Assembly (NCBI RefSeq): GCF_003334765.1 | Contig: NZ_QOWT01000002.1 | Length of the DNA: 64,000 nt | Reading direction: 5' to 3' (one strand) | From: Escherichia coli | GTDB lineage: Bacteria > Pseudomonadota > Gammaproteobacteria > Enterobacterales > Enterobacteriaceae | Part shown: one piece after another, positions 1 through 64,000 of the stretch | How the letters are laid out: each line of letters begins with the position of its first letter | Position numbering within the stretch: position 1 is the first letter of the stretch | The notes under the pieces: generated by a model | What the model was told of the DNA's origin: nothing | The model's input: the letters and a program-made list of their open reading frames with translations, nothing else | Databases searched by the model: none | Translations under genes and position numbers: made by a program

Positions 1-43
1 CGAAACTTTGGATAAAAAAGTGGTCGAACCGCGGAGTTACTTT

Positions 44-703
44 TTATTTTGCGGCGCGTGCCGCAGCGCGTTTGTGACGGATTATTTCGATGACGCCCGG
101 CAAAATAGAAACCACAATAATCCCGACGATCAGCAGCTTAAGGTTATCCTGAACCATCGGGATTGTACCGAAGAAATAGCCTGCGTAGGTAAAAAGCAGT
201 ACCCACAACAGTGCGCCGATCACGTTATAAGCGGCGAAATGACGGTACGACATGTGGCCCATTCCCGCAACAAACGGGGCGAACGTTCTGACGATCGGCA
301 CAAAACGGGCGAGAATAATCGTTTTGCCGCCATGTTTCTCATAAAACTGATGGGTTTTGTCGAGATAACTGCGACGGAAAATTTTCGAATTGGGATTACT
401 GAACAACTTTTCACCGAACAACCGCCCGATAGTGTAATTGACCGCGTCACCCACAATCGCGGCGATCAGCATCAGCACCACCATCATATGGACGTTGAGA
501 TCGTTGGTTTCCAGTGATGCCAACGCTCCGGCAACAAACAGCAATGAATCACCCGGTAAAAACGGCGTTACCACCAGACCGGTTTCACAGAACAAAATTA
601 AGAACAAAATGGCATAAACCCAGACGCCGTACTCCGCGACCAGCTCTGCCAGATGCACGTCAATGTGCAGGATAAAATCGATGAGGAAATAAATCAGGTC
701 CAT
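44..703 (-). CDS. dedA: DedA-family inner membrane protein
   Basis: 219 aa ORF, multi-TM, DedA/SNARE-associated signature (FLPGDSLLF); synteny upstream of truA. Confidence 0.85.
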
Positions 704-785
704 ATTTGCCTATGCCTTGTACTCGTCATCTTTCAGGCTGTAACTACGTTGGCTACAGCCTGAAATGTTCCGAGCATTATTCTCG

Positions 786-1598
786 TTAGTCCGCCAGAAA
801 TAGCGGGCCCATTGGCGGTTTTGGAAGATCATACCGGTCAGGGTAATCCACCGCGACCAGATACAGCCCTTCCGCTTTTGCCGTTGCTGCCGCCAGCGTT
901 CTGTCCTTTGCCGCCAGCAACTCTGCTATCCAGCTCTCCGGCTGGTTGTGGGCACCGACTTCCATCAGGCTGCCGACAATATTCCTGACCATATGATGTA
1001 CAAAAGCATTCGCTTTAATATCTACCACCACATAAGGACCGTGACGCGTGACATTAATATGCATAACGTTGCGCCACGGGGTTCGGGACTGGCACTGCAC
1101 CGCACGGAACGAGGTGAAATCATTCTCGCCCAGCAAGCATTGCGCAGCCCGATGCATCCGTTCAGCGTCCAGCGGTTCGTAAAAATGGGTTACCCCTTTA
1201 CTCAGTACCGCCGGGCGCAGCCGATGATTGTAGATGATGTAGCGATAACGGCGAGCCGTGGCGCTAAATCGGGCATGAAAATCATCAGGTACAGCTTTAA
1301 CCCAACGCACAGCGATGTCACCAGGTAAATTCGCATTTACGCCCAAGGTCCACGCCGCGTCTTTGCGCAGCGCGGTTGTTTCGAAATGCACAACCTGCCC
1401 GGTACCGTGTACCCCTGCGTCAGTACGCCCGGCGCAGAAGACGGTGATGGGTTCGTTCGCCACCTGGGAGAGCGCCTTTTCCAGCTTCTCCTGCACACTG
1501 CGGACTTCGTTCTGCCGTTGCCAGCCGTAATACTTACTGCCGTCGTACTCAATGCCCAGCGCAATTTTATAAACTGGCGGTTGTTGCTGGTCGGACAT
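786..1598 (-). CDS. truA: tRNA pseudouridine(38-40) synthase
   Basis: 270 aa, GRTDAGVHG motif; position between dedA and usg. Confidence 0.9.
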
Positions 1599-2611
1599 TA
1601 GTACAGATACTCCTGCACCAGTTTCTCGGCGATTTTTACTGCCATCAGCGCGCCGCCAAAGCGAACGTTATCGGCCACCGACCAGAACTGGACTTGCTCC
1701 GGCATACCGTAGTCATTACGCACGCAGCCAACAGAAAGATGCGGCGTACCCGAAGCATCACCTACCTGAGTTGGGAATTCGTTCTCTTCAGAGAGCACAA
1801 TATCTTCGCCTTGAACAAACGCATCACGCGCTTCTTCTGCTGCCAGTGGACGCAGAGCTTCAAAGTTGACCATCTGGGCATGACCGTAGAATACCGGTGC
1901 CTGGACGACGCTAGCCGAAATCATCAGCCCTTCGTCCTGCAGGATTTTGCGTACTTCGTCAACGATACGACGTTCTTCACGCACGCTACCTTCGCTATCC
2001 GGCAGTAACGGCAGCATGTTGAACGCCAGCTGACGCCCGAAGAAATCTTCTTCGTCAATCGGAATGCCGTTGAGCAATTTCGCACTCTGCCCCGCTAACG
2101 CATCGACCGCTTTTTTGCCCTGGGCGGAGGCTGAAATCAGGCTGGTAACGCTGATACGTGATAAACCGCCCTGATCGATTAACGGTTTCAGTGCCGCCAG
2201 CAGCTGGCTGGTCAGACTGTCTGGTACGGCGATGACATTCCGGTTCCGGTAATCTGTCAGTACAAACGGGTTTACTTCCGGCACCACCAGCGGTACGTCG
2301 GGTTCGAGAGCAAACAATCCACTGCTGTCGATCACCAGGCAACCTGAGTTGGTCGCTTCTTCAACCCAGGCAGCGGTAGCTTCTTTGCCTGCGACAAAAA
2401 ATGCCAGCTGCGCCTGCGTCCAGTCGAATTCAGCGGCATCCTGCACGGTGATTGTCTTACCACCAAAGCGCAGTTGTTCGCCTGCGCTTTCGTTACGTGC
2501 CAGTGCATAAATTTCCCCAACCGGGAACTGACGTTCAGCCAGCGTTTCAAGCAGGGCTTCGCCCACAGCGCCAGTTGCGCCCAGGACGGCAATGTTCCAG
2601 CCTTCAGACAT
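1598..2611 (-). CDS. usg: USG-1 protein, aspartate-semialdehyde dehydrogenase homolog
   Basis: 337 aa, N-terminal NAD-binding GATGAVG motif; truA-usg-pdxB synteny. Confidence 0.85.
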
Positions 2612-2676
2612 GGTGGTTTACTCCAGAAATAGCAAAGCTCCCTGCCAATGTTACAGCAGAGAGCATGAAGAAGAGA

Positions 2677-3813
2677 TTAACGTGCCGGATGATGAACGGC
2701 GTTAAAACCCAGTTTACACAGCAATGATGCCGCACTGGCGTCATCACAAATTACATACAGAGATGACCATTCACGGCGCTCAAGATAGTTTTTGCGCAGT
2801 TTATCGAACTCACCCGGTATCCCGGCGACTTTACGCAGCGGTGCGTCATCGCGGCGCACATCATACACCAAATGCACCAGCCTTTTCAGCGTCGGTTGAT
2901 CGAGCGGGCCATGCAGCGTAATGCGACCAAACTCTGGCGCAGGCAGTAATGTATCCAGCGCAACGTGCTGTTCATGCCCAATAAACTTGCTATAAGCTTC
3001 AAACACTTGCGTAGTACCGCGTGCTTTACCTTCCAGGGTATAGCCTGCGATATGCGGCGTGCCGATATCCACTTTTTTCAGCAGCTCGACGTTGAGTTCC
3101 GGTTCGCCTTCCCAGACATCCAGCACTACGCTTAACTTCTGGCCTTCATTCAGGCAGGTCAGCAACGCAGTATTATCGACGACTGCGCCACGGCAGGCGT
3201 TAATCAGAATCGCTCCGGGCTTCAGGCTACGGATCAGTTTTTCATCCGCCAGATGTAGCGTTTTGTACGGACCATCTTTAAAGAGTGGCGTATGGAAAGT
3301 CAGAATATCCGCGCGCTGGACTAACTCATCCAGCGAGCGGAAATCACCCTCATCCCCACGGTCGGCGCGAGGCGGATCGCAAAGTAAGGTTTTAATCCCT
3401 AACGCTTCCAGTCGCGCCTGCAATCGACGTCCAACGTTACCAACGCCCACGATCCCCACCGTACGGTCGTACAGTGAAAATCCATCGCGTTCGGCAAGCA
3501 TCAGCAGGGAGGAGAAAACATATTCCACCACCGCAATCGCATTACAGCCAGGTGCAGCGGAAAAACCAATTCCCGCCTGCTTCAACCATGCTTCATCGAC
3601 ATGGTCGGTCCCCGCAGTGGCAGTGCCAACAAATTTAATGGGTTTTCCTGCCAGCAAAGATTCATTCACTTTCGTGACCGAACGCACCATCAGCGCATCC
3701 GCGTCTGCCAGTTGAGCGACGGGGATTGGACGCCCGGGAACCGCGGTCACCTCACCCAAACGGCTAAATAAGTCGCGGGCATAAGGCATATTTTCATCAA
3801 CAAGGATTTTCAC
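2677..3813 (-). CDS. pdxB: erythronate-4-phosphate dehydrogenase
   Basis: 378 aa D-2-hydroxyacid dehydrogenase fold ([12 protein letters not shown]). Confidence 0.9.
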
Positions 3814-3911
3814 GTTTGTGTTACCTGTATGAGACGAGAGTTAACCGGACAAGTGTGCCATAATCTCGCGGCCAGGCATACTTGCGAAGATTTCAGGTAT
3901 AAGGATACGTA

Positions 3912-6085
<2,174 letters not shown>

Positions 6086-6243
6086 TTACTCCAGAATGCA
6101 GCGCAAGGCGAGGAGTATCCCCGTCTCATCTCTCTGGTTTCAGGGTTACGGTGCGTTGGCAGGATTTAACGCGTACGTCTTTTCAGAAGGAAATCGACAA
6201 AGCGGGAAGTTTGCCTGGAACTGGCGGCGATTGTCAATGATGT

Positions 6244-6272
6244 GAAAAAGGGAACCATCAGGTTCCCTTTTG
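6244..6272 (-). terminator. rho-independent terminator downstream of fabB
   Basis: GC hairpin agggaacc-atca-ggttccct flanked by A-run and T-run. Confidence 0.6.
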
Positions 6273-6277
6273 CGTTA

Positions 6278-6340
6278 GTGCCGGAGGCCGCATTGGCGCG
6301 TAACGTCGGATGCGACGCTGGCGCGTCTACTCCGACCTAC
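6278..6340. repeat. REP-like palindromic element
   Basis: gccggaggccgc...gatgcgacgctggcgcgtctactccgacctac resembles REP consensus. Confidence 0.5.
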
Positions 6341-6346
6341 TGCGAA

Positions 6347-7567
6347 TTAATCTTTCAGCTTGCGCATTACCAGCGTGGCGTTGGTGCCGCCGAAGCCGAA
6401 GCTGTTAGACATAACGGTGGTCAGTTCGCGATCGGTCGTTTCGGTCACGATGTTCAGACCCGCAGCCTGCTCGTCCAGCTCTTCAATGTTGATGCTCGGG
6501 GCGATAAAGCCGTGTTCCAGCATCAGCAGAGAGTAGATAGCTTCCTGTACGCCAGCAGCGCCCAGAGAGTGACCGGTCATGGCTTTGGTTGCAGAAATCG
6601 CCGGGCTCTTATCGCCGAACACTTCACGGATAGCTGCCAGCTCTTTCACGTCGCCAACCGGAGTCGAAGTACCGTGGGAGTTCAGGTAATCGATTGGGGT
6701 ATCAACGCCATGCATCGCCATCTTCATGCAGCGTACTGCGCCTTCGCCAGACGGAGCAACCATGTCTGCACCATCAGAGGTTGCGCCGTAGCCAACGATT
6801 TCAGCATAGATGTGAGCACCACGCGCCAGCGCGTGTTCCAGCTCTTCAACCACTACCATACCGCCGCCGCCAGCGATAACGAAACCGTCACGGTGAGCGT
6901 CGTAAGTACGGGAGGCTTTTTCCGGGGTGTCGTTGTATTTAGTAGACAGCGCACCCATTGCGTCGAATTCGCAAGCCATTTCCCAGCACAGCTCTTCGCC
7001 GCCGCCAGCAAACACGATGTCCTGTTTGCCCAGTTGGATCTGCTCTACTGCGTTACCGATACAGTGTGCGGAAGTCGCACACGCGGAGCTGATGGAGTAG
7101 TTAACGCCATGAATTTTAAACGGGGTGGCGAGGCAGGCAGAAACGCCGGATGCCATCGCTTTGGTGACCACATACGGGCCAACCGCTTTCAGGCCGCGCG
7201 GGCCGCGCATTGCGTCAGCGCCGAACACCTGGAAACGCGGGGAGCCGCCGCCGGAACCTGCAATCAGGCCAACGCGCGGGTTATTCTGGTAAGCTTCCGG
7301 AGAGAGGCCCGCATCAGCGATTGCCTGCTCCATAGAAAGGAATGCATAAATGGATGCGTCGCTCATAAAACGCACAACTTTGCGGTCAATGAGGCCAGTG
7401 GTATCCAGTTTTACGTTGCCCCAGACGTGGCTACGCATGCCGGAATCCTTCAGCTCCTGAGAGAAAGTGATCCCTGAACGTCCTTCACGCAGAGATGCCA
7501 GGACTTCCTGCTGGTTATTACCGATGCTGGAAACAATGCCCAGGCCAGTAATCACTGCACGTTTCAT
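6347..7567 (-). CDS. fabB: 3-oxoacyl-ACP synthase I
   Basis: 406 aa, condensing enzyme with active-site Cys in [12 protein letters not shown] context. Confidence 0.95.
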
Positions 7568-7614
7568 TCAATACCTCTGTAAGTCGCACATAGAGTAAGT
7601 TTCGAATGCACAAT

Positions 7615-7631
7615 AGCGTACACTTGTACGC
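7615..7631. promoter_or_regulatory. FabR operator palindrome in fabB promoter
   Basis: agcgtacacttgtacgc near-perfect palindrome 50-110 bp upstream of fabB start. Confidence 0.6.
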
Positions 7632-7659
7632 CGAACAAGTCCGATCAGCCATTTAATAG

Positions 7660-9732
<2,073 letters not shown>

Positions 9733-9750
9733 TCTGCTCTCGCAGTGTTT

Positions 9751-9833
<83 letters not shown>

Positions 9834-9852
9834 CTGCTCCAGACGCCGCAAC

Positions 9853-10131
9853 TTACTGCTGTGACGCCTGCTGAAACAGGTTTTCCCACATATCGGTCAC
9901 CAGCGCCTGGTCACGCGGCGACAATTCACCAGCACCAATGGCTTTTTCCAGACTCTGGCTAACGGTCGTATGCACCGCCTGAGCGGAGTGGTCATCACCA
10001 CTTTCCAGTTCTGCGATGGCTAATGTCAGGTGGCCACGCAAATACCCACTGGCAAACAACTCATCATCACTGGCATGGTCAACCATACCGTCGATTAATG
10101 CCAGAATGCGTGATTCAAACTCCGCGATCAT
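9853..10131 (-). CDS. yfcL: YfcL family protein
   Basis: 92 aa acidic protein, conserved position. Confidence 0.75.
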
Positions 10132-10164
10132 CTTCTTTCCTCATTGTAAAACGTGGCGCTGGCT

Positions 10165-10713
10165 TCAGTTGAGCGCTTCCGGCCACGGGAACTGTTCCGC
10201 CGTAAGTTCCGGCGTGTGATAATAATTTTGTAGTGCTTTAATGAAGCGTGCCGGACGTTCCGGAATGCCATTTGTCAGATAATCCATCACCTGCGCATGT
10301 ACTCGCCGTTGAAACACCACACGATCCGGTTCGAAATCCCCTTCCAGATTGTCGCAACTGACGTTAAACGGATATCCCGCCGCCACACAGAACAACCAGT
10401 CGAGCGCCTGCGGCTTCACTTCAACATCTTCAAACTGGCTTTGCGTTTGGGCATCGCGTCCGTCCGGGCAATACCAGTAGCCGAAATCAACCAGCTCACG
10501 GCGCGCTTTCCCGGCAATACACCAGTGCGAAATCTCATGAATTGCGCTGGCATAAAAGCCATGAGCAAAGACGATTCGGTTATACGGTACTTCCGCATCA
10601 GCAGGAAGATAGATCGGTTCGTCGTCGCCTTTAATCAGACGGGTATTAAAATCATCGGCAAAGCAGCTATTAAAAATTTCAATCAACTGCTCGTAGTGGT
10701 GTGTACTGTTCAT
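10165..10713 (-). CDS. epmC: EF-P lysyl hydroxylase
   Basis: ORF open to 10899 but conserved start MNSTHHYEQ at 10713; 1-nt overlap with yfcA stop. Confidence 0.8.
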   Translation of the reverse strand: MNSTHHYEQLIEIFNSCFADDFNTRLIKGDDEPIYLPADAEVPYNRIVFAHGFYASAIHEISHWCIAGKARRELVDFGYWYCPDGRDAQTQSQFEDVEVKPQALDWLFCVAAGYPFNVSCDNLEGDFEPDRVVFQRRVHAQVMDYLTNGIPERPARFIKALQNYYHTPELTAEQFPWPEALN

Positions 10714-11522
10714 TAGTTCATCCCCAACCAGTGGAGGATCTCCTGTCCGTGGCTGTCGTAAAGTAATTTGGCACTCATCACCGCCGAGACGATAACAATC
10801 ATCGGGCGGATCAGCTTTTGTCCTTTGCTCAACACCAGTCGTGAACCCATGCGCGCGCCGAGGAACTGCCCCACCAGCATGACAAAGCCCGTCGCCCAAA
10901 TCACTTTGCCGCCGAGAATAAACAGCAGTAAACCGCCGATGTTTGACGTTGCGTTGAGTAATTTGGCGTGAGCCGTGGCTTTGGCGAGGTTAAATCCGCA
11001 CAGCGTAACGAAGGCCAGCGCGTAAAACGACCCGGCAGCCGGGCCAAAGAATCCATCATAAAAACCGACGCAGCCACCGGCTATTAACGCGAAGGGTAAA
11101 CCGTACATCCGGCGCTGGCGGTCTTCTTCACCTAGCTTTGGCATCAGCAAGAAATAGAGGCCGATACAAATTACCAGAATGGGCAAAATCTGCCGTAAGA
11201 CATCAGCCTGAACGTATTGCACCAGCAGTGCGCCGCTCATTGAGCCGACAAAGGTCATGGCGATATTGAGTTTCTGATCGCTTAAACTAACCACTTTGCG
11301 GCGAATAAAGTAGATAGTAGCGGAAATAGAGCCGCCGCAGGCTTGCAGTTTATTGGTTGCCAGCGCATTAGCGGGAGACATCCCCGCTGCCATCAATGCC
11401 GGAATGGTGAGTAACCCACCGCCACCGGCAATCGAGTCGATAAATCCCGCCAGCATGGCGACAAAAAAGAGAACTCCCAGCAACAGCGGGGAAACCATAA
11501 ACAGGCTATTAAACGTTTCCAT
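10713..11522 (-). CDS. yfcA: TauE/SafE family membrane protein
   Basis: 269 aa multi-TM with Gly-rich motifs. Confidence 0.85.
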   Translation of the reverse strand: METFNSLFMVSPLLLGVLFFVAMLAGFIDSIAGGGGLLTIPALMAAGMSPANALATNKLQACGGSISATIYFIRRKVVSLSDQKLNIAMTFVGSMSGALLVQYVQADVLRQILPILVICIGLYFLLMPKLGEEDRQRRMYGLPFALIAGGCVGFYDGFFGPAAGSFYALAFVTLCGFNLAKATAHAKLLNATSNIGGLLLFILGGKVIWATGFVMLVGQFLGARMGSRLVLSKGQKLIRPMIVIVSAVMSAKLLYDSHGQEILHWLGMN

Positions 11523-12346
11523 TAGATCACGTGCTCATCCAGTAGCGCCTGGCAGGAAGGCGGCAACGGAGGCGGTGTCTTCTTCTCAGGCTTTGTTGTT
11601 CCCGGTTTTGGAGGTTCAAACCAGCTTTGCAGTTCTGCCCCGCAACCATCGCCTGATGGCGGTAAAGGTTGATCTTCACACTCCAGACTATCGGCAGGGC
11701 AACGTAATCGTACATGCATATGCGCGCGATGCTGGAACCAGGGTCGCACTTTGCGCAACCAGTCGCGATCGGTGCCCGCATCAAGGCAAAGTTGTTGTTT
11801 AATCGCCGGATTAACAAAAATGCGCGTGACGTCTTTGTCCTGGGCGGCGAGTTTGATCAAGCTGAAAATTTCTGGCTTCCACAGCGTGGAGACAACGTGT
11901 TTACCGTCGCGGGAAACTAAGTCCAGTGCTTGCGGGCGCAAGAGCTGCGCGGAGGTCCAGCGAGTTTTCGGCAGTTGCAGAAAGATATCGACATCCAGTC
12001 CGGTCTGGTGGCTGGCATGACCGCCGTTGAAACGCCCACCAGCGGGCATCCCCATATCGCCAATCAGCACCGTACCCATGCCCAGATTGCTCACCTGGCT
12101 ACTCAGACGCTGGATAAACATCACCAGATCCGGGTGACCGAAATAGCGACGCTGATCGGTACGCATGACCTGATAATGTTCGGACTGTATCGGCAGCGTG
12201 TCAGCGCCGACAATACAGCCATTAGAAAAACTGCCTATCGATTGTGCGCTACCCGGCACAGGTTGGGTTATTTTTTGCCACGGCGTCGCTGCCAGGCTGG
12301 CGCTACTGGCAAGCAGAGCCAGCAGCGCAATCGCGGTTTTATTCAT
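11522..12346 (-). CDS. mepA: penicillin-insensitive murein endopeptidase
   Basis: 274 aa with signal peptide; conserved His/Asp metal-site context. Confidence 0.9.
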
Positions 12347-12349
12347 TTT

Positions 12350-13435
12350 TTACCAGCGTGGAATATCAGTCTTCACATCGGCATTTTGCGCCCGTTGCCG
12401 TAACAGGTGATCCATTAAAACGATCGCCAGCATCGCTTCTGCGATCGGCACTGCGCGGATCCCGACACAGGGATCGTGACGGCCTTTGGTGATCATCTCA
12501 ACTTCTTCGCCAAAGCGGTTAATGGTACGACCCGGCACGGTAATGCTGGAGGTCGGTTTCAGCGCCATATGGGCAATGATTTGCTGCCCGCTGCTGATAC
12601 CGCCGAGAATGCCGCCCGCATGGTTGCTCTGGAAACCGTCTTTGGTGATTTCATCGCGGTTCTGGCTGCCGCGCAGCGCCACCACGTCAAAGCCGTCGCC
12701 AATTTCCACGCCTTTCACCGCGTTGATGCTCATCAGCGCATGGGCGATGTCAGCATCCAGGCGGTCAAAGACCGGCTCGCCAAGTCCGGCAGGAACGCCA
12801 CTGGCAACAACGGTGACTTTAGCGCCGATGGAGTCGCCCTCTTTTTTCAGCGCACGCATCAACTCGTCTAACGCGTCGATTTTGTCGGGGTCCGGGCAAA
12901 AAAACGGATTTTGCTCGACCTGCGACCAGTCTTTGATATCCAGCGGAATGTCGCCCATCTGGGTCAGGCAGCCACGGATTTCAATACCAAATTTCTCGGC
13001 GAGATATTTTTTGGCAATAGCTCCTGCCGCCACGCGCATGGCGGTTTCGCGGGCGGAAGAACGTCCACCGCCGCGATAATCGCGCAGACCGTATTTTTGT
13101 TCGTAGGTGTAATCGGCATGGCCTGGACGGAAAACGTCCTTAATCGCACTGTAATCCTGAGAGCGCTGGTCAGTGTTTTCGATCAACAAGCCAATGCTGG
13201 TGCCGGTAGTAACGCCTTCAAAAACACCGGAGAGAATTTTGACCTGATCCGGCTCGCGGCGCTGGGTGGTATAGCGCGATGTCCCAGGGCGACGACGGTC
13301 GAGGTCATGTTGCAGGTCCGCTTCCGTCAGCGGAATGCCTGGCGGAACACCATCGACGATGCAGCCGAGCGCCAGCCCGTGCGATTCGCCGAAGGTGGTT
13401 ACGCGAAAGAGTTGTCCAATTGTGTTTCCAGCCAT
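12350..13435 (-). CDS. aroC: chorismate synthase
   Basis: TTFGESHG motif; start taken at second Met (MAGNTIGQ). Confidence 0.95.
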
Positions 13436-13469
13436 CACGGCTCCGTTATTGTTGTGTTTGCGTGTTTAC

Positions 13470-14402
13470 TTAATCTTTATAAATCGCGAAATGTTCTCGT
13501 GCGGCAATAAGCTGCTCTTTGGTGAGCATAAACACACCATCGCCGCCGTTATCAAACTCCAGCCAGGTGAACGGAACATCCGGATATTGTTCCATAAGAT
13601 GTACCATGCTGTTGCCGACTTCACAAATCAACACGCCATCATCAGCAAGGTAATCTGCCGCGTTACCGAGAATGCGACGCGTCAGTTTCAGGCCGTCAGT
13701 GCCAGATGCCAGGCCCAGTTCCGGCTCGTGGCGGTATTCGTTTGGCAGGTCGGACATATCTTCCGCATCGACATACGGCGGGTTAGTGACAATCAGGTCG
13801 TACTGCACTTTCGGCAAGTCGCGGAACAGATCGGAACGAATCGGAATGACGTTGTGGATCAGACCGTGTTCTTCGATGTTCTGTTCAGCAACCGCCAGCG
13901 CGTCTGGAGAGATATCCACCGCGTCGACTTCTGCATCCGGGAAGGCATAAGCACAGGCAATGGCGATGCAGCCGCTACCAGTACACATATCTAAAATATG
14001 CTGCGGTTGCTTGCTGATAAGTCCGGCAAATTTATTGTTGATCAGTTCACCAATCGGCGAGCGCGGCACCAGCACGCGTTCATCGACGTAAAATTCATGG
14101 CCGCAGAACCACGCTTTGTTGGTCAGGTAAGCCACCGGAATGCGTTCATTGACGCGGCGGATCACGCGTTCAACAATACGGTGTTTTTCGCTGGAGGTCA
14201 GACGCGCGGTGCGCATATCTTCCGGAATATCCAGCGGCAGGTAGAGCGAAGGCAACACCAGCTGTACGGCTTCATCCCACGGGTTATCGGTACCGTGACC
14301 GTACCAGATATTTGCCGCGCTGAAGCGGCTCACCGACCAGCGCAACATGTCCTGAATGGTTTGCAGCTCATTTACTGCTTCATCAACGAAAATTTTATCC
14401 AC
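13470..14402 (-). CDS. prmB: ribosomal protein uL3 glutamine methyltransferase
   Basis: ORF open to 14735; likely GTG start at 14402 ([10 protein letters not shown]) giving 310 aa; NPPY motif. Confidence 0.85.
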
Positions 14403-14567
14403 GTATTCCTCCAGGGCATGATCGCAATAATTTCGGCGGCTAGTTTGCCATGAAGATGACGATAAATCAGCATTCACGCGCGGTGAGTGAGGAAAAATAC
14501 GTTTAAAACGATCGATTGCGCTACGAGTCGGGTAAACTGTAGGAAAATTAGAAATAGAGACAGATAA

Positions 14568-15119
14568 ATGAAAAAGAAAACAACACTTAGCGAGGAGGAC
14601 CAGGCTCTGTTTCGCCAGTTGATGGCGGGGACTCGCAAGATTAAGCAGGACACGATTGTCCACCGACCGCAGCGTAAAAAAATCAGCGAAGTGCCGGTGA
14701 AACGCTTGATCCAGGAGCAGGCTGATGCCAGCCATTATTTCTCCGATGAGTTTCAGCCGTTATTAAATACCGAAGGTCCGGTGAAATATGTTCGCCCGGA
14801 TGTCAGCCATTTTGAGGCGAAGAAACTGCGCCGTGGCGATTATTCGCCGGAGTTGTTTTTGGATTTACACGGTCTGACGCAGCTGCAGGCCAAGCAGGAA
14901 CTGGGGGCGTTGATTGCCGCCTGCCGCCGTGAACATGTGTTTTGCGCCTGCGTGATGCATGGGCACGGGAAGCATATTTTGAAGCAACAAACACCGCTGT
15001 GGCTGGCACAACATCCGCATGTGATGGCCTTTCATCAGGCACCAAAAGAGTATGGCGGTGATGCGGCGTTGTTGGTGTTGATTGAAGTCGAAGAGTGGCT
15101 GCCGCCGGAGTTGCCCTGA
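14568..15119 (+). CDS. smrB: Smr-domain ribosome rescue endonuclease
   Basis: 183 aa, C-terminal Smr domain (LDLHGLTQ). Confidence 0.85.
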
Positions 15120-15189
15120 GGAGTTGAGCGCGTTGCGCCAGGTACGGGTAATGGCAGGGGCGAATGCCCCTGCCTGGTGTATCTAAGGG

Positions 15190-16026
15190 CTACAACTCAT
15201 TCAGTATGTACTGGAACCGGCAAGTAGAATCGATTGGCTGCATACTGCTGGTATCAACACGCACGACCATATCGTGTAACTGTTTGTCCGTTATAGGGTG
15301 TCGATTTGGCGTGACCGAGACTTCCGCCTTGTCACATCCCGACGCGGTAAAAGTTATCATCTGTGCAACCCAGCGGCAGTAACCACCTGTTTCATTCATC
15401 TGCGTACTGTCGCACAACTTCCCATCTTTCATCAAATACGTTGAAAGCGTTTTCTCAACCACACCGCCCGTCGACTGCAGGGTGAGCAGTTTTGACTTAC
15501 TGACATAATTCTCATTCCATGAAACGTCATAAGGTTGAACAGAAACGGATGGACAAATCGTGTCGTGACTATCAGGCCCCTGATACGTCACGCCCCCTGG
15601 AGAGGCTTCAGAGTCATTCATAATAACCAACCATGGACAAGAAAAGTAAGATTCAATCTCTGCAGAGACAATAACCTCAAATGTATAATACCCGCAGTTC
15701 CACCCAGACGGTAATCCAGGACAACTTGCTTTGTTGATATTTTGATGGTAGCCAATCAGCTTAACCGAAGGGGCAGGAGGAGGACCACTCCAGCTCACAT
15801 TTTGCAATATTTCCCCAGTCATGAGCCATTGACTACTTTTATATTCACCAACGTACACTGCGGATGGCATCATTATTTTTAAATTAAAAGTCGCAATATT
15901 ACGCGAATCACCGTTGTAACCGTAGTAAACGTCAACGCTATGCCCGGCAGCCATAGCTTCTGTAGTAGCAATAAGCATGACCAGAGCGAACAACCATCGT
16001 AGTATTTTCATTTTAAATATACTCAA
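15190..16026 (-). CDS. yfcO: fimbrial-operon-associated secreted protein
   Basis: 278 aa with signal peptide; distal gene of yfc operon. Confidence 0.7.
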   Translation of the reverse strand: MSIFKMKILRWLFALVMLIATTEAMAAGHSVDVYYGYNGDSRNIATFNLKIMMPSAVYVGEYKSSQWLMTGEILQNVSWSGPPPAPSVKLIGYHQNINKASCPGLPSGWNCGYYTFEVIVSAEIESYFSCPWLVIMNDSEASPGGVTYQGPDSHDTICPSVSVQPYDVSWNENYVSKSKLLTLQSTGGVVEKTLSTYLMKDGKLCDSTQMNETGGYCRWVAQMITFTASGCDKAEVSVTPNRHPITDKQLHDMVVRVDTSSMQPIDSTCRFQYILNEL

Positions 16027-16552
16027 ATGTCGCAGTTAAAGAGGCGGTAAATTCACCGATCGTCACATCACGGCCGCTTTTCGCCTGTAGCCAGGCTCTG
16101 AAATTGATATCGTTATTGCCATTGGTTAGCGCAAAGGTCGCCCCATTTGTATTGTTGATGGCAACCTGCATTCCGTCGGTTTTTTCCATGCCAATTCCCA
16201 CTCCCTGAGCGGTTGATGACGTATCCAGTGCCAGAAAACCGGGTTGTTCGCTGTCTTCTACCCCCGTGAGCGTGACTTTTACGTTGTATCCCGCCGGCCC
16301 TTTGCAATCTTTCAGCTTAAAGACTACGGGTACACGAGCGGACTGGCCTGCAACGTTCAAATCCTGACGACTGACCGTGGGAAAGCGCACCTCTGCCAGA
16401 TATTGGCCATCCACCACCAGCGCACAGGATTTACTTAATAAATTACCGGAGAAATGCAGATTATTATCTGCCGCGAATAACGTGCTACTCATTGCCAATA
16501 TCAGCCCCGCTAACAGGACGTAACCACCGGACTGAATCATTGATTTATTCAT
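16013..16552 (-). CDS. yfcP: fimbrial subunit-like protein
   Basis: 179 aa, signal peptide, C-terminal donor-strand-like segment. Confidence 0.75.
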   Translation of the reverse strand: MNKSMIQSGGYVLLAGLILAMSSTLFAADNNLHFSGNLLSKSCALVVDGQYLAEVRFPTVSRQDLNVAGQSARVPVVFKLKDCKGPAGYNVKVTLTGVEDSEQPGFLALDTSSTAQGVGIGMEKTDGMQVAINNTNGATFALTNGNNDINFRAWLQAKSGRDVTIGEFTASLTATFEYI

Positions 16553-17037
16553 TGATAATCCACCCGTAATGTTGCGTAAGCCGAAAAATTCGTATCGCTT
16601 AACACAGCATCACTCGCTTTTACCGGTACGGCCTCCAGCTTCGGCTTTTGCGTAAAATCAGTGGCGTTGATAGCAAGCGGAGTATTGAGTTTAAAACGCT
16701 GACCATCGTGCTGAAGCTCGATACCAAAACCGGGTACATCAGTTTCAATTGCTGCATCATTAAAACTGGTTTGTGTACCAGTCCAGGTGAGGGTCATCTC
16801 CCAATCTGGATGACGGGTCGTCGAGTCACAAGTGAGTTCATATGGCACCTCTTTACGACCATAGTTGCCGTTGATGTCGTCGATAATGAGATCGCGAAAT
16901 TCGACTTCAATGGTTTTACCACCGCTGATGCTACAGGTTGGCGGTGACAATAATGTCCCGTGAAAGGTGATGTCTTCATCAGCAGCATGAGCTATGGCGC
17001 TACTGACACAAAGCAGGGTTAAGAAAGTCTTTCTCAT
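16549..17037 (-). CDS. yfcQ: fimbrial subunit-like protein
   Basis: 162 aa, signal peptide, C-terminal LRVDYQ donor-strand motif. Confidence 0.75.
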   Translation of the reverse strand: MRKTFLTLLCVSSAIAHAADEDITFHGTLLSPPTCSISGGKTIEVEFRDLIIDDINGNYGRKEVPYELTCDSTTRHPDWEMTLTWTGTQTSFNDAAIETDVPGFGIELQHDGQRFKLNTPLAINATDFTQKPKLEAVPVKASDAVLSDTNFSAYATLRVDYQ

Positions 17038-17546
17038 TGATAGTCCACCACCATGGTCAAACTGGCGTTAAACTCGCCCGCAGCAAGTTGCGCCCCGCTT
17101 GCCTTCACAGGTACAGCCTTCAACTGTGGCTGGTTATTGATATTAAATGGCGTCCAGCTATTTTCACCGACGGCAAACAATGAGTTATCGGCGCTATTTT
17201 CTATCCGAATGCCCAGCCCGGTGATATTGGTACTGAGTACCGTTTCGCCGTTAATCGTTGAGGTATTGCCCTTAAGTTGCATCCGCAAGTCGTTAGCAAG
17301 ACTGTTTGTGCAGTTCAACGTGTATTTCGCATCTTGCCGATAATTGGTGCCATCAACGTTATCAGCAATCATATTGCCGAACTCTACCTGGCTGCCCTTG
17401 ATTGAACAGGGTGGCGGAGCATCGACCAACACGCGCAGAATTAAATCCACGGGTTTACTACCAGCCATAGCAGATAAACTACAGACACTGCATACCAGCA
17501 GCCCTGCGCCCACTACAAACTTTTGACTCATAACTCCCCCCGTCAT
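17034..17546 (-). CDS. yfcR: fimbrial subunit-like protein
   Basis: 170 aa, signal peptide, C-terminal MVVDYQ. Confidence 0.75.
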   Translation of the reverse strand: MTGGVMSQKFVVGAGLLVCSVCSLSAMAGSKPVDLILRVLVDAPPPCSIKGSQVEFGNMIADNVDGTNYRQDAKYTLNCTNSLANDLRMQLKGNTSTINGETVLSTNITGLGIRIENSADNSLFAVGENSWTPFNINNQPQLKAVPVKASGAQLAAGEFNASLTMVVDYQ

Positions 17547-18298
17547 CAGCCTTTGCGGCTCTGCTCTTCATCCACCTGGCAGCTGTTGCCATTGCACTGG
17601 AAGAACAGCGGCATCCGTGCGCCAAAGTCGTTGACGTAAGTCAGCACCGGTACGCTATCCATTTTCACATTCAGCGGTACCGTGGTTTTCGGCTCAATGA
17701 CCAGAGGCGAGAACCCTGCAGCTGGATTACCGTTTTTCTGCGCACTGGCGTTGCTGATAATCACGTAGTACGGCGTTGGGTTATTGACGGTAAATGCCTG
17801 ACCGCTGCGGGTGAGCGTCACCTTGTGCTGCCACGGACTTTTCATACTGACCTTTTCCAGCGCCTTTGGTCGCCAGAACAACTTGATACGCGTTTGCAGC
17901 GCGATTTGCAGGGTATTGGGTTTGTTTGATTTTGGCGGGATCTCGCGCACGTTAAAGTAGAACATGCTTTCACGATCGGCTGGCAATTTGTTGATATCCG
18001 GCATTCCCTGCACTTTTACCTGCCCGTTCATCATTGAATCGATGCGTTGCACTGGCGGCAGCACAGTTAACGGCGAGGTGATCTTGTTACCCTTTTCATC
18101 TTCAATCCAGCTTTGAGCCAGATAAGGGAGTTTCGGATCGTTATTACGCAGCGTCACGCTGATTGATTTGTCGCTTTCATTAAATATCAAACGGGTACGA
18201 TCTGGCGTTACAGACGCCAGGGCAGACAAACTGGTAGCGCTAAGCAGTAACGCCAGCGTCATAGCACCCAATTTGGCAGAGCAAAGTAAATCAGACAT
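17546..18298 (-). CDS. yfcS: periplasmic pilus chaperone
   Basis: 250 aa PapD-like chaperone. Confidence 0.85.
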   Translation of the reverse strand: MSDLLCSAKLGAMTLALLLSATSLSALASVTPDRTRLIFNESDKSISVTLRNNDPKLPYLAQSWIEDEKGNKITSPLTVLPPVQRIDSMMNGQVKVQGMPDINKLPADRESMFYFNVREIPPKSNKPNTLQIALQTRIKLFWRPKALEKVSMKSPWQHKVTLTRSGQAFTVNNPTPYYVIISNASAQKNGNPAAGFSPLVIEPKTTVPLNVKMDSVPVLTYVNDFGARMPLFFQCNGNSCQVDEEQSRKG

Positions 18299-18317
18299 GG
18301 ATCATTCCTTAATCACG

Positions 18318-20963
18318 TTATTGGTTAGCTGAAACAGAAACAGGGGGATCGGTGGGTGTCACCTGTTGCGTCTGCTCCTGAATGACAGGCTTTATGTCAT
18401 CAGGAACAACCGGCGCGACGTTGCCTTTATGCTGGCATGGCAGTAACAAGCCGTTAAACAGATCGGCAGGCAGCGGGTCCGGCAGGTTGATATCGCAATG
18501 CGCAACACCACTCCAGAACACACTCATATGTTCGCCAGGTTTCACCCCAGCCAGATAGACACTACCGTCATCATCGACAAGGCCCACTGTCTGCTCGTTA
18601 TCATTTTTTACTTCTGCGCCAAACGGTGGATGGCTGCCATCTTGTAAACGCAGCACCGCCATCGCTTTTTGACCACTGATGACGGCAAATTTGCGGTAGC
18701 CAATGGCTCCTTCAGTTAGCGTGGCTTGCACCACCGACTGGGTTGCTTCGGCGTTTTCCGGCAATTTGTTGAGGTCGATATACGCCTGATTGCGATAATA
18801 ATTGTTAACGTCAGAAACGACGGCTTTACCAAACATATTGGTATAAACAGCAGCCCCGTTACCTTCCACCGGAACATCGGCAACGCCATCGGCATCAATC
18901 AGCAGGCGTGTCCCGCCCATATTCTGGGTACGGTGAAGTGCGCCGCCGTGGGTAGTAAGCGTTGCGCCGCCCTGTAACGACAAGCCCGCAGAGGTGTATT
19001 GCCCTTCATGGTAGTTCGCACTGAGGTCAACCTGCGCCAGCGAACCATCATGGCTGTAGTAGCCATCAACGCTGGTGTGTTTGTCACTGGTGCCGATGTT
19101 CAACTGATAGTGAGTCGCGTCATCGACACGGCTAAAATAACCGACCTGGCTGCTGTCCGTCCCACTGCCATAGTTGCCGTTATAGCTAACGGTACTGTTG
19201 TCGCCCCACGGCATACTGAGCGAAATGTACATGCCCTTATCCGCCCGGTTGTCATACTCGTAGCGGTAGCCAGTCAGGGAAACGCTCATATTACGAATGC
19301 TGCCCATATTGAAATAGTGGGAGAGCATGATGTTGTAGTTTGTCTGCTCCTCACGATCCCAGTAGGTATGGCGGGTATAGTTGAGATAAACCGAAACACC
19401 CGCATCGCGGAAGTTCTGGTTATAAGTGGCGGTGTACATCTCTTTGTCGTTGCCCGTACGGACCATTTCGCTGTCACTGGCATCCAGATACTCGCTCATG
19501 GTCATAAAGTTCTCTTCCGAGAAGCGATATCCAGCGAAAGTGACGCGGCTGTTGAGCTGGTCAAAGTCTTTGGAATAACTCACACGGAAGGAGTTACCGT
19601 CCAGCGAACCTTTGCCATAAGCGGTGTCTTTATCCAGTTTGGTATGCGAATGAGTAACATCAAACGCGACCGCGCCGAAGGTAGACAAATCGCGACCGAC
19701 GCCCAGCGCCGCAGACTGATAGTTTTCATCACCCAGCGCACCGCCATATAACGACCAGCCGTTAGCGATGCCCCAGGAGGCTTCAGCACCAGAGAAAAAT
19801 CCCCCCTCGACATGGTGGCCCCACTCTTGCGGACGTCCCATCATGATCTTATAGCGAACCTGGCCTGGGCGAGTGAGGTATGGCATCGAGGCGGTGCTGA
19901 TGTCATATTCCTGCACCTGGCCGTTCTGTTCTTCAATGCGAATATGCAACGTACCGGAGACGGAATCACCAAGATCCTGAATACGAAACGGTCCAGCCGG
20001 AACCTGCGTTTCGTAAATCACACGCCCCATCTGGCTGACGGTCACTTTTGCTGTGGTGTGTGCCACGCCGGAAATGTCTGGCGCGTAGCCGCGCAGATTG
20101 GGAGGCAACATTTGATCGTCAGTGCTGACACTGCCACCAACATAATTAAAACCGTCGAAAATATCGGAATTGAGGTAATCTTCGCCCAGCGCCAGTTTGG
20201 CTTTTAATGACGGTAACGCCCGCCAGGCATAATAGCGACTCCACTCCCATTTTTTTTGTGTGTCATCGCCGCCAAATTCATCGTCATCATCATTACTGCG
20301 CGTATGTTGATAGTTGGTCTGCCAGTCAGCGCGCATACGCCATGGCCCCAGGTTAACCCCGACCGTCCCGTTGCCGCTGATCTCGTTACTGTCATCGCCG
20401 CCATTTTCTTCGTGTCGTGTTTGCGCAGTGATGCTGTAGTCCGCAATGATCCCGGAGATGCCATCATCCCAACGAGAAGGTGGATCCCAGTCGGGCCAGG
20501 TATATTCGAGGTAAGCCTGCGGTAGTGAAATGACTAATGCGGACTGGCTTAAATCAGCCTTAATTTCCACGCCTTCCAGTTGACCGGGCTTCAGGCATTT
20601 ACCATCGTGGCTCCATTGCAGATTTTTCGCCACGTCTTCTTTTAAACCAAACTGCGCCACCAGTTCCGGTGTCAGACAAGCATAGCTTTTGCTAACGTCA
20701 TCTTCACCAGCATACCAGTAAATATCGTACTCTTCCGCCAATGGCTGTTTATTTAGTTGAACCTGTAAATTGTATTTTCCGGGCTCAACATACCCCTGGC
20801 TGGAAAAACGCTTCAGATCAATTTTTGTGTCGCCTTTTAATTCCAGAAAACGGGAATCAAACTGAATGTCGTCTTCAGCCCAGACACTGCTATAACTCCC
20901 TGACATTGCCAGCGCAATGCACCACGGAAGAATCCGTAATCGAAAAAGAGAATGGTCAGGCAT
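18318..20963 (-). CDS. yfcU: fimbrial outer-membrane usher (intact)
   Basis: 881 aa uninterrupted ORF with usher features. Confidence 0.85.
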   Translation of the reverse strand: MPDHSLFRLRILPWCIALAMSGSYSSVWAEDDIQFDSRFLELKGDTKIDLKRFSSQGYVEPGKYNLQVQLNKQPLAEEYDIYWYAGEDDVSKSYACLTPELVAQFGLKEDVAKNLQWSHDGKCLKPGQLEGVEIKADLSQSALVISLPQAYLEYTWPDWDPPSRWDDGISGIIADYSITAQTRHEENGGDDSNEISGNGTVGVNLGPWRMRADWQTNYQHTRSNDDDDEFGGDDTQKKWEWSRYYAWRALPSLKAKLALGEDYLNSDIFDGFNYVGGSVSTDDQMLPPNLRGYAPDISGVAHTTAKVTVSQMGRVIYETQVPAGPFRIQDLGDSVSGTLHIRIEEQNGQVQEYDISTASMPYLTRPGQVRYKIMMGRPQEWGHHVEGGFFSGAEASWGIANGWSLYGGALGDENYQSAALGVGRDLSTFGAVAFDVTHSHTKLDKDTAYGKGSLDGNSFRVSYSKDFDQLNSRVTFAGYRFSEENFMTMSEYLDASDSEMVRTGNDKEMYTATYNQNFRDAGVSVYLNYTRHTYWDREEQTNYNIMLSHYFNMGSIRNMSVSLTGYRYEYDNRADKGMYISLSMPWGDNSTVSYNGNYGSGTDSSQVGYFSRVDDATHYQLNIGTSDKHTSVDGYYSHDGSLAQVDLSANYHEGQYTSAGLSLQGGATLTTHGGALHRTQNMGGTRLLIDADGVADVPVEGNGAAVYTNMFGKAVVSDVNNYYRNQAYIDLNKLPENAEATQSVVQATLTEGAIGYRKFAVISGQKAMAVLRLQDGSHPPFGAEVKNDNEQTVGLVDDDGSVYLAGVKPGEHMSVFWSGVAHCDINLPDPLPADLFNGLLLPCQHKGNVAPVVPDDIKPVIQEQTQQVTPTDPPVSVSANQ

Positions 20964-21044
20964 ACACGTTTTTATCCGTTTTTATTCTTGTTCGGTCAAA
21001 ATCCATTTAAATACCCCATAGCAGTGTCGCTATGGGGGTATGCC

Positions 21045-21608
21045 TTACAGGTAAGTAATCTGGAAGGTGGTATTTGCTTCGAAATTACCCAGATCTGGCG
21101 CATCAGCTGCGCCGACCAGCCAGGCTTTAAAGTTCAGAGTCTGCTTCGCTTTGCCTTTATTAGTGGCAGTATCTTTCACGATTTTCTGGTCAATACCCAT
21201 GCCGCTTTTGTAAGAGGTACCCAGAGAGTCACCGATCGCCAGGCTAACATTGTTAAATGCCGCACCGGTATCGGTATTGAAAATGGTGTAATAATTGCCG
21301 CTATTTGCAGAAGAAACGGTACCAGTAAAGGTAGTGGTCATTGTTTCCTGAGTATCAAATACGCAATCTTGCAGGCGAATCTGGAAATTTTTCGGCGTGG
21401 TGGTGCCGTTATTTTTCAGTTTTTCGGCACCGATATCACCCATATCAACTTCCAGTTTGTGATCGTCCGGAACGATAGAACACACTGAGTCTTCAATGGT
21501 GCCGTAAAAACGTGCAGTACCGTTGTTACCCGCAGCGATTGTTGCCGTAGAGGTGAACGCGCCCATCACCATTGCCGCAGCAATAGCTGTTTTAACAAAC
21601 TTACTCAT
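21045..21608 (-). CDS. yfcV: major fimbrial subunit
   Basis: 187 aa, signal peptide, first gene of operon. Confidence 0.8.
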   Translation of the reverse strand: MSKFVKTAIAAAMVMGAFTSTATIAAGNNGTARFYGTIEDSVCSIVPDDHKLEVDMGDIGAEKLKNNGTTTPKNFQIRLQDCVFDTQETMTTTFTGTVSSANSGNYYTIFNTDTGAAFNNVSLAIGDSLGTSYKSGMGIDQKIVKDTATNKGKAKQTLNFKAWLVGAADAPDLGNFEANTTFQITYL

Positions 21609-22288
21609 TATTTGTCCTTAAACTATAAATAATTAAAATATAAACATTGCAATACATTGATTCAGTCAATAGCCAATGTTTATACCCAGCCATTGAATAC
21701 GGCATGCGATCCAAAAAAACAGGTCGTAAAAAATGTATTCGTTGGTGTGGGGTCGAATAGTGATGTTTTCACTCCCCTGATTCAATTTAATTTTACTAAT
21801 GAGTAAATGTAGATTTAATTAATATATTGATAGGGGAAAGATTATCTTAAGGATCTTCTAAAAAAACACGAAATATATATTTAGAAAAAACAGGAAGCAT
21901 ATCAACAATGAATGCCAATAGCTTAAAAAACAAACAATGAACATATAATGCGATTGGCATTAACCCGCTTTTGTCGATATAATATATAAACACTATAGCC
22001 AGAATTTAATCAAGTTTCAATTACGTCCTGCCTGATTATTCAACTCTATTTTCTCCATTATCTGTATTAATAAATGATAATGAGTGTCAAACAGACATTA
22101 TTCATTTCAACATGTAACTTTGGGCAAAATCAAGATACGCGCAGAAGAATACTTTCCGAATGAAAGTTAAAGGTGTTTTATTTATAGATGGGGAGAGTCT
22201 TCGATAGTAGTGAGGTTGACAGATATCCGCTGCCTGATGAGCAATTATGCCCAATGAATCTACCTCATTGGGCATAATTTGGAACTCA

Positions 22289-22774
22289 TCAGATAGCTTT
22301 TGCCATCTTCAGATTACACGGGCTCATCTGCCAGTTGAATGTGCCGTTTCCGCTTTCATCAAGCGTTACGCTGGCAATGGCCGAGGTGGTAAACATAGGC
22401 GGCGTTTCGCCCGGACATAACTCGGCAACCAGATACCCGACTAACGGTAAGTGAGAGATCACCAGTACCGAAGCAACACCTTCATTGGTCAACGCCTGCA
22501 AATAGGCACTGACCAGACCAACATCGCCGCAGGGCGTTAACTCCGGCAGAACTTCTGCACTGGAAGGCAGGTTCAGACAATCCCCTACTTCTTCCAGTGT
22601 TTGCTCGGCTCGCAGGAACGGGCTCACCAGAACGCGTTCGATTTCCACTTTTTGACCTTTCAGCCAGTTCGCCATCAGGCGAGATTCGTCACAACCATTA
22701 GTGGTCAGAGGACGAACGGAATCACTGGCGGCATCGAGGGCTGCGTCGCCGTGACGCATGATAAAAACTTGCAT
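22289..22774 (-). CDS. sixA: phosphohistidine phosphatase
   Basis: 161 aa, RHG catalytic motif (MRHGDA). Confidence 0.9.
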   Translation of the reverse strand: MQVFIMRHGDAALDAASDSVRPLTTNGCDESRLMANWLKGQKVEIERVLVSPFLRAEQTLEEVGDCLNLPSSAEVLPELTPCGDVGLVSAYLQALTNEGVASVLVISHLPLVGYLVAELCPGETPPMFTTSAIASVTLDESGNGTFNWQMSPCNLKMAKAI

Positions 22775-22976
22775 ATTGCACCGCTTTTGTTAACCAGATT
22801 CGCCCGTTTTCTTTCATCTGAAACCAGAGAAAGAAAACGGTGGCCGGCATTGTGCCTTATCCATTCACCGAATGAAACGCTGTTTTTTACCTCAATGGCG
22901 TAAGTATAGTCAATATGCGTTTACATTTTGACCAACACTCCGCCATTCAGCGCGGATTCATATAGCTTTGACCTTC

Positions 22977-25121
22977 TTATTGCAGGTCAGTTGCAGTTGT
23001 TTTCCAAAAACTTTCCCCACGCGCGCCCATCTCGACCAAACGCTCGCAAGGGGTAAAACGGGAACCATACTGCGTGGCAAGTCGTTGCATTATTGCAACC
23101 ACTTCGCCCGCGCCGAGAGAATCGATATAGCGGAACGGTCCACCGAGAAATGGCGGAAAACCAATGCCAAATACCGCGCCAATATCCCCGTCACGCACGC
23201 TACGGATAACCTGCTCATCAACACAACGTACTGCTTCATTCAGCATCAACATCACACACCGTTCAGCAACCTGCGGTGCGGAGATTCGCCCCTGCCCTTG
23301 TGTGCCAATCAGCGGGTAAATGGCGGGATCGACCTGTTTTTTGCTTTTACGCCCTTTCTGACCATAAAGATAGAAACCCCGGCCATTTTTTCTGCCTTTG
23401 CGATCGTCGTTCAAAATTGAAGAAACAACATTTGCAGGCGCGCTAAAACGTTCTCCATAAGCGGCTTCCAGTACAGGAATAATTTTAGTCCCGGTGTCGA
23501 TTCCTACCTCATCCAAAAGTTGGATTGGGCCTACCGGAAAACCAAATTTCACTAGCGCGGCATCAATGTGCTCTACCCGTTCACCTTGGGTCAACATGCG
23601 GATAGCTTCATTAATGTAAGGCGCTAAGATGCGATTGACGTAAAAACCGGCTTTGTCACGCACGACAATTGGCGTTTTACCCTGTTTTTTCGCCAGTTTT
23701 ACTGTGGTAGCGATGGTTTGCGCCGATGTCCCCGCATGAGGAATAATCTCCACCAGCGGCATTTTTTCCACCGGACTGAAGAAATGCAGGCCGATAACTT
23801 GCTCAGGTCGCGTGGCGTGAGCGGCGATATCACCAATCGGTAAAGATGACGTATTCGAAGCAAAGATGGTATGAGCGGCGCAATTTTGCTCAACTTCCGC
23901 CACCATCTGTTGTTTCAATTCGAGATTTTCAAACACCGCTTCAATAATCAGATCGCGATGGGCAAAGCCGCGATAGTCCGTCGTTCCGGAGATTAATGCC
24001 AGCTGTTTGTCACGTTCGCTGGCTTTGAGATGACGACGGCGAACTTTGCCCTCCAGCTGATCCCAACTGTACTTCAGCGCATGATTTATGCCCTGCGGGT
24101 TGATATCTTTAATTCTGACCGGAATCCCCGCTTTACAAGCAGTGACATAAGCAATACCGCCGCCCATCAAGCCACCACCTAAAATCCCCACGCTGTTTAA
24201 TGGCGCAGGCGGCGCATCACTGCCGGGATCTTTCGTCACGTCCGTACTGGCAAAAAAGATACTACGCAGCGCCTGCGATTGTGGCGTCATCGCCAGTTCG
24301 CCAAACGCCCGAGCTTCGGCGTCATAACCGCTGCTGGTGCCCTGCGCTAATCCCGTTTCAACAACCTCCAGGATGCGTTCTGTCGCCGGATAATTGCCTT
24401 GAGTTTTGTGTTCTGTTTTCTTGCCGACCATTTTGAACAGCAGCGCACGACCTAACGGCCCCGCCAGAATACGCTCGCGTACAGGTAGAGGGCGGGAAGA
24501 TGGGCGCTCCTTCTTTGCCAGCTCAACAGCGGCTTCCAGCAGAATGGAGTGCGGAACAACGTCATCCACCAGCCCCAGCTTTAATGCCTGTTTCGCCCGA
24601 AGTTGTTTTCCGGTGAGGATCATCTCTAATGCTGTGCTGACGCCTATCAGACGCGGTAAACGCTGGGTGCCGCCTGAACCGGGTAACAATCCAAGTTGTA
24701 CTTCAGGCAAACCGAGCACCGTTTTAGGATCGTCAGTACAAACGCGACCGTGGCACGCCAGCGCCAACTCCAGCCCACCACCCAGGCAAGCGCCATGAAT
24801 AGCCGCGATAACCTGAATGGGCAAAGCATGAATCTCCGCCATCAACTGTTGGCCCTGCCGCGCCAGAGCTTCCGCTTCTTGCGCCGTTTTGCAGTTGCCG
24901 ATCATGTTGATGTCTGCGCCAGCAATGAAGTTGTCCGGTTTAGCGGAGACAAACACCACGCCTCGCAACTCTTTGTTTTCACGGAGTTGCTTAATAATGG
25001 CGCGCACCTGCGAGGCAAACTCCGCCTTCAGGGTATTCATTTTCTCACCCGGTACGTCGATGGTGATAACGGCAATGTTGTCCAGACGAACATTAAGGGT
25101 AAACGCTGATGTCATTTCCAT
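22977..25121 (-). CDS. fadJ: anaerobic fatty-acid oxidation complex alpha subunit
   Basis: 714 aa enoyl-CoA hydratase plus 3-hydroxyacyl-CoA dehydrogenase domains. Confidence 0.95.
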
Positions 25122-26431
25122 TATTCCGCCTCCAGAACCATTGCCGCGCCAAGCCCACCGGCAGCACAGGCGGTAACTAAACCAAATCCACCGCCGCGAC
25201 GGCGAAGTTCATGCAATGTCTGGGTAATCATCCGCGCGCCGGTCGCCGCGAAGGGATGCCCGTAAGCAATCGAACCGCCAAGCACGTTAAATTTGCTATC
25301 GTCCACTTCGCCAGTGGCATGTGCACGCCCCAGTGCTTCACGAGCAAAACGTTCACTACCCAGCAACTGAATATTCGCCAGCGTCTGAGCTGCAAAGGCT
25401 TCGTGCATATCGATCAATGTCAGATCGCTCATCGTCAAACCGGCACGCTCCAGCGCCAGCGGTGTTGACCAGGCTGGACCGAGCAACATGTCCTGCCAGA
25501 CATCAATCGCAGTAAATGCGTAGCTGCGCAGATACCCCAGCGGCACCAGCCCTAATTCTTTCGCCCGGGATTCAGTCATCAGGATCACCGCTGCCGCGCC
25601 ATCGGTCAGCGGCGTACTGTTTGCCGCCGTTACCGTTCCGTGTTTGCGATCAAACGCCGGGCGCAGCTTTGCGTAATCGGCAAGCGAGGAATTACCGCGA
25701 ATATTGTTGTCTTCGACAAGCGGTTGTTTATAAGGAGGGATAAAGGCAGTCATCACCTCTTCTTTGAGTTTTCCGTCTGACCATGCCTGAGCGGCACGCT
25801 GATGCGAACGGTGCGCTAATGCATCTTGCTGTTCTCGGGTGATGCCGTAGGTTTTCGCCATTTGCTCTGCGGTGTCGCCCATCCGCAAGCCGGTAGAATA
25901 TTCTGCTACCGCAGGTGGTACGGGCATTAAGTCGCGCAAACGCAGGCGAGAGAAGAGTTTCAGTCGCTGGCTCATGGTACGAGCTTTGTTGACATCAACC
26001 AGCACGCGCGCCAGTTTTTTACTGACGCCAATTGGCAATACCGAAGAGGAATCTGCCCCACCGGCAATCCCCGCTCGAATAGTTCCCGCCATCAGGCTTT
26101 CTGCGACGTTTGCAACTGCCTGGAAACTGGTAGCGCAAGCGCGGCTGACGCTGTAAGCATCGGTATGTACATTCATTCCCGTACCGAGAACAATTTCACG
26201 CGCAATGTTGGGGGCTTCAGGCATTTGTACGACCTGACCAAAGACCAGTTGTTCAATCACTTCGGCGGGGATCTCGCTGCGTGCCAGCAGTTCGCCTACC
26301 ACCATCTTCCCTAAATCAACCGCGGGAATGCCATGAAAAGCCGTCGCCTGACGGGCAAAAGGCGTACGTAAACCGCTAACAATGGCGATACGATCGCCCT
26401 GGCGGGTAACCAGCGGTAAAACCTGACCCAT
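25121..26431 (-). CDS. fadI: 3-ketoacyl-CoA thiolase
   Basis: 436 aa thiolase; overlaps fadJ start. Confidence 0.95.
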
Positions 26432-26457
26432 AACACTCCCCTGTAAAAAAATAAATA

Positions 26458-26474
26458 AAGTGGTCTGACCTGAT
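26458..26474. promoter_or_regulatory. FadR operator upstream of fadIJ
   Basis: aaagtggtctgacctga matches FadR box core TGGTC-N-GACC. Confidence 0.6.
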
Positions 26475-26560
26475 CATAGTCTTAACCATTTTTTTACATT
26501 TAGCCAAGTGGAGAAAAGGGAAAGTGGGAGCTATGACACAGAGAGAAAAGAAGAAGAGAA

Positions 26561-26594
26561 AAGAAAACGCCCCTGCCAGCAACTGACAGGGGCG
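26561..26594 (-). terminator. rho-independent terminator after yfcZ
   Basis: hairpin cgcccctg...caggggcg followed by T-run on minus strand. Confidence 0.6.
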
Positions 26595-26611
26595 TACGTA
26601 CCCGAGAGGAA

Positions 26612-26896
26612 TTAACGCAGACCCAGCTGGAAAATCAGCATTTCAGCTTCGCAGGCAAAAGTGAAATCGATATCCAGGCGCACACCGTCAGACTCTTCAG
26701 TGAAAGTCGGGGTGATTTTGCAAGGTTCAGATTCCACGCTACGGGCTTTTTCAGTCAGCGCCGCCAGCGTTTGCTCTGCTTCTGCGCGGTTTGCAAACAC
26801 GCGGCTGTAAGACGCGGTGCAGTCGGAGTTGTCCATAATGGTGCCAACATCCATACAGCAGCAAACCGGGGTTTCATCAGCACTACATTTACTCAT
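26612..26896 (-). CDS. yfcZ: YfcZ/YiiS family protein
   Basis: 94 aa from MSKCSADETPV; CCC motif. Confidence 0.8.
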   Translation of the reverse strand: MSKCSADETPVCCCMDVGTIMDNSDCTASYSRVFANRAEAEQTLAALTEKARSVESEPCKITPTFTEESDGVRLDIDFTFACEAEMLIFQLGLR

Positions 26897-27141
26897 CGTT
26901 GATTTCCTCTGTATGTGCACCCAAGGTGCCAGATAAACGTTGTGGATATTTTACGCTTCCGGAAAGTGCTGCTCCAGTTGTTAATTCTGCAAAATCGGAT
27001 AAGTGACCGAAATCACACTTAAAAATGATCTAAAACAAAATTCACCCGAATCCATGAGTGCGCCACCTCCAAATTTTGCCAGCTGGATCGCGTTTCTTAG
27101 ATCATATTTGAAAAAAGATAGAAACATACTTGCAACATTCC

Positions 27142-27183
27142 AGCTGGTCCGACCTATACTCTCGCCACTGGTCTGATTTCTAA
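27142..27183. promoter_or_regulatory. two FadR operators in fadL promoter
   Basis: agctggtccgacctata (consensus-like) and cactggtctgatttcta. Confidence 0.7.
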
Positions 27184-27267
27184 GATGTACCTCAGACCCT
27201 ACACTTCGCGCTCCTGTTACAGCACGTAACATAGTTTGTATAAAAATAAATCATTGAGGTTATGGTC

Positions 27268-28608
27268 ATGAGCCAGAAAACCCTGTTTACAAAGTCTGCT
27301 CTCGCAGTCGCAGTGGCACTTATCTCCACCCAGGCCTGGTCGGCAGGCTTTCAGTTAAACGAATTTTCTTCCTCTGGCCTGGGCCGGGCTTATTCAGGGG
27401 AAGGCGCAATTGCCGATGATGCAGGTAACGTCAGCCGTAACCCCGCATTGATTACTATGTTTGACCGCCCGACATTTTCTGCGGGTGCGGTTTATATTGA
27501 CCCGGATGTAAATATCAGCGGAACGTCTCCATCTGGTCGTAGCCTGAAAGCCGATAACATCGCGCCTACGGCATGGGTTCCGAACATGCACTTTGTTGCA
27601 CCGATTAACGACCAATTTGGTTGGGGCGCTTCTATTACCTCTAACTATGGTCTGGCTACAGAGTTTAACGATACTTATGCAGGCGGCTCTGTCGGGGGTA
27701 CAACCGACCTTGAAACCATGAACCTGAACTTAAGCGGTGCGTATCGCTTAAATAATGCATGGAGCTTTGGTCTTGGTTTCAACGCCGTCTACGCTCGCGC
27801 GAAAATTGAACGTTTCGCAGGCGATCTGGGGCAGTTGGTTGCTGGCCAAATTATGCAATCTCCTGCTGGCCAAACTCAGCAAGGGCAAGCATTGGCAGCT
27901 ACCGCCAACGGTATTGACAGTAATACCAAAATCGCTCATCTGAACGGTAACCAGTGGGGCTTTGGCTGGAACGCCGGAATCCTGTATGAACTGGATAAAA
28001 ATAACCGCTATGCACTGACCTACCGTTCTGAAGTGAAAATTGACTTCAAAGGTAACTACAGCAGCGATCTTAATCGTGCGTTTAATAACTACGGTTTGCC
28101 AATTCCTACCGCGACAGGTGGCGCAACGCAATCGGGTTATCTGACGCTGAACCTGCCTGAAATGTGGGAAGTGTCAGGTTATAACCGTGTTGATCCACAG
28201 TGGGCGATTCACTATAGCCTGGCTTACACCAGCTGGAGTCAGTTCCAGCAGCTGAAAGCGACCTCAACCAGTGGCGACACGCTGTTCCAGAAACATGAAG
28301 GCTTTAAAGATGCTTACCGCATCGCGTTGGGTACCACTTATTACTACGATGATAACTGGACCTTCCGTACCGGTATCGCCTTTGATGACAGCCCAGTTCC
28401 TGCACAGAATCGTTCTATCTCCATTCCGGACCAGGACCGTTTCTGGCTGAGTGCAGGTACGACTTACGCATTTAATAAAGATGCTTCAGTCGACGTTGGT
28501 GTTTCTTATATGCACGGTCAGAGCGTGAAAATTAACGAAGGCCCATACCAGTTCGAGTCTGAAGGTAAAGCCTGGCTGTTCGGTACTAACTTTAACTACG
28601 CGTTCTGA
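27268..28608 (+). CDS. fadL: long-chain fatty acid outer-membrane transporter
   Basis: signal peptide then beta-barrel, C-terminal aromatic residue; ORF open from 27262. Confidence 0.95.
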
Positions 28609-28973
28609 TAACGCGTTCGCCTGGATAAAGTCACCTGCATAGCAGGTGACTTTAACTCCCCCACTTCACCGAAAGTAGTGTCCTCATTGCTTACCTCCTG
28701 AGTTTTGCAAACAGCCTGTTGGCAGCTTGCCCTTTCAAATCAATAAGCGGTATCCACAGACAAACCTGAAGGGAAAGGCATATTTTCAGGCGTTCTGCTC
28801 GTCCTTCTCAAAGAGTTTACTTTTCTGCATTTCCAGGATACTCCCCCCCCCTGGCTATTGTGCGCTCATACACTCAAATTAAAGATAGGTTCTAAATAAA
28901 TGAGCGTTTTTTGATAGTCTATTTCATTAGGTAATATATATTTGTAACAAATCAATCAAAATGGAATAAAATC

Positions 28974-39229: not shown

Positions 39230-41071
39230 TTACTGCTGTGTTGCCTCAGTAGCAAGCAGCGGCCTGATGGCATTTGCAGCGTTACTCAACGCTCTTTCAT
39301 AGGCTGGCGTTCCAGCTTTAGTGTTTGCCAGACGTAAGAGAGCATTCCTTGCTGCTTTGGACTCATACAAACGCATCATTGCACCAAAGCCAGCCTCAAG
39401 CCCCATTGATACACCAAGAGTCGCAGTTGCGCCAATCGTCCTTATCCTGTTGGCTTGTGATTGCCCCGTCTGAGTTACTACATTTGCGGTGTCTGACCTT
39501 GCTGTTTGCTGTAGAACTTCATGAAGAGCATCAAGCTCTTTCATGTGCTTTCCAGAAAAAATAGTGTTGTAAATTTCACCGCCTGACTGAGATTTCAGCT
39601 TATTAACTTCAGTGATGAACTTGGCTGGAGAGTCACCGGCCTTTTCCGCTATTTTGCTGACGTAAGCTGCACGCATAGCATCTTTCCCTTTATCATCCAG
39701 GGCGCTCCATATTCGTTTCACGTCAGATGGTTTTCTGCTTAATACAACGGTATTTATAAGTTCAGGACTGGCTTCACTGCTTGCCTTGTTGAGCTTGTTA
39801 GCAATGTTTTTATTAAGCACCTTATTATAAACGTTTGCATAATCAGAATTTGCTTTAAGGTATTTTGCTGCGTCTGATGCACCGAGGTTTTTAGCAACTG
39901 CGTTACGAAGGTCTTTTGACATTGCATTCTCTACCATATTGGTAGCTGCTTTTGCCTGGTTGGGGAAGACCATAGCATCTCCCTGAACATTAGATCTAAA
40001 TGCTGTTCTGTGCTGACGCAAGAGATCAAACGTAACATCCAAATCAGTTGCAGGGTTTGCTAATTCTTCACGTAGGTTACGCAAGGATGTAAGCAGGCTT
40101 TGATTGGCAGACGTCCCAAGCCGTTCCTGTCTTGCGATCGCTGTATTCAGAGCATTCATGGTATTTGTGGTATCAACTGCGGCATTACCCATTTTATTGG
40201 TGACGTCATTGATAACAGCGCCAGCGGCATCCTTCCGCCCCCTTAACGTGGTGGTAAGAGATTTCACCACATCATCAGGGTTGTACTCACCAAAACGGTC
40301 AAAATAATTACTTACCAGCTTACTACGCGTTGCATATTGCTCCGCTCGCTTTGAGCCTGTCCCGAGCAAAGCCCCCTCGGCATCCTGAGTTAGGCCGCGA
40401 GTGAAAGCATTTTTCGGCGGGATAACATCAGATGTCATTGGTGTCACGCCCATCGATTCTGATGTGGCAATTTTCTTCGCCACTTCTGGCGCAATATCAC
40501 CTTTTATAGCCGTTATTCCACGCCCTATTCCCTTTGCTGCTGCGGAAAGAACACCCTGAGTGGCAAGGTTAACTCCGGCATTTTTAGCTGCATTTTGTGC
40601 GAAATCGCCTTTCTGATTTGCGGCCTCTGCCAGTGATCCAATAGCCATGCTTCCTGCCGTTCCAACTCCTGGAACTAAATACCCACCAATTGTTTCACCG
40701 GCTTGCGCGTAGGGGTCTGTCGGTCTGTCTACTGGACGATAAACATCATCCAAAACCTTGGGTCCACCAAGCCCCTGACTGATTGCATTAATCAGACTTG
40801 CGCCGCCCTGCAATACGTCAAATGGTATGTTTACCAGACCACGACCAGCCTGTTCTGCAATTTGCCCTGCACTTTGACCACCAGTGAGCCAATCGCCAGC
40901 TTGTTGCATCAATGATGGTTCTTCCCGTGTTGGTGCATTATTGGCCTGATTAACTGTTTGTTGCTGAACAGCCTGACCAGCAAAATACTCATCAATGGCG
41001 GTGCCAATATCTTCGGTGCTCGTACCATCAGGAAAGGTAAATGTCTTACCGTTTGCAGTTACTTTCATCAT
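39230..41071 (-). CDS. P22 gp16-like DNA ejection protein
   Basis: 613 aa, size and position next to immI as in P22; Ala/Gly-rich. Confidence 0.6.
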
Positions 41072-41337
41072 TCCACCGTAAATTGAATGCCTGATTTTGA
41101 GGTATATGATCCAACCTGATTCCGTGGTTCTCCTGAAGGTGTCGAATCTTGTGCTGGCGCTGCGTCAGTATTCATTGACATATACCGCTTAACGGCACTC
41201 CCCAATGATTCACCTTTTTTAACATCCAACCCCAATATCTGACCGCCATTACGCGATTGTCCAGGGTTGCCATTCGCGCTCATCCACTCGGCTTTAAACT
41301 CATTAAACTGCGCGTTTCGTCGCTCAAGGTTTGCCAT
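41068..41337 (-). CDS. small ORF overlapping upstream gene (possible frameshift remnant)
   Basis: 89 aa, overlaps 41280-42197 ORF by 58 nt in another frame; 4-nt overlap with gp16-like start. Confidence 0.3.
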
Positions 41338-42197
41338 TGCATCAAGCCATCTTGCGACCGTCTCAGGGTTTCCATGTTTACTGACAGCTTAGGTGCTTCG
41401 CTAATCAACTGCTGAGCCTTTTCCTGCGCTTGCTGCATCTTAAACCCGAACTCTTGCTGATCCAGAGCCAAGCGTTGTGCTGCGATATTGTGCCCAGTCA
41501 TTGCTGACTGATAGGAAAGGTTTTGCCCTCTCGCCTGAAGTGCTTCACCAGCCTGATTGCTGCGGATTGTCTCTGCCAGCCTGCCTCGGTCAATCTCACG
41601 ACCAGCCATCTTGTCCTGAACAGCAAACGCCTTTTCTGGTCCAAGCGCACCGAGAGACATAGTAGTCAGCATGTGTGATAGCTGCTCTGGATTCTGGATA
41701 CCTGTCTGAATCATCCAGTCAGCATTAGCACCAACGCGATTTAACCTGTCCTTGTTGTCAGTAATGAATTTACTGTAGGCTTCCGGTCCCTGAGAAAGAG
41801 CGACGTTAGCCCTCATGGCTAAATCGCCCATATCGTTGCGTTGCTGATCATTAAGACCGGAAAACGCCTGTTGTGCCTGTGCAACAAACGCTGGATTTTC
41901 CTGGGCAAACTTAAATAGTCCCGATGGATCACCAGAAGCCCATGCATCAGCGTGAACCTTATTGAACGCACTAATAGCTTTCTGTTGCTGTTCCTGATTG
42001 TAAATATCAGCAACTCCAGCCAGACCACGTAACGCGGTCAGGCCAACGTTATTTGCACCTGAGCGAGCCAGTTCATTGTTTTCGCGGATCAGACCAAGCG
42101 TTGCGTTAATGTCGCTTGCCTTTGGCGCATTCTCATTTTGCGTACCGATGCCAGCCAGAAAACCACCAGAATTAATACCCTGTTGCCACGTAGCCAT
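41280..42197 (-). CDS. P22 gp20-like ejection protein (possibly truncated)
   Basis: 305 aa, Gln/Ala-rich; positioned between gp7-like and gp16-like genes. Confidence 0.5.
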
Positions 42198-42207
42198 TGA
42201 TTACCCC

Positions 42208-42903
42208 TTAATAAAGCAGTGAACCAAGCAGACCGATACCAGCACCGATACCAGCACCCCACGGAGTTGATGAACCAATTAATTTCGCAAGTCCAGCCCC
42301 AGCAATAGCACCAGACGCACCTCCGCCAATAGCAGATTGCATTGCTGATGGTCTGTTGGCATTTGCCGCTGCAAGAGCCGCACTTTGCTGCGAAATCTGA
42401 CTCATGTTGTTGGCATATGTCTGCCCGGCGTTTGCCTGACCTTGCAGTGCGCCAAGACCAATATTTGCCAGATTCTGGTAGTTGTTCATCTGACCAGATA
42501 GCCATTGCTGACCAAGCGTTGGTGCGATTGTTGCTAACTGATTACCGGTTGCAGTGGAACCCAATCCACCTGTTGCTTCCGCTGCCGCCAGACTCTGATA
42601 GCGAGCCTGACCAGCAAGATCTTTGTACTGCTGAGAGTTGTAATACTGGTTAAGTGCCTGACCTTGCCCTTCCAGAGACGATAAGTTCTCGAGGCTGCCG
42701 ACATACTTATCAGCCAGAGGAGTAAACGGCTTCAGGTTGTTCATGATGGTGTTGAACTGCTGATTTTGCAGGTCTGCGGCATACTTCTGAGCTTCTGCTG
42801 CATACTTTGCGCTTTTATCAGAACTGCCACCTTTCCCGCCTTTTTCAGGGCAATAAGGTTCCTCGCCGCGCAGTTTTCTGCCCAGCTTAAATGCATATAA
42901 CAT
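42208..42903 (-). CDS. P22 gp7-like ejection protein
   Basis: 231 aa from internal Met (MLYAFKLGRK) of a 460-aa ORF; Gly-rich hydrophobic C-terminus. Confidence 0.5.
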   Translation of the reverse strand: MLYAFKLGRKLRGEEPYCPEKGGKGGSSDKSAKYAAEAQKYAADLQNQQFNTIMNNLKPFTPLADKYVGSLENLSSLEGQGQALNQYYNSQQYKDLAGQARYQSLAAAEATGGLGSTATGNQLATIAPTLGQQWLSGQMNNYQNLANIGLGALQGQANAGQTYANNMSQISQQSAALAAANANRPSAMQSAIGGGASGAIAGAGLAKLIGSSTPWGAGIGAGIGLLGSLLY

Positions 42904-43590
42904 GGCTAACGCCGAGATGCCGTATTGCGCATAGCTCATACAATCAATTTCGCCTTCGCAAAGTACAACCGCCCTCACGCCAGCGTCCAGAGCCTGCCAT
43001 CCGAACAGACAAGGTTCGCAATCACCTTCTGCCATAATGACTTTCTTCCCGTCCGGGCGCTCAGTGCTGATTCGCTTGACCTGCAACAACTCACCATCGC
43101 GTTTGTACGGAATCACCAGAGCATCCAGTTCTCGCTCTCCATTCCACACCTTGCCGCTGACAACCTCGTAGCGCTTTACGATTTCTGGCGATATGCCACG
43201 CGATTGCAGGTACTCAAGATGGGATTCTGTTCTGGTAACGTAGCGGGCGATTTTCTTGCGATCAGGTCTGGAGAATTTCTTCTCACGTCTGGCATCGAAA
43301 TGGTGATCGTCATCCTTGATACCGAGAAATGCTTTCGCTTCCTGCATAGCCTGATGCAGGTTAATTCCACGACATGCCATCCACAAATCAAGCATGTCAC
43401 CGCCGTCTCCCTCAGCGAAATCAGCCCATTTTTTCTTGCCGCTAAGGTTGACCTTAAGGCTGTTTCCCTTGTCACCGTTGACGTTACCGGCAACCCACTC
43501 ATGCCCCTCTTTCTTGCCGTTTGGCAACAGGTGCGGAGCCACCCTGTCAACCTGCGCCCAAAGCAGGTCGCTAAGTTCACTTGGCGTCAT
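42904..43590 (-). pseudogene. truncated DNA primase fragment (toprim), reads in frame into gp7-like gene
   Basis: 229 aa ending VVLCEGEIDCMSYAQYGIS (DnaG-like toprim EGxxD...AQYGI), no helicase/C-terminal part. Confidence 0.55.
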
Positions 43591-43697
43591 GATTCCCTCA
43601 GATTGAGATTTTTAAACCAGAAATCGACAAACGAAATACTTAACCAGCCGTGGTTATAACCAGCGACCAGTAGCGATTTGATTTTTGATTTCATGGT

Positions 43698-44558
43698 TCA
43701 CCTGTCGAAAAACACGTAGCCAGTTTTCGATACGGTGATTGCGGATGATGGTTTGGATTGTGGTTGAATGGTTTCTGGCTTTTCGTCGTTCCAGCGCTGA
43801 CCGTTCAGGTAGCTCGATGGTAACAACCTGTCGAATCCGAACTGCTTACCATTCCTGCATGCGATGTCTTCTGCCAGCATCGTGGCAAACTCGCTTGCCG
43901 TACCCCTGGTAGTTTTACGCCATTCCCTGAACTGTGTTCTGAATGCCGAAGCTGCGTTTTTCTTCCCGGCTTTCCGCATGCCTGCACACCAGAATATTTC
44001 CTCGAATGCCTTGTCGGTTTCTTCGTGACGGTCAGGTGATTTTTCACACTCCGTCCGAACACTTTCGGACATAGTGTTTTTATTATTTCTTTTTTCTTTT
44101 GTAATAGTTTCTTTTGTGTGTCCCTGTTTTGGTGACAGCGCTGTCACCGTTTTGGTGACACTTTTTGTCACCAATGCGGTGACATTATCACCAGAGTAGT
44201 GACACCCTTCGATTTGCCATTCCTCGATGTTCTTGTTAGGCCCGATTTGCTGGCCTTCGCGAAGGATAACCTTCATCGCGATAAGCTCATTCTTGGCCTT
44301 GTTTACCTTCTGTCTTGGCAGCCTGGTAATTTGAGCTAACTGACTATCAGAGATGCGATCCATCTTTTTACCGTAGCCGTATGTTTTACGGCATATGGCG
44401 TGGGCAACCTTGCTCTGATTTTTCGTTAAATCTGCGCCGATAAGCTCTTCATACAGGGCATTTGCAAGACGGGTATAACCATCTTCAACTTCTGCCACAC
44501 GACGCTCCACAGGCCGTTGTGAAGGCCTTAAATGTGTTACGGTTGCAAGATTACTCAT
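43698..44558 (-). CDS. replication initiation protein, lambda O-like N-terminal domain
   Basis: 286 aa; N-terminal domain typical of phage O proteins. Confidence 0.65.
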
Positions 44559-44697
44559 GACCTTTCTCCTTCTGCATCAGCTTCACTTTTTCCAACTCAG
44601 CCCGGAATCGACCAGGCTGCTTGAAGCTGGACAGGAAGCGATCACGTAGTATGTGTTTGTGAATTTTGTCCTGGTAAGGACTGAGTTGTTTTGTCAT
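44551..44697 (-). CDS. small hypothetical protein
   Basis: 48 aa with AGGAG RBS; stop overlaps O-like start. Confidence 0.35.
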
Positions 44698-44731
44698 AAT
44701 GACTCCTGTGGATTGATCCAGTCTTTCTACA

Positions 44732-45010
44732 TCAGGCCTCGAAGAATTCGCCGTTCTTCGGGGCTTTTTCTTTTGTCAGCATTCTGGCTACTTGCTTAGC
44801 CAGTTCCGCCAACTCCTCGTCTTCAACACCCCATTCAAGAACAGCAAGAAGCATTCCCATTTTGGGGATGAAGCTGTCTTTCCATCGCGAAATTTGCGAT
44901 TCATTAATCCCTAACGCGTCGGCAACCTTTCGCTGACCACGTACAGCAATTCGATTCAGGATGTTGCTTGTAATTGCATTCGCTTTCTTGCGAGTACTTG
45001 TAAGTTGCAT
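44732..45010 (-). CDS. cII: CII-like transcriptional activator
   Basis: 92 aa; [25 protein letters not shown] closely parallels lambda CII. Confidence 0.85.
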
Positions 45011-45068
45011 ATGTAAGTATTTCCTTAACTAATAAGAAGTTATGCGCATCAACTTATGCGCGTTGTAT

Positions 45069-45112
45069 TCCCGCATTTCGGCGGGAATGAGGACCATGAC
45101 TGTTAAAGAGCG
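45069..45112 (-). promoter_or_regulatory. nutR (boxA plus boxB hairpin)
   Basis: minus-strand cgctctttaa (boxA) then tcccgc-cgaaat-gcggga hairpin, between cro and cII. Confidence 0.7.
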
Positions 45113-45118
45113 GTGTTA

Positions 45119-45319
45119 CTATTTGTTTTTCTTGTTGCTTGGGAAAGGACGAACTTCCTCTCCAATCACACTGCCATCAGGCTTTACCGTAACCATAATG
45201 TTACGGCCTGCCAGAATGGCCTTGCTGATAGCGCACTGGATTACACCAAAGTCACTGGCTGCTTTAGCCTGTCCATGGATTTTGGCGTAATCGGCAAGTG
45301 TCATTCGAATCATATGCAC
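45119..45319 (-). CDS. cro: Cro repressor
   Basis: 66 aa; C-terminus [11 protein letters not shown] matches lambda Cro. Confidence 0.85.
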
Positions 45320-45343
45320 TCTCCGTTATTAACCATGAACAAA

Positions 45344-45408
45344 GAATACTACAGGTATTCAAAGCAATCAATACTCAGGGTATTTTTAGTTTAAGTACCT
45401 TAGCTATT
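45344..45408. promoter_or_regulatory. OR1-OR2-OR3 operators with PR/PRM
   Basis: gaatactacaggtattc, caatactcagggtattt, taagtaccttagctatt; centres about 24 bp apart between divergent cro and cI. Confidence 0.7.
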
Positions 45409-45419
45409 AGAATTAAGCT

Positions 45420-46136
45420 ATGGAAAATAAAAAATCACTGACGACAGAACAGCTCGAAGACGCTAAGCGGCTTAAGGCTTTGTATGAGTCAAAAAAGAAA
45501 GAATTGGGAATAACCCAATACTCAATCGCTGATGAACTGGGTATCACCCAAGGAGCGGTAGGGCATTATCTTAATGGCAGAAACGCGCTAAACGTTGAGG
45601 TCGCATCTGGTTTTGCACGTTTGTTGCAAGTCTCAATTGCTGATTTTAGCCAGTCAATTGCTGCCAAGGTTGCAGAACAGGCAGAAAGCCTTAAGAGCGA
45701 TGCCAACGTAAGGTATGCAGGGGAATACAGAGCAGGAAAGAGGTATCCGGTGTTAAGCAGTATCCAGGCTGGCTCGTGGTGTGAAGCATGCGAACCATAC
45801 ACCATTAAAGACATAGATGTTTGGCTTGAGTCTGACGCGCATATTCAAGGTAATGCGTTCTGGCTTAAAGTGGAAGGTGATTCAATGACGGCACCGGTTG
45901 GGTTAAGCATTCCAGAGGGAACATTCGTTCTTTTCGATACCGGAAGGGAGGCGATCAACGGCAGCTTGGTCATAGCAAAACTTTCTGACTCTAACGAAGC
46001 AACATTCAAGAAGCTGATAATCGACGGCGGAAATAAATACCTCAAGGGACTTAACCCTGCATGGCCTCTCGTGCCAATCAATGGAAACTGCAAGATTATA
46101 GGCGTTGCAATTGAGACAAAACTAAGGCTGGTTTGA
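45420..46136 (+). CDS. cI: CI-like repressor (HTH plus S24 autopeptidase)
   Basis: 238 aa; N-terminal LTTEQLEDAKRLKALYESKKKELG; C-terminal GDSM...FKKL Ser/Lys dyad; Ala-Gly site. Confidence 0.9.
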   Translation: MENKKSLTTEQLEDAKRLKALYESKKKELGITQYSIADELGITQGAVGHYLNGRNALNVEVASGFARLLQVSIADFSQSIAAKVAEQAESLKSDANVRYAGEYRAGKRYPVLSSIQAGSWCEACEPYTIKDIDVWLESDAHIQGNAFWLKVEGDSMTAPVGLSIPEGTFVLFDTGREAINGSLVIAKLSDSNEATFKKLIIDGGNKYLKGLNPAWPLVPINGNCKIIGVAIETKLRLV

Positions 46137-46155
46137 TCACGCAAGGGGGGCGCTT

Positions 46156-46524
46156 ATGGTTGGAACCGCTATAGCAAGCTTTTTGGGGATGTTGGCAATC
46201 TCAACAATTTACGGCTTAGCGCATGCTTTTATTGCGAAATCTCTATCAGAAAAAATAAGCCAGGCTTGGGCGCATAGATCAGCTCGTTTCATGATTCTAG
46301 TGGTCATAGCAATACAAGGGATATCTGCATTTATCCTCTATGGATCAAGCTTATACCTGTTGTATCAAGGAGCGACATTTACGCCTTACACCAGTGATTA
46401 CGGAACTCTATACGATGGTAGTGAAGACATCTCTATGGCTTGGATCGTCTTTGGTTTATCTATGGCCGTGTCTGTTGTAGCAGACATCATTAAGGTAATT
46501 CTCGTCTTAACCTTCGCTGACTAA
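46156..46524 (+). CDS. small 4-TM membrane protein in rexB-equivalent position
   Basis: 122 aa, four hydrophobic segments, RBS aagggggg, starts 20 bp after cI stop. Confidence 0.55.
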   Translation: MVGTAIASFLGMLAISTIYGLAHAFIAKSLSEKISQAWAHRSARFMILVVIAIQGISAFILYGSSLYLLYQGATFTPYTSDYGTLYDGSEDISMAWIVFGLSMAVSVVADIIKVILVLTFAD

Positions 46525-46654
46525 CCCATAATCCCGGCAGCAATAGCTATCGGGATCCACTTCACATATCCCGCATAAAAAGCACTGAACAAGCAGATAC
46601 CGAAAAAATAAATATCCTTTGTATTCATTTGTTTATCATTATTTCATCAAAAAT

Positions 46655-46696
46655 AAATACCTTGGGTATTTACACAATAAAATACCTACAGTATTC
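46655..46696. promoter_or_regulatory. OL operators/PL
   Basis: aaataccttgggtattt and aaatacctacagtattc share the OR half-sites. Confidence 0.6.
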
Positions 46697-46743
46697 TTTA
46701 GCCATCAGCAGGACGCTGGAAGCCAAACGGAACAGATTGGCAG

Positions 46744-46784
46744 GCTCTTTAACATTGATGGGATTGTCCCGCCGAAATGCGGGA
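46744..46784 (+). promoter_or_regulatory. nutL (boxA plus boxB hairpin)
   Basis: gctctttaa then tcccgc-cgaaat-gcggga, identical boxB to nutR. Confidence 0.7.
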
Positions 46785-46891
46785 ACCAAAGAGTAGTTGG
46801 CTTTGGGGTGACGTGAAGTGCAGCTGCACGACGGCAACCGGAAGATAAGCACCCGGCGCGTCACCGCCAAAGCCAATCATCGGAGGTCAAC

Positions 46892-47188
46892 ATGATAATC
46901 GTTACTTATCTGGCTGATGATAACACCAGAAATCGCCGCAGAGCACGCAGACAGGCTCAACGTGAACAGGCAATGCAAGAACAGCGACTTGCGCGAAAAA
47001 TTGCGCTAAAGCTCTCTGGTTGCGTCAGAGCAGATAAAGCAGCATCACTCGGAAGCCTTCGCTGCAAGAAGGCAGAAGAAGTCGAGCGTAAACAGAACCG
47101 TATTTACTACCGCAAGCCACGCAGTGAAATGGGTGTGACTTGTGTTGGTCGCCAGAAAATGAAATTAGGCAGCAAACCACTTATTTGA
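46892..47188 (+). CDS. N: N-like antiterminator
   Basis: 98 aa; Arg-rich motif TRNRRRARRQAQREQ; C-terminus GVTCVGRQKMKLGSKPLI parallels lambda N. Confidence 0.85.
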   Translation: MIIVTYLADDNTRNRRRARRQAQREQAMQEQRLARKIALKLSGCVRADKAASLGSLRCKKAEEVERKQNRIYYRKPRSEMGVTCVGRQKMKLGSKPLI

Positions 47189-47196
47189 GGTGAGAT

Positions 47197-47667
47197 ATGA
47201 CAAAATCATGGAGCGTACCTTTTCCTGAATCAGAAACTGAACATGATGGAATGCCTGTTTTCTGGAGATTCCAAGCGACAGTTGAAGAAGATGGAATCAA
47301 AATATTCGCACTTCAATATATAGCTTTTCATCAGACAGAGCATTATGCATGGTTGGTTCCTGCGCATTGGATTGTTGATTTTAAACCAGCACCAAATCAG
47401 TGGTTACAGGAATGGAAACAAAAGAGAAATAGATATGCAATTAAGAAAGTAGCAAAAAATGCAGAAAGATCTTTTGCATTCCCAACGAAGAAACTTGCCA
47501 TTGAAAGTTTATTGCGCCGGAAGAAATACCATTTAATGAGAATAAAACAAGATTTGGCTGTTGTATCAACTCTTGTTGATGGGATGAAAAATATTGATAC
47601 ATCAACACCAGATATTGAATATAACTTTGGACACAACCAAGAAACAGAAAATTGGGTATTTTATTAG
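47197..47667 (+). CDS. hypothetical protein (moron after N)
   Basis: 156 aa soluble, AT-rich, good RBS. Confidence 0.5.
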   Translation: MTKSWSVPFPESETEHDGMPVFWRFQATVEEDGIKIFALQYIAFHQTEHYAWLVPAHWIVDFKPAPNQWLQEWKQKRNRYAIKKVAKNAERSFAFPTKKLAIESLLRRKKYHLMRIKQDLAVVSTLVDGMKNIDTSTPDIEYNFGHNQETENWVFY

Positions 47668-47771
47668 TACGAATAAGCACTGTGTATTCATTCCAACGAG
47701 TGAATACACGGAGCAATGTCGCTCGTAACTAAACAGGAGCCGACTTGTTCTGATTATTGGAAGTCTTCTTT

Positions 47772-47795
47772 GCCCTCCGATGTGAGGGCTTTTTT
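47772..47795 (+). terminator. rho-independent terminator (tL-like)
   Basis: gccctc-cgatgt-gagggc followed by T6. Confidence 0.7.
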
Positions 47796-47864
47796 ATATG
47801 CATACCAATAACGCTTCACGAGAGGTGTTTATTCATGAGCGTAAACGCTGATTAATGAACGCAG

Positions 47865-48392
47865 TTGATAGGATATAAAATGGCATTTATAAAGATTCTT
47901 GAATTAATTTCCCTAAGTGAGATTAATAATGTTGTCAAATATAACCCTATTTCTGGTGAGTTCACATGGCTAAAATCTTATGGAGCAAGAAAGATAGGTG
48001 GAACTGCCGGAACAATAACAACAAGCGGCTACTTAAGGATTTTCATTAACGGAAGACACTATGCTGCACATAGACTTGCATGGATTATCACTTTCGGTGT
48101 TGAGCCTGAAGGTATTATCGACCATATAAATGGCATAAAGACAGATAACAGAATTTGCAATCTGAGGCTTGCAACTTACTCACAGAATTCAATGAATAGT
48201 AAAATAAATACCCTCAACAAATCAGGTTGCAAAGGAGTCACATGGAAGAAGGAAAGTAGAAAGTGGGCTGCCTATGGGAAATTAAACGGGAAGAAAAAAC
48301 ATCTAGGGTACTTTAATGAATTAGAAGATGCCAAAAAAGCTTACTGCGACTTTGCCAGAAAGCATCACGGCGAATTCTACAGGAGCAAATAA
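47865..48392 (+). CDS. HNH endonuclease with AP2-like DNA-binding domain
   Basis: 175 aa; IDHINGIKTDNRICNLRLAT HNH motif; GVTWKK...YGK..GKKKHLGYF AP2-like. Confidence 0.75.
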   Translation: MIGYKMAFIKILELISLSEINNVVKYNPISGEFTWLKSYGARKIGGTAGTITTSGYLRIFINGRHYAAHRLAWIITFGVEPEGIIDHINGIKTDNRICNLRLATYSQNSMNSKINTLNKSGCKGVTWKKESRKWAAYGKLNGKKKHLGYFNELEDAKKAYCDFARKHHGEFYRSK

Positions 48393-48526
48393 TGAATGAA
48401 TATATTTTAGCGGGTAGCGGCGTCATGTCCGCTTTCTACCCGCACGAATCTGAATTATCACGCCGAGTTAAACAATTAATCAGAGCAGCAAAGAAACAAC
48501 TGGAGGCGTTATGCGCAATGAAATAG
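48392..48526 (+). CDS. cIII: CIII-like protein
   Basis: 44 aa; YILAGSGVMSAFYPHESELSRRVKQL parallels lambda CIII core. Confidence 0.6.
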   Translation: MNEYILAGSGVMSAFYPHESELSRRVKQLIRAAKKQLEALCAMK

Positions 48527-48663
48527 CCATTAATCACCAGATGCTTCGTGCTGCACAGAACAAAGCAGTAATAGCCAGATTTATTGGTGATTCCAAAATG
48601 TGGCTTGAAGCAAATAAAGCGATGAAATCAGCTATCAACCTTCCGTGGTATCGCAGGAAATGA
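48511..48663 (+). CDS. Kil-like small protein (tentative)
   Basis: 50 aa; IARFIGDSKMW resembles lambda Kil; follows cIII as in lambda. Confidence 0.4.
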   Translation: MRNEIAINHQMLRAAQNKAVIARFIGDSKMWLEANKAMKSAINLPWYRRK

Positions 48664-48744
48664 GTTTTACAGATAACTGGTCAGACGAAGAATTCATTCG
48701 TCAGATGAACAAAATGCTCAATCAGCACAAAGAACAGGAGAAAG

Positions 48745-49056
48745 ATGATGATTCTGACTCTGAATGATAAGCGTGAAATATCGCAAATAATCGCAAGTTT
48801 TACTGATGAAGATTACGAGCGAATCAACAGTGAAGTTGATCGCCTCTGCAAACGTTGCGACCCAATAAGCGAAATGCTTCGCTCATATAAACCAGATGAA
48901 CACACTAAGGACGCTATCGACTGGCTGGAAGATGATGACTGTAACTATCAGGAAAAAGCCGCTGAATGGTTCTGGGATGCAATAACCGAAAGAGTTAAGG
49001 CTGAATATGCCTTCGCAATATTTAAACGCAGACACATTTTTGGAGAAGCTGCATGA
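48745..49056 (+). CDS. hypothetical protein (gam/abc-equivalent position)
   Basis: 103 aa acidic, immediately upstream of recT. Confidence 0.4.
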   Translation: MMILTLNDKREISQIIASFTDEDYERINSEVDRLCKRCDPISEMLRSYKPDEHTKDAIDWLEDDDCNYQEKAAEWFWDAITERVKAEYAFAIFKRRHIFGEAA

Positions 49057-49955
49057 GCAATATCGTTGAATTCGTTAAACAGCAAGAGCAGTTATTCTGC
49101 GGAGCATTGACTGAACAGACGGTGACATGGGCTAAGGAAAGCCAGTTTGCAATTCAGTATTTCCAGAAAAACGATTACCTGGCTAAAACAGCACTGGCAA
49201 ATCCAACCAGCGCACAGAACGCCATCATCAATGTTGCGGCGATCGGCATCACCTTAAACCCGGCCAGCAAACTGGCTTATCTGGTTCCTCGCGACGGCAT
49301 GGTGTGCCTTGATATCAGTTACATGGGATTACTTCACCTTGCACAGTCGACAGGATCAATTAAGTGGGGGCAATGCAAACTGGTGTACTCAAACGACACC
49401 TATGAATCAAACGGCCTTGATTCAGCACCAACCCACAAATACAACGCATTTGGTAAGCGAGGCTCTATTGTTGGTGGTTATTGTACGGTTAAAACAGCAG
49501 ATGGTGACTACCTCACTGAAGAAATGAGTCTGGCAGAAATTAAAGCTGTGGAAGCAACGAGCAAGGCAAAGAATGGACCGTGGAAGACATTCTGGGAAGA
49601 GATGGCGCGTAAAACAATAGTTAAACGCGCCAGCAAATACTGGCCTAAAGCCCAGCGACTGGATAATGCCATTCACCTGCTTAACGAAGATGAAGGTATG
49701 CATCAGGAACCAGTTATGCCGCACAAATCAGAGGAAGATATCCGCGAAGATGAACGGAAACGCCAGCAGGAAATTATGGAAAAAGCACAACTTCTTTGTG
49801 ATGAAATGGCTCAGGCAGAAAACATGGATGATTTGAAGCGATATTTTGCAGAAGCATATCGCCTGACATCTGGAATGAAATTGCAGCAGAACGTACAAGC
49901 CATTTACATAGAATGCAAAGCGAAACTGGAGGTTGCCAGTGAGCAAACTGTATGA
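49053..49955 (+). CDS. recT: RecT-family single-strand annealing protein
   Basis: 300 aa; SKAKNGPWKTFWEEMARKTIVKRASKYWP matches RecT signature region. Confidence 0.8.
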   Translation: MSNIVEFVKQQEQLFCGALTEQTVTWAKESQFAIQYFQKNDYLAKTALANPTSAQNAIINVAAIGITLNPASKLAYLVPRDGMVCLDISYMGLLHLAQSTGSIKWGQCKLVYSNDTYESNGLDSAPTHKYNAFGKRGSIVGGYCTVKTADGDYLTEEMSLAEIKAVEATSKAKNGPWKTFWEEMARKTIVKRASKYWPKAQRLDNAIHLLNEDEGMHQEPVMPHKSEEDIREDERKRQQEIMEKAQLLCDEMAQAENMDDLKRYFAEAYRLTSGMKLQQNVQAIYIECKAKLEVASEQTV

Positions 49956-50421
49956 AATTGCCAATGAATACGCAAAATTGATGGATTCAGATTTAGAACC
50001 AGAGATGATTGCTGACACAATAGAAGGCATGGAAGGAGAATTTACCGATAAAATAGAGCAACTTCTTTCCGTCATTAAAAATGAATCTGGTTATGCTGAA
50101 CGCCTCAAGGAAGAGGCAAAGTCACTGAATGAGCGAGCCGCAGTAATTCAAAATAAGATTGACAGCATCAAATCATATATAGCGTCATCGCTTGAAATGG
50201 TTGGCAAGAAAAATATTCGAGCAGGTATTCACCAGGTAACAATCCGCAAACCGTCAGAAACTGTAGAAATCATCGACTCAAGCGCCCTTCCTCCTGAATA
50301 CCTTGAGTTTGAAACGACAATTAAAGCCGACAAACTGGCAATCAAGCACCAACTAAAAGCAGGAATAAATATTCCCGGTGCTCAACTCAAGGTTGGGAAA
50401 CCTTCACTTCTTATCAAATAA
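49933..50421 (+). CDS. Gp157-like protein
   Basis: 162 aa coiled-coil-rich, downstream of recT. Confidence 0.45.
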   Translation: MPVSKLYEIANEYAKLMDSDLEPEMIADTIEGMEGEFTDKIEQLLSVIKNESGYAERLKEEAKSLNERAAVIQNKIDSIKSYIASSLEMVGKKNIRAGIHQVTIRKPSETVEIIDSSALPPEYLEFETTIKADKLAIKHQLKAGINIPGAQLKVGKPSLLIK

Positions 50422-50432
50422 CGGTATCGCCT

Positions 50433-50747
50433 ATGAAAAAGACTCCATGGGAGAAATGGGAAGTCGATTTCTTGCGCGAAGTAGCGGCGACAATGCCAGT
50501 TGAAGTTATCGCTGAAAAACTGGAAAGGACTGAAAAAGCAGTAATGGCAAAAGCAACAAGGATTGGCGCTGACATTGTTAGCCGACTTCGTGGAAGACGA
50601 TGGACAAGAGCCGAAGTATCACTTTTCGGTAAGTTCTCCGCAGAAGAAATAGCAATTGCAACCTGCCGATCAATTTATTCAGTAAGAGCTATGCGATACA
50701 AGCTAAAAAAACTCGATGAAGAAAGAGCAGGCATACGAATAAATTAA
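50433..50747 (+). CDS. hypothetical protein
   Basis: 104 aa basic protein. Confidence 0.4.
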
Positions 50748-50927
50748 CAAAGAGGAATTAATCATGAGAGGGCTTGCATACAATCCCGGCATTCTTCCGG
50801 CAGAAATGATTATTCGCCAACGCGTAAAGCCAATGCCATCGAGAGAGGAATTGCTTAAGAGAAATAGTTTCGGTTCTGTTAATGACAACAAATATCTGAA
50901 TGCGATGTTGCGTAAAGGAGGCAAGCA

Positions 50928-51227
50928 GTGAGTGTATGTCTTATTGATAAACGTCGACGTGGGCAACAAATACCATCTGTTGGAATGCCGAATCACACAT
51001 GGTTTTGCGTACTTGATATCGATGGTATGGATGCGTTGGTTGACACTCGTCATTACTGCGATACCGCAACAGCTACTCCGGCGAAAGCAAAGAAAATGGC
51101 TGCTCTGATAGAAAACTGGACTCCACCTGATGGTTGGTGCAATGGGAATGATCGAGATTGGCACGAAAAAATGAAGGGCTATATCTGCGATTTTTTACGT
51201 AAATGCAACGGCTTCAGGGTGATGTGA
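50928..51227 (+). CDS. hypothetical protein
   Basis: 99 aa, GTG start preceded by aaaggagg RBS. Confidence 0.4.
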
Positions 51228-51228
51228 T

Positions 51229-51636
51229 ATGAACAAGATTGACTATCAGGCACTGCGTGAAGCGGCAGAGAAAGCCGGTGAAGATAAGTGGCAGGCTAAA
51301 AAAATAAATGGTGATTTTTTCGTTATTCGTCACGGTAGTTATACAAGACAGCATGGCTACACATCGTATCAACCCATTGCGGAGATTGATTGTAAGCAAG
51401 TCCGGGATTTTGTTGCCAAGGCTAATCCGGCTACCGTGCTGGAATTACTGGATGAACTGGAAGCAGCAAAAAAGCGCATTGCAGAACTGAAAGCGCGGGA
51501 AATACTGCTCCCGGAACGTAGCAGCATGCTTCATCGAACAGATTTTCACGATGATTACCAAACGGTAATGGCATACAAAGTTTCTGAAGTCATCGATGCA
51601 ATCCGCGCTACTGGCATTCGCATCAAAGGAGAGTGA
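51229..51636 (+). CDS. Ead/Ea22-like protein
   Basis: 135 aa, N-terminus MNKIDYQALREAAEKA. Confidence 0.5.
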   Translation: MNKIDYQALREAAEKAGEDKWQAKKINGDFFVIRHGSYTRQHGYTSYQPIAEIDCKQVRDFVAKANPATVLELLDELEAAKKRIAELKAREILLPERSSMLHRTDFHDDYQTVMAYKVSEVIDAIRATGIRIKGE

Positions 51637-51637
51637 T

Positions 51638-52267
51638 ATGAGCGCTATAACCAAAGAACGTATCAAATTATTCATTAAAAATCCGCTTGATAACGGACTT
51701 ACTCGTGGCGAACAAATGGAACTGGCACGAATTGCACTGGCATCACTGGAACGCGAACAGATTCGCCACGAGCATGCCAAATGGTCTGACTCCACATTTG
51801 GCTGCGTTGGCCCCATTGGTCCACTGAAACACCTCTCAAAAGAGGCACTGGAAGCCGCAGCCGAACCTGACGATCTCAGCGAGTGGGCTGATATGCAGTT
51901 CCTGTTGTGGGATGCACAGCGCCGTGCTGGTATCAGTGATGCTGAAATTACCGCTGCTATGGAAAATAAATTGAAGATCAACATGGAGCGCCAGTGGCCT
52001 GAGCCAAAAGATGGTGAGCCTCGCTTGCACATTAAAGAACCCGGCAACTCTCCGGTAACTCCGGATGGTTGGATAAGCTGTAGTGATCGAATGCCGGAAG
52101 ACACCAAAATGTTACTGGCATTTAGTCAAGGTAAAATCGTGGCCGCATATTGGAACTGGGTTATAAATCCAATTGATTACAAAAAATATAGAGCTTTCAC
52201 GTATTTATCAGGATATATCTTGGATGACGTAACTCACTGGATGCCGCTACCAGAGCCTCCACTTTGA
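51638..52267 (+). CDS. DUF550/DUF551-type phage protein
   Basis: starts MSAITKERIK with RBS aggagag; C-terminal THWMPLPEPP motif. Confidence 0.5.
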   Translation: MSAITKERIKLFIKNPLDNGLTRGEQMELARIALASLEREQIRHEHAKWSDSTFGCVGPIGPLKHLSKEALEAAAEPDDLSEWADMQFLLWDAQRRAGISDAEITAAMENKLKINMERQWPEPKDGEPRLHIKEPGNSPVTPDGWISCSDRMPEDTKMLLAFSQGKIVAAYWNWVINPIDYKKYRAFTYLSGYILDDVTHWMPLPEPPL

Positions 52268-52363
52268 AAGCGAAGCTTATACATATCTTTTACATCAGCA
52301 ATCTATTGTTAATCTCCAATCAATGTTACGTTGTCATCTCACTCATGCTTTGGAGGTAGTGAT

Positions 52364-52543
52364 ATGTCTTGTCCAAAATGCGGTTCTGGAAATATTGCAA
52401 AAGAAAAAACAATGCGTGGATGGTCTGGTGATTATGTGTGCTGCGATTGCGGATACAACGACTCTAAAGACGCATTTGGAGAGCGTGGTAAAAACGAGTT
52501 TGTTAAAATTAATAAAGAACGCGAAGGCAACGAAAAAAGCTAA
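52364..52543 (+). CDS. small zinc-ribbon protein
   Basis: MSCPKCGSG...CCDCG two CxxC pairs; RBS ggaggt. Confidence 0.5.
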   Translation: MSCPKCGSGNIAKEKTMRGWSGDYVCCDCGYNDSKDAFGERGKNEFVKINKEREGNEKS

Positions 52544-52608
52544 TTTATTTATTCATATATGAAAACAATGTAACCAATATTCGAATTGAAGAACTGAAAG
52601 AACACCAA

Positions 52609-52630
52609 GCCGCCTGATGGCGGTTTTTTA
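52609..52630 (+). terminator. rho-independent terminator
   Basis: ccgcc-tgat-ggcgg followed by T6. Confidence 0.7.
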
Positions 52631-52674
52631 TTACCTGATTTGCAGGTTCGATTCCCTATTCGGAGATAGCACTC

Positions 52675-52875
52675 ATGCAACACGAACTACAGCCTGATTC
52701 ACTGGTTGATTTGAAATTCATCATGGCCGATACTGGCTTCGGTAAAACCTTCATCTATGACCGGATTAAGTCCGGCGACCTGCCAAAAGCCAAAGTTATC
52801 CACGGGCGAGCAAGATGGTTATATCGTGACCATTGTGAATTCAAAAATAAGCTCTTAAGCCGCGCCAATGGGTAA
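52675..52875 (+). CDS. torI: excisionase / tor operon inhibitor TorI
   Basis: 66 aa Xis-like winged helix at prophage end adjacent to dsdC. Confidence 0.85.
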   Translation: MQHELQPDSLVDLKFIMADTGFGKTFIYDRIKSGDLPKAKVIHGRARWLYRDHCEFKNKLLSRANG

Positions 52876-52948
52876 AATAGCGGGTAAAATATTTCTCACA
52901 TCTAAAAAACACCATTCCAATCAATCCCCTGCCGCTTCAAGTAGATGT

Positions 52949-52964
52949 CTGCAGGGGACACCAT
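52949..52964. other. attR core
   Basis: ctgcaggggacaccat, direct repeat of argW 3' end. Confidence 0.8.
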
Positions 52965-53058
52965 CCTTGTGTTTATCCCTAAAACCACATAAAAACCGTA
53001 AATTAAATTCGAACTAGCAGGCCGAATAAGGCACACCAGGAACTCGTGGTTTTATTCA

Positions 53059-54000
53059 TTATGAAGTGGTTTTTACCTGTTCTCTTAGCCAGATAATAAA
53101 CGCTTCAATTTTTGGCCACTGCCTGCCCGGTAATGTGGTGATGTAATAATGCTGATGGCATTTCACCGTCATATCGCCAAACGGCGCGACGAGCTCACCA
53201 CTGGCAAGCCTTTTTTGTACCAGGCGTTTTCTTCCCATCGCCACCCCAATATGATTCATCGCGGCAATAACAGCTAAATCAGAACGATCAAAGCCAATTC
53301 CAGAAGATGTCGGCAAATTAACCGCATAATGTTGCGCCCAACTATGCCATTCATCCGTACCGGAGTCGTTGCTCCATGCCTGTCTGTCATGGAGCAACGT
53401 ACAGTGACACAGGTTAATTACCGTGTTGGTTAAAGCATGTCTTTGAGCGTATTCCGGGCTACATACTGGCAGGATTTCTTCATCCATCAGAAAGTGATGA
53501 GTGAGTTGCGCTGACGGCGCATCATCAAAGTAGATCGCCAAATCGATTCCGGCACGTTGCAGATTGACGTTGTCATTACCAGTGAGCACGGTGAGCGAAA
53601 TAGACGGATACCGGCGTGTAAAGTCACCTAATGCGGGCACCAACCAGCATTGGGCGATAGAGGGCCGGGAATACAGAGTTAACGTTCCCGATAACTCCTG
53701 ATTTTTGATATCAAGAATTTCCTGGTTCAGGGTATCCAGCGACGATTTTAGCGCCCAATAAACACGTTTCCCCTCGTGCGTTAATTCCACTTTGCGATGG
53801 GAACGAACAAACAACTGAATGCCCAATTCTTCTTCCAGCTGATTGATACGGTGACTTACCGCACTGGGGCTCAGCGACAATTCCTCTGCCGCCAGGGCGA
53901 AGGACTGATGCCTGGCAGCCACTTCAAAAGTATGCATTTTTGATAATTGCCAGCCGTTAAGCAGCCGATTTCTTATTTCACGAAGGGGTTCCATAATCAC
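53059..54000 (-). CDS. dsdC: LysR-type regulator of D-serine utilisation
   Basis: 313 aa LysR HTH plus substrate domain, divergent from dsdX. Confidence 0.85.
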   Translation of the reverse strand: MIMEPLREIRNRLLNGWQLSKMHTFEVAARHQSFALAAEELSLSPSAVSHRINQLEEELGIQLFVRSHRKVELTHEGKRVYWALKSSLDTLNQEILDIKNQELSGTLTLYSRPSIAQCWLVPALGDFTRRYPSISLTVLTGNDNVNLQRAGIDLAIYFDDAPSAQLTHHFLMDEEILPVCSPEYAQRHALTNTVINLCHCTLLHDRQAWSNDSGTDEWHSWAQHYAVNLPTSSGIGFDRSDLAVIAAMNHIGVAMGRKRLVQKRLASGELVAPFGDMTVKCHQHYYITTLPGRQWPKIEAFIIWLREQVKTTS

Positions 54001-54211
54001 CTCATTTTTCGCTTAAGTGTAAAAAAATAGCGGCAAAATTTCAGCTATGAGATGAGCTAAAGTAAACCATATCTCAATTCACCTTCATTTTTAGATGTAA
54101 ATCACTCCATTGATGCAATTTACCTCATGTGAAAGGCAAATTTTATCGTTTGTCAGCCTGCGTTGTTTTTTTGTCCAATATCATCAGGTTAATCACAGGG
54201 GAAGGTGAGAT

Positions 54212-55549
54212 ATGCACTCTCAAATCTGGGTTGTGAGCACGCTGCTTATCAGCATCGTGTTAATTGTACTGACCATCGTGAAGTTCAAATTCCACCCGTT
54301 TCTGGCGCTGTTGCTGGCCAGCTTCTTCGTGGGAACGATGATGGGCATGGGGCCACTGGATATGGTAAATGCTATTGAAAGTGGAATTGGCGGAACGCTG
54401 GGGTTCCTCGCAGCGGTTATCGGCCTTGGCACGATACTGGGAAAAATGATGGAAGTATCCGGGGCCGCAGAAAGAATTGGTCTGACACTTCAACGCTGCC
54501 GCTGGCTTTCAGTTGATGTCATTATGGTGCTGGTTGGCCTGATTTGTGGCATCACGCTGTTTGTTGAAGTGGGCGTCGTGCTATTGATTCCTCTGGCTTT
54601 TTCAATTGCCAAAAAAACCAATACCTCATTATTAAAGCTTGCCATTCCGCTATGTACCGCATTGATGGCAGTGCACTGCGTGGTTCCTCCACATCCGGCT
54701 GCTTTATATGTTGCCAATAAGCTGGGCGCAGATATCGGTTCGGTGATCGTCTACGGTTTGCTGGTTGGGCTGATGGCATCACTGATCGGTGGCCCACTTT
54801 TCCTTAAATTTCTGGGTCAACGACTGCCCTTTAAACCTGTACCCACAGAGTTTGCAGATCTCAAAGTTCGCGATGAAAAAACACTACCGTCATTAGGCGC
54901 AACGTTATTCACCATACTGCTACCCATTGCGCTGATGTTGGTTAAAACGATTGCCGAATTGAATATGGCGCGTGAGAGTGGTTTGTATATCTTGGTTGAG
55001 TTTATTGGCAACCCTATCACTGCCATGTTTATCGCCGTGTTTGTCGCCTATTATGTGTTGGGTATACGCCAGCATATGAGCATGGGGACGATGCTCACAC
55101 ATACGGAAAATGGCTTCGGTTCTATTGCTAATATTTTGCTGATTATCGGGGCCGGAGGCGCATTCAACGCCATTTTAAAAAGCAGCAGTCTCGCTGATAC
55201 GCTGGCAGTTATTCTCTCCAATATGCATATGCACCCGATTCTTCTGGCCTGGTTAGTGGCTCTTATTCTGCATGCGGCAGTGGGCTCCGCTACCGTGGCA
55301 ATGATGGGGGCAACGGCAATTGTTGCACCCATGCTGCCGCTGTATCCCGACATCAGCCCGGAAATTATTGCGATTGCTATCGGTTCAGGTGCAATTGGCT
55401 GCACTATCGTTACGGACTCGCTTTTCTGGCTAGTGAAGCAATATTGCGGCGCTACGCTCAATGAAACATTTAAATACTATACGACAGCGACATTTATCGC
55501 TTCAGTCGTCGCTCTGGCGGGCACATTCCTGCTGTCATTTATCATCTAA
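54212..55549 (+). CDS. dsdX: D-serine transporter (GntP family)
   Basis: 445 aa polytopic GntP-like. Confidence 0.9.
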
Positions 55550-55566
55550 GCGCAAAGAGACGTACT

Positions 55567-56895
55567 ATGGAAAACGCTAAAATGAACTCGCTCATCGCCC
55601 AGTATCCGTTGGTAAAGGATCTGGTTGCTCTTAAAGAAACCACCTGGTTTAATCCTGGCACGACCTCATTGGCTGAAGGTTTACCTTATGTTGGCCTGAC
55701 CGAACAGGATGTTCAGGACGCCCATGCGCGCTTATCCCGTTTTGCACCCTATCTGGCAAAAGCATTTCCTGAAACTGCTGCCACTGGGGGGATTATTGAA
55801 TCAGAACTGGTTGCCATTCCAGCTATGCAAAAACGGCTGGAAAAAGAATATCAGCAACCGATCAGCGGGCAACTGTTACTGAAAAAAGATAGCCATTTGC
55901 CCATTTCCGGCTCCATAAAAGCACGCGGCGGGATTTATGAAGTCCTGGCACACGCAGAAAAACTGGCTCTGGAAGCGGGGTTGCTGACGCTTGATGATGA
56001 CTACAGCAAACTGCTTTCTCCGGAGTTTAAACAGTTCTTTAGCCAATACAGCATTGCTGTGGGCTCAACCGGAAATCTGGGGTTATCAATCGGCATTATG
56101 AGCGCCCGCATTGGCTTTAAGGTGACAGTTCATATGTCTGCTGATGCCCGGGCATGGAAAAAAGCGAAACTGCGCAGCCATGGCGTTACGGTCGTGGAAT
56201 ATGAGCAAGATTATGGTGTTGCCGTCGAGGAAGGACGTAAAGCAGCGCAGTCTGACCCGAACTGTTTCTTTATTGATGACGAAAATTCCCGCACGTTGTT
56301 CCTTGGGTATTCCGTCGCTGGCCAGCGTCTTAAAGCGCAATTTGCCCAGCAAGGCCGTATCGTCGATGCTGATAACCCTCTGTTTGTCTATCTGCCGTGT
56401 GGTGTTGGCGGTGGTCCTGGTGGCGTCGCATTCGGGCTTAAACTGGCGTTTGGCGATCATGTTCACTGCTTTTTTGCCGAACCAACGCACTCCCCTTGTA
56501 TGTTGTTAGGCGTCCATACAGGATTACACGATCAGATTTCTGTTCAGGATATTGGTATCGACAACCTTACCGCAGCGGATGGCCTTGCAGTTGGTCGCGC
56601 ATCAGGCTTTGTCGGGCGGGCAATGGAGCGTCTGCTGGATGGCTTCTATACCCTTAGCGATCAAACCATGTATGACATGCTTGGCTGGCTGGCGCAGGAA
56701 GAAGGTATTCGTCTTGAACCTTCGGCACTGGCGGGTATGGCCGGACCTCAGCGCGTGTGTGCATCAGTAAGTTACCAACAGATGCACGGTTTCAGCGCAG
56801 AACAACTGCGTAATACCACTCATCTGGTGTGGGCGACGGGAGGTGGAATGGTGCCGGAAGAAGAGATGAATCAATATCTGGCAAAAGGCCGTTAA
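55567..56895 (+). CDS. dsdA: D-serine dehydratase
   Basis: 442 aa PLP enzyme, Lys in SGSIKARGG. Confidence 0.95.
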
Positions 56896-57002
56896 TAACG
56901 TTTCAACGCAGCATCGCAATCCTTTCCCTGGGTGAGCGATGCTGCCGATGGCGCAGACTTAAGATCCCCGGTCTTACCCGCTATAACCCCCTCCTTTTAT
57001 CA

Positions 57003-58541
57003 TCACCCAACGCCTTTCGCTGTAAACGGCGGTTTCGCAAACCAAACCAAAACCGTAAGTAAGATAAAAGCAATAGCCGCCATACGGAAAATCTCATTTG
57101 CAGAAATAGAAAGTGACTGCTGGGTTATTTCATTATTAATTTCATTAAGAACTCCTGAAAGCGAACCATAATATTTATCCATAATTTGTGACGATGAATT
57201 AAACACGGGGTTAAATTGATCGATGGTTGCTGTCAACTGACTATGGTGTAACGATTCGCGTCGTCCCCACAGCGTCATTGTCAACGACGTACCAACTGAT
57301 CCTGACAAGGTACGAAAAAAATTACTCATACTCGAGGCATTGGCAAATTTATTATCTGGCAAGCCTGAAAACGAAATCGTTGTTAAGGGTAAAAAGAAAC
57401 AGGCAACGGCGAATCCCTGAAAAAACTGCGGCAAAATGATGCCTGTAAAATCAATCGTTGGCATAAATGTCACAGAACGCCAGTAATAGCAAACCGCATA
57501 CATCAAAAAACTAAATGTCACTAACAACCGCATGTCTATTTTGTTGCCATAACGTCCTATCAAAGGTGAAATTAATAGTGGCATGATGCCGATGGGCGCA
57601 TAAGCAAGTCCGGCCCATATCGCATTATACCCCATCGTTTCCTGGAGTAACTGCGGCATAAGGACGATCGCTCCAGAGTAAAATAAATACGCGCATGTGA
57701 TACTCACAATACCAATGGTGAAGTTACGGGACTTAAACAAACTGAGATCAAGAATCGGGTTCTCTGAGGTCGACTCCCAAATGACTAAAGAGATCAGAGA
57801 AATAACTGATACTACTGTTAATATTATTATTGTACTCGAGTTGAACCAATCCAGATCGCGCCCTTTATCAAGCATAATTTGCAAGCCACCAACACCGAGC
57901 ACTAACAGGGTCAGTCCTGGTAGATTCATTTTGACCGGTGAAGTCTCAGTTTCTCTTCCTTTAAGTAAGGTTAAGCATAATGTCAGGACGATAATCCCCA
58001 TAGGGACATTGATTAAAAATATCCAACCCCAGCTAAAGTTATCACAAATATAACCGCCCAATATCGGCCCACATATCGGAGCGATAATCACGGTCATTGA
58101 CCATAATGCCAGAGCAAATGTTCTTTTTTCTGGCGGATAATTCCTTAATAATAAACTCTGTGACAGTGGAATTAACGGCCCCGCCATTAACCCCTGAACG
58201 ACTCTAAAAAATATCAGCACATCAAGATTGGTCGATAGGCTACACATTAATGAAGACAGCGAAAAAAAAGTGACTGAAAGTAAAAATAATCTTAATTCGC
58301 CTATTCTTTGTGCCAACCTGCCAGTAACAGGGATCGCAATGGCATTTGCTACACCAAACGAGGTGATAACCCAGGTGCCTTCGTCTGTTGATGCTCCCAG
58401 AAAGCCAGATATTGTCGGTATTGCGACGTTAGAAATAGTGGAATCCAACATTTGCATAAATGTCGCTAATGACAATGCAATAGTGACGCACCATAACGTC
58501 CCACCGGTTAATGGTGCCGGAGTTGATTTAGTGATTGCCAT
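57003..58541 (-). CDS. emrY: MFS multidrug efflux pump
   Basis: 512 aa, 14-TM DHA2-like. Confidence 0.9.
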   Translation of the reverse strand: MAITKSTPAPLTGGTLWCVTIALSLATFMQMLDSTISNVAIPTISGFLGASTDEGTWVITSFGVANAIAIPVTGRLAQRIGELRLFLLSVTFFSLSSLMCSLSTNLDVLIFFRVVQGLMAGPLIPLSQSLLLRNYPPEKRTFALALWSMTVIIAPICGPILGGYICDNFSWGWIFLINVPMGIIVLTLCLTLLKGRETETSPVKMNLPGLTLLVLGVGGLQIMLDKGRDLDWFNSSTIIILTVVSVISLISLVIWESTSENPILDLSLFKSRNFTIGIVSITCAYLFYSGAIVLMPQLLQETMGYNAIWAGLAYAPIGIMPLLISPLIGRYGNKIDMRLLVTFSFLMYAVCYYWRSVTFMPTIDFTGIILPQFFQGFAVACFFLPLTTISFSGLPDNKFANASSMSNFFRTLSGSVGTSLTMTLWGRRESLHHSQLTATIDQFNPVFNSSSQIMDKYYGSLSGVLNEINNEITQQSLSISANEIFRMAAIAFILLTVLVWFAKPPFTAKGVG

Positions 58542-59704
58542 TAAAGTTGTCCATTATGCGAAATAATGTTGCTAATTTCTTTTTCTATCGGACTGGTATC
58601 GATAACTAAAGCCTTACTGGTATAAGCCGGCATGGAGGTCACGGTTGAAGCCAGCTCAGGCATCTCGGCAATGTCTTCGTTCTTCGTATCAATAGTTGCT
58701 GTCATCGATAAACCAATACGCAAGGGGTGTTCCATGAGTTCTTTTGGATCAAGAGAAACTTCAACCGGTACACGCTGAACGATTTTGATCCAGTTCCCTG
58801 TCGCATTTTGTGCAGGTAATAAGGAGAACGCATTGCCGGTTCCCATATTGATCCCTGTCACCCGACCATGAAACACAACATTTTCACCATAAAGATCGCT
58901 GATAATATTGACCGATTGACCAATCCGTACATCCGTGAGTTGTGTTTCTTTAAAGTTGGCATTAACCCACATTTGACGTGCCGGTACGACAGCCATTAAC
59001 GATTGTCCGGGGCTCACTGTTTCGCCGACCTGAACACTTCTCTGGGCAATATAGCCGGTAACCGGACTCTTAATATCCGTACGTTTAAGCGCCAACCAGG
59101 CTTCTTTAGTTGCATCCGCCGCTTCAACGACTTGTGGCTGACGGTTTAATGGTGTGTTCATTACTAAAGCTTTATTCGCTTTATAAGCCTGGATAGCGGC
59201 ATTCAATGCCGCTTTGCTACTTATTAACGTATCTTTGGTATGCTCCAGCGTTTCTTTTGAAATAACCCCCTGCTTCGCTAACGGCACTCGACGGTTATAA
59301 TCTTCTAAAGATTGTTGATACTGAATACGTGCTGAAGCGACTTCGGCACTGTATTGTTTATCCTGTAAGTATAGTTTATTCGTTTGCCGAACAATATTTG
59401 CCAGATTATTTTTAGCTTTATTGAGTGCGATAGTGGCATCAGTTTTATCCAGTGAAACTAAAATGTCACCTTGTCGAACGTAGTTCGTATCTTTATGATT
59501 AACGACAGTGACACTACCTGAGACTTGTGCAGAAATTGGATCTGCATTCCCCGTGACATAGGCGTCATCTGTACTAATCATGTCTTCTAATTCCATTGAC
59601 CAATAGGCATAGGCACCTGAAAACGCAATAAATAAAACTACCGCCAATAAAGAAAAGTATTTTCTTCTGTTAGAATGTTTTTTATTTGAATTAATCTGTT
59701 CCAC
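58541..59704 (-). CDS. emrK: membrane fusion protein of EmrKY efflux
   Basis: 387 aa HlyD-like, N-terminal TM anchor. Confidence 0.9.
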   Translation of the reverse strand: MEQINSNKKHSNRRKYFSLLAVVLFIAFSGAYAYWSMELEDMISTDDAYVTGNADPISAQVSGSVTVVNHKDTNYVRQGDILVSLDKTDATIALNKAKNNLANIVRQTNKLYLQDKQYSAEVASARIQYQQSLEDYNRRVPLAKQGVISKETLEHTKDTLISSKAALNAAIQAYKANKALVMNTPLNRQPQVVEAADATKEAWLALKRTDIKSPVTGYIAQRSVQVGETVSPGQSLMAVVPARQMWVNANFKETQLTDVRIGQSVNIISDLYGENVVFHGRVTGINMGTGNAFSLLPAQNATGNWIKIVQRVPVEVSLDPKELMEHPLRIGLSMTATIDTKNEDIAEMPELASTVTSMPAYTSKALVIDTSPIEKEISNIISHNGQL

Positions 59705-59877
59705 TATTATCTCTCATTTCTCATAGATGAAATTTATGAATTGAATGAAAAGAGCATTCATTCTTCATATCAAACACAGTGCATGTGTTGCACATTATCC
59801 CAGGAACGTTGGAGGCCTAATTTAAATGAGGTGCAAAAAAAACAACAGAGGACTAAACCGTGGCTTTTGCAATACAA

Positions 59878-59904
59878 TTCTTACGCCTGTAGGATTAGTA
59901 AGAA
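59878..59904. promoter_or_regulatory. EvgA-box inverted repeat in emrK-evgA intergenic region
   Basis: ttcttac-N13-gtaagaa. Confidence 0.6.

Positions 59905-64000: not shown

Follow-up and report, generated by a model that had tools for sequence, protein, structure and literature searches.

A structurally conserved RNA hairpin at the mapped 5' end of Escherichia coli sixA, a candidate mRNA stabiliser

In Escherichia coli the classic 5'-terminal stabiliser is the hairpin in the 5' UTR of ompA, which works via RppH and 5'-end-dependent RNase E: a base-paired 5' end hinders both the conversion of triphosphate to monophosphate by RppH and 5'-end-dependent attack by RNase E. Stem-loops of another kind arrest PNPase and RNase II, and it is there that Rho-terminated or processed transcripts acquire their stable 3' ends (Dar and Sorek 2018, PMC6061677). 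The hairpin ahead of sixA, which we describe here, fits best as a so far undescribed member of the former - and well-known - kind of element, a 5'-terminal stabilising stem-loop, which here would double as an exonuclease barrier.

The nitrogen-related phosphotransferase system and the ArcB phosphorelay are both targets of the phosphohistidine phosphatase SixA, whose own regulation is, to our knowledge, barely described. Its gene lies in the window analysed here, a 64,000-nt stretch of the E. coli chromosome in which adding 2,434,038 to a window coordinate gives the MG1655 coordinate. A sequence-only reading of the window had pointed to a palindrome just upstream of sixA, and both its letters and its coordinates proved exact: CCGTTTTCTTTC at 22804-22815 and GAAAGAAAACGG at 22829-22840 form a fully complementary pair separated by 13 nt. 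The distances it gave were borne out too, the stem lying 29 nt from the sixA ATG (22774) and the fadJ stop (22977) 136 nt from the stem, and its gene names are right, since RefSeq annotates sixA and fadJ on either side in 5426/5426 complete E. coli genomes. The features concerned are as follows.

22289-22774, minus strand: sixA coding sequence (phosphohistidine phosphatase).
22977-25121, minus strand: fadJ coding sequence.
22804-22840, minus strand: RNA stem-loop, with an outer 12-bp stem (22840-22829 paired with 22815-22804) and a bulged U at 22816; its basis is the fold, the structure kept in 74/74 distinct orthologues, and compensatory changes.
22828-22825 paired with 22820-22817, minus strand: inner part (4 bp) of the same stem-loop, with loop GUUU at 22824-22821, as given by the fold.

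The whole window contains six perfect inverted repeats that reach 12 bp or more with a spacer of 3-40 nt, whereas 100 dinucleotide shuffles gave 0.17 on average, so that the palindrome is more than chance. While the perfect 12-bp outer stem stood up to folding, the open 13-nt loop attributed to it did not: past a single bulged nucleotide, 22816, the bases tctg (22817-22820) and caga (22825-22828) pair up, which adds four inner pairs and leaves a loop of 4 nt. On the sixA strand the RNA hairpin comprises 16 pairs (dG -21.7 kcal/mol, z -5.8) and accounts for 82% of the ensemble. It is unchanged when the whole spacer is folded and likewise in the 108-nt 5' region.

Within the species, the region is matched in 5426/5426 complete genomes, always as a single copy between sixA and fadJ, and a 61-nt query across the hairpin is identical in 4873 of them and never repeated, a sensitive search included. 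With one copy per genome throughout and no REP-like sequence, membership in REP/BIME or any other repeat family was rejected; being single-copy, the hairpin is not a repeat-family member. An Rfam 15 scan of 22000-23600 with E up to 10 returned chance-level matches only (E >1), none of them on the hairpin. Five divergent E. coli strains carry the identical hairpin, and informative variation is confined to a rarer allele, that of strain N96: all seven of its positions that differ from the window fall within the stem, where they amount to three compensatory double changes plus one G-C to G-U, and pairing stays at 12/12.

On the other side of the gene, 10 nt past the sixA stop, a perfect 15-bp inverted repeat (22243-22279) is found, likewise without a T-run. 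A yfcV start is listed inside it (NC_000913.2 2454310, about window 22250; Kim et al. 2012), no Term-seq 3' end is called at it, and RpoD and RpoS SELEX peaks fall in the spacer downstream of sixA.

Conservation across genera had been named as a check, and the outcome separates structure from sequence. A SixA protein scan with one genome per species gave the closest 80 loci listed, from Escherichia, Citrobacter, Salmonella, Enterobacter, Klebsiella, Kosakonia, Kluyvera, Leclercia, Lelliottia, Trabulsiella and others. In all 80 of these listed Enterobacteriaceae loci fadJ sits about 200 nt upstream of sixA and the structure is kept, while the sequence is not. Their alignment shows an almost invariant upstream block (ATTGACTATACTTACGCCATTGAGGTAAAAAACAGCGTTTCATTC...GAATGGATMAGGCACAATGCC(C)GGCC) and an almost invariant downstream block (TTCTGGTTAACAAAAGCGGTGCAATATGCAAGTTTTTATCATGCGTCAC), and the segment between the two has little sequence common to different genera. 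All the same, 81/81 orthologous upstream regions (74-75 distinct) fold this segment, 29-59 nt long, into one hairpin between the near-invariant flanks; across the 74 distinct variants, each with a single hairpin loop, the mean z is -3.9 against dinucleotide shuffles. RNAalifold on a plain MAFFT alignment missed the hairpin, offering invariant pairs only, because the variable arms were misaligned, and hence we relied on per-sequence folding and a count over the basal helix in a flank-anchored alignment. In the latter, the eight basal pairs are paired in 84.6% of cases as against 28-55% when the 3' partner columns are slid, and the helix holds 77 doubly changed cells compared with 26 in column shuffles, none of 500 shuffles reaching 77. 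Moreover, 70/74 variants fold more stably as sense than as antisense RNA (by 5.4 kcal/mol on average; Wilcoxon p 5e-13), which argues that selection acts on RNA made in the sixA direction and not on a DNA palindrome or an antisense transcript. This is a genuine, non-random hairpin on which structural selection is strong.

Transcript-end mapping, the other check named, can be read from published data, which place a 5' end 2 nt before the stem and 3' ends 7 and 9 nt after it. The 5' end and the candidate promoter elements around it are the following.

22842, minus strand: mapped sixA transcription start (Kim et al. 2012), 2 nt (C, A) ahead of the first paired base.
22849-22854, minus strand: candidate -10 hexamer CACAAT, at -12 to -7 of the mapped start and near-invariant across genera; a putative promoter assignment.
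22872-22888, minus strand: weak -35 TTTCAT (22877-22872) and A-tract AAAAAACAG (22888-22880; -46 to -38), recognised from the sequence and part of an invariant block in 75 sequences.

Using 5'-triphosphate enrichment via Terminator exonuclease on exponential-phase MG1655, Kim et al. 2012 called one sixA start (NC_000913.2 2454902, 93 reads) with a 68-nt 5' UTR and an upstream sequence ending in ...GGCACAATGCCGGCC. In this one Terminator-exonuclease-based dataset the start at 22842 and the stem from 22840 leave a gap within the roughly 0-4 unpaired nucleotides that 5'-end protection requires. The stem begins 2 nt past the proximal start, which makes the hairpin the mapped 5' end of the sixA mRNA and not part of a fadJ-sixA spacer. 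Elsewhere among the orthologues the helix begins at the homologous +1 in 50/74 sequences and no more than 2 nt away in 64/74.

Directly after CACAAT comes a GC-rich discriminator (GCCGGC), and the A-tract resembles what we take to be a proximal UP-element subsite; together with the weak -35, these candidate elements account for much of the invariant upstream block. The 5' end lies in a GC-rich context (GGCC/ACC) that is atypical for an RNase E site, which, along with the well-placed -10, favours true initiation, and so we infer that the mapped 5' end is the site where transcription begins. Against this, the called start is a C, an unusual initiating nucleotide, and as for the Terminator-exonuclease call, a stable 5' hairpin can shield a processed end from the enzyme. 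A simple promoter scan called nothing at the hairpin in E. coli or three other genera. Two other readings of this stretch were rejected: a 42-codon ORF from the ATG at 22850 would open ahead of the mapped start, and hairpin lengths (36-59 nt) do not stay at multiples of three; a sigma-54 promoter reading of GGCAC-N-GC fails on an extra C that breaks the fixed spacing in most genera.

Further upstream, the spacer holds two more promoter-like elements from which longer isoforms would start.

22896-22909, minus strand: sigma-S-type promoter CTATACT (22909-22903), predicted start about 22896; placed by the Salmonella -130 start on homologous invariant sequence, the mapping being that of Salmonella, not E. 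coli.
22961-22994, minus strand: sigma-E-type promoter GCAACTG (22994-22988), 16-nt spacer and TCAAA (22971-22967), predicted start about 22961-22963.

In Salmonella SL1344, dRNA-seq gave two sixA starts, at -197 with a Sigma 24 motif and at -130 with a Sigma 38 motif and ppGpp dependence; coverage was shallow (10-13 reads per start), and no start was called at the hairpin base. The -197 sequence, GGAAACTG-N16-TCAAAG, fits the sigma-E consensus GGAACTT-N16-TCAAA, a sigma-E ChIP-seq peak lies at sixA, and sixA is induced along with genes of the sigma-E regulon. The sigma-E-type promoter overlaps the fadJ stop (22977-22979) in columns conserved across genera, and the last fadJ codons seem to be constrained by it. 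On the minus strand, invariant CTATACTTA at 22896-22909 corresponds to the ppGpp-dependent Sigma 38 start of Salmonella, and an invariant TGTAAAC lies about 20 nt further upstream. The three starts give leaders of 68, about 122 and about 189 nt; in the longer sigma-E-type and sigma-S-type transcripts the hairpin is internal.

RNA 3' ends on the far side of the helix come from Term-seq.

22797, minus strand: RNA 3' end in M63 (MG1655 2456835; Adams et al. 2021).
22795, minus strand: RNA 3' end in LB at OD 2.0 (MG1655 2456833; Adams et al. 2021).

These ends lie 7 and 9 nt past the stem, at -23 and -21 from the sixA ATG, with about 68,000 reads (M63) and 40,000 reads (LB OD 2.0); at LB OD 0.4 they were not called (Adams et al. 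2021). RNAs running from the proximal start to them measure 46 and 48 nt; the ends were seen in stationary-phase LB and minimal medium, not in exponential LB.

At LB OD 0.4 a 3' end was called instead at MG1655 2456929 (window 22891, minus strand, -117); its Rho score is 1.02, its intrinsic-terminator score 6.7. It comes after a long imperfect hairpin (22893-22950) without a U-run, and RNA from the sigma-E-type start to this point would be about 70 nt long. As a conserved structure that long hairpin was rejected, only its 3' arm being conserved, which is the sigma-S-type promoter.

How, then, might a hairpin so placed act? The reading we favour, and hold to be probable if by no means certain, is that of a 5'-terminal stem-loop which stabilises sixA mRNA against 5'-end-dependent decay and also blocks 3' exonucleases. 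Transcribed on the sixA (minus) strand, the palindrome gives an RNA hairpin; from the proximal promoter at 22842 the transcript would start 5'-CA and run directly into the 16-pair stem-loop, and in most other genera the helix begins with the very nucleotide homologous to +1. A 5' end paired in this way would hinder RppH and RNase E and so lengthen the life of the sixA mRNA, while in the longer sigma-E and sigma-S isoforms the hairpin may shield whatever 5' end remains past upstream trimming. From the other direction, the helix would stop 3'-to-5' exonucleases (PNPase, RNase II) and leave a 5' remnant of 46-48 nt (the hairpin plus 7-9 nt), which would be the species detected by Term-seq. That the hairpin raises the half-life of sixA mRNA is accordingly what its position and conservation suggest, and the 3' ends presumably arise by exonucleolytic trimming rather than by termination.

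In support of such a role, pairing is kept at sixA while sequence is free, and since only pairing matters for 5'-end protection, the conservation pattern matches it exactly. The 3' ends a few nucleotides downstream of a stable stem are likewise what an exonuclease barrier would produce. Speaking against it are the poor -35 (TTTCAT) and the blank promoter scan, the Salmonella calls at -130 and -197 only, both upstream, and the 3' ends 7-9 nt from the stem, which fit intrinsic termination as well. The sequence-only reading had suggested either an RNA processing or stability element or a protein-binding site. The first half of this gains from covariation on the sixA-sense strand and from mapped 5' and 3' ends that adjoin the hairpin; the second is disfavoured by a sequence that varies freely between genera and by a sense RNA that its G-U pairs make about 5.4 kcal/mol more stable than its antisense, an imbalance not expected of a DNA palindrome.

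Among the other explanations, all of which we regard as unlikely, the one that survives best sees the hairpin and its partly U-rich tail as a promoter-proximal attenuator, in other words a weak, possibly factor-assisted, intrinsic terminator or pause site. Expression of sixA would be held down by the release of a 46-48 nt RNA ahead of its ribosome-binding site. The ends, at 7 and 9 nt past the stem, keep the distance typical of intrinsic termination, their appearance in LB OD 2.0 and M63 and not in LB OD 0.4 counts in its favour, and the tail UUCUGGUU is nearly invariant, with 4-6 U in 9 nt in 55/74 sequences. In most genera the tail past the stem (AUUCUGGUU) has 5 U in 9 nt in an interrupted run; the E. 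coli tail GCGAAUCUG, where the ends were in fact mapped, has only 2 U. The earlier statements that the hairpin lacks a following T-run, and that it is not a classic intrinsic terminator, both hold: in E. coli no T-run follows on either strand and there is no U-tract directly past the stem, and a simple terminator scan makes no call at the hairpin, be it in E. coli or in three other genera. Besides, exonucleases likewise come to a halt a few nucleotides short of a stable helix. As the hairpin arms vary across the aligned loci while the surrounding sequence is fixed, no conserved competing (antiterminator) structure is possible, and any termination would therefore be unregulated. A broader version, in which the 46-48 nt RNA is a growth-condition-dependent product of promoter-proximal termination or pausing and, with the start-codon hairpin described below, tunes SixA under sigma-E, sigma-S and ppGpp, strikes us as a little less probable still.

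Equally doubtful to our minds is a role in protecting the 3' ends of upstream transcripts (from fadI or from the sigma-E or sigma-S starts), which would end or be trimmed back at the hairpin; what gains stability would then be the fadIJ message or a small RNA derived from the leader. Term-seq ends directly past the stem and the upstream Salmonella starts at -130 and -197 would fit this, and the further 3' end at -117 (22891) means that upstream transcripts do end within the spacer. The fadJ stop, however, is 136 nt away, a distance that takes in two or three promoters; neither fadJ nor sixA has a listed Rho termination region, the Rho score at the -117 end being 1.02; and LB coverage amounts to 131 reads downstream of the spacer versus 38 upstream (Adams et al. 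2021), from which it follows that most LB RNA here starts near sixA. Nor does 3'-end protection give any reason why the helix should be anchored at the homologous +1 in 50/74 sequences.

A further option, to which we give slightly less credit again, concerns translation and involves the sequence between the stem and the first sixA codons.

22763-22803, minus strand: invariant linker GCGAAUCUGGUUAAC, followed by the invariant start-codon hairpin (invariant columns and fold).
22788-22763, minus strand: start-codon hairpin AAAAGC-GG-UGCA-AUA-UGCA-A-GUUUUU, which holds part of the SD and the AUG, pairing the UG of the latter.

The start-codon hairpin is part of the minimum-free-energy fold in 64/74 sequences, and 80-81 of 81 sequences agree at the synonymous sites of sixA codons 2, 3, 7 and 8 while codons 11-23 vary freely; it may be a translational control element. 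Acting as an insulator of the ribosome-binding site, the upstream stem-loop would be a self-contained helix that stops variable leaders from pairing with the invariant linker and start-codon hairpin and so secures equal translation across isoforms. Its persistence in folds of the whole spacer and of the 108-nt 5' region is in keeping with this, as is a linker and start-codon hairpin invariant down to synonymous sites; besides, CAGCGUUU, invariant and further upstream, could base-pair with the AAAGCGGUG that covers the SD. For no long-range pairing is there any covariation, though, all columns being invariant, and insulation leaves the mapped 5' and 3' ends at the hairpin unexplained. It is, moreover, compatible with the stabiliser reading, not exclusive of it.

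The pairing of CAGCGUUU (22868-22886) with AAAGCGGUG (22779-22788; both minus strand) was proposed by RNAalifold; since all its columns are invariant, they are no evidence either way, and CAGCGUUU, lying upstream of the proximal start, is present in the long isoforms only. The linker was also met with in a study of the MazF regulon, which lists sixA with a 16-nt processed leader; this corresponds to an ACA at 22788-22790 (minus strand, -16 to -14), within the invariant linker that leads from the 5' hairpin to the SD.

Least of all do we believe that the element works as DNA, whether as an operator-like palindrome bound by a dimeric protein or as a cruciform: a perfect 12-bp inverted repeat does adjoin the promoter, but its arms are unrelated in sequence between genera and vary in overall length (29-59 nt), the G-U pairs of the sixA strand (mean 2.4 per hairpin) become A-C mismatches on the other strand, and sense RNA beats antisense in stability in 70/74 variants, all of which makes such a role extremely improbable.

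The sixA hairpin leaves the general picture unaltered. It is a clean natural case in which selection on a 5'-terminal stem-loop bears on structure alone, and could serve both for testing how mRNA decay depends on the 5' end and as a portable stabiliser. It is set in a control region that is compact and deeply conserved, with up to three promoters (housekeeping, sigma-S-type and sigma-E-type), the 5' hairpin, conserved through its pairing alone, and a start-codon hairpin frozen down to synonymous sites.

Compared with described systems, the hairpin shares with REP/BIME elements that it is an intergenic palindrome between two same-strand genes; these occur in many copies per genome with a shared consensus, in contrast to a single copy without REP-like sequence at sixA. 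With intrinsic terminators and leader attenuators it has in common a strong stem-loop in the 5' leader and 3' ends 7-9 nt past the stem; unlike the former, it lacks a U-tract in E. coli and has a broken one elsewhere, and its E. coli stem is AU-rich. Closer are the stem-loops at which PNPase and RNase II come to a stop (Dar and Sorek 2018, PMC6061677), which resemble it in having no U-tract and a 3' end a few nucleotides downstream. There, the 3' end protected is that of a Rho-terminated or processed transcript, whereas the RNA protected at sixA would be no more than a 46-48 nt 5' fragment, and no Rho dependence is recorded in the sixA spacer. From 5'-terminal stabilisers such as that of ompA the sixA hairpin differs in being internal as well, in the sigma-E and sigma-S isoforms, and in having 3' ends just past it, with a short 5' fragment that accumulates. 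It is nevertheless these E. coli 5'-terminal stabilisers that it resembles most in its layout: the helix starts 0-2 nt from the mapped 5' end, pairing alone is conserved, and a single-stranded linker and the ribosome-binding site come next.

Follow-up and report, generated by a model that had tools for sequence, protein, structure and literature searches.

Two open reading frames (ORFs) in the ejection-protein region of an Escherichia coli prophage overlap in different frames, which raises the question of whether they are two genes or the broken parts of one. In the window (the whole stretch of 64,000 nucleotides of DNA that was analysed), an ORF listing places both on the minus strand, a 305-aa ORF at 41280..42197 and an 89-aa ORF at 41068..41337, each beginning with ATG. 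The two ORFs have 41280..41337 in common, a 58-nt overlap whose size is partly conventional as it follows from the longest-ORF convention. On identical contigs the automatic gene caller chose a later in-frame ATG, which gives a product of 71 aa whose overlap with the 305-aa ORF is only 4 nt (ATGA). The listing reproduced the coordinates and the 58-nt overlap of an initial annotation, which had proposed that a frameshift or indel split a single ejection-protein gene in a decaying element. Both of the arguments behind that proposal held up. Neighbouring genes were said to overlap by only a few nucleotides, and the 89-aa ORF and the start of gp16 do share 4 nt (ATGA). The combined span of the two ORFs was said to be shorter than P22 gp20, and it amounts to 1130 nt compared with the 1416 nt (471 aa) of the uninterrupted gene in phage N7, in P22 and in prophages of E. 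coli. On the other side of the locus, a gap of 10 nt lies between the gp7-fusion ORF and gp20. The features to which the analysis refers are given below in window coordinates.

32331..52964, unstranded: defective P22-like (Lederbergvirus-type) prophage of about 20.6 kb, with the 16-nt direct repeat CTGCAGGGGACACCAT at both ends
39230..41071, minus strand: intact gene for a gp16-type ejection (DNA transfer) protein, 613 aa (PHROG 770, E=7e-280; Pfam PF26808 on an identical contig)
41068..41368, minus strand: native-frame 3' remnant of gp20, covering residues 372-471 and the stop codon (last 303 nt identical to intact alleles; tblastn 100%; PHROG 917 positions 421-509)
41280..41368, minus strand: out-of-frame tail of the 305-aa ORF, 29 codons plus TGA (three-frame translation)
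41369..41370, minus strand: deletion junction, two A's common to both flanks (prefix and suffix comparison with the intact allele L004)
41371..41377, minus strand: copy of the direct repeat ACATGGA (7 nt) that survives the deletion (the intact gene has copies at nt 821 and nt 1106, flanking both deletion ends)
41370..42197, minus strand: 5' remnant of a gp20-type gene, codons 1-276, with the entire Inj_translocase domain (first 829 nt identical to intact alleles; tblastn 100%; PHROG 917 positions 1-277)
42208..43590, minus strand: chimeric ORF of 460 aa, toprim primase from residue 1 to about 229 in frame with a complete gp7 (profile matches)

The two ORFs and the gp20 family

A PHROGs profile search matched the 305-aa ORF to positions 1-277 (E=3.8e-145) and the 89-aa ORF to positions 421-509 (E=1.2e-27) of PHROG 917, a profile of 509 positions that is annotated as 'released from the phage upon host infection'. 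Because both ORFs match this one profile in non-overlapping parts, the profile evidence identifies them as a split gp20 and not as a chance pattern of ORFs. The initial annotation had predicted that similarity to homologues would change frame within 41280-41390. When four intact gp20 proteins were aligned by tblastn, residues 1-276 fell on 42197..41370 in one frame (100% to the sister allele described below) and residues 372-471 fell on 41370..41071 in the other frame (100%), which places the switch at 41369/41370, inside the predicted interval. The 305-aa ORF is composed of gp20 residues 1-276, ending in ...SVNME, and 29 further residues that are out of frame, and this tail crosses DNA natively encoding gp20 residues about 373-401. 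The 89-aa ORF corresponds to gp20 residues 383-471 and starts at an internal methionine, Met383 (ATG at 41335..41337). A second in-frame ATG of the 3' remnant, at 41281..41283, overlaps the stop of the 305-aa ORF (ATGA). Identity to the 471-aa gp20 of phage N7 and E. coli prophages is 99-100% over the N-terminal 276 and the C-terminal 100 residues, and identity to P22 gp20 is 86% over the N-terminal 249. Pfam PF16928 (Inj_translocase), which covers residues 12-228 of intact gp20, is also recorded on the identical 305-aa product, and the order gp7-gp20-gp16 is the same here as in N7, OkiPb01694, P22 and HK620.

Overlapping frames, with the stop of the first ORF overlapping an in-frame ATG of the second (ATGA), are also what would be expected of two genuine neighbouring genes, or of a programmed ribosomal frameshift that joins both ORFs into one product. 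Programmed frameshifts of the lambda G/GT type likewise involve two frames that overlap within a cluster of phage virion genes. Unlike that system, the gp20 arrangement is not conserved in homologues and its change of frame is caused by missing DNA. The initial annotation had stated that homologues made of two genes with the same overlap would speak against a split gene; every intact homologue is instead a single gene of 449-471 aa, read in a single frame throughout. None of the complete E. coli genomes examined shows the two-frame arrangement, and the top 40 matches carry an extra stretch of about 286 nt. The change of frame coincides exactly with 286 missing nucleotides, and a programmed frameshift could not restore the 95 residues that are missing. 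Two genuine genes or a programmed frameshift are therefore extremely improbable, and we proceed on the reading that a single gp20 gene has been split.

In sequence and in gene order (gp7-gp20-gp16), the split gene resembles the P22 gene 20 protein/Sf6 gp12 E-protein family (PF16928, PHROG 917), since it encodes the Inj_translocase domain and lies between gp7 and gp16. In contrast to members of that family, residues 277-371 are deleted, the frame is broken and no full-length protein is possible, and the continuous ORF of about 450-471 aa with its essential C-terminal region is absent. Given the loss of 286 nt and the change of frame at 41369/41370, the split gene is, as judged from its sequence, a pseudogene derived from the gp20 family and not a functional member. 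A search for sequence-level relatives of gp20 among solved structures returned none.

The 286-nt deletion and the decay of the prophage

The nature of the lesion was established by comparison with a sister allele. The public assembly L004 contains the same defective prophage and the same primase::gp7 fusion together with an intact 471-aa gp20. The window is 100% identical to L004 over 8222 nt on one side of the lesion, and on the other side the two are identical over 4885 nt save for one junction gap; over about 13 kb the 286-nt deletion is their only difference. A prefix of 829 nt and a suffix of 303 nt are identical between the window and L004, while the span in the window is 1130 nt, so that prefix and suffix overlap by 2 nt (AA). 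The missing segment, whose sequence was recovered from L004, is gp20 nt 830-1115, a total of 286 nt with an ambiguity of +/- 2 nt in its position. Since 286 equals 3x95+1 (95 codons plus 1 nt), gp20 residues 277-371 are gone and the downstream part of gp20 is out of frame. The same loss is observed against the 1416-nt gene of E. coli OkiPb01694, with flanks free of mismatches, and against phage N7 (Lederbergvirus). This closest phage matches at 98.5% in two pieces spanning 1711 nt, compared with 1428 nt in the window, and its annotation has a single 1416-nt gp20 gene at the corresponding region. Over a matching stretch of 1501 nt in the window, the 40 best-matching complete E. coli genomes have 1783-1787 nt. 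A single-base frameshift is ruled out, since 286 nt are gone and the flanks contain no mismatch. An insertion in the relatives is likewise ruled out: the 286 nt are in-frame coding sequence, fall within the family profile and are conserved in N7, P22-type and prophage alleles. Of the frameshift or indel originally proposed, the indel and the splitting of one gene stand, and the lesion is not a 1-nt frameshift but an internal deletion of 286 nt.

An error of sequencing or assembly, behind which the real gene is intact, had been raised in the initial annotation as something to exclude. The 305-aa product occurs on three contigs, and three independent assemblies share the deleted allele. Contigs of runs ERR271232 and SRR3951470, from separate archives, match the window at 100% identity for 14 kb and 11.4 kb, respectively, with the junction included. 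Moreover, a 286-nt loss with mismatch-free flanks is atypical of homopolymer or consensus error, and the probability that the gene is in fact intact is negligible. Neither the gp20 deletion junction nor the primase::gp7 junction was found in any complete RefSeq E. coli genome, and a 36-nt sequence across the gp20 deletion junction was not found in representative genomes.

The ends of the deletion lie in imperfect direct repeats. In the intact allele the left site reads ACATGGAAAAAGGCATCGAGACGG and the right site reads ACATGGATAACCCTGAGACGG, and the window reads ACATGGAAACCCTGAGACGG across the joint. From these sequences we infer a deletion by short-homology illegitimate recombination, through either slipped mispairing or template switching. 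The exchange would have taken place between the imperfect repeats ACATGGA-AA...GAGACGG and ACATGGATAA...GAGACGG, and the crossover would lie in the terminal AA. A clean exchange inside the 7-nt repeat would lose 285 nt and stay in frame. Because a 1-nt bulge precedes the AA, a crossover in the AA beyond that bulge would lose 286 nt instead. As a result of the deletion, the upstream frame runs through 29 junk codons, and the native C-terminal frame reopens at an internal methionine as the 89-aa ORF, producing the 58-nt two-frame overlap.

The split gene resides in an element that has lost most of a phage genome. The att repeat copies are located at 32331..32346 (the 3' end of tRNA-Arg(CCT)) and 52949..52964, and the element measures 20.6 kb compared with 38-42 kb for intact relatives. 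Besides the gp20 pieces and primase::gp7, its gene content, read from the identical contig L003, comprises an integrase (the ORF beside the tRNA), a hexapeptide acetyltransferase, the tailspike gene, ant and arc/mnt, a gene of the Rap1a family, gp16 (directly downstream of the 89-aa ORF), O, cII and cro, as well as the repressor and early-left genes. Genes for terminase, portal, scaffold, coat, head completion and lysis are missing from this list. Integrated at att and with its virion genes lost, the element is a cryptic lambdoid/P22-like prophage. The 460-aa ORF matches primase profiles (PHROG 239/510) over residues 2-228 and the gp7 profile (PHROG 598) over residues 230-458, while an intact primase has 626 aa. 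Primase homology stops at 42901 and late-region homology begins at 42908, just upstream of the gp7 ATG, which puts the junction at about 42901-42910. The fusion replaces everything from primase to gp14, and this scar of a large deletion bears out the claim that the element is decaying. The event behind it took the remaining primase, the nin region, the late regulator, the lysis genes and all head genes.

The order of the two deletions can be read from natural alleles. Among 10 contigs that encode the primase::gp7 fusion protein, at least L004 has an intact gp20. Because L004 combines the fusion with an intact gp20, comparison of the alleles indicates that the primase::gp7 deletion preceded the one in gp20, which arose in a sub-lineage. 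The loss of gene nt 830-1115 accordingly followed an earlier and much larger deletion. A P22-like, tailspike-bearing remnant in E. coli O104:H4 (PMC3303846) resembles this prophage in its stepwise decay by deletion with loss of late genes, and in having kept the tailspike, O-antigen acetyltransferase and immunity genes. Compared with cryptic-prophage pseudogenes, the present case differs in that natural sister alleles reveal the order of the two steps and in that the second step ends at a recurrent breakpoint. The sister alleles provide a clean, ordered example of stepwise prophage decay.

Taken as sequence evidence, these comparisons make it almost certain that one gp20-type gene was split by a 286-nt deletion in a crippled P22-like prophage at tRNA-Arg(CCT), which is to say by ordinary decay, and none of the results speaks against the deletion itself. 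The split gp20 is an ordinary pseudogene, and the initial annotation was right in substance when it took the two ORFs for a single ejection-protein gene that an indel had broken in a decaying element. On its own, the broken gene is of consequence for annotation only: the 305-aa ORF and the 89-aa (or 71-aa) ORF should be merged into one pseudogene. In addition, the 460-aa 'hypothetical protein' should be annotated as a primase::gp7 deletion chimera.

Work on P22 bears on what the remaining product could do. P22 gp20 has 471 aa, all three E-proteins are needed for injection, and amber mutants without only the last 33 or 66 gp20 residues give non-infectious virions (PMC10461980). Because P22 mutants without these C-terminal 33-66 residues already fail, a product ending at residue 276 would be non-functional as an ejection protein, and it would also have no virion to be packaged into. 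The truncation could nevertheless have been kept as useful, the gp20 N-domain and/or the C-fragment with gp16 being retained by the host and interfering, for example, with the ejection machinery of P22-like phages that enter the cell or are being assembled in it. The Inj_translocase domain (residues 12-228) does survive complete, and many independent remnants retain exactly gp20 372-471 and gp16, either with the 89-aa ORF or as an in-frame cII fusion (at least 24 contigs). The stop/start overlaps would also permit coupled translation into gp16. However, the window and its intact sister are separated by zero substitutions, which leaves no time for visible selection, and the genes are preceded by an early operon under repressor control, the prophage having retained its repressor. 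The tailspike-proximal arm, moreover, may merely hitch-hike with the O-antigen acetyltransferase and immunity genes. We consider a selected truncation highly unlikely and retain the reading of ordinary decay.

The recurrent breakpoint at gp20 nt 1114

The recurrent breakpoint at the right end of the deletion is the only part of the locus that might repay further work. Contigs encoding the exact 89-aa product and close variants of it were retrieved in a look-up keyed on the retained C-terminal ORF. They present many unrelated contexts, in which gp20 homology always starts ...|AACCCTGAGACGG (gene nt 1114). Eleven distinct left partners are joined at this nucleotide with the window included, at least ten others being in E. 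coli prophage remnants.

Left partner 1: gp20 nt 829 (the window)
Left partner 2: gp20 nt 421, downstream of a truncated rep_O (L009)
Left partner 3: truncated gp10 (L010)
Left partner 4: intergenic site beside an LprI-like gene (L011)
Left partners 5-9: L012, L014, L015, L077 and L079
Left partner 10: ninB codon 7 (L083)
Left partner 11: cII codon 43, giving an in-frame cII::gp20C fusion of 143 aa

At least 24 contigs and three complete swine ETEC genomes carry the cII::gp20C fusion. By right-flank haplotype, the junction alleles are interspersed among the intact ones: the window does not differ from L004 and L061 (both intact), L014 has 8 differences from intact L024, and L010 has 15 from intact L060. 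Because of this interspersion, the breakpoint events are independent. A mobile cassette starting at nt 1114 is ruled out, as the right-hand homology ends at 1472, 2104, 2140, 2506 and >3303 nt. At the joint, AA is present in the native left sequence of L009, L010, L011 and the window (AAC in L010 and TAACC in L011). The cII and ninB partners presumably have the same AA, judging by the lambda genes. Five of the 11 left partners end in GGAA, compared with GGATAA at the gp20 site. As a separate observation, local repeats alone do not explain why the right end of the 286-nt deletion matches the breakpoint of at least ten other unrelated deletions.

The pattern is also polar. Among complete E. coli genomes, the 100 nt to the left of the site were found in 301 records and the 100 nt to the right in 305, with four records right-only, 0 left-only and 0 split; a left-retaining product would read ...ACATGGAT joined to foreign DNA. 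Furthermore, a contig in two assemblies (L016, GCA_002190275.1) ends exactly at nt 1114. The eleven left partners at exactly the same nucleotide, the interspersed haplotypes of independent events, the AA microhomology at the joint (L009, L010, L011 and the window), the four right-only records against 0 left-only and the end of the L016 contig all favour a site-specific DNA end at gp20 nt 1113/1114, which would have started the deletion and been joined upstream through 2-5 nt of terminal homology. We hold this explanation tentatively, at slightly less than even probability. The end may have been a replication-arrest point, a nick, or a transient IS flank removed by copy-out excision with an IEE-type primase-polymerase. 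IEE-promoted IS excision yields both precise excision and larger deletions, and the model proposed for it has a fixed flank end, a 3'-OH from which the strand switches to 2-4-nt microhomologies (bioRxiv 10.1101/2023.06.07.543989).

Several results weigh against a site-specific end. No IS was found beside AACCCTGAGACGG in the viral contigs, representative genomes and fetched loci searched, samples that a transient insertion could escape; the IS66 element of strain 1368KP sits in gp7 and not at nt 1114. DNA folding around the site is unremarkable (z-scores -1.2 to 0), and a hairpin or other structure was rejected as its basis. In a local alignment scan of the prophage attP against L004, the gp20 site fell outside the top-scoring windows and its similarity to attP was no better than chance, which argues against a secondary att site for the prophage integrase. 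Self-targeting by CRISPR was rejected as well, there being no spacer-sized extra matches in complete genomes. In an unbiased sample of metagenome loci the nt 1114 junction occurred in 0 of 48. The boundaries seen in those loci were mosaic-allele boundaries at nt 576 and nt 1372, one IS end at nt 712 and one of the L009 precursor type at nt 366; a mosaic-allele boundary at nt 1114 was not seen. Finally, most examples of the junction derive from the look-up keyed on the C-terminal ORF, which favours the region, though not the exact nucleotide. As compared by eye, the sequence is not known to fit a DnaA box, a gyrase consensus, IS10 ends or any Ter, dif, hix/gix or type IIS site.

Bierne, Ehrlich and Michel reportedly described deletion hot spots at replication-arrest sites (terB). 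The terB hot spots and the IEE-promoted deletions are like the present case in having one fixed and one variable endpoint, 2-5 nt of homology and polarity. Unlike in those systems, no Ter-like site, bound protein or IS has been identified at nt 1114, and the resemblance is one of pattern only. Replication arrest and IEE-type excision are thus hypotheses, drawn by analogy, for the origin of the breakpoint. That nt 1113/1114 (TGGAT|AACCCTGAGACGG, window 41368-41370) genuinely is a polar, site-specific hotspot of deletion, at which an end recurs and joins upstream prophage DNA via 2-5 nt of homology, carving out gp20C-gp16-tailspike remnants, is a possibility that we place just short of an even chance. 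If the hotspot is real, the 286-nt deletion of the window would be the smallest known product of the process. If the breakpoint is a defined DNA end, a specific agent would be whittling P22-like prophages down to the tailspike-bearing remnants that are common in pathogenic E. coli, and the site would offer a natural substrate for the study of microhomology-mediated deletion.

Two minor observations concern neighbouring endpoints. Two further junctions lie nearby, at gp20 nt 1038 and nt 1095. In addition, cII codon 43 is twice a left endpoint, joined once to gp20 nt 1114 and once to a lambda-type J gene in strain Z1323CEC0010.

Breakpoint at nucleotide 1113/1114 of gp20

In the window, the right end (41368-41370) of the 286-nt deletion in the P22 gene 20-type ejection-protein gene (gp20) corresponds to nucleotide 1113/1114 of the intact 1416-nt gene. 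Prophage remnants elsewhere in E. coli carry at least 11 different deletions that share this breakpoint to the nucleotide. Public loci with the breakpoint include L009-L012, L014, L015, L019, L068-L075, L077, L079, L083 and L086-L088. All of the deletions ending at nucleotide 1114 kept ...AACCCTGAGACGG together with the downstream ejection gene gp16, while the left partners (the sequences joined upstream) differed from one another and the homology at the joints extended over 2-5 nt. At this site, complete genomes contained four right-only cases and no left-only case.

The end of contig LYBC01000044.1 (GCA_002190275.1; locus L016) also falls exactly at gp20 nucleotide 1114. This contig, which was found in two assemblies, matches the side of the window carrying the 3' gp20 remnant and gp16 at 100% identity over 3.3 kb. 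A stop at this nucleotide would be the expected outcome of two competing left contexts or of a repeat at this position.

A gp20 allele inactivated by another route was observed in L084 (Logan SRR34702954), in which codon 374 is changed from GAG to TAG (AACCCTTAGACGG); this nonsense change lies 7 nt downstream of the gp20 breakpoint.

Chimeric primase gene and cII breakpoint

42208-43590, (-) strand: 460-aa deletion-chimera ORF, junction at about 42901-42910

This ORF consists of a complete gp7 joined in frame behind residues 1-about 229 of a toprim primase, and it is the mark of a lost segment comprising the remainder of the primase through gp14. Its GenBank entry (CAM3376988.1) reads hypothetical protein and nothing more.

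A lambda-type cII gene was cut at the identical nucleotide (...CAGCAGGTGGAA|) in two different remnants, and this site may represent a second recurrent breakpoint.

L019, position 12001 (ETEC1706): cII joined to gp20 nucleotide 1114
L090, position about 4103 (strain Z1323CEC0010): cII joined to the C-terminal part of the J tail-tip gene

Accessory genes and the attR-side tRNA repeat

33857-34528, (+) strand: hexapeptide-repeat acetyltransferase gene, between integrase and tailspike
38465-39205, (+) strand: Rap1a/Tai-family immunity-protein gene (111 aa) and adjoining 129-aa ORF, between gp16 and mnt
47880-48392, (+) strand: 170-aa protein with HNH_3 and AP2 domains, early-left region
within 52640-52964: 16-nt copy of the tRNA-Arg gene's T-arm part (TTGCAGGTTCGATTCC), 309 nt upstream of the attR core

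The integrase-tailspike interval is the usual place of O-antigen-modifying genes in P22-like prophages, and the acetyltransferase gene is still present there although virion genes have been lost. The Rap1a/Tai-family gene occupies the position that in P22 is held by sieA. The 129-aa ORF beside it gave no family match, and its N-terminus is signal-peptide-like. The combination of HNH_3 with AP2 is characteristic of free-standing homing endonucleases.

The T-arm copy may have been left behind by an earlier integration event at this tRNA. Between this copy and the attR core lies a small ORF that, judged by eye, is AlpA/excisionase-like.

Follow-up and report, generated by a model that had tools for sequence, protein, structure and literature searches.

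An in-frame primase-gp7 chimera at a deletion joint in a defective P22-like prophage of Escherichia coli, and recurrent breakpoints in the primase gene

An open reading frame (ORF) of 460 aa on the minus strand of a 64-kb window of Escherichia coli DNA (64,000 nt of contig NZ_QOWT01000002.1, the whole stretch analyzed here) has two halves that resemble different phage proteins. The initial annotation, made from the sequence alone, read it as a deletion junction at which a truncated primase gene runs in frame into an ejection-protein gene, the morphogenesis and lysis block having been removed in between. The locus thus raises two questions: whether the ORF is the scar of a deletion or a protein that its host has retained, and why the break in the primase gene lies where it does.

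Results

One reading frame with parts of two phage genes

The chimeric ORF and its parts, recognized by ORF listing and profile searches, are as follows (window coordinates; slashes mark breaks here and below):
42208..43590, minus strand: chimeric ORF primase'::gp7, 460 aa, ATG start
42907..43590, minus strand: 5' part of the primase/helicase gene, 684 nt, aa 1-228 (intact form 1881 nt / 626 aa)
42905..42910, minus strand: deletion joint, product hexamer GTTAGC, from primase GTTA/TC and gene 14/7 spacer GATA/GC
42208..42903, minus strand: complete gene 7, 231 codons plus stop, M230-Y460

In PHROGs, residues 1-229 matched phrog_239 (DNA primase/helicase; E 2.4e-48, profile positions 9-216 of 801) and residues 230-460 matched phrog_598 ('DNA ejection'; E 1e-100, profile positions 1-232 of 240). 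Pfam placed P22_gp7 (PF25688) at residues 230-458 (model positions 1-229 of 230, E 2.6e-131) and only a partial Toprim_2 domain (PF13155) at residues 209-230 (model positions 1-25 of 88, E 0.031). Megablast against 50,697 phage records likewise split the ORF: nt 1-684/690 were 98-99.6% identical to the primase/helicase genes of Sf101, mEp043, vB_EcoP_24B and Stx2 phages, and nt 683-1367 were 95-98% identical to the end of gene 14 and gene 7 of UPF_BP1, HK620 and N7. A hypothetical protein of E. coli ESCO106035 (CAM3376988.1) is identical to the 460-aa ORF.

The motif VVLCEGEIDCMSYAQYGI occupies residues 207-224. The primase part stops after this first Toprim motif (CEGEID), the break following ...CEGEIDCMSYAQYGISAL, and the first strand is all that survives of the Toprim fold. 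Over residues 1-228 the ORF shares 97-99% identity with the N-terminal part of bifunctional Toprim plus DnaB-like primase/helicases (624-629 aa, Twinkle / T7 gp4-like), such as Sf101 gp45 and 'replication protein P' of Stx2 phages. Unlike its intact relatives, which bear PF03796/PF13481, the fusion has neither Toprim model positions 26-88 (Pfam), and hence no complete Toprim catalytic domain, nor the DnaB-like helicase domain, for which primase residues 229-626 gave no tblastn match in the 64-kb window; it therefore cannot be an active primase or helicase. The gp7 half keeps the OpdA processing site ...CPE/KGGKGG and the Gly-zipper C-terminus, and lies directly upstream of genes 20 and 16 on the same strand, as gp7 does in P22-like phages, but its leader is preceded by 229 foreign residues and has no free N-terminus.

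The reading of the initial annotation, one ORF with two unrelated halves, is borne out by the ORF listing, both profile collections and the split megablast matches, and its toprim motif (described as DnaG-like) is present. Aligned separately to phages, as it had proposed, the halves belong to distinct, normally distant genes of P22-like phages. The C-terminal 231 aa, which it took for an ejection protein starting at an internal Met, are the complete P22 gp7. Its N-terminal 229 aa are indeed primase with the exception of the last residue: only 228 are primase, and Ala229 comes from the gene 14-gene 7 spacer.

The ORF lies in a P22-like prophage at argW

The ORF belongs to a P22-like (Lederbergvirus) prophage of 20.6 kb (32331-52963), integrated at argW, the sole tRNA gene in the window. 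Its main features are:
32331..32345, plus strand: attL core CTGCAGGGGACACCA, at the 3' end of tRNA-Arg(CCT) argW (32271-32345)
32471..33664: integrase gene, adjoining argW
39230..41071, minus strand: gene 16, ejection protein gp16, 613 aa, apparently intact
41068..42197, minus strand: gene 20 (ejection protein), broken into 305-aa and 89-aa ORFs
43698..44558, minus strand: lambda-O-like replication initiator, intact, 286 aa, immediately upstream of the fusion in the same pR operon
44732..45010, minus strand: cII, early rightward operon
45119..45319, minus strand: cro, early rightward operon
45420..46136, plus strand: CI-type repressor, intact, 238 aa, HTH_3 and Peptidase_S24
52949..52963, plus strand: attR core CTGCAGGGGACACCA, 15-bp direct repeat
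53059..54000: dsdC, beyond attR

The genes are arranged in the following order: integrase, acetyltransferase, tailspike, ant, arc/mnt, two small secreted or immunity-like ORFs, 16, broken 20, fusion, O, cII and cro, followed by cI, the N-region, a RecT module and an AlpA-type excisionase. Moron-type accessory genes are also found. With att repeats at a tRNA gene, int, cI, cro, cII and O in place and the late block absent, the element has the make-up of a defective Lederbergvirus prophage. From its gene content it appears defective indeed: helicase, Q, lysis and head genes are missing, and it would be unable to replicate, lyse the cell or make particles.

The cryptic E. coli prophage CPS-53/KpLE1 of K-12 is also integrated at argW, and the window prophage shares with it the site beside yfdC...dsdC and the integrase adjacent to the tRNA. 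Like domesticated prophages, it has lost replication, lysis and morphogenesis genes and has kept immunity and accessory genes. Unlike older cryptic prophages, it is very young and confined to one clone, with one large and one small deletion, and its remaining genes are still ~98-100% identical to active phages.

A single deletion of ~17.8 kb accounts for the chimera

Intact Lederbergviruses (P22, Sf6, HK620, Sf101, UPF_BP1) carry their genes in the order O, primase/helicase, nin, Q, lysis, terS/terL, portal, scaffold, coat, 4, 10, 26, 14, 7, 20 and 16. The same order is found in the window, where both ORF halves and their neighbors (O, cII, cro and cI on one side; 20, 16, mnt/arc, ant, tailspike and int on the other) are 77-99.6% identical to these phages in DNA, but from primase nt 684 to gene 7 a stretch of 17.8 kb is gone, and the element cannot be a viable phage. 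Relative to Sf101 the window is collinear, with genes 16, 20 and 7 (40554-42908) passing straight into primase, O and cII (42901-44854) and then into the early left operon. The two halves match Sf101 at 30476 and 9492, which leaves a gap of ~17.8 kb in a genome of 38.7 kb. All 17 Sf101 proteins of the missing block used as tblastn queries (the C-terminal part of the primase, NinB, Dam, NinG, Q, holin, endolysin, Rz, TerS, TerL, portal, scaffold, coat, gp4, gp10, gp26 and gp14) had no match in the 64-kb window, in which gp7, gp20 and gp16 were found. Adding ~17.8 kb to the present 20.6 kb gives ~38.4 kb, a normal Lederbergvirus size.

To place the joint, the window was aligned on one side to the Sf101 primase gene and on the other to the E. 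coli HS prophage at its gene 14/gene 7 boundary, where window and prophage are 100% identical. The primase parent reads ...GGCATCTCGGCGTTA/TCCGTGCCG..., the gene 14/7 parent ...CACGGGAGATA/GCCATGTTATAT... and the window ...GGCATCTCGGCGTTAGCCATGTTATAT...; primase nt 684 thus connects with the spacer 5 nt ahead of gene 7. At the joint itself, ...GGCGTTA/GCCATG..., the parents have only the dinucleotide TA (42907-42908) in common. The following GCC (42904-42906) is a remnant of the gene 14-gene 7 spacer and encodes Ala229, and the ATG of gene 7 follows at 42903-42901. The stop codon of gene 14 (TAG) is out of frame in the fusion, and the odds of the frame being kept across the joint were 1 in 3.

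The 460-aa ORF is therefore very probably the scar of a single illegitimate deletion of ~17.8 kb in a P22-like prophage at argW, its frame kept by chance; no evidence contradicting this was found. The deletion junction proposed in the initial annotation, for which it had suggested mapping against an intact relative, has thus been located on Sf101, with ends at primase nt 684 and in the gene 7 spacer. The loss of the morphogenesis and lysis block was also correctly predicted, as far as it went: gone with the lysis genes are the helicase domain, the nin genes, Q, the tail-needle genes and every head gene as far as gene 14.

Expected expression and processing of the chimera

The ribosome-binding site of the primase gene is kept (GAGGGA, 5 nt before the ATG), and the native Shine-Dalgarno sequence of gene 7 (GGGAG) lay to the left of the break and was deleted, so that the gp7 sequence would be reachable only as a chimera from the primase ATG. 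Within the pR operon, cro, cII and O precede the fusion. No terminator-like site was found on the minus strand between cro and the fusion, and no promoter of its own stood above chance. The intact CI repressor is expected to keep pR, and hence the fusion, silent in the lysogen; SOS-induced cleavage of CI would allow a pR transcript, from which the 460-aa chimera would be translated.

In P22, the first 20 residues of gp7 are removed by host OpdA, giving the mature N-terminus KGGKG (PMC8402733). Judged by its sequence, OpdA-type processing of the chimera at the retained site is conceivable. The scaffold, coat and portal genes are absent from the window (tblastn), and since no capsids could then be formed, the product would have no phage role. 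The chimera shows no sign of a selected function.

The fusion is restricted to one recent clone

The exact 460-aa protein forms a singleton 90% cluster in a collection of 15 billion proteins, and the sole full-length match in a search of 5.8 billion proteins was the query itself. At the DNA level, ~10 E. coli contigs, all near-identical, had the joint; they derive from an NCBI assembly and from several SRA runs. Three carrier loci that were fetched are 99.97-100% identical to the window where aligned, with at most one mismatch and at most one 1-nt gap; the carriers are therefore one recent clone, and the joint is real. It was not found in the 50,697 phage records, in 5,426 complete E. coli genomes, in GTDB species representatives or in IMG/VR, and no locus in the phage or E. 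coli collections covers 80% or more of the ORF query. The halves, 17.8 kb apart in Sf101, were thus never contiguous in phage records or complete E. coli genomes. A contiguous homologue conserved across many phages, which the initial annotation had named as the finding that would overturn its reading, was searched for and none was found, nor were there diverged homologues with the same architecture, as a conserved multidomain fusion would have; the deletion reading stands. Two other primase::gp7 chimeras (P0002 and P0019) have breakpoints that differ from that of the window.

Gene 20 of the window is broken by a second deletion, of ~286 nt, with its joint at 41358-41381. This deletion is shared with one carrier contig (L005), and two sister contigs with the same primase::gp7 joint (L003 and L004) have an intact gene 20 (471 aa), which indicates that decay went on after the large deletion. 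Although the ORF is open and 100% conserved in the contigs, these are near-identical throughout, and its conservation is therefore uninformative on selection.

We considered whether the chimera could be a domesticated, functional host protein, such as a primase fragment directed to the membrane or a superinfection-exclusion factor built on gp7. Such a role would fit a frame open over 460 codons in several samples, a gp7 part complete up to and including its OpdA processing site, and a prophage that retains other accessory genes of the moron type. It is nevertheless very improbable, because the singleton cluster has no diverged relatives among 5.8 billion proteins, the carriers are all near-identical clones that have had too little time for selection to show, the adjacent gene 20 is already decaying in the sublineage of the window, the fusion sits behind a repressed promoter, and the same primase break is elsewhere fused to arbitrary or out-of-frame sequence. 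That the junction is an assembly or sequencing artefact on a chimeric contig is hardly credible: the carriers are known from short-read assemblies only, but the identical joint recurs on those ~10 contigs from independent runs, its 2-nt overlap is one that k-mer assemblers are unable to bridge falsely, the later gene 20 deletion is nested within a subset of the carriers, and the size deficit of the prophage equals the missing block. We conclude that this P22-like prophage is defective, young and clonal, and that its deletion scar is in itself ordinary prophage decay with an accidental in-frame product.

The primase gene is repeatedly broken at GTTAYC hexamers

Protein searches yielded many further truncated or chimeric copies of the same primase, with breakpoints that cluster at three points, here called HS0, HS1 and HS2. 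One of them lies intact in the window:
43234..43239, minus strand: HS0, GTTACC, primase nt 352-357, a recurrent deletion end-point in other prophages

At HS0, breaks after V118 lead to TerL (P0148), to gene 7 out of frame (P0151), to dam (P0154) and to a gp16-like sequence (P0157), and in P0202 and P0276 HS0 is the right-hand end of the deletion, the primase part starting from T119. At HS1 (GTTATC), breaks after L228/S229 include that of the window (P0001) and lead elsewhere to the coat gene (P0006), a tail fibre gene (P0008), TerL (P0009) and roi (P0012); P0202 is also broken here. At HS2 (GTTACC), breaks after V305 lead to gene 7 out of frame (P0007) and to dam (P0014). For eight events (L006, L007, L008, L126, L127, both joints of L132, and the window) the DNA was compared, and the breaks lie at ...ACGTTA/CC, ...GCGTTA/TC and ...GTGTTA/CC.

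The three break sites are every GTTAYC hexamer on the coding strand of the 1881-nt primase gene, and ~14 of the ~22 scored events end at them. With +/-1 nt allowed, the binomial tail probability that 13 or more of 21 events fall at three positions in ~700 nt is ~5e-20. The lysogens differ in their immunity and recombination modules, and the events are therefore independent. Exceptions to the hexamer rule are L128 (GGCA microhomology), P0052 (TT), P0017, P0122 and P0123. The left break of the window is not random: it falls in a GTTATC that has been reused in unrelated prophages. In absolute terms the deletions are rare, since the HS1 truncation was absent from IMG/VR (116 of 116 loci with the left flank were intact) and no HS1 or HS2 truncation occurred in 60 rows sampled from a set of 292 complete E. 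coli genomes in which this primase occurs.

Most partner sites resemble the motif and the crossover lies in its central TA

When all sites were aligned on the shared TA, the distinct partner sites had G two bases before it in nine cases out of ten and C two bases after it in seven out of ten (for example, GATAGC, GGTATC, GCTATC, GTTACC, GTTATC and GATAAC). At most junctions both parents match G-N-T-A-N-C, three partner sites deviating from it at an outer position. In every case the left parent supplied the base just before TA and the right parent the base just after it, which puts the crossover in the central TA; the product is again G-N-T-A-N-C (GTTAGC in the window).

Partner sites were also reused: the dam site AATA/AC in P0014 and P0154, and the mid-gene 7 site GCTA/TC in P0007 and P0151. 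Two events found independently of the primase fall in similar hexamers, namely a gp7::gp16 chimera (P0064) broken at GGT/ATC of gene 7 and the gene 20 deletion of the window, with its right end in GATAAC. HS0 and a gene 7 site have a perfect repeat of 10 nt in common, which was not used.

Candidate causes of the recurrence

The recurrence suggests a sequence-specific break-and-join process. Its most likely origin would be a sequence-dependent cut or strand exchange in the middle of G-N-T-A-N-C-like sites, followed by the joining of two sites; as the product hexamer is again a site, deletions could proceed stepwise. A short site with two-fold symmetry, a crossover at its center and its use at either end of a deletion form the pattern expected of a dimeric enzyme, which might make a central cut (blunt or with a 2-nt TA overhang) that is then ligated, or a 2-nt exchange of the serine-recombinase type. 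We tentatively propose, as a reading that may well turn out otherwise, that an unrecognised activity in Enterobacteria (nuclease plus ligation, or a recombinase for very short sites) cuts G-N-T-A-N-C centrally with a strong preference for (C/T/G)GTTAYC and joins two of these hexamers; lambdoid and P22-like prophages would in this way repeatedly lose the replication-to-morphogenesis block and stay locked in the chromosome.

The main alternative is ordinary microhomology-mediated illegitimate recombination at random positions, the recurrence of GTTAYC being an ascertainment effect. Deletions of the microhomology type are made by E. coli, an overlap of just 2 nt (TA) would suit them, several primase fusions do lie at unrelated microhomologies such as GGCA and ATG, and no candidate enzyme for the hexamer sites was found. 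We regard this explanation as rather unlikely in view of the concentration of events at all three GTTAYC sites with the tail given above, the G and C around the TA of the partner sites and the double use of the dam and mid-gene 7 sites. The unused 10-nt HS0/gene 7 repeat also speaks against homology as the driver.

Known enzymes resemble the proposed activity in part. EcoRV (GAT/ATC) has GTTATC as its preferred star site (PMC4081073). As in EcoRV star cleavage, the hottest break site is GTTATC, six of the 13 distinct sites differ by a single base from the cognate GATATC, which is itself never used, and the crossover falls mid-hexamer as a blunt cut and ligation would place it. Unlike EcoRV targets, however, the GTTACC sites (HS0, HS2 and a gene 7 site) are two bases from GATATC, and the breaks arose in a number of lysogens that are unrelated to one another and are not known to possess an EcoRV-type system. 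Type IIA topoisomerases (gyrase, Topo IV) likewise recombine pairs of their cleavage sites without homology and with a symmetric preference. Cleavage by the E. coli enzymes is determined by -4G/+8C, -2A/+6T, -1T/+5A and +1G/+4C with quinolones, and these published motifs do not match the G-N-T-A-N-C sites (PMC6379681, PMC10117906). Moreover, their 4-nt stagger and religation predict an overhang that is all-left or all-right, whereas a hybrid was seen.

Other candidates were rejected or judged less probable. Hairpins at the break did not explain it: the small CGG...CCG palindromes around HS1 and HS2 fold no better than shuffles (z -0.8 to -1.9), and the break does not fall in the same part of each predicted structure. 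Integrase secondary sites were set aside, since the att core CTGCAGGGGACACCA bears no relation to the motif, and Rpn nucleases are reported to be without sequence specificity. RusA cuts 5' of CC, RuvC at (A/T)TT/(G/C), integrons at GTTRRRY (G/TT) and IS608-type elements at TTAC/, and IS5 has the target YTAR; the crossover position fits none of these, nor does it fit Hin/Gin sites, Chi, the DnaA box, Ter or the P22 pac site. GTTAYC is not under-represented in phage or host DNA, so that motif avoidance gave no lead. A homing endonuclease is a less probable cause, the partner sites being genome-wide, which would suit a short-motif enzyme better. HNH ORFs are scattered in these phages (L006, L008 and the window, where one lies at 47865-48392).

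Discussion

The locus is a clean and datable case of a temperate phage turning into a harmless chromosomal remnant: one deletion has stripped replication, lysis and virion genes, and immunity, integrase and accessory genes have stayed. The scar that it left is of a kind that gene-callers annotate as a 'hypothetical protein'.

The motif-bound recurrence of the breakpoints is unexpected, and none of the causes tested explains it. If an enzyme specific for a 6-bp motif channels such deletions, the domestication of prophages would be partly directed and not purely random decay, and the responsible activity would, if this is true, be a new player in bacterial genome stability and in the conflict between phage and host.

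Recurrent deletions in the primase/helicase gene

At least two further independent in-frame fusions of primase to gp7 were found in public data, with breakpoints that differ: in P0002 (locus L128) primase is joined at aa 320 to the gp7 C-terminus, and in P0019 (locus L129) at aa 127 to mid-gp7. Deletions running from primase to gene 7 therefore arise repeatedly. Within the primase/helicase gene, deletions in independent prophages (L006, L007, L008, L126, L127 and L132) have ended again and again at the hexamers of the form GTTAYC, and all three of these are used.

The three GTTAYC hexamers of the primase gene: nt 352 (window 43234-43239), nt 681 (window 42905-42910) and nt 898

The pattern G-N-T-A-N-C fits both parents in most junctions, with the crossover within TA.

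A second, smaller deletion is located in the ejection-protein gene 20, which it cuts into ORFs of 305 and 89 aa in the window; its right end falls in GATAAC.

Window 41358-41381; L003 12200-12520: deletion of ~286 nt in gene 20

The gene 20 deletion is carried by the window and by the near-identical sister contig L005 (SRR3951470). The sister contigs L003 and L004 lack it, yet have the same primase-gp7 joint as the window, which implies, from this distribution among the sequences, that it came after the joint as a later decay step.

Intein and putative HNH endonuclease ORFs

P0286, a 727-aa variant of this primase/helicase annotated as 'replication protein P, partial [Shigella flexneri]' and belonging to a cluster of 1494 sequences, has its Walker A loop (GHGK|...|TEVVGH) interrupted by a LAGLIDADG intein (PF14528). 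The break of one deletion, L130/P0010, lies 6 nt downstream of the site where this intein is inserted. The early left operon of the window contains an ORF that looks like a free-standing homing endonuclease.

47865-48392, +: 175-aa ORF with an HNH_3 and a weak AP2 domain

NUMOD4/HNH_3 ORFs of related prophages occupy positions different from that of the window's ORF: L006 has one between gp10 and gp26, and L008 has them at two places, the O-primase and the scaffold-coat intervals.

Putative accessory genes

Two further regions of the prophage look like accessory (moron-type) genes.

33857-34528, +: hexapeptide-repeat acetyltransferase, between integrase and tailspike
38465-39205, +: Rap1a-like ORF (PF18602, 111 aa) and 129-aa signal-peptide ORF, between mnt and gene 16

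The acetyltransferase might be an O-antigen modifier. In the related locus L131, a SIEA-domain gene (PF26849) is found at the position that the Rap1a-like and signal-peptide ORFs have in the window.

Site content and an argW-like copy

The KpnI/Acc65I site GGTACC does not occur in the whole genomes of phages Sf101 and E212 (~18 expected, both strands) or in the window's prophage (32346-53005; ~5 expected); the flanking chromosome has 12 copies, versus ~19 expected. Judged by these counts, its lack in both phages and the prophage may reflect restriction-site avoidance.

A short stretch from within argW is found a second time in the prophage, ~300 nt from attR and a little upstream of the gene for the AlpA-type excisionase.

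52640-52655: 16-nt copy, TTGCAGGTTCGATTCC

This copy may have been left behind by an earlier integration, or it may belong to attP.

Follow-up and report, generated by a model that had tools for sequence, protein, structure and literature searches.

A lambda-like immunity region, very probably of the HK620/mEpX2 type, in a deleted P22-like prophage at argW of Escherichia coli

The stretch of Escherichia coli DNA analysed here (64,000 nucleotides, hereafter the window) carries a P22-like, Lederbergvirus-type prophage at argW, between yfdC and dsdC. Positions 44551-47188 hold an immunity region in the order hkaW-cII-nutR-cro-OR-cI-hkaS-OL-nutL-N. An earlier note on this DNA had placed cI, cro, cII and N here, and all four were recovered at those places through Pfam, PHROG and lambda homology.

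The cI gene (45420-46136, plus strand) encodes a 238-aa repressor with an N-terminal helix-turn-helix and a C-terminal S24 autopeptidase domain (Pfam HTH_3 and Peptidase_S24, E 7.5e-24). The protein is a full-length homologue of the lambda repressor (3bdn; E 2.9e-52 over residues 3-232), and its Ala117-Gly118, Ser155 and Lys197 align with lambda A111-G112, S149 and K192, so that both the cleavage site and the Ser/Lys dyad of the S24 autopeptidase, which the earlier note had called intact, are in place. All 238 residues are identical to those of cI from the isolated phage mEpX2, and 237/238 to those of HK620 cI. The divergent cro gene (45119-45313, minus strand), whose ATG lies 7 nt after a GGAG, encodes a 64-aa member of the lambda Cro family (Pfam Cro, PF09048, residues 1-59 of 59, E 4e-26; E 4.7e-19 against lambda Cro structures) that is identical to HK620 Cro at 64/64 positions. 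Past cI lies hkaS (46156-46524, plus strand), encoding a 122-aa hydrophobic protein of unknown function (PHROG 6534; 117/122 identical to HK620 hkaS). It appears to be co-transcribed with cI, occupying the position of rex in lambda.

The 106 bp between cro (minus strand) and cI (plus strand) hold three 17-bp operator sites and the hexamer pairs of both promoters (45343-45413, both strands): OR1 at 45344-45360, OR2 at 45369-45385 and OR3 at 45393-45409. PR, on the minus strand, has its -35 (TTGATT) at 45366-71 and its -10 (TATTCT) at 45343-48, where pR is annotated in HK620. PRM, on the plus strand, was placed by spacing (-35 TTTAGT, 45385-90; -10 TAGAAT, 45408-13), which implies that the cI mRNA, with its ATG at 45420, would be leaderless. 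A second operator cluster, OL, lies over PL upstream of N (46610-46697, plus strand), with OL2 at 46655-46671, OL1 at 46680-46696 and a candidate OL3 at 46610-46626; the PL hexamers (-35 TTTACA, 46669-74; -10 TATTCT, 46692-97; 17-nt gap) overlap OL1 and OL2, just as those of PR overlap operators in OR. Consecutive sites in OR start 25 and then 24 bp apart, and OL2 and OL1 start 25 bp apart.

The operator core, AATAC-N5-GTATT, occurs in four perfect copies in the 64 kb against 0.06 expected, a count reached by 0 of 100 shuffles, and these copies sit only at OR1, OR2, OL2 and OL1. OR3 has two mismatches to the core and the candidate OL3 has one. When a weight matrix made from the four strong sites was scored over the 64 kb, OR1, OR2, OL1 and OL2 came first, followed by 46610-46626 and then by OR3, meaning that the six top scores all fall within OR or OL. 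The three 17-bp sites about 24 bp apart that the earlier note had described in OR are thus confirmed, but its consensus was one base wrong: the 16-bp AATAC-N5-GGTATT matches no operator site even with two mismatches allowed. Its count of two sites in OL stands for OL1 and OL2, but HK620 is annotated with three, and there is the one-mismatch site at 46610-46626. The HK620 record marks OR1-3 with pR, and OL1 and OL2 with pL, at positions homologous to those of the window; its OL3 maps to about 46633-46649, outside the 20 best weight-matrix scores of the window. A weaker third OL site may lie at 46610-46626, different from the OL3 annotated in HK620 and a better candidate for it, a refinement that leaves current understanding unchanged. 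In the cousin phage Fostie, whose cI is 62% identical and whose recognition helix differs by one residue, palindromes of the type AGTAC-N5-GTACT, one of them perfect, lie both upstream and downstream of cI.

Left of cro, the activator gene cII (44732-45010, minus strand) encodes a Phage_CII protein (Pfam residues 1-91 of 91, E 1.8e-42; 90/92 identical to HK620 cII), and within its 5' end, on the opposite strand, lies TTGCTTGTAATTGC at 44964. A regex scan gave two candidate CII-binding repeats for pRE on the plus strand (44964-45001), TTGC-N6-TTGC at 44964-44977 and TTGC-N6-TTGT at 44988-45001; the mEpX2 record marks the former as the pRE site and the HK620 record the latter.

A feature missed by the earlier note is an oop-like RNA, predicted on the plus strand at 44696-44775, antisense to the 3' end of cII. 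Its pO -10 (CATAAT) would lie at 44696-44701 and its start near 44709, and its terminator would have a 14-bp stem (44734-44766) and a run of T behind it. Its 5' end was set by alignment to the lambda/imm21 region together with the position of the lambda oop start. The predicted terminator folds at -29.5 kcal/mol (z = -4.2), and Rfam has no family for the oop antisense RNA. The conserved 33-bp pO/oop 5' sequence, with the consensus taken from PMC3349717, is matched at 32/33 positions at 44690-44722, and a putative intrinsic terminator (44734-44775) lies on the same strand, opposite the 3' end of cII.

The hkaW gene (44551-44697, minus strand) overlaps the conserved oop promoter; its stop and the O-like start codon also overlap (ATGAGTAA). 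Its product is a 48-aa protein of the orf48/HK97 gp53/DUF2740 family, labelled 'DUF2740 family protein' in RefSeq, identical to HK620 hkaW at 48/48 positions (PHROG 1913, E 2.7e-28, residues 1-46 on profile 1-48) and homologous to P22 orf48 and HK97 gp53. The 48-aa ORF with a strong ribosome-binding site that had been noticed between cII and the O-like gene is therefore this known gene; as read from the sequence, AGGAG lies 5 nt before its ATG. In P22, HK022 and HK620, members of the orf48 family have been described at this place, after oop and before the O-like gene (PMC3349717).

Two nut sites flank the switch, one past PL and one past cro, each with a boxA (CGCTCTT(T)A-like) followed by a boxB on the transcribed strand. 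In nutL (46744-46784, plus strand, transcribed from PL), boxA GCTCTTTAACA (46744-46754) is followed by a 12-nt spacer and boxB (46767-46784). In nutR (45069-45111, minus strand, transcribed from PR), boxA GCTCTTTAACA (45101-45111) is followed by a 14-nt spacer and boxB TCCCGC-CGAAAT-GCGGGA (45069-45086), whose hairpin folds at -10.5 kcal/mol (z = -3.1). The claim of one and the same boxA plus boxB hairpin upstream of N and in the cro-cII gap was exact: in the window there are precisely two copies of boxB (0.04 expected) and two of boxA (0.07 expected). Both sites are homologous to those annotated in HK620. Conservation of the hairpins in relatives, which the earlier note had proposed as a test, was also found, the hairpins being identical in HK620, mEpX2, N7 and IME10; the repressors of N7 and IME10 differ.

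The N antiterminator (46892-47188, plus strand, 98 aa) belongs to PHROG 271 (E 4.7e-35) and matches Pfam N_peptide with E 0.01 only. Its residues 36-98 are 96.8% identical to the N of imm21 (phi21). Homology with HK620 DNA stops inside N, at 47080, the part shared with HK620 ending near residue 64. From these alignments, N is a natural hybrid: the N-terminal part with the arginine-rich motif (residues about 10-32) is of HK620 type, and the tail (36-98) of phi21 type. The window protein starts with MIIVTYLADDNT, versus MTVVITYLADDNA in HK620, N7 and IME10, which amounts to one codon fewer and a few substitutions before the arginine-rich motif.

Over about 2.5 kb (44551-47080), the window is 97.9% identical to HK620 (GenBank AF335538; Clark, Inwood, Cloutier & Dhillon 2001, J Mol Biol 311:657) and 98.6% identical to mEpX2 (JQ182726) at the nucleotide level. 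The 106-bp OR spacer is 100% identical to both phages, with 0 differences, and the repressor, Cro and operators are those of HK620/mEpX2, i.e., of the immHK620 specificity. The HK620 record already carries cI, cro, cII, N, hkaS, hkaW, OR1-3, OL1-3, pR, pL, pRE, nutL and nutR, labelled 'putative', and every element named by the earlier note has a counterpart there at a homologous position. We are therefore confident, short of certainty, that 44551-47188 is the primary immunity region (immC), of HK620/mEpX2 type with a lambda-like switch, of a P22-like argW prophage that has suffered a large internal deletion. The region, already published and annotated in HK620, is real, intact and probably working. 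HK620-type immunity is a common type in E. coli, because the module is present in 146 of 5,426 complete genomes of the species.

That the switch is functional, as the earlier note had read it, we infer from sequence identity: its proteins and cis sites match those of isolated temperate phages exactly or almost exactly, which supports this reading. No experimental study of CI/operator or N/boxB function of the HK620 type was found in the open-access literature searched. A lambda-like working would be expected, because the sites have the lambda geometry and the repressor and Cro are true lambda homologues; every step given here derives from sequence and homology. CI dimers would bind the 17-bp operators at OR1/OR2 and OL1/OL2, and the cro-cII-replication and N-cIII-kil-recT operons would be silent because the CI-bound operators overlap the -10 and -35 of PR and PL. 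CI at OR2, adjoining the weak -35 of PRM, probably activates the leaderless cI-hkaS transcript; at high CI, PRM would be repressed through OR3 and perhaps also through a third OL site. RecA-stimulated self-cleavage at Ala117-Gly118 through Ser155/Lys197 would lift repression. The arginine-rich motif of N would then bind boxB, with a hexaloop (C-GAAA-U) laid out like that of phi21 (C-UAAC-C), and N with the host Nus factors at boxA would render transcription from PL and PR resistant to terminators. CII would activate pRE within the start of cII, leading to establishment of lysogeny, and the oop-like antisense RNA would oppose cII.

The window also holds a second, complete immunity region (mnt, arc, ant and sar, 37015-38468) that was missed by the earlier note. 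Ant is a full-length homologue (PHROG 245, E 5.6e-112), the sar RNA reaches 65.6 bits, where the gathering score is 43, and two ORFs putatively encode Arc and Mnt, by their resemblance to the P22 proteins. With these four elements recognised, one could suppose that bipartite, P22-like control by Mnt/Arc/Ant/sar largely sets the switch, with Ant able to inactivate CI without SOS, in which case immC alone would not account for derepression. In P22 lysogens, Mnt holds ant off (see PMC2629481), and this control would supplement the immC reading rather than exclude it. We consider such dominance of the second region possible, albeit rather unlikely; CI may also need Mnt to hold the antirepressor in check if it is to stay active.

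As to the rest of the prophage, the primase is cut down to its N-terminus (residues 2-228), which is joined to a full-length gp7, whereas in the intact relative the primase is 626 aa long and nin genes come next, and between argW and dsdC there are no terminase, portal, coat, Q or lysis genes. The fusion and these losses support the earlier note's statement that the phage cannot form particles: induction cannot yield phage, because the primase-helicase is truncated and the deletion has removed all of the head, packaging, Q and lysis genes. The primase-gp7 junction is absent from the 5,426 complete E. coli genomes, which suggests that the deletion is recent. One might then ask whether the switch is a silent relic that still looks intact because too little time has passed since the deletion, with CI unexpressed or unneeded. 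The defective state of the prophage and the slight difference of its N-terminus of N from that of isolated phages would fit, but cI matches that of an isolated phage at every residue, Cro, OR, OL1/OL2 and both nut sites are identical to those of HK620, and no frameshift or stop interrupts any of the six genes. Moreover, kil, cIII and N have been kept downstream of PL, so that losing repression would probably be harmful. We regard a relic as improbable. A chance origin of the palindromes and hairpins in AT-rich intergenic DNA has a practically negligible probability: the operator pattern with two mismatches is only mildly enriched over the window (41 versus 29.7 expected), but this reading is effectively refuted by the counts of perfect cores (all overlapping promoters), boxA and boxB and by the co-variation of boxB with the N motif, and site positions are conserved in HK620 and operators co-vary with the repressor helix.

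An intact lambda-like switch of the HK620 type thus remains the preferred reading, and its predicted remaining roles are superinfection immunity to phages of HK620/mEpX2 immunity and silencing of toxic early genes such as kil. For the strain, this means an apparently recently crippled P22-like argW prophage with intact HK620-type immunity, of little import beyond annotation.

The N/boxB pair can be viewed more broadly. The HK620-type boxA/boxB pair and N arginine-rich motif are found together in phages with other repressors, and N proteins with one common C-terminal tail bear lambda, P22, phi21 or HK620-type motifs, each of these four types with its own boxB (ten phage loci plus the window). 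Swapping of motif and boxB as a cassette on a common N tail is a clear comparison of modest interest, and it leaves current understanding unchanged. We are evenly divided on whether the N motif DDNxRNRRRARRQAQREQA and boxB UCCCGC-CGAAAU-GCGGGA form a fourth pair, orthogonal to those of lambda, P22 and phi21. In a phi21-like hexaloop layout, its loop would form a genuine GAAA tetraloop, with a C-U mismatch closing it. If true, HK620 N/boxB could be used as a further orthogonal pair for peptide-RNA tethering and would offer a natural case for testing how arginine-rich motifs get retargeted; the window contributes just one further copy.

Compared with phi21, whose boxB hexaloop architecture is documented (PMC12550061; PDB 1NYB, NMR, Cilley & Williamson 2003), the window shares, besides the N tail, an almost identical boxA and start of the spacer and, by an inferred parallel, a hexaloop whose inner four bases may fold like a GNRA loop, with pyrimidine-pyrimidine closure (PMC12550061). 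However, neither the arginine-rich motif (DDNTRNRRRARRQAQREQA versus GTAKSRYKARRAELIAERRS) nor the boxB, in stem or loop, is related in sequence, which points to a different specificity.

With lambda, the window shares true homologues of cI and Cro, 17-bp operators about 24 bp apart, an OR2 that adjoins the PRM -35, a cI start that looks leaderless, a gene after cI within one operon, TTGC-N6-TTGC and the oop promoter. It differs in its operator (AATAC-N5-GTATT, versus TATCACCGCCAGTGGTA in lambda), in an OR-OL distance of about 1.3 kb versus 2.4 kb, and in a boxB with a 6-bp stem and hexaloop versus the lambda GAAAA pentaloop. Between oop and the O-like gene it also has an extra 48-aa ORF that lambda does not have (PMC3349717).

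The P22-like features are the bipartite immunity (immC plus immI, with mnt-arc-ant-sar), the orf48 homologue between the cII-like gene and the replication gene, the ejection proteins gp7/gp20/gp16 and the tailspike, but the immC proteins are of the lambda cI/lambda Cro type and not of the P22 c2/cro type; in N7 and IME10, the same N/nut module is combined with the P22 c2-type alternative. Finally, the window agrees with HK620 and mEpX2 in gene order and in the sequences of OR, OL1/2, nutL and nutR, and differs from them in the allele of the O-like replication gene on the left, in the C-terminal third of N, which is of phi21 type beyond a mosaic joint at ~47080, and in the deletion of the late genes of its host prophage.

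The immunity region at 44551-47188 is of the HK620 immunity type, a common module that publications and database records already describe and annotate. In a search of a phage collection, 44551-47080 was 97.9% identical to HK620 (AF335538) and 98.6% identical to mEpX2 (JQ182726), both isolated phages. The GenBank record of HK620 annotates, at homologous positions, hkaW, cII, pRE with the CII site, tR1, nutR, cro, pR, OR1-3, cI, hkaS, tIMM, OL1-3, pL, nutL and N. The proteins match those of HK620 at 237/238 residues (cI), 64/64 (Cro), 90/92 (cII), 48/48 (hkaW) and 117/122 (hkaS); with the cI of mEpX2 the identity is 100%. The OR spacer is unchanged relative to both phages, as are OL1, OL2, nutL and nutR. 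Among 5,426 complete E. coli genomes, 146 carry the 1.7-kb module from nutR to nutL, with identities reaching 99.7%. The earlier note had described a lambda-like switch that looked functional; its observation was confirmed with two small corrections, and its interpretation is supported. Judging from its sequence, the copy in the window would be active. Our search of the open-access literature returned no experimental work on the operators or nut sites of HK620 or mEpX2.

Gene order was established from a six-frame ORF list and direct reading of the sequence. On the minus strand lie hkaW (44551-44697, 48 aa, matched by PHROG and HK620), cII (44732-45010, 92 aa; full-length Pfam Phage_CII, E 1.8e-42) and cro (45119-45313, 64 aa; full-length Pfam Cro, E 4e-26). 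A 106-bp spacer separates cro from the divergent cI (45420-46136, plus strand, 238 aa; Pfam HTH_3 and Peptidase_S24). Then follow, also on the plus strand, hkaS (46156-46524, 122 aa, an HK620 homologue), a 367-bp spacer and N (46892-47188, 98 aa; PHROG 271, "anti-termination protein N-like", E 4.7e-35). The lambda repressor structure 3bdn aligned end to end with cI (E 2.9e-52), placing Ala117-Gly118, Ser155 and Lys197 in register with the cleavage site and catalytic residues of the lambda protein, and lambda Cro structures were matched by the 64-aa Cro at E 4.7e-19. Since the Pfam, structure and PHROG matches name these ORFs, the calls of cI, cro, cII and N in the earlier note were right. N matched Pfam N_peptide weakly (E 0.01), and an NCBIfam search gave no family-level name for Cro, cII, N, hkaW or hkaS.

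The operator consensus first proposed, AATAC-N5-GGTATT, failed to match any operator site, also when two mismatches were tolerated, and has to be replaced by the core AATAC-N5-GTATT. The 64 kb contain four perfect copies of this core, at OR1 (45344-45360), OR2 (45369-45385), OL2 (46655-46671) and OL1 (46680-46696); 0.06 would be expected, and none of the shuffles attained that count of four. OR3 (45393-45409) carries two mismatches. From start to start, the OR sites are 25 and 24 bp apart, and OL1 and OL2 25 bp. The three OR sites that had been proposed stand; OL, for which two sites had been described, may hold a third, with a candidate OL3 at 46610-46626 (AAATATCCTTTGTATTC, one mismatch, 45 bp from OL2). 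When a weight matrix trained on the four perfect sites was scanned over the window, those sites ranked first, 46610-46626 fifth and OR3 next. The OL3 position annotated in HK620 (~46633-46649) fell outside the 20 best scores of the window, and 46610-46626 would be the better candidate.

PR (TTGATT-17-TATTCT, minus strand) lies over OR2 and OR1, and PL (TTTACA-17-TATTCT, plus strand) over OL2 and OL1, so that promoter hexamers overlap operator sites as they do in lambda. PRM is probably the weak TTTAGT-17-TAGAAT on the plus strand, an assignment suggested by geometry, as it directly adjoins OR2. Its end is six bases 5' of the cI ATG, implying a leaderless cI mRNA.

Between hkaS and OL, a very hydrophobic 35-aa ORF (MNTKDIYFFGICLFSAFYAGYVKWIPIAIAAGIMG; 46521-46628, minus strand) was examined as a possible gene for a small toxin or membrane protein and rejected. 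The frame is also open in HK620; it is left out of our gene list because all 3 nucleotide differences are non-synonymous, no Shine-Dalgarno sequence precedes it and it has no PHROG match. The start of this doubtful ORF is overlapped by 46610-46626.

The 48-aa ORF hkaW belongs to the orf48/HK97 gp53/DUF2740 family, whose genes in P22, HK022 and HK620 have oop on one side and the O-like gene on the other; lambda lacks such a gene (PMC3349717). Its AGGAG and ATG fall inside a 33-bp block, conserved among lambdoid phages, that comprises the oop promoter and 5' end. At 44690-44722 the window agrees with this block in 32/33 bases, and a terminator with a 14-bp stem and a T-run follows at 44734-44775, on the strand opposite to cII and overlapping the cII end. 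Block and terminator together predict an oop-like antisense RNA of ~66 nt (within 44690-44775, plus strand). This RNA had been missed in the earlier note and is without annotation in the HK620 record. A search of 32-53 kb against Rfam (E <= 1) returned only sar RNA, tRNA-Arg and two chance matches, with no nut, boxB or oop family.

The sar RNA belongs to a P22-type immI, the second immunity region, which is complete at 37015-38468. It comprises the antirepressor Ant (37015-37893, minus strand), sar antisense RNA (37895-37961, plus strand; 65.6 bits, above the gathering score of 43), an ORF within 37962-38186 (minus strand) that we take to be Arc, and one at 38214-38468 (plus strand) that is presumably Mnt. 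In HK620 itself a degraded ant was reported (PMC2629481), whereas immI is intact here; the prophage thus carries both this immI and an HK620 immC.

The prophage extends from intS (32471) to ~52.3 kb, and its two flanks, yfdC-argW and dsdC-dsdXA-emrY, are E. coli chromosome. The argW tRNA-Arg(CCT) and the intS-type integrase occupy 32271-33664, the integrase being transcribed away from the tRNA and lying beside the tailspike end, which is the usual arrangement for P22-like prophages that occupy argW in E. coli. The genes retained are those for tailspike, Ant, gp16 and a short gp20 homologue, along with a primase-gp7 ORF. In the last of these (42208-43590, minus strand, 460 aa), residues ~1-228 are toprim primase-helicase and the rest is full-length P22 gp7 ejection protein, with an in-frame junction at ~42908; an intact relative has a primase-helicase of 626 aa with nin genes after it. 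The fusion marks where nin, Q, lysis, packaging and head genes were deleted. Genes for terminase, portal, coat, Q and lysis are absent from the prophage, which bears out the view that it cannot form particles. Because the junction was found in 0 of 5,426 complete E. coli genomes, the deletion looks recent, and this would account for the absence of decay in the immunity region. The gp20-like gene (41280-42197, minus strand, 305 aa, compared with profiles of 435-509 positions) is separated from the gp16 gene after it by a gap of 209 bp, and may be a second truncation.

N, cIII, kil, recT and a Gam-like gene are still under PL. Homologues of cIII (44 aa) and kil (50 aa) lie downstream of N at 48392-48663 (plus strand), and their retention in a non-lytic prophage suggests that derepression of PL is probably toxic; continued repression would then probably be advantageous. 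An HNH endonuclease gene (47865-48392, plus strand; PHROG 99, E 1.2e-68), situated in the PL operon between N and cIII/kil, is likely a mobile insertion.

As the earlier note had described, the nut sites contain two identical hairpins, one on the plus strand between PL and N (nutL) and one on the minus strand between cro and cII (nutR). The 18-nt hairpin TCCCGC-CGAAAT-GCGGGA occurs exactly twice in the window against 0.04 expected, and GCTCTTTAACA, 12-14 nt 5' of each copy, only twice against 0.07 expected. Folding gave -10.5 kcal/mol (z = -3.1) for the isolated boxB hairpin and unremarkable z-scores (-1.6 and -1.1) for the whole nut regions; only the isolated hairpin stands out. Non-conservation of the hairpins among relatives had been named as evidence against the switch; we found the reverse, conservation in HK620, mEpX2, N7 and IME10.

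N itself has an arginine-rich N-terminus of the HK620 type, and its last 63 residues (36-98) are 96.8% identical to phi21 N. Similarity to HK620 N stops near residue 64, which corresponds to a DNA mosaic joint at ~47080. To judge by these matches, N is a natural hybrid of an HK620-type front and a phi21-type tail. The same tail is shared by HK542, with lambda motif and lambda boxB, by an Stx1 phage, with P22 motif and P22 boxB, and by imm21, mEp235 and mEpX1, with phi21 motif and a CUAACC-hexaloop boxB. The window, HK620, mEpX2, N7 and IME10 pair the motif DDNxRNRRRARRQAQREQA with a CGAAAU-hexaloop boxB. Since the repressor of N7 and IME10 is different (P22 c2-type), the N/nut pair moves independently of cI/cro, never without its own boxB. 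In the phi21 boxB hexaloop, a C-C pair closes a GNRA-like UAAC fold (PMC12550061, PDB 1NYB). By analogy, in the C-GAAA-U loop a C-U mismatch may close a GNRA tetraloop.

Together with these N/boxB pairs, a comparison with phage Fostie (L006) lends the predicted function support that goes beyond near-identical copies. Its cI is 62% identical to that of the window, and the recognition helices of the two differ in a single residue (TQSAVGHYLNG versus TQGAVGHYLNG). Palindromes of the AGTAC-N5-GTACT type, one of them perfect, flank the Fostie cI on both sides (L006 1700-1800 and 2570-2640). The geometry is the same as in the HK620 type, but the operator half-site is shifted, with one position different; Fostie is, by this comparison, a heteroimmune cousin of the HK620 type.

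What the first reader, a model, noticed from the sequence alone, without database searches (positions are those of the whole stretch)
46156..46524. Small 4-TM membrane protein co-transcribed with cI (rexB-equivalent position)
A 122-aa protein with four hydrophobic helices starts 20 bp after the cI stop with a strong RBS. This is where lambda carries rexA/rexB. A lone membrane protein made from the repressor transcript is a classic layout for prophage-encoded exclusion or abortive-infection functions.
Basis: inference. Interest (0 to 1): 0.6.

Follow-up and report, generated by a model that had tools for sequence, protein, structure and literature searches.

The report
Orphan membrane gene behind prophage repressor
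This is hkaS, a real but never characterised small membrane-protein gene inserted behind the repressor gene of HK620-type prophages, in a slot that related phages fill with anti-phage defence genes, so phage exclusion is a reasonable but untested guess at its role.

Summary
The ORF is real. It runs 46156-46524 (+) and encodes 122 aa. It starts 19 nt after the cI stop, behind a strong Shine-Dalgarno sequence. It is the orthologue of phage HK620 gene hkaS (phrog_6534), which is labelled "unknown" or "hypothetical" in every source searched.

The protein has three transmembrane helices, not four. The predicted topology is N-terminus outside, C-terminus inside, with a basic cytoplasmic loop and a conserved acidic, tyrosine-rich periplasmic beta-hairpin.

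It has no detectable homology to lambda RexB, 434 Hex, BstA, any Pfam, PADLOC or NCBIfam model, or any other family among 1.84 billion representative proteins. The rexB likeness is positional only.

The gene is under purifying selection (dN/dS about 0.14). It always lies between one cI lineage and its OL operators. It occurs in 146 of 5426 complete E. coli genomes, in four phage taxa, in Salmonella, and in a lineage whose protein NCBI assigns to Hafnia.

Close cI relatives have the slot empty or carry other cargo there: BstA, an OLD-like ATPase, PADLOC candidate systems and Hex-like proteins. So hkaS is a discrete accessory insert in a defence hotspot.

My best guess, at about 0.4, is a stand-alone inner-membrane superinfection-exclusion protein. 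No phenotype is known. Interest is moderate.

The parts
44987..45026 (+). PRE (establishment promoter), reading through cro antisense, cI and hkaS
   Evidence: Coordinates transferred from the HK620 annotation (window = locus + 41999). The region is 98% identical to HK620. Not tested here.
45119..45313 (-). cro
   Evidence: phrog_35. 100% aa identity to HK620 cro.
45344..45409 (.). OR1 (45344-45360), OR2 (45369-45385), OR3 (45393-45409)
   Evidence: Matches to AAATACCNNNGGTATTT with at most 3 mismatches. Same positions as the HK620 annotation. The same -76/-51/-27 pattern occurs upstream of cI in most related loci.
45385..45413 (+). PRM-like promoter: -35 TTTAGT (45385-45390), 17-nt spacer, -10 TAGAAT (45408-45413). 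The predicted start is at or near the A of the cI ATG, which would make the cI mRNA leaderless as in lambda.
   Evidence: Read from the sequence. The geometry relative to OR2 resembles lambda PRM. This is inference; it was not detected by the consensus scan.
45420..46136 (+). cI repressor (HTH plus S24 peptidase), 238 aa
   Evidence: phrog_4 at 3e-49. 100% identical to the mEpX2 and Stx2c-phage cI and 99-100% to HK620 cI. 52-54% identical to 434 cI.
46143..46150 (+). Shine-Dalgarno AAGGGGGG of hkaS. The poly-G run is 6 G here and 4 G in HK620.
46156..46524 (+). hkaS, 122-aa inner-membrane protein. TM1 46156-46236; basic cytoplasmic loop 46237-46287; TM2 46288-46368; acidic Tyr-rich periplasmic beta-hairpin loop 46369-46431; TM3 46432-46518.
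46531..46556 (+). Hairpin 7 nt after the hkaS stop. It is kept in all three lineages, with a different sequence in Salmonella. It lacks a T-run. Probably the end or a stabiliser of the immunity transcript.
   Evidence: Cargo-less relatives have a canonical terminator at the equivalent place directly after cI.
46586..46635 (+). AU-rich hairpin overlapping the tIMM terminator annotated in HK620 (window 46604-46634)
46610..46696 (.). OL operators: OL3-like 46610-46626, OL2 46655-46671 (perfect palindrome), OL1 46680-46696
46669..46697 (+). PL promoter (TTTACA-17-TATTCT), pointing away from hkaS towards N
46892..47188 (+). N antiterminator. It is the first gene outside the immunity module and is mosaic: 20-69% identity across the loci that share hkaS.

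Best explanation
hkaS encodes an accessory inner-membrane protein carried by the HK620-type immunity region.

Shown here: it is a discrete insert of about 400 bp between the cI stop codon and the end of the immunity transcript. It has its own strong ribosome-binding site and no promoter-like or terminator-like site separating it from cI. It is conserved under purifying selection. It encodes a 3-TM protein that is almost wholly buried in the membrane.

Inferred: it is made in lysogens from the cI-activated PRM transcript, and from PRE during establishment. It is not made from PL or PR. It inserts N-out/C-in. Its only exposed conserved parts are a 17-residue basic cytoplasmic loop and an invariant Tyr/Asp-rich periplasmic beta-hairpin.

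Most likely function (inference from position, architecture and precedent): it acts alone at the inner membrane to protect the lysogen from superinfecting phages. The most probable mode is interference with genome entry across the inner membrane, as with P22 SieA, HK97 gp15 or T4 Imm. A sensor-dependent abortive-infection channel seems less likely. It is not needed for repressor function.
For: Layout: 19-nt gap to cI, a Shine-Dalgarno sequence, no terminator-like or promoter-like site on the + strand between cI and the hkaS stop, and a conserved hairpin followed by OL.

Linkage: every hkaS copy lies directly after this cI. This holds for 147/147 places in 146 E. coli genomes, 16 phage records, 35/35 IMG/VR loci, and the Salmonella, Hafnia-named and two further lineages.

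Accessory nature: relatives with cI 87-89% identical (L057, L059), Serratia phage OS31 and 10 other loci have an empty slot with a canonical terminator after cI.

Hotspot: in cI relatives (69-78% identical) the same cI-to-OL slot holds 0-2.1 kb of unrelated cargo. This includes BstA (1e-115), an OLD/PtuA-like ATPase (HEC-04, 5e-51), PDC-M63A/B, PDC-M24A/B and Hex-like proteins. The literature places rexAB, stk, hex and bstA in this slot and shows cI-hex and cI-bstA co-transcription.

Selection: dN/dS is 0.14 against 0.03 for cI. The loops are invariant within E. coli.

Architecture: 3 TM, with the positive-inside rule kept in all orthologues (loop 1 carries +3 to +5, loop 2 carries 0 to +1 basic and 2-4 acidic residues) and a confident AlphaFold2 model.

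No partner: the flanking genes cII and N are mosaic at 20-69% identity, so no RexA-like sensor travels with it. The module occurs in four phage taxa with different virions.

Precedent for a lone inner-membrane protein that blocks entry: P22 SieA.
Against: There is no experimental phenotype, and I found no paper on the gene.

There is no homology to any known exclusion or defence protein, so the function rests on guilt by location.

The perfect linkage to cI needs no functional explanation. Any gene between cI and OL is trapped inside the immunity module.

Within E. coli the variation is conservative and confined to the TM segments. The loops show no sign of diversifying selection, which an arms-race protein might be expected to show.

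Hex, in the sister 434 module, also affects repressor stability, so the slot is not used only for defence.

Transcription from PRM is inferred, not measured.
Confidence: 0.4

Rival explanations
1. Abortive-infection effector that works like RexB. HkaS sits silent in the membrane and, on infection, opens or oligomerises to depolarise the cell and abort phage growth.
For: It occupies the rexAB slot. It is a small polytopic membrane protein with invariant polar residues inside its TM helices (Q54, D110, K113) that could line a pore or drive oligomerisation. BstA, a validated abortive-infection protein, occupies the same slot in a sister module. RexB-type effectors are membrane proteins.
Against: No sensor partner exists. 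Nothing is encoded between cI and hkaS, and the flanks are mosaic. The cytoplasmic exposure is only about 17 residues. There is no homology to RexB and it has 3 TM helices rather than 4. A constitutive latent toxin would have to spare the phage's own induction.
Confidence: 0.15
2. Modulator of lysogen stability or induction, working like 434 Hex. HkaS changes how readily this particular cI is inactivated, or couples envelope state to induction.
For: Hex occupies the same slot in the related 434 module (cI 52-54% identical) and lowers RecA-dependent spontaneous induction 30-fold. hkaS is found only with one cI lineage. There is a weak structural resemblance of TM2-hairpin-TM3 to DUF3955, a 2-TM domain often fused to XRE-type HTH regulators.
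Against: The protein is not homologous to Hex. It is almost entirely membrane-embedded and has no cytoplasmic domain that could reach cI or RecA. Relatives with cI 87-89% identical do without it. The DUF3955 matches have E-values of 0.1-1 and there is no Pfam hit even at E<=10. Linkage is explained by entrapment between cI and OL.
Confidence: 0.1
3. Lysogenic-conversion factor unrelated to phages, for example immunity to a membrane-targeting bacteriocin or secreted toxin, or an envelope-stress or transport function that benefits the host.
For: The size and 3-TM N-out/C-in architecture resemble E1-type pore-forming-colicin immunity proteins (from my own knowledge, not tested). The gene is retained, with the immunity region, in a defective prophage in this window. 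The conserved periplasmic aromatic/acidic loop could bind a ligand.
Against: No similarity to any immunity, transporter or stress family by sequence or fold. No cognate toxin gene lies nearby. The identified alternative occupants of the slot are phage-defence genes.
Confidence: 0.2
4. Functionless hitchhiker: an ORF trapped between cI and OL that persists only through linkage.
For: Any sequence between cI and OL must travel with the immunity specificity. The family is tiny, with one 50%-identity cluster among 1.84 billion representatives.
Against: dN/dS is 0.14 with dS 0.71 or saturated. Length (122 aa), start codon and RBS are conserved across lineages down to 55% identity. There are 57 invariant columns. 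The ORF is intact in 35/35 IMG/VR loci that carry this cI.
Confidence: 0.05

Closest known systems
Lambda RexB (with RexA), an abortive-infection system in the cI-OL slot
   Same: Same slot and orientation after cI, before OL/PL. Both are small polytopic inner-membrane proteins presumed to be made from the repressor transcript.
   Different: No sequence relationship (hhalign probability 0.3%). HkaS has 3 TM helices and 122 aa; RexB has 144 aa and 4 TM helices by the literature. No RexA-like partner accompanies hkaS. No internal promoter-like site analogous to lambda's rexB-specific promoter (from my own knowledge) was found.
Phage 434 Hex (heterologous exclusion and repressor protection)
   Same: It is the positional equivalent in the sister immunity module (cI 52-54% identical). 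It is co-transcribed with cI from PRM.
   Different: Hex has a signal-peptide-like N-terminus and is otherwise soluble. It is 134 aa and overlaps the cI stop. It is not homologous (BLASTP E=4).
BstA (prophage BTP1 abortive-infection protein downstream of cI)
   Same: Same slot; transcribed with cI. A BstA homologue fills the slot in a module whose cI is 69% identical to this one (L089).
   Different: BstA is a cytoplasmic DNA-binding protein of about 300 aa. There is no similarity to HkaS.
Stand-alone inner-membrane entry-exclusion proteins (P22 SieA, HK97 gp15, T4 Imm, lactococcal Sie2009)
   Same: They are small prophage- or phage-encoded inner-membrane proteins that act alone at the membrane. 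This is the working model adopted here (SieA; the others from my own knowledge).
   Different: No homology: the only PHROG hit is phrog_6534. These proteins are encoded elsewhere in their genomes. An exclusion phenotype has not been shown for HkaS.
DUF3955 (PF13127) small 2-TM proteins and XRE-HTH fusions
   Same: TM2, the beta-hairpin and TM3 superpose on DUF3955 models at 2-3 A rmsd over about 65 residues.
   Different: Foldseek E-values are 0.1-1. There is no Pfam hit even at E<=10. DUF3955 has no known function. HkaS has an extra TM1.

Membership tests
HkaS / phrog_6534 | Full-length match to the family profile | tested here: met
   E 2.1e-78 over residues 1-122 of 122. 96% identical to HK620 HkaS.
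HkaS / phrog_6534 | Location directly downstream of the HK620-type cI, upstream of OL | tested here: met
Lambda RexB | Sequence or profile homology to RexB | tested here: not met
   hhalign probability 0.3%. No Pfam or PADLOC hit.
Lambda RexB | Adjacent RexA-like sensor gene | tested here: not met
   Only 19 nt separate cI and hkaS. The flanking genes are mosaic.
Lambda RexB | Four transmembrane helices | tested here: not met
   Three TM helices by hydropathy and AlphaFold2.
Lambda RexB | Position between cI and OL, same strand as cI | tested here: met
Lambda RexB | Exclusion of T4 rII or membrane depolarisation on infection | not testable with these tools
   Needs plating and membrane-potential assays.
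434 Hex | Sequence homology | tested here: not met
   BLASTP E=4. Hex has a signal-peptide-like N-terminus and no further TM helices.
BstA | Match to the BstA profile | tested here: not met
   PADLOC gave no hit at E<=1. The same library finds BstA in L089 at 1e-115.
Class I holin | Three TM helices, N-out/C-in | tested here: met
   Hydropathy, charge distribution and AlphaFold2. The topology is predicted, not measured.
Class I holin | Charged cytoplasmic C-terminal tail, location in a lysis cassette, holin profile match | tested here: not met
   The protein ends ...LVLTFAD with no tail. It lies in the immunity region. There are no holin hits in Pfam or PHROGs.
DUF3955 (PF13127) | Match to the Pfam HMM | tested here: not met
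   Not among Pfam hits at E<=10. Only a weak fold resemblance.
Prophage accessory (moron) gene of the PRM operon | Discrete insert that is absent from close relatives and flanked by conserved module sequence | tested here: met
   L057 and L059 (cI 87-89% identical) go from the cI stop straight to a terminator and OL. The window has hkaS between them.
Prophage accessory (moron) gene of the PRM operon | Transcribed in the lysogen from the repressor promoter | not testable with these tools
   Inferred from the layout. Shown for hex and bstA in other phages.

The most novel reading that the evidence does not exclude
HkaS founds a new, sensor-less family of prophage defence proteins. It would be a 122-aa, 3-TM inner-membrane protein that, alone and from the repressor transcript, blocks superinfecting phages at the membrane through its invariant periplasmic Tyr/Asp hairpin or its buried Q54/D110/K113 cluster. 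It is present in about 2.7% of complete E. coli genomes. A rarer and more novel variant is that it couples envelope state to the stability of its own cI, as Hex does by other means.
Probability: 0.4. Interest if true: 0.5.

Novelty: new member of a known kind. Interest (0 to 1): 0.38.

Why it matters
The gene has been annotated as 'unknown' since the HK620 genome was published in 2001. It sits in about 2.7% of complete E. coli genomes, including Stx-converting phages and O111:H8 strains. Its location is one of the most productive known sites for prophage-encoded defence genes, such as rexAB, stk, hex and bstA.

If it does exclude phages, it would add a minimal single-gene membrane-level system with no homology to known ones. 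That bears on phage-therapy host range and on competition between prophages.

The survey also gives a simple way to harvest further candidates. The operator motif of this cI clade brackets a slot of 0-2.1 kb whose cargo is mostly uncharacterised.

Tried and rejected
- RexB homology: rejected (hhalign probability 0.3%).
- Hex homology: rejected.
- Four TM helices: rejected in favour of three.
- Known families: Pfam gave only noise (best hit Cation_ATPase_C, E 0.002). PADLOC and NCBIfam gave nothing.
- Remote homologues: a profile search of 1.84 billion representative proteins returned only the family itself, a 44-aa fragment, and a 5949-aa protein. That last score is the sum of nine near-identical 27-residue repeats of about 7 bits each, so it is an artefact.
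- Fold searches: BFVD and PDB gave nothing significant. AFDB50 gave only the protein's own orthologue plus weak DUF3955-like 2-TM hairpins. DUF3955 has no known function.
- Convergent 35-aa hydrophobic ORF on the minus strand (46521-46628): rejected as a gene. It stops at codon 11-13 in the Salmonella and Hafnia-named lineages, and its conserved start overlaps an operator-like site.
- Known RNA families in 45000-47300: none at E<=1. I did not compare the svsR/co293 sequence reported at the 3' end of the NC-SV prophage cI with this region directly.
- Literature: no mention of hkaS or its accession numbers. Three related accessions were not found in the DefensePredictor supplements.
- L094 PDC-S33 was first counted as slot cargo, then excluded because it lies beyond OL.
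- L057 and L059 downstream ORFs: the L059 ORF proved to be N with a spurious upstream extension. The related 95-aa L057 ORF has no PHROG or PADLOC match and overlaps OL, so I treat it as spurious too. Both slots are therefore empty.
- Not attempted: homo-oligomer modelling with linkers, because the tool returns no coordinates or inter-chain confidence.

Full report
**1. What is at the coordinates**

The ORF at 46156..46524 (+) encodes 122 aa. It follows a 238-aa HTH + S24-peptidase repressor at 45420..46136 (phrog_4, 3e-49). The gap is 19 nt, TCACGCAAGGGGGGCGCTT. It contains the Shine-Dalgarno sequence AAGGGGGG at 46143-46150, 5 nt before the ATG.

The neighbourhood is a lambdoid immunity region:
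- cII: 44732-45010 (-)
- cro: 45119-45313 (-)
- three operators: 45344-45409
- cI, then the ORF
- three operators: 46610-46696
- a PL-like promoter: 46669-46697
- N: 46892-47188

Megablast shows the 2.2-kb region is 98-99% identical to the immunity regions of phage HK620 and 12 other phages. In HK620 the ORF is annotated 'hkaS: unknown'.

**2. It is a real gene**

- It matches phrog_6534 ('unknown function') end to end (E 2e-78).
- Orthologues keep exactly 122 codons, the start codon and an RBS down to 55% identity.
- Against the lineage carrying the protein that NCBI assigns to Hafnia paralvei, dS = 0.71, dN = 0.10 and dN/dS = 0.14. For cI in the same pair, dN/dS is 0.03. Synonymous sites are saturated against the Salmonella lineage.
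- The ORF is intact in 35/35 IMG/VR loci that carry this cI.
- It is annotated as a CDS in all 42 listed rows for E. coli genomes.
- Within E. coli, variation is conservative and limited to a few TM positions. Both loops are invariant.

**3. The protein**

Hydropathy gives three hydrophobic stretches, at residues 1-27, 45-71 and 93-121. AlphaFold2 on the six-sequence alignment gives a confident model (pLDDT 91.5, pTM 0.78). It has helices at 2-29, 31-38 (short), 41-74 and 89-121, and a beta-hairpin at 78-86.

Loop 1 (residues 28-44) carries 3-5 K/R and 0-1 D/E in every orthologue. Loop 2 (residues 72-92) carries 0-1 K/R and 2-4 D/E. By the positive-inside rule the topology is N-out/C-in with three TM helices, not four.

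The most conserved parts are:
- the periplasmic end of TM2 plus the hairpin (S65, Y67-F75, Y78, S80, Y82, G83, Y86, G88);
- the cytoplasmic end of TM3 (D110, I111, K113, I115-T119, A121);
- one buried polar residue in TM2 (Q54).

**4. It belongs to no known family**

- Pfam gives only noise, and PADLOC and NCBIfam give nothing.
- A profile search of 1.84 billion representative proteins finds one 50%-identity cluster (its own), a fragment, and a repeat-summed artefact.
- Foldseek against BFVD and PDB finds nothing. AFDB50 finds its Salmonella orthologue and then weak matches (E 0.1-1) of TM2-hairpin-TM3 to DUF3955. That domain is an uncharacterised 2-TM unit sometimes fused to XRE HTH regulators.
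- hhalign against lambda RexB gives probability 0.3%. BLASTP against 434 Hex gives E = 4.

The 'rexB-equivalent' label is therefore correct for position only.

**5. Distribution and linkage**

hkaS is found in 146 of 5426 complete E. coli genomes (147 places, all chromosomal). In all of them cI and hkaS are contiguous.

It occurs in 16 phage records from four taxa with different virions:
- Lederbergvirus HK620
- Lambdavirus HK630
- Hendrixvirinae mEpX2
- Sepvirinae phi296 and Stx2c phages

Diverged copies (81%, 59% and 55% identity) occur in the Hafnia-named lineage (metagenome contigs), in Salmonella, and in two unassigned Logan contigs. In all of these hkaS lies 17-20 nt after cI, and where the contig extends far enough the order is cro<- cI-> hkaS-> ... 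N->.

cro, cI and hkaS travel together. Identity to the window is 81-84% for cro, 86-97% for cI and 59-81% for hkaS. The flanks are mosaic: cII 29-53% and N 20-31% in the same loci.

This linkage has a simple structural cause. OL must match cI, so anything between cI and OL is locked into the immunity module. It needs no functional coupling. hkaS evolves 4-5 times faster than cI at non-synonymous sites.

**6. hkaS is an accessory insert in a cargo hotspot**

I collected 80 IMG/VR loci with a cI-alignment query. I used the clade's operator motif to mark OR and OL.

The distance from the cI stop to the first OL operator varies as follows:
- 62-155 nt (empty slot) in 12 loci;
- about 450-470 nt in hkaS loci;
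- about 530 nt in four loci;
- 0.9-2.15 kb in about 27 loci.

Two empty-slot loci, L057 and L059, have cI 87-89% identical to the window's. There the cI stop is followed directly by a canonical terminator and then OL. Serratia phage OS31 (71%) and mEp213 are also empty.

Cargo in the other loci includes:
- BstA (L089, 1e-115);
- an OLD/PtuA/GajA-like ATPase (L097, HEC-04, 5e-51);
- PDC-M63A+B (L063);
- PDC-M24A/B-like pairs (L070, L075);
- Hex-like secreted proteins (434, Sf101, and L061 on the opposite strand);
- a ParA-like ATPase and an HslV-like protein;
- two-gene cassettes ending in a coiled-coil/C-terminal-TM protein (L081, BHUENT3);
- several families of unknown function.

Published work places lambda rexAB, 933W stk, 434 hex and BTP1 bstA in this slot. 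It shows co-transcription with cI for hex and bstA, and calls the cI-N interval a mosaic hotspot.

**7. Expression logic (inferred)**

Upstream of cI there is a PRM-like promoter: TTTAGT, 17 nt, TAGAAT (45385-45413). Its -35 element abuts OR2. Its predicted start coincides with the cI ATG, as in lambda.

No + strand terminator-like or promoter-like site lies between the cI start and the hkaS stop. A hairpin directly after the hkaS stop is present in all three lineages, although its sequence differs in Salmonella. PL and PR point away from hkaS.

hkaS should therefore be made only when cI is made, from PRM in lysogens and from PRE during establishment. It should be translated from a much better initiation site than the leaderless cI. 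None of this was measured.

**8. Mechanism**

The facts that bear on function are:
- lysogen-specific expression;
- a dispensable insert;
- a slot enriched in defence genes;
- no co-travelling partner;
- a protein with almost no cytoplasmic surface but an invariant periplasmic hairpin and a buried polar cluster;
- carriage by phages of unrelated virion types.

The reading I favour (about 0.4) is a stand-alone inner-membrane superinfection-exclusion protein that interferes with genome entry. This is how P22 SieA works, and, from my own knowledge, HK97 gp15 and T4 Imm.

The rival readings are:
- a RexB-like abortive-infection effector (0.15). It lacks a sensor and has little cytoplasmic exposure;
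- a Hex-like influence on repressor stability (0.1). This has precedent in the sister module but is hard to reconcile with a buried protein, and close cI relatives do without hkaS;
- a conversion function unrelated to phages (0.2). This cannot be excluded;
- a neutral hitchhiker (0.05). This is disfavoured by the selection data.

**9. Context in this window**

The prophage that carries the gene is defective. ORF 42208-43590 (-) is an in-frame fusion of a primase/helicase N-terminus to a complete gp7-like ejection protein. No complete E. coli genome spans the junction at about 42908. The nin, Q, lysis and head genes are therefore gone. The cro-cI-hkaS module, the ejection proteins and the tailspike remain intact.

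**10. Verdict**

It remains untested, and 'rexB-equivalent' must not be read as homology.

The gene is already annotated (hkaS, 2001) but uncharacterised. If it is a defence gene, it would be a new family of a known kind. Interest is moderate.

Noticed in passing
window 42208-43590 (-), junction near 42908: In-frame chimeric ORF. Residues 4-227 are a DNA primase/helicase N-terminus and residues 229-457 are a complete P22 gp7-like ejection protein. No complete E. coli genome spans the junction. The P22/HK620-like prophage has lost its nin, Q, lysis and head genes and is defective, yet it keeps an intact immunity module.
   Followed up: partly
window 46521-46628 (-): A 35-aa hydrophobic ORF (MNTKDIYFFGICLFSAFYAGYVKWIPIAIAAGIMG) convergent with hkaS. 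It has no Shine-Dalgarno sequence. It is truncated at codon 11-13 in the Salmonella and Hafnia-named lineages, so it is probably not a gene.
   Followed up: yes
window 46610-46626: An operator-like site, AAATATCCTTTGTATTC, is conserved in all lineages. It lies 45 bp from OL2 and differs from the OL3 annotated in HK620 (window 46631-46647). It may be the true OL3 or a fourth operator.
   Followed up: partly
window 46145-46150; L001, L022-L056: The poly-G run inside the hkaS Shine-Dalgarno sequence varies in length: 4 G in HK620 and 6 G here. As a result the cI-hkaS gap ranges from 17 to 19 nt among otherwise near-identical E. coli copies. Whether this tunes translation is unknown.
   Followed up: no
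window 47197-47667 (+): A 156-aa ORF directly after N has only 35% G+C, against 47% for the window. It matches phrog_1636 (unknown function) and looks like another accessory insert in the PL operon.
   Followed up: no
window 47865-48392 (+): A 175-aa ORF with a weak match to a homing-endonuclease model (PADLOC HEase, 4.8e-5) in the early-left operon.
   Followed up: no
window about 38465-39205 (+): Two small ORFs (phrog_3870, phrog_2651) lie between the ejection-protein gene and the arc/mnt region, where P22 has sieA. RefSeq names one feature under the matching region in related genomes a 'Rap1a/Tai family immunity protein'. NCBIfam gave no hit for either ORF.
   Followed up: partly
L089 3875-4816; L097 4037-5476; L063 3861-5266; L070 3855-5109: In phage contigs whose cI is 69-76% identical to the window's, the same cI-to-OL slot carries BstA, an OLD/PtuA-like ATPase (HEC-04), PDC-M63A/B and PDC-M24A/B-like pairs.
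   Followed up: yes
L061 3749-4135 (-): A Hex-like secreted protein (MRLLVAAALALPMVSNASCWTVKDLKG...) occupies the slot but is encoded on the strand opposite to cI, unlike hex in 434 and Sf101.
   Followed up: no
L014 2170-2886; L081 1409-2130: An uncharacterised two-gene cassette sits in the slot. It consists of a soluble protein of 127-136 aa followed by a protein of 104-109 aa with a Gly-rich stretch, a coiled coil and a C-terminal TM helix. The layout is reminiscent of a sensor plus a membrane effector. The L081 proteins gave no PADLOC hit; the L014 (BHUENT3) proteins were not scanned.
   Followed up: no

Follow-up and report, generated by a model that had tools for sequence, protein, structure and literature searches.

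An HK97 gp45-family early gene and a homing-endonuclease-like HNH cassette between N and cIII in an Escherichia coli lambdoid prophage

We analysed a stretch of Escherichia coli DNA of 64,000 nucleotides (the window, in which coordinates are counted from the first letter). A lambdoid prophage has its immunity and early-left region at 45.4-50.5 kb, and its pL operon runs on the + strand. This region comprises a gene for a cI-like repressor (45420-46136, phrog_4), a hydrophobic ORF of 122 aa in the position of rex (46156-46524) and, on the + strand, the gene of the antiterminator N (46892-47188, 98 aa, phrog_271 with E = 4.7e-35). N is followed on the same strand by a gene for a protein of 156 aa, ORF156 (47197-47667, phrog_1636), by a perfect 12-bp hairpin that appears in the RNA fold just 3' of this gene (47682-47709), and by an intrinsic terminator resembling tL1 (47772-47797). 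Then come, still on the + strand, a gene for an endonuclease of 170 aa with HNH_3 and AP2 domains (47880-48392, phrog_99 with E = 1.5e-68), which lies in a cassette of 579 bp delimited by pairwise BLAST junctions (47831-48409), and cIII (48392-48526, 44 aa, phrog_550 with E = 2.3e-10). The region continues with kil (48511-48663), two small ORFs, RecT (49053-49955) and a gp157/Gam-like gene (49933-50421). A first-pass annotation of the same DNA had described this order of N, an AT-rich unknown ORF, a terminator, an HNH gene with an AP2 domain and cIII, and we retrieved every one of these features at the positions it had given. It had also noted that the stop codon of the HNH gene overlaps the start of cIII, and the TAATG at 48390-48394 indeed gives the two codons one shared base. 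Two accessory elements of the lambdoid pL operon, ORF156 and the HNH cassette, thus lie between N and cIII, and they are unrelated to each other. Both are real, and both ORF156 and the HNH-AP2 gene belong to kinds of element that are already known.

The G+C content of the interval is uneven, with 51-54% in N, 32-39% in ORF156 and 34-40% in the HNH gene. Conserved blocks separate these parts. The last ~90 nt of the N gene (47103-47199) form a linker that is common to phages with differing downstream genes, and such N-end linker blocks are found in HK97, Dewey, 8GC and 2017-02-2CC. Similarly, the intergenic module at 47677-47797 is 95-99% conserved in phages with different flanking genes. It spans the hairpin and the terminator, the latter being a 6-bp GC-rich stem (GCCCTC/GAGGGC, 47772-47789) followed by TTTTTT, which was retrieved by a terminator scan and whose equivalent site is annotated in HK97 as a putative terminator. 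The RNA fold of 47665-47805 has a minimum free energy of -46.3 kcal/mol (z = -4.7). An Rfam scan of 46500-48700 returned chance matches only, and none for the hairpin module downstream of ORF156.

The ATG of ORF156 lies 8 nt past the stop codon of N, behind a GAGGTGA ribosome-binding site, and the phrog_1636 profile matches residues 1-156 of its 156 residues (E = 1.4e-111). At the DNA level the window is 97.7% identical to HK97 over 47135-47830, a block that is annotated in that phage as gene 45 plus the terminator. The product, HK97 gp45 (NP_037731.1), also has 156 aa, is 98% identical to ORF156 in amino acids and occupies the same slot, directly after N and before the putative terminator. 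Nothing of substance separates the two genes. Around them, the upstream N of the window is of another type except at its 3' end, and the window has the HNH cassette after the terminator. The gene is frequent. We found it in 598 of the 5426 complete E. coli genomes (~11%) and in 88 phage records, most of which belong to Stx1a/Stx2 converting phages and to H-19B, BP-4795 and Min27. Hence, the first-pass view of the 156-aa gene as a peculiarity inserted in this prophage has to be abandoned, since it is HK97 gp45, or PHROG 1636, and is carried by many Stx phages. The exact protein was retrieved from 271 contigs, and each sister sequence from more than 500. The homologues are annotated as 'hypothetical' or, in H-19B, are absent from the annotation.

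Comparisons with homologues gave dN/dS values of 0.10-0.15 for ORF156, which indicates purifying selection. Against HK97 we obtained a dN of 0.008 and a dS of 0.081, and against a Rosenbergiella homologue a dN/dS of 0.15. Across 21 enterobacterial homologues with 55-98% identity, 40 columns of the alignment are invariant. Judged by these substitution patterns, ORF156 is a real gene under selection, beyond what chance would give. The first-pass annotation had allowed that the ORF might be untranslated or belong to a known benign family; selection is seen, and the only family that it matches has an annotation without a function. The homology and structure searches that it had proposed yielded this family, PHROG 1636, and no characterised or solved counterpart. 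Sequence searches of Pfam, NCBIfam and the PDB with ORF156 gave no match, and PADLOC-DB 2.0 returned only Cas1_II at chance level (E = 0.01, 13 bits). Literature searches retrieved nothing relevant, whether on HK97 gp45 (by name, accession or locus tag), on PHROG 1636 or on trigger or anti-defence screens that involve HK97.

ORF156 encodes a soluble protein of 18.6 kDa with no membrane segment. Its charge is distributed unevenly, with a basic core (residues 61-130, pI 10.5) between two acidic ends (pI 5.0 and 4.2). A profile search of 1.84 billion representative proteins identified 88 relatives. The wider family consists of proteins of 130-155 aa with a basic middle, and the alignment of 74 sequences shows conserved G33, E46-T47, K87, A101 and K109. 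No Pfam domain was found in any of the 74. These data show a Pfam-less family that is confined to the early regions of phages and prophages. With the 74-sequence alignment, AlphaFold gave a model with a pLDDT of 96 and a pTM of 0.83, which replaced an earlier model from 21 sequences (pLDDT 61). A long antiparallel sheet of three strands (residues 19-55) is predicted, with two short helices and a short hairpin, followed by a helix of 33 residues (98-130) and an ordered C-terminal tail. A Foldseek search of the PDB with the 21-sequence model returned noise only, and a search of AFDB50 retrieved only uncharacterised members of the protein's own family. The predicted fold is a confident model without a solved counterpart. 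Two of the AFDB50 relatives carry the label 'transposase', which we treated as unsupported annotation. We also considered an AP2-like domain in ORF156, where 'AFPTKKLA' resembles 'YFNELEDA', and rejected it (hhalign probability of 0.7%).

The homologues of ORF156 always have the same direction as the early operons, in a variety of contexts. In prophages of Pectobacterium and Brenneria the gene is directly upstream of xis-int, while in Rosenbergiella it heads the early-left operon. Other homologues are found among small genes downstream of RecT/YqaJ or, on short metagenomic contigs, inside runs of small genes of the same direction. The non-lambdoid phage Bas81 encodes a homologue with 62% identity that opens an operon before a ParB-like gene. 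The slot itself is also variable: in E. coli 8GC the place after N is taken by a gene of the Nmad5 family instead of ORF156.

The second element is the HNH gene. We placed its start at ATG 47880, which is the choice of RefSeq and agrees with the N-termini of the homologues; a start at TTG 47865 was rejected on the same N-termini. The protein matches Pfam HNH_3 (PF13392, E = 3.6e-15) at residues 61-105 and Pfam AP2 (PF00847, E = 3.7e-6) at residues 116-162, and AP2 is also precomputed for most of its close homologues. In the alignment to I-HmuI (1U3E), whose overall match is weak (E = 0.016), D81, H82, N94 and N103 correspond to D74, H75, N87 and N96; their codons lie at 48120-48125 (D81-H82), 48159-48161 (N94) and 48186-48188 (N103). 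We take the catalytic roles of the four I-HmuI residues to be those of the published I-HmuI structure. Among 40 homologues D81, H82 and N94 never vary, and N103 hardly does (conserved in at least 90%). By alignment, the protein fits the HNH (His-Me finger) motif, with putative general-base His, preceding Asp, structural Asn and metal-binding Asn. The loss of catalytic residues, which the first-pass annotation had named as the finding that would count against its assignment, is not observed, as these residues are kept on alignment. The dN/dS of the gene against its homologues is 0.08-0.10, indicating purifying selection, and the nuclease looks active from its sequence. A search of 50,697 phage records with the DNA of the gene gave no close match. 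The best phage protein matches (~47-54% identity) are to HNH genes of other Enterobacteriaceae phages, several of which are annotated as homing endonucleases. An N-terminal HNH domain with a C-terminal AP2 domain is a recognised architecture of phage homing endonucleases (PMC10448857).

We ran the comparison with HNH-less phages that the first-pass annotation had called for. It shows that the 579-bp cassette replaces the same segment of 49 bp, with identical boundaries, whether the window is compared with HK97, H-19B or Dewey. These 49 bp hold the Shine-Dalgarno sequence of cIII and its codons 1-6. The left edge of the cassette is fuzzy, with partial similarity up to ~47842. At the right edge, codons 1-6 of cIII are borne by the cassette and read MNEYIL, compared with MMHFQL in HK97, and from codon 7 of cIII onwards the DNA of cIII-kil is 99.7% identical to HK97. 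The cassette brings its own means of starting cIII: the last codons of the HNH gene, TAC AGG AGC AAA TAA, contain AGGAG, the Shine-Dalgarno sequence of cIII, so that a new Shine-Dalgarno lies within the 3' end of the cassette's own gene and is followed by the new cIII start in TAATG.

The flanking sequence is present in 2230 of the 5426 complete E. coli genomes and the cIII allele of the window in 364, but only 10 of these 364 encode the HNH gene. In every one of the other 354 the similarity to the window breaks at 48407-48410. As a consequence, no genome of this set has the variant 5' end of cIII without the HNH gene; the two strictly co-occur. The counts of exact sequences agree with those of genomes: the HNH protein is found on 370 contigs and the cIII variant on 379. 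The same HNH DNA, at an identity of at least 99%, lies behind three different upstream genes, which are ORF156 in the window, the Nmad5 gene in 8GC and a DUF2528/gp17-like gene in 2017-02-2CC. Two recombination modules are found downstream of the HNH copies (RecT/gp157 and Rad52/SSB), and one copy is truncated by IS1. The first-pass suggestion that the gene is a homing-endonuclease-like insertion is borne out by this precise presence/absence (579 against 49 bp, 10 of 364 genomes), by its occurrence in several phage backgrounds and by its intact catalytic residues.

The more distant relatives of the HNH protein, with 64-69% identity, come from another E. coli genome, from Atlantibacter and from metagenomes. 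All of them have 170 aa, end in ...HHGEFYRSK/N and overlap the start of cIII by TAATG. Their HNH genes and the adjoining cIII-kil have diverged in step, to ~70% nucleotide identity. The test of whether the variant cIII occurs only with HNH, applied to the lineage at 67% identity, gave no match in the complete E. coli set. Because the relatives keep the TAATG junction, and because HNH and cIII-kil have co-diverged, the tie of the HNH lineage to the 5' end of cIII is old and specific. Such a tie is expected for an endonuclease with its target there, and it leaves room for a role that benefits the phage or for translational coupling of cIII.

These observations suggest how the two elements may be expressed and, for the HNH gene, how it may spread. 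On the + strand between pL and ORF156 we found no promoter-like site, and the first terminator is 3' of ORF156. The gene should therefore be silent in the lysogen under cI repression. Given the gene order and the predicted terminator, it would be an immediate-early product, expressed alongside N from pL with no need for antitermination: after derepression, transcripts from pL would cover N and ORF156 and end at the terminator. Polymerase modified by N would then read through the terminator, leading to expression of the HNH gene and cIII. During co-infection or co-induction, the HNH enzyme may bind near the 5' end of cIII in lambdoid genomes that lack HNH, and nick or cut them there. As a speculation, the GC-rich GCGGGTAGCGGCGTC just downstream of the cassette boundary is a candidate binding site for the AP2 domain. 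Recombinational repair from the HNH+ copy, by RecT/Red or RecA, would transfer the cassette and co-convert codons 1-6 of cIII, and the changed codons would make the HNH+ allele uncuttable by its own enzyme. Two observations speak for such behaviour, the presence or absence of the gene at one fixed site and its spread across different genomic backgrounds, and in these respects the HNH gene appears to behave like a free-standing homing endonuclease. Overall, we consider it probable that the interval consists of an early gene of the HK97 gp45 family and of a free-standing homing-endonuclease cassette of the HNH_3-AP2 type.

What ORF156 does for the phage must be read from its position and its charge. 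Most economically, ORF156 is read as an early accessory factor that phages exchange and that targets the host, probably through binding of a nucleic acid or of an acidic protein. The residues K83/K84/K87/R91, R107-K110 and R115 of the basic core, set between acidic termini, may bind either nucleic acid or an acidic host protein; nucleic-acid binding is suggested by charge alone. The first-pass annotation had proposed a defence or an anti-defence factor, and the two halves of this proposal fare differently. A defence or superinfection-exclusion factor expressed by the prophage would fit the AT-rich composition of ORF156, its accessory nature, its changing position and its wide occurrence in prophages. 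However, ORF156 has no promoter of its own and lies 8 nt past N inside the cI-repressed pL operon. It is upstream of the first terminator, so that it is expected to be co-transcribed with N right after derepression of pL, which argues against a defence expressed in the lysogen. Moreover, the sole PADLOC match is the chance-level Cas1_II, the protein has no membrane segment, and the 62%-identical homologue of Bas81 heads an operon in a phage that is not lambdoid. We thus regard defence as very improbable. An immediate-early inhibitor of host or prophage immunity, with a timing like that of T7 Ocr or lambda Ral, is plausible, and we retain it as a tentative possibility. It would agree with the place of ORF156 before the first terminator, and so among the first proteins made, and with the other accessory genes that related prophages put in the slot, e.g. 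the Nmad5 nucleotide-modification gene. It would also agree with the acidic termini and with a family known from temperate phages and from the non-lambdoid Bas81, where its gene heads an operon. Against it, ORF156 resembles none of the characterised anti-defence proteins or folds in our searches, and no report on it came out of the literature. ORF156 also co-occurs with ral in some phages, and is therefore not a substitute for it. This counter-defence role is a sub-case of the host-directed early factor, and on this reading ORF156 would be such a factor, for takeover or counter-defence, rather than a regulator of lysogeny or a prophage defence.

For the HNH cassette, the alternative to homing is that the gene is kept because it benefits the phage, and that its patchy distribution results from the ordinary exchange of lambdoid modules. 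The benefit could come from a nuclease that acts on the DNA of the host or of competitors, or from a translation of cIII that now depends on the HNH gene. The low dN/dS (~0.1) and the constant length of 170 aa are compatible with this, as is the conservation of the C-terminus and of the cIII Shine-Dalgarno in the 64-69% relatives that co-diverged with cIII-kil. Together, this co-divergence, strong purifying selection and constant length fit long-term vertical retention, or domestication, as well as they fit active homing. The cassette is also flanked by conserved linkers (47800-47830, and cIII from codon 7), and lambdoid recombination at these linkers could yield the same distribution by passive module exchange. 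Against a gene kept for its benefit speaks its absence from 354 of the 364 genomes that have the same cIII allele. The architecture is typical of phage homing endonucleases, and co-conversion with target immunity would be expected to leave just such a precise exchange at the 5' end of cIII. We think it unlikely that retention for phage benefit explains the cassette.

Both elements can be placed next to known systems. The HNH gene resembles the HNH-AP2 homing endonucleases of phages, such as IPA-HNH of ICP1, and I-HmuI, which is the solved relative of the HNH_3 type. They have in common the N-terminal HNH_3 and C-terminal AP2 domains, the catalytic residues of I-HmuI, an intergenic and free-standing location next to a conserved gene, and a presence/absence polymorphism. 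The gene of the window differs from them in that it resides in a temperate lambdoid prophage, at the 5' end of cIII, and in that it overlaps and translationally feeds the downstream gene, a junction that the whole lineage keeps. The neighbourhood as a whole recalls the slots for exchangeable accessory genes that hold ral, sieB and ea10 in lambda and gp17 in P22 and H-19B; gp17/DUF2528 takes a slot at 47797/47800 in H-19B and in E. coli 2017-02-2CC. In contrast to this likeness of position, no homology links ORF156 or the HNH gene to any of these genes. In lambda the accessory genes between N and cIII lie after tL1, whereas ORF156 precedes the terminator.

The HNH gene is a new and well-delimited member of the HNH-AP2 class of homing endonucleases, and ORF156 belongs to a known orphan family. 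Neither result changes current concepts, and the novelty is modest. Few uncharacterised early genes are as common as ORF156 in the lambdoid and Shiga-toxin phages of E. coli. The analysis adds to it a structural model of high confidence, the outline of its wider family and a clear prediction of its expression timing, and these make it a well-defined candidate for knock-out or defence-panel work. More tentatively, the gp45 family might be a new class of immediate-early proteins for counter-defence or host takeover, and hence a determinant of the success of Stx-phage induction. Separately, and at the same tentative level, the HNH lineage might be a selfish element on which the translation of cIII, and hence the decision between lysis and lysogeny, has come to depend. 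The HNH cassette is a clean natural case of a homing-endonuclease-like element in temperate lambdoid phages, one that carries a replacement translation-initiation region for the adjoining gene cIII. As such, it helps to show how selfish nucleases shape the mosaic boundaries of lambdoid genomes and, possibly, the expression of cIII.

The gene that follows N in the window is separated from the next one by a structured intergenic module (47665-47805, + strand), which comprises two hairpins, one a perfect 12-bp hairpin (47682-47709, + strand) and the other imperfect, as well as the terminator. The minimum free energy of this module has a z-score of -4.7, and no Rfam family was found for it. Because it is 95-99% conserved among phages despite their differing flanking genes, the module may act as a linker for recombination, as a processing site, or in both roles.

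Directly 3' of the terminator, at 47797/47800, there is a second slot for insertions. Exactly between these two positions, phage H-19B (1463-1800 of its locus) and E. coli 2017-02-2CC (3101-3500) carry a gp17/DUF2528 gene that is related to gene 17 of P22. We also observed that the slot 3' of N is occupied in the HNH-bearing prophage of E. coli 8GC by an Nmad5-family putative nucleotide-modification gene (3315-3938 of that locus) rather than by ORF156.

Immediately 3' of cI, at the position of rexAB in lambda, the window encodes a hydrophobic ORF of 122 aa (46156-46524, + strand). It matches phrog_6534, a family of unknown function, and has no match in NCBIfam or PADLOC; an identical protein is carried by approximately 396 contigs. 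This ORF may encode a membrane moron or exclusion factor expressed in the lysogen. Between it and pL lies a very hydrophobic ORF of 35 aa on the opposite strand (46521-46628, - strand) with no PHROG match; phage Dewey has a small minus-strand CDS annotated at the equivalent site.

A prophage contig encoding P0179, the Atlantibacter-type HNH relative, has a HicA-toxin-family gene 3' of the repressor, i.e. at the rex position (L015, 1281-1565). On a metagenomic lambdoid contig, the cIII-linked HNH relative is accompanied by an additional HNH_3 gene between kil and erf (L016, 1129-1599). Hence, one early operon can house several endonuclease genes.

Follow-up and report, generated by a model that had tools for sequence, protein, structure and literature searches.

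The genes at positions 48,660–50,421 of the window, the 64,000-nt (64-kb) stretch of Escherichia coli DNA analysed here, form the recombination ('Rec') module of an early-left (PL) operon with the translationally coupled order orf35 - orf102 - recT - gp157. The host element is a defective, deleted Kapi1-like P22-type prophage integrated at argW, and the module itself is unremarkable: nuclease-free lambdoid recombination cassettes of this kind have been catalogued before. A recombination and anti-RecBCD module, as put forward in the initial annotation, is still the best functional reading, which we infer from a protein in gam position with a predicted GamS-like fold (Orf102) and a bona fide Gp157 protein. 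We assign a probability of roughly 0.6 to the explanation that this nuclease-free module would block RecBCD, cap DNA ends and anneal strands, while relying on the host for resection.

Three plus-strand open reading frames were described initially and were found again at 48,745–49,056 (103 aa), 49,053–49,955 (300 aa) and 49,933–50,421 (162 aa). All three match conserved families and are not chance ORFs. The first most likely starts at its second ATG (48,748), giving 102 aa rather than the 103 aa obtained from the ATG at 48,745, since the homologues are 102 aa long, the PHROG match pairs 2–103 with 1–102, and a GGAG lies 6 nt upstream. For the third, the most likely start is the GTG at 49,939 (160 aa), because all homologues have 160 aa with an M-S/T-K start and a GGAGG is located 6 nt upstream; the TTG at 49,933 is a mechanical ORF start. 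The module hence comprises orf102 (48,748–49,056; phrog_3486, 3.7e-59), recT for a RecT-family single-strand annealing protein (SSAP) of 300 aa (49,053–49,955; PF03837, 9.5e-33; phrog_148, 2.9e-91) and a gene of the Sipho_Gp157 family (49,939–50,421; PF05565, 2e-37; phrog_253, 5.4e-54). The orf102 stop and the recT start overlap in an ATGA (49,053–49,056), and the 3' end of recT overlaps gp157 by 17 nt, an arrangement typical of translational coupling. A conserved acidic ORF of 35 aa (MSFTDNWSDEEF...DDDSDSE; 48,660–48,767, plus strand; net charge -7; phrog_17766, E 5e-16) is ATGA-coupled to kil and overlaps the orf102 start. It was found in 74 of 80 related IMG/VR loci, and its Kapi1 counterpart is annotated as Kapi1_014. 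[quoted passage not shown] A PHROGs scan of the 14 early-left ORFs from N to xis yielded no match to an exonuclease family; the sole nuclease-type match in the operon was an HNH homing endonuclease at 47,865–48,392. In a tblastn search of the window with lambda Exo, four YqaJ and two phrog_7838 exonucleases, the best E-value was about 0.2. Kapi1 is a close relative whose complete genome carries no exonuclease annotation; no SSB family was found among the PL ORFs. Profile searches of both neighbours of RecT revealed no exonuclease domain in either. A two-component recombinase of SSAP and 5'-3' exonuclease (lambda Red, RecET, YqaJ/YqaK) was rejected because no exonuclease adjoins the SSAP gene, as was an exonuclease elsewhere in the prophage, where none was found. 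A nuclease hidden in Orf102 or Gp157 was likewise dismissed: neither matches a nuclease family, and structure prediction gave a helical bundle for Orf102 and a coiled coil with a small beta domain for Gp157.

The RecT assignment is based on PF03837 over residues 31–214 (i-Evalue 9.5e-33) and a match to the PDB RecT 7ub2 (8.6e-5). Family membership suggests that the protein anneals ssDNA and forms oligomeric filaments. Residues 4–217 are 57% identical to phi80 RecT, whereas the C-terminal tail beyond the annealing core (residues 217–300; 49,701–49,952, plus strand) shows no similarity to the tail of the Exo-paired phi80 RecT. All 24 phage records with this tail (24/24) also hold the proteobacterial Gp157 subfamily. 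In Pantoea phage PdC23, the same tail is found on an SSAP with an Erf core (56.5% identity over 46 aa, E 3.6e-15). The tail thus accompanies Gp157 even where the annealing core is that of Erf, and may therefore serve as a dock for Gp157. This candidate docking domain is new here and comes from computation. Most of this association reflects inheritance as a single block, with PdC23 as the only clearly independent event.

The protein encoded downstream had been described as Gp157-like rather than a nuclease, and it proved to be a bona fide Sipho_Gp157 member, matching PF05565 (2e-37) over model positions 1–162 of 162. Its PHROG family, phrog_253, is labelled 'Mu Gam-like end protection'. The predicted structure (pLDDT 85.5) features a long helix (23–89) followed by a beta domain. 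When compared with Mu Gam by hhalign, Gp157 gave a score of 30.3 over 120 collinear columns that span the Mu Gam helix as well as its beta domain (probability 34%, P 4.2e-4), while shuffled scores were 12.8 ± 2.7 and none of 100 column shuffles reached 30.3. The low-diversity A1 against a single Mu Gam sequence yielded an E-value of 0.046, and the match was better once both sides were diversified. The homologue in Pseudomonas phage Orisa03 matches the Mu-Gam-like phrog_2205 (E 0.024). Neither Pfam nor HMMER gave a Phage_Mu_Gam match for Gp157, PDB sequence searches with Gp157 profiles returned coiled-coil noise only, and a fold search with the Gp157 model did not retrieve Mu Gam, so that no fold in common with 2p2u (Mu Gam) or with the Ku core was recovered. 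Foldseek against BFVD retrieved mainly unnamed Gp157-like proteins; weak, suggestive matches to extra domains of PD-(D/E)XK or COG5377 exonucleases were also observed. The 'host-nuclease inhibitor' of Bacillus phage 031MP004, considered as a bridge to Mu Gam, is simply a Sipho_Gp157 protein.

Compared to Mu Gam (Ku-like DNA end-binding, PF07352; PDB 2p2u homologue), Gp157 has a similar length and the same succession of a long N-terminal helix and a beta domain. It differs in being acidic (pI 5.4), Mu Gam being near-neutral (pI 7.8), and in being encoded within SSAP modules instead of the early region of transposable phages. In Firmicutes phages, Gp157 - Erf/Sak4 - SSB modules contain the same Pfam family adjoining an SSAP gene (PMC8093625). 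There, Gp157 is encoded upstream of the SSAP, followed by SSB, whereas here it is encoded downstream of RecT, with no SSB and with a Gam-like gene upstream. According to the same study, one and the same position beside SSAP genes is occupied by Mu Gam, Gp157, DUF1351 or DUF2483. In Orisa03 and Vibrio phage D79, Gp157 is encoded directly beside real exonucleases, so that it cannot simply be regarded as standing in for an exonuclease.

The alternative that survives best, although we regard it as rather unlikely, is that Gp157 does not bind DNA but serves as an adaptor. As a coiled-coil dimer, it would load or regulate the SSAP, or else recruit a host nuclease or SSB, and 'MuGam' would be an over-annotation. 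This view is countered by the 120 collinear columns aligned well above shuffled controls, by the shared domain order and length, and by a 2025 Genome Research survey (PMC12315714), in which several Rec-module proteins were assigned by AlphaFold 3 folds and Gp157 is grouped with MuGam. In that survey, the Gp157 homologues of HK140 and HK639 are classed as MuGam-type anti-RecBCD proteins; HK639_38, there called MuGam, is 62.5% identical to Gp157 of the window. Besides, adaptor and end-binder roles are not exclusive. Literature searches on Gp157 with RecT or Gam, and on Kapi1 with RecT, returned nothing functional.

Among inhibitors of the host nuclease RecBCD, lambda Gam is the classic case. As assumed from the outset, orf102 occupies the gam position: the order N - cIII - kil - X - SSAP - Y equals lambda N - cIII - kil - gam - bet - exo, with orf102 directly upstream of the SSAP gene and downstream of kil and cIII. 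The predicted model of Orf102 is a helical bundle of about 100 aa, as is characteristic of Gam, and the most similar fold is that of lambda GamS. For Orf102, this predicted Gam-like fold is the one modestly new point. Size and charge are comparable as well: Orf102 has 102 aa and a net charge of -9 (pI 4.65), GamS 98 aa and -10, and GamL 93 aa and -7. All 32 members of the Orf102 family are acidic (-4 to -13), so that the bulk charge agrees with that of a DNA mimic. A local motif, DDDCNYQEKAAEWF against DDDVEFQERAAEFI of Gam, was aligned by hhalign over 25 columns (P 0.0011, probability 20%); the match is far above column-shuffled controls and beats all shuffles. The full-length match to phi80 GamL is weak (P 0.013, probability 3%).

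HMMER detected no similarity between lambda Gam (PF06064, phrog_259) and Orf102. Nine diverse family members matched neither phrog_259 nor the GamL family phrog_1050 even at E ≤ 10, but only phrog_3486. In a Pfam scan at the same threshold, the sole match of Orf102 was to HJURP_C (E 0.14), which was rejected as spurious. A word-indexed homologue search with Orf102 found close relatives only; members with 29–50% identity required a full HMMER scan. The N-terminal motif AYLxxDRIE common to Gam and GamL (also given as AYLxYDRIE) is absent in Orf102, whose N-terminal helix is split into two shorter ones in the prediction. In Gam, it is the N-terminal helix that plugs the channel of RecB (PMC5218532).

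Phage Dewey carries lambda Gam in the slot upstream of SSAP - Gp157, KO-TP1 and HK639 carry GamL there, and Kapi1, HK140, mEpX1, PA-1 and PdC23 have an Orf102-family protein. In Pseudomonas phage 15b, the family ORF is located about 1 kb upstream and is not directly adjacent. Homologues of orf102 keep this slot before unrelated partners (Redbeta-like + YqaJ, phrog_21613 + YqaJ, an ExoVIII-like nuclease), which points to a target in the host and not to a partner within the module. It is unlikely, somewhat more so than the adaptor role of Gp157, that Orf102 is instead an accessory or regulator of recombination proteins (cf. P22 Abc1, Arf) or an inhibitor of another host nuclease (e.g. SbcCD), its Gam-like fold being a convergent small helical bundle. 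A partner-specific accessory is hard to reconcile with a slot kept before at least five different downstream partner sets. Elsewhere, this slot is filled by two proven RecBCD inhibitor families; the motif similarity exceeds every shuffle, and the family is uniformly acidic, as expected of a DNA mimic.

Least probable of the three alternatives weighed here is that the cassette is a silent relic with no present role, its frames intact through recent deletion and not selection: the prophage lacks nin, Q, lysis and head genes, carries a fusion ORF of a primase N-terminus and an ejection-protein C-terminus (42,208–43,590) and has an intact cI repressor, so that PL is normally off, but all four cassette genes are full length and, at 95–100% identity, match their counterparts in viable phages, activation is known for Rec modules of cryptic prophages (e.g. 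Rac recET), and the objection concerns expression in this host, not protein function. As the prophage is defective, the module may indeed be rarely expressed. Kapi1 is a viable phage with this exact module. Among 5,426 complete E. coli genomes, 265 contain the same cassette, as do phages HK140, mEpX1 and Kapi1, and HK140 is catalogued in PMC12315714; the view that RecT has unusual partners here is thus not sustained. Chi sites are absent from the prophage and from Kapi1. Their absence is not significant alone, because chance alone would place about 1.2 sites in 39 kb, but it is consistent with the anti-RecBCD class as described in that survey.

In the same survey, 84 of 246 lambdoid Rec modules are listed as lacking a nuclease, and the HK140 module is given as SAP-4 + MuGam with neither nuclease nor SSB. 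The module of the window agrees with the HK140 type in its near-identical genes (Orf102 99% and Gp157 95% identical to the HK140 proteins), in operon position with the same kil - X - RecT - Gp157 order, and in the lack of a nuclease and of an SSB family. The text of the survey counts only Gp157/MuGam of HK140 as anti-RecBCD and leaves the 102-aa gene without assignment, whereas here it is predicted to encode a third Gam-fold family.

Compared to lambda Red (gam - bet - exo), the operon position and order after N, cIII and kil and the overlapping genes are the same, with a small acidic protein of (predicted) Gam fold first and the SSAP second. The third gene encodes the 5'-3' exonuclease Exo in lambda and Gp157, without any nuclease, in the window; the SSAP is of the Redbeta type in lambda and of the RecT type here. 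Phi80 (JX871397) has the order kil - gamL - rec(RecT) - exo (Rotman et al. 2012, cited in PMC12315714). Again, a small acidic inhibitor, the RecBCD/SbcCD inhibitor GamL, is encoded directly upstream of RecT, but Exo follows downstream, the RecT tail is different, and GamL (phrog_1050) and Orf102 (phrog_3486) are connected by a weak profile match only. The P22 abc2/abc1 - erf module, from the same virus type (Lederbergvirus), also combines an annealing protein with an anti-RecBCD function without phage nuclease or SSB (Table 1 of PMC12315714). Erf and Abc2 have no sequence relationship to the proteins described here, and Abc2 acts by binding RecC and modifying RecBCD, not by obstructing the DNA site of the enzyme.

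Taken together, we favour the nuclease-free module outlined at the beginning. [quoted passage not shown] Gp157, encoded where relatives have Exo or YqaJ, would be a coiled-coil dimer with a C-terminal beta domain, a distant relative of Mu Gam that binds double-strand ends. Its probable docking site is the C-terminal tail of RecT, so that the annealing protein would be brought to the ends. RecT would anneal complementary single strands. As the module has no nuclease of its own, host nucleases or helicases, or else replication forks, would have to supply the ssDNA, as in the P22 class (Abc2 + Erf), which is likewise nuclease-free. A broader combination is offered only tentatively, at somewhat below even odds: phrog_3486 as a third, hitherto unrecognised Gam-fold family of RecBCD inhibitors, the SSAP tail as a portable Gp157 dock, and Gp157-mediated end-targeting in place of an exonuclease. 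In this combination, the Orf102 family would be interchangeable with Gam and GamL across RecT, Redbeta, Erf and ExoVIII modules, and the docking module would be the C-terminal tail of about 45 residues.

With this locus, a catalogued type of nuclease-free lambdoid cassette gains one further copy, located in a decayed prophage. The gain in annotation is that a 'hypothetical protein' of hundreds of E. coli genomes and several model phages is probably a RecBCD inhibitor of the Gam class. The co-inheritance of RecT tail and Gp157 provides a testable handle on SSAP-partner matching, which is relevant to porting recombineering systems between hosts. If Orf102 does belong to the Gam class, HK140-type phages would have two anti-RecBCD candidates, as HK639 has, and SEN22-type phages one, and the published classification of both types would change. 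Retron Ec48 is a defence system that senses RecBCD inhibition. The same applies to Gabija (PMC12407980). Orf102 would then be a candidate trigger or licence for defence systems of this kind.

The region from 46.9 to 52.9 kb on the plus strand is a lambdoid early-left (PL) operon, and PHROG scans gave its gene order. An N-like antiterminator gene (46892-47188) is followed by a phrog_1636 gene without assigned function (47197-47667), a gene for an HNH/AP2-type homing endonuclease upstream of cIII (47865-48392), cIII (48392-48526), kil (48511-48663) and the genes for a conserved, very acidic protein of 35 residues (orf35, phrog_17766; 48660-48767), a protein of 102 or 103 residues (orf102; 48748- or 48745-49056), RecT (49053-49955) and Gp157 (49939- or 49933-50421). 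A D5-like regulator gene, Ead/Ea22-like and DUF551-type genes and the excisionase gene (52675-52875) come next; cI, cro, cII and an O-like replication gene lie to the left of the operon. Inspection of the DNA revealed ATGA overlaps at kil/orf35 and orf102/recT, an overlap of the orf35 end with the orf102 start and 17 nt shared by recT and gp157. The starts ATG 48748 and GTG 49939, both with GGAG or GGAGG 6 nt ahead, are preferred over the mechanical starts because the homologues have 102 and 160 residues. orf35 was found in 74 of 80 related loci, and candidate counterparts, judged by size and place, hold the same position in the distant relatives L004, L005 and PA-1. In related phages, HNH genes are found elsewhere in the module; those of Louie and PdC23 separate the annealing protein (SSAP) gene from the Gp157 gene. 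This pattern suggests repeated homing into Rec modules.

The initial annotation had described three ORFs at 48745-50421 as a RecT without an obvious cognate exonuclease, a small acidic protein upstream and a Gp157-like protein, not a nuclease, downstream, and this description was borne out. RecT matched PF03837 (9.5e-33) and phrog_148 (2.9e-91). Profile searches with the flanking proteins, the check proposed at the time, returned no exonuclease family: the downstream protein matched Sipho_Gp157 end to end (2e-37) and also phrog_253, labelled 'Mu Gam-like end protection' in PHROGs, and orf102 (pI 4.65, net charge -9) had phrog_3486, a family of unknown function, as sole match (3.7e-59) and no domain in a Pfam search. 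PHROG scans of the PL-operon ORFs yielded no exonuclease family match, and when lambda Exo, four YqaJ proteins and two phrog_7838 exonucleases were compared to the full 64 kb by tblastn, the best E value was about 0.2. The remaining genes of the element encode integrase, acetyltransferase, tailspike, Ant and ejection proteins, and no exonuclease is annotated in the viable phage Kapi1.

The element (32271-52966) lies at argW, a tRNA-Arg(CCT) gene (32271-32345) followed by a P4-type integrase gene, and blastn against Kapi1 identified it as a Kapi1-like, P22-type Lederbergvirus with attP between int and xis. Flanking host genes, which we take to be dsdC- and dsdX-like, start at 53059. The window copy passes from the ejection-protein region (about 28.5 kb in Kapi1) directly to the replication genes, and a minus-strand ORF at the junction (42208-43590), which marks the deletion point, combines the N-terminus of a primase (residues 1-228) with the C-terminus of an ejection protein (230-458). 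The deletion thus covers nin, Q and the lysis and head genes and leaves a defective prophage. A hexapeptide-repeat acetyltransferase gene between int and the tailspike gene (33857-34528) may be an O-antigen-modifying moron, and a hydrophobic-looking protein of 122 residues (phrog_6534; 46156-46524) is encoded between cI and N, a place recalling rexB or sieB.

Matches to the 1.9-kb cassette (orf35, orf102, recT, gp157) were obtained in 1,132 of 5,426 complete E. coli genomes, with coverage of at least 80% in 265 and about 98% identity in the best-matching ones. Phages with the cassette include HK140, mEpX1, Kapi1, 683R2, 611R6, Gally and Louie, among others. Among 80 IMG/VR loci with near-identical Gp157, 75 feature orf102, RecT and Gp157, two have a lambda-type Gam as replacement, and none has Exo or YqaJ within 4 kb. 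A survey of 325 lambdoid phages (Genome Res 2025; PMC12315714) describes Rec modules as combinations of SSB, nuclease, SAP (annealing protein) and anti-RecBCD functions, the last of four types (Gam, GamL, Abc2, MuGam), with nuclease absent from 84 of 246 modules. For 'SAP sequence type 4', the partners given there are MuGam without a nuclease (HK140), Exo plus GamL (phi80) and GamL plus MuGam (HK639) (PMC12315714). HK639_38, the MuGam of that survey, is homologous to Gp157 and shares 62.5% identity with the window protein. The order 'RecT without exonuclease, then Gp157' had therefore already been catalogued. The partners, initially called unusual, thus form a common and published arrangement. 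In Firmicutes phages, as an independent paper notes, Mu Gam, Gp157, DUF1351 and DUF2483 genes take one common position beside SSAP genes (PMC8093625).

A full HMMER scan with orf102 gave about 30 full-length clusters of 29-52% identity, and the model built from their alignment (A2) is confident and all-helical (pLDDT 90.6, pTM 0.76). In a profile-profile comparison with the lambda Gam alignment, DDDCNYQEKAAEWF pairs with DDDVEFQERAAEFI in the same register (P 0.0011); the score was 23.1, compared to 10.9 ± 1.9 in column-shuffled controls (0/100 reached it). The same stretch is the best tblastn match of lambda Gam in the whole window, which is not significant alone. Similarity to phi80 GamL is weak and full-length (17.4 vs 10.6 ± 2.1 shuffled; 1/100 reached). 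All 32 family members are acidic, as are GamS and GamL, and Gam acts as an acidic DNA-mimic dimer (PMC5218532). The HMMER searches found no link of orf102 to Gam or GamL, and the N-terminal motif common to these two is absent from orf102. The slot directly upstream of SSAP-Gp157 is held by lambda Gam in Dewey, by GamL in KO-TP1 and HK639, and by an orf102-family protein in the window, Kapi1, HK140, mEpX1, PA-1 and PdC23; in Pseudomonas phage 15b, such an ORF is located about 1 kb upstream, not adjacent. Distant homologues precede Redbeta-like plus YqaJ, phrog_21613 plus YqaJ, or an ExoVIII-like nuclease (Salmonella phage SEN22). That the slot is kept regardless of the partner set points to a host target. 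We regard orf102 as a probable Gam-like RecBCD inhibitor, with a chance of roughly two in three. Neither strand of the prophage (32346-53058) or of the 39.4-kb Kapi1 genome contains a Chi octamer (GCTGGTGG), which agrees with the anti-RecBCD class and is not significant alone; the flanking host DNA of the window has six.

The Gp157 model (pLDDT 85.5, but pTM 0.45) has two helices, the first short and the second of 67 residues, followed by a small beta domain. Using diversified alignments and a Mu Gam query that matches the phage Mu record in every residue, hhalign aligned 120 collinear columns spanning the helix and the beta domain (score 30.3 vs 12.8 ± 2.7 shuffled; 0/100 reached), and one Gp157 homologue touches the Mu-Gam-like phrog_2205 (E 0.024). 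The pI of Gp157 is 5.4 (acidic) compared to 7.8 for Mu Gam. A Mu-Gam-like end binder is, by a modest margin, the favoured role. Gp157 is present in 606 phage records: upstream of Erf-SSB in Staphylococcus phage DW2, downstream of Sak-like, Erf or RecT proteins, and directly after a real phrog_7838 exonuclease in Pseudomonas phage Orisa03 (L093 2261-3498) and Vibrio phage D79 (L095 2097-3363). Given these varied contexts, Gp157 serves Rec modules as a general accessory and does not strictly replace a nuclease. Weak profile and fold matches tie Gp157 to non-catalytic parts of RecE-like or PD-(D/E)XK phage exonucleases, a hint that some nucleases include a fused Gp157-like domain.

The RecT of phi80, where Exo is the partner, is 57% identical to the window RecT over residues 4-217, but the tails beyond are unrelated. 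The tail (residues 217-300; 49701-49952) was detected by tblastn in 24 phage records, all within the 27 with the proteobacterial Gp157 subfamily. Gp157 lies immediately downstream in the records examined, except for Pantoea phage PdC23 (L106 1908-3483), where an Erf-core protein (phrog_155, 1.2e-52) carries this tail (E 3.6e-15, 46 aligned residues at 56.5% identity), with an orf102-family gene upstream and Gp157 downstream past an inserted HNH gene. This co-occurrence is mostly block inheritance, PdC23 being the only clearly independent case. The Redbeta C-terminal domain binds lambda Exo. Structures 7UJL and 6M9K are cited for this in PMC12315714. By analogy, the RecT tail is plausibly a Gp157-docking domain.

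The best-supported reading takes the cassette as a Rec module that lacks a nuclease and belongs to the P22 functional class; the initial proposal of a recombination or anti-RecBCD module is supported. RecBCD would be neutralised by the predicted Gam-fold protein orf102, and DNA ends would be capped or marked by Gp157, which would recruit RecT via its tail. RecT would then anneal single strands, supplied by the host or by replication forks.

While the arrangement is common and published, the analysis adds two computational and testable points, a predicted Gam fold for phrog_3486 and the link between the RecT tail and Gp157. In SEN22 (L105 3498-5196), a 95%-identical orf102 gene is located directly upstream of the genes for the ExoVIII-like nuclease (phrog_412) and a phrog_11517 protein. 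PMC12315714 does not count orf102 as anti-RecBCD: MuGam is the only gene of this function listed for HK140, and none is listed for SEN22. Should the predicted Gam fold prove right, this class of SEN22 would need revision.
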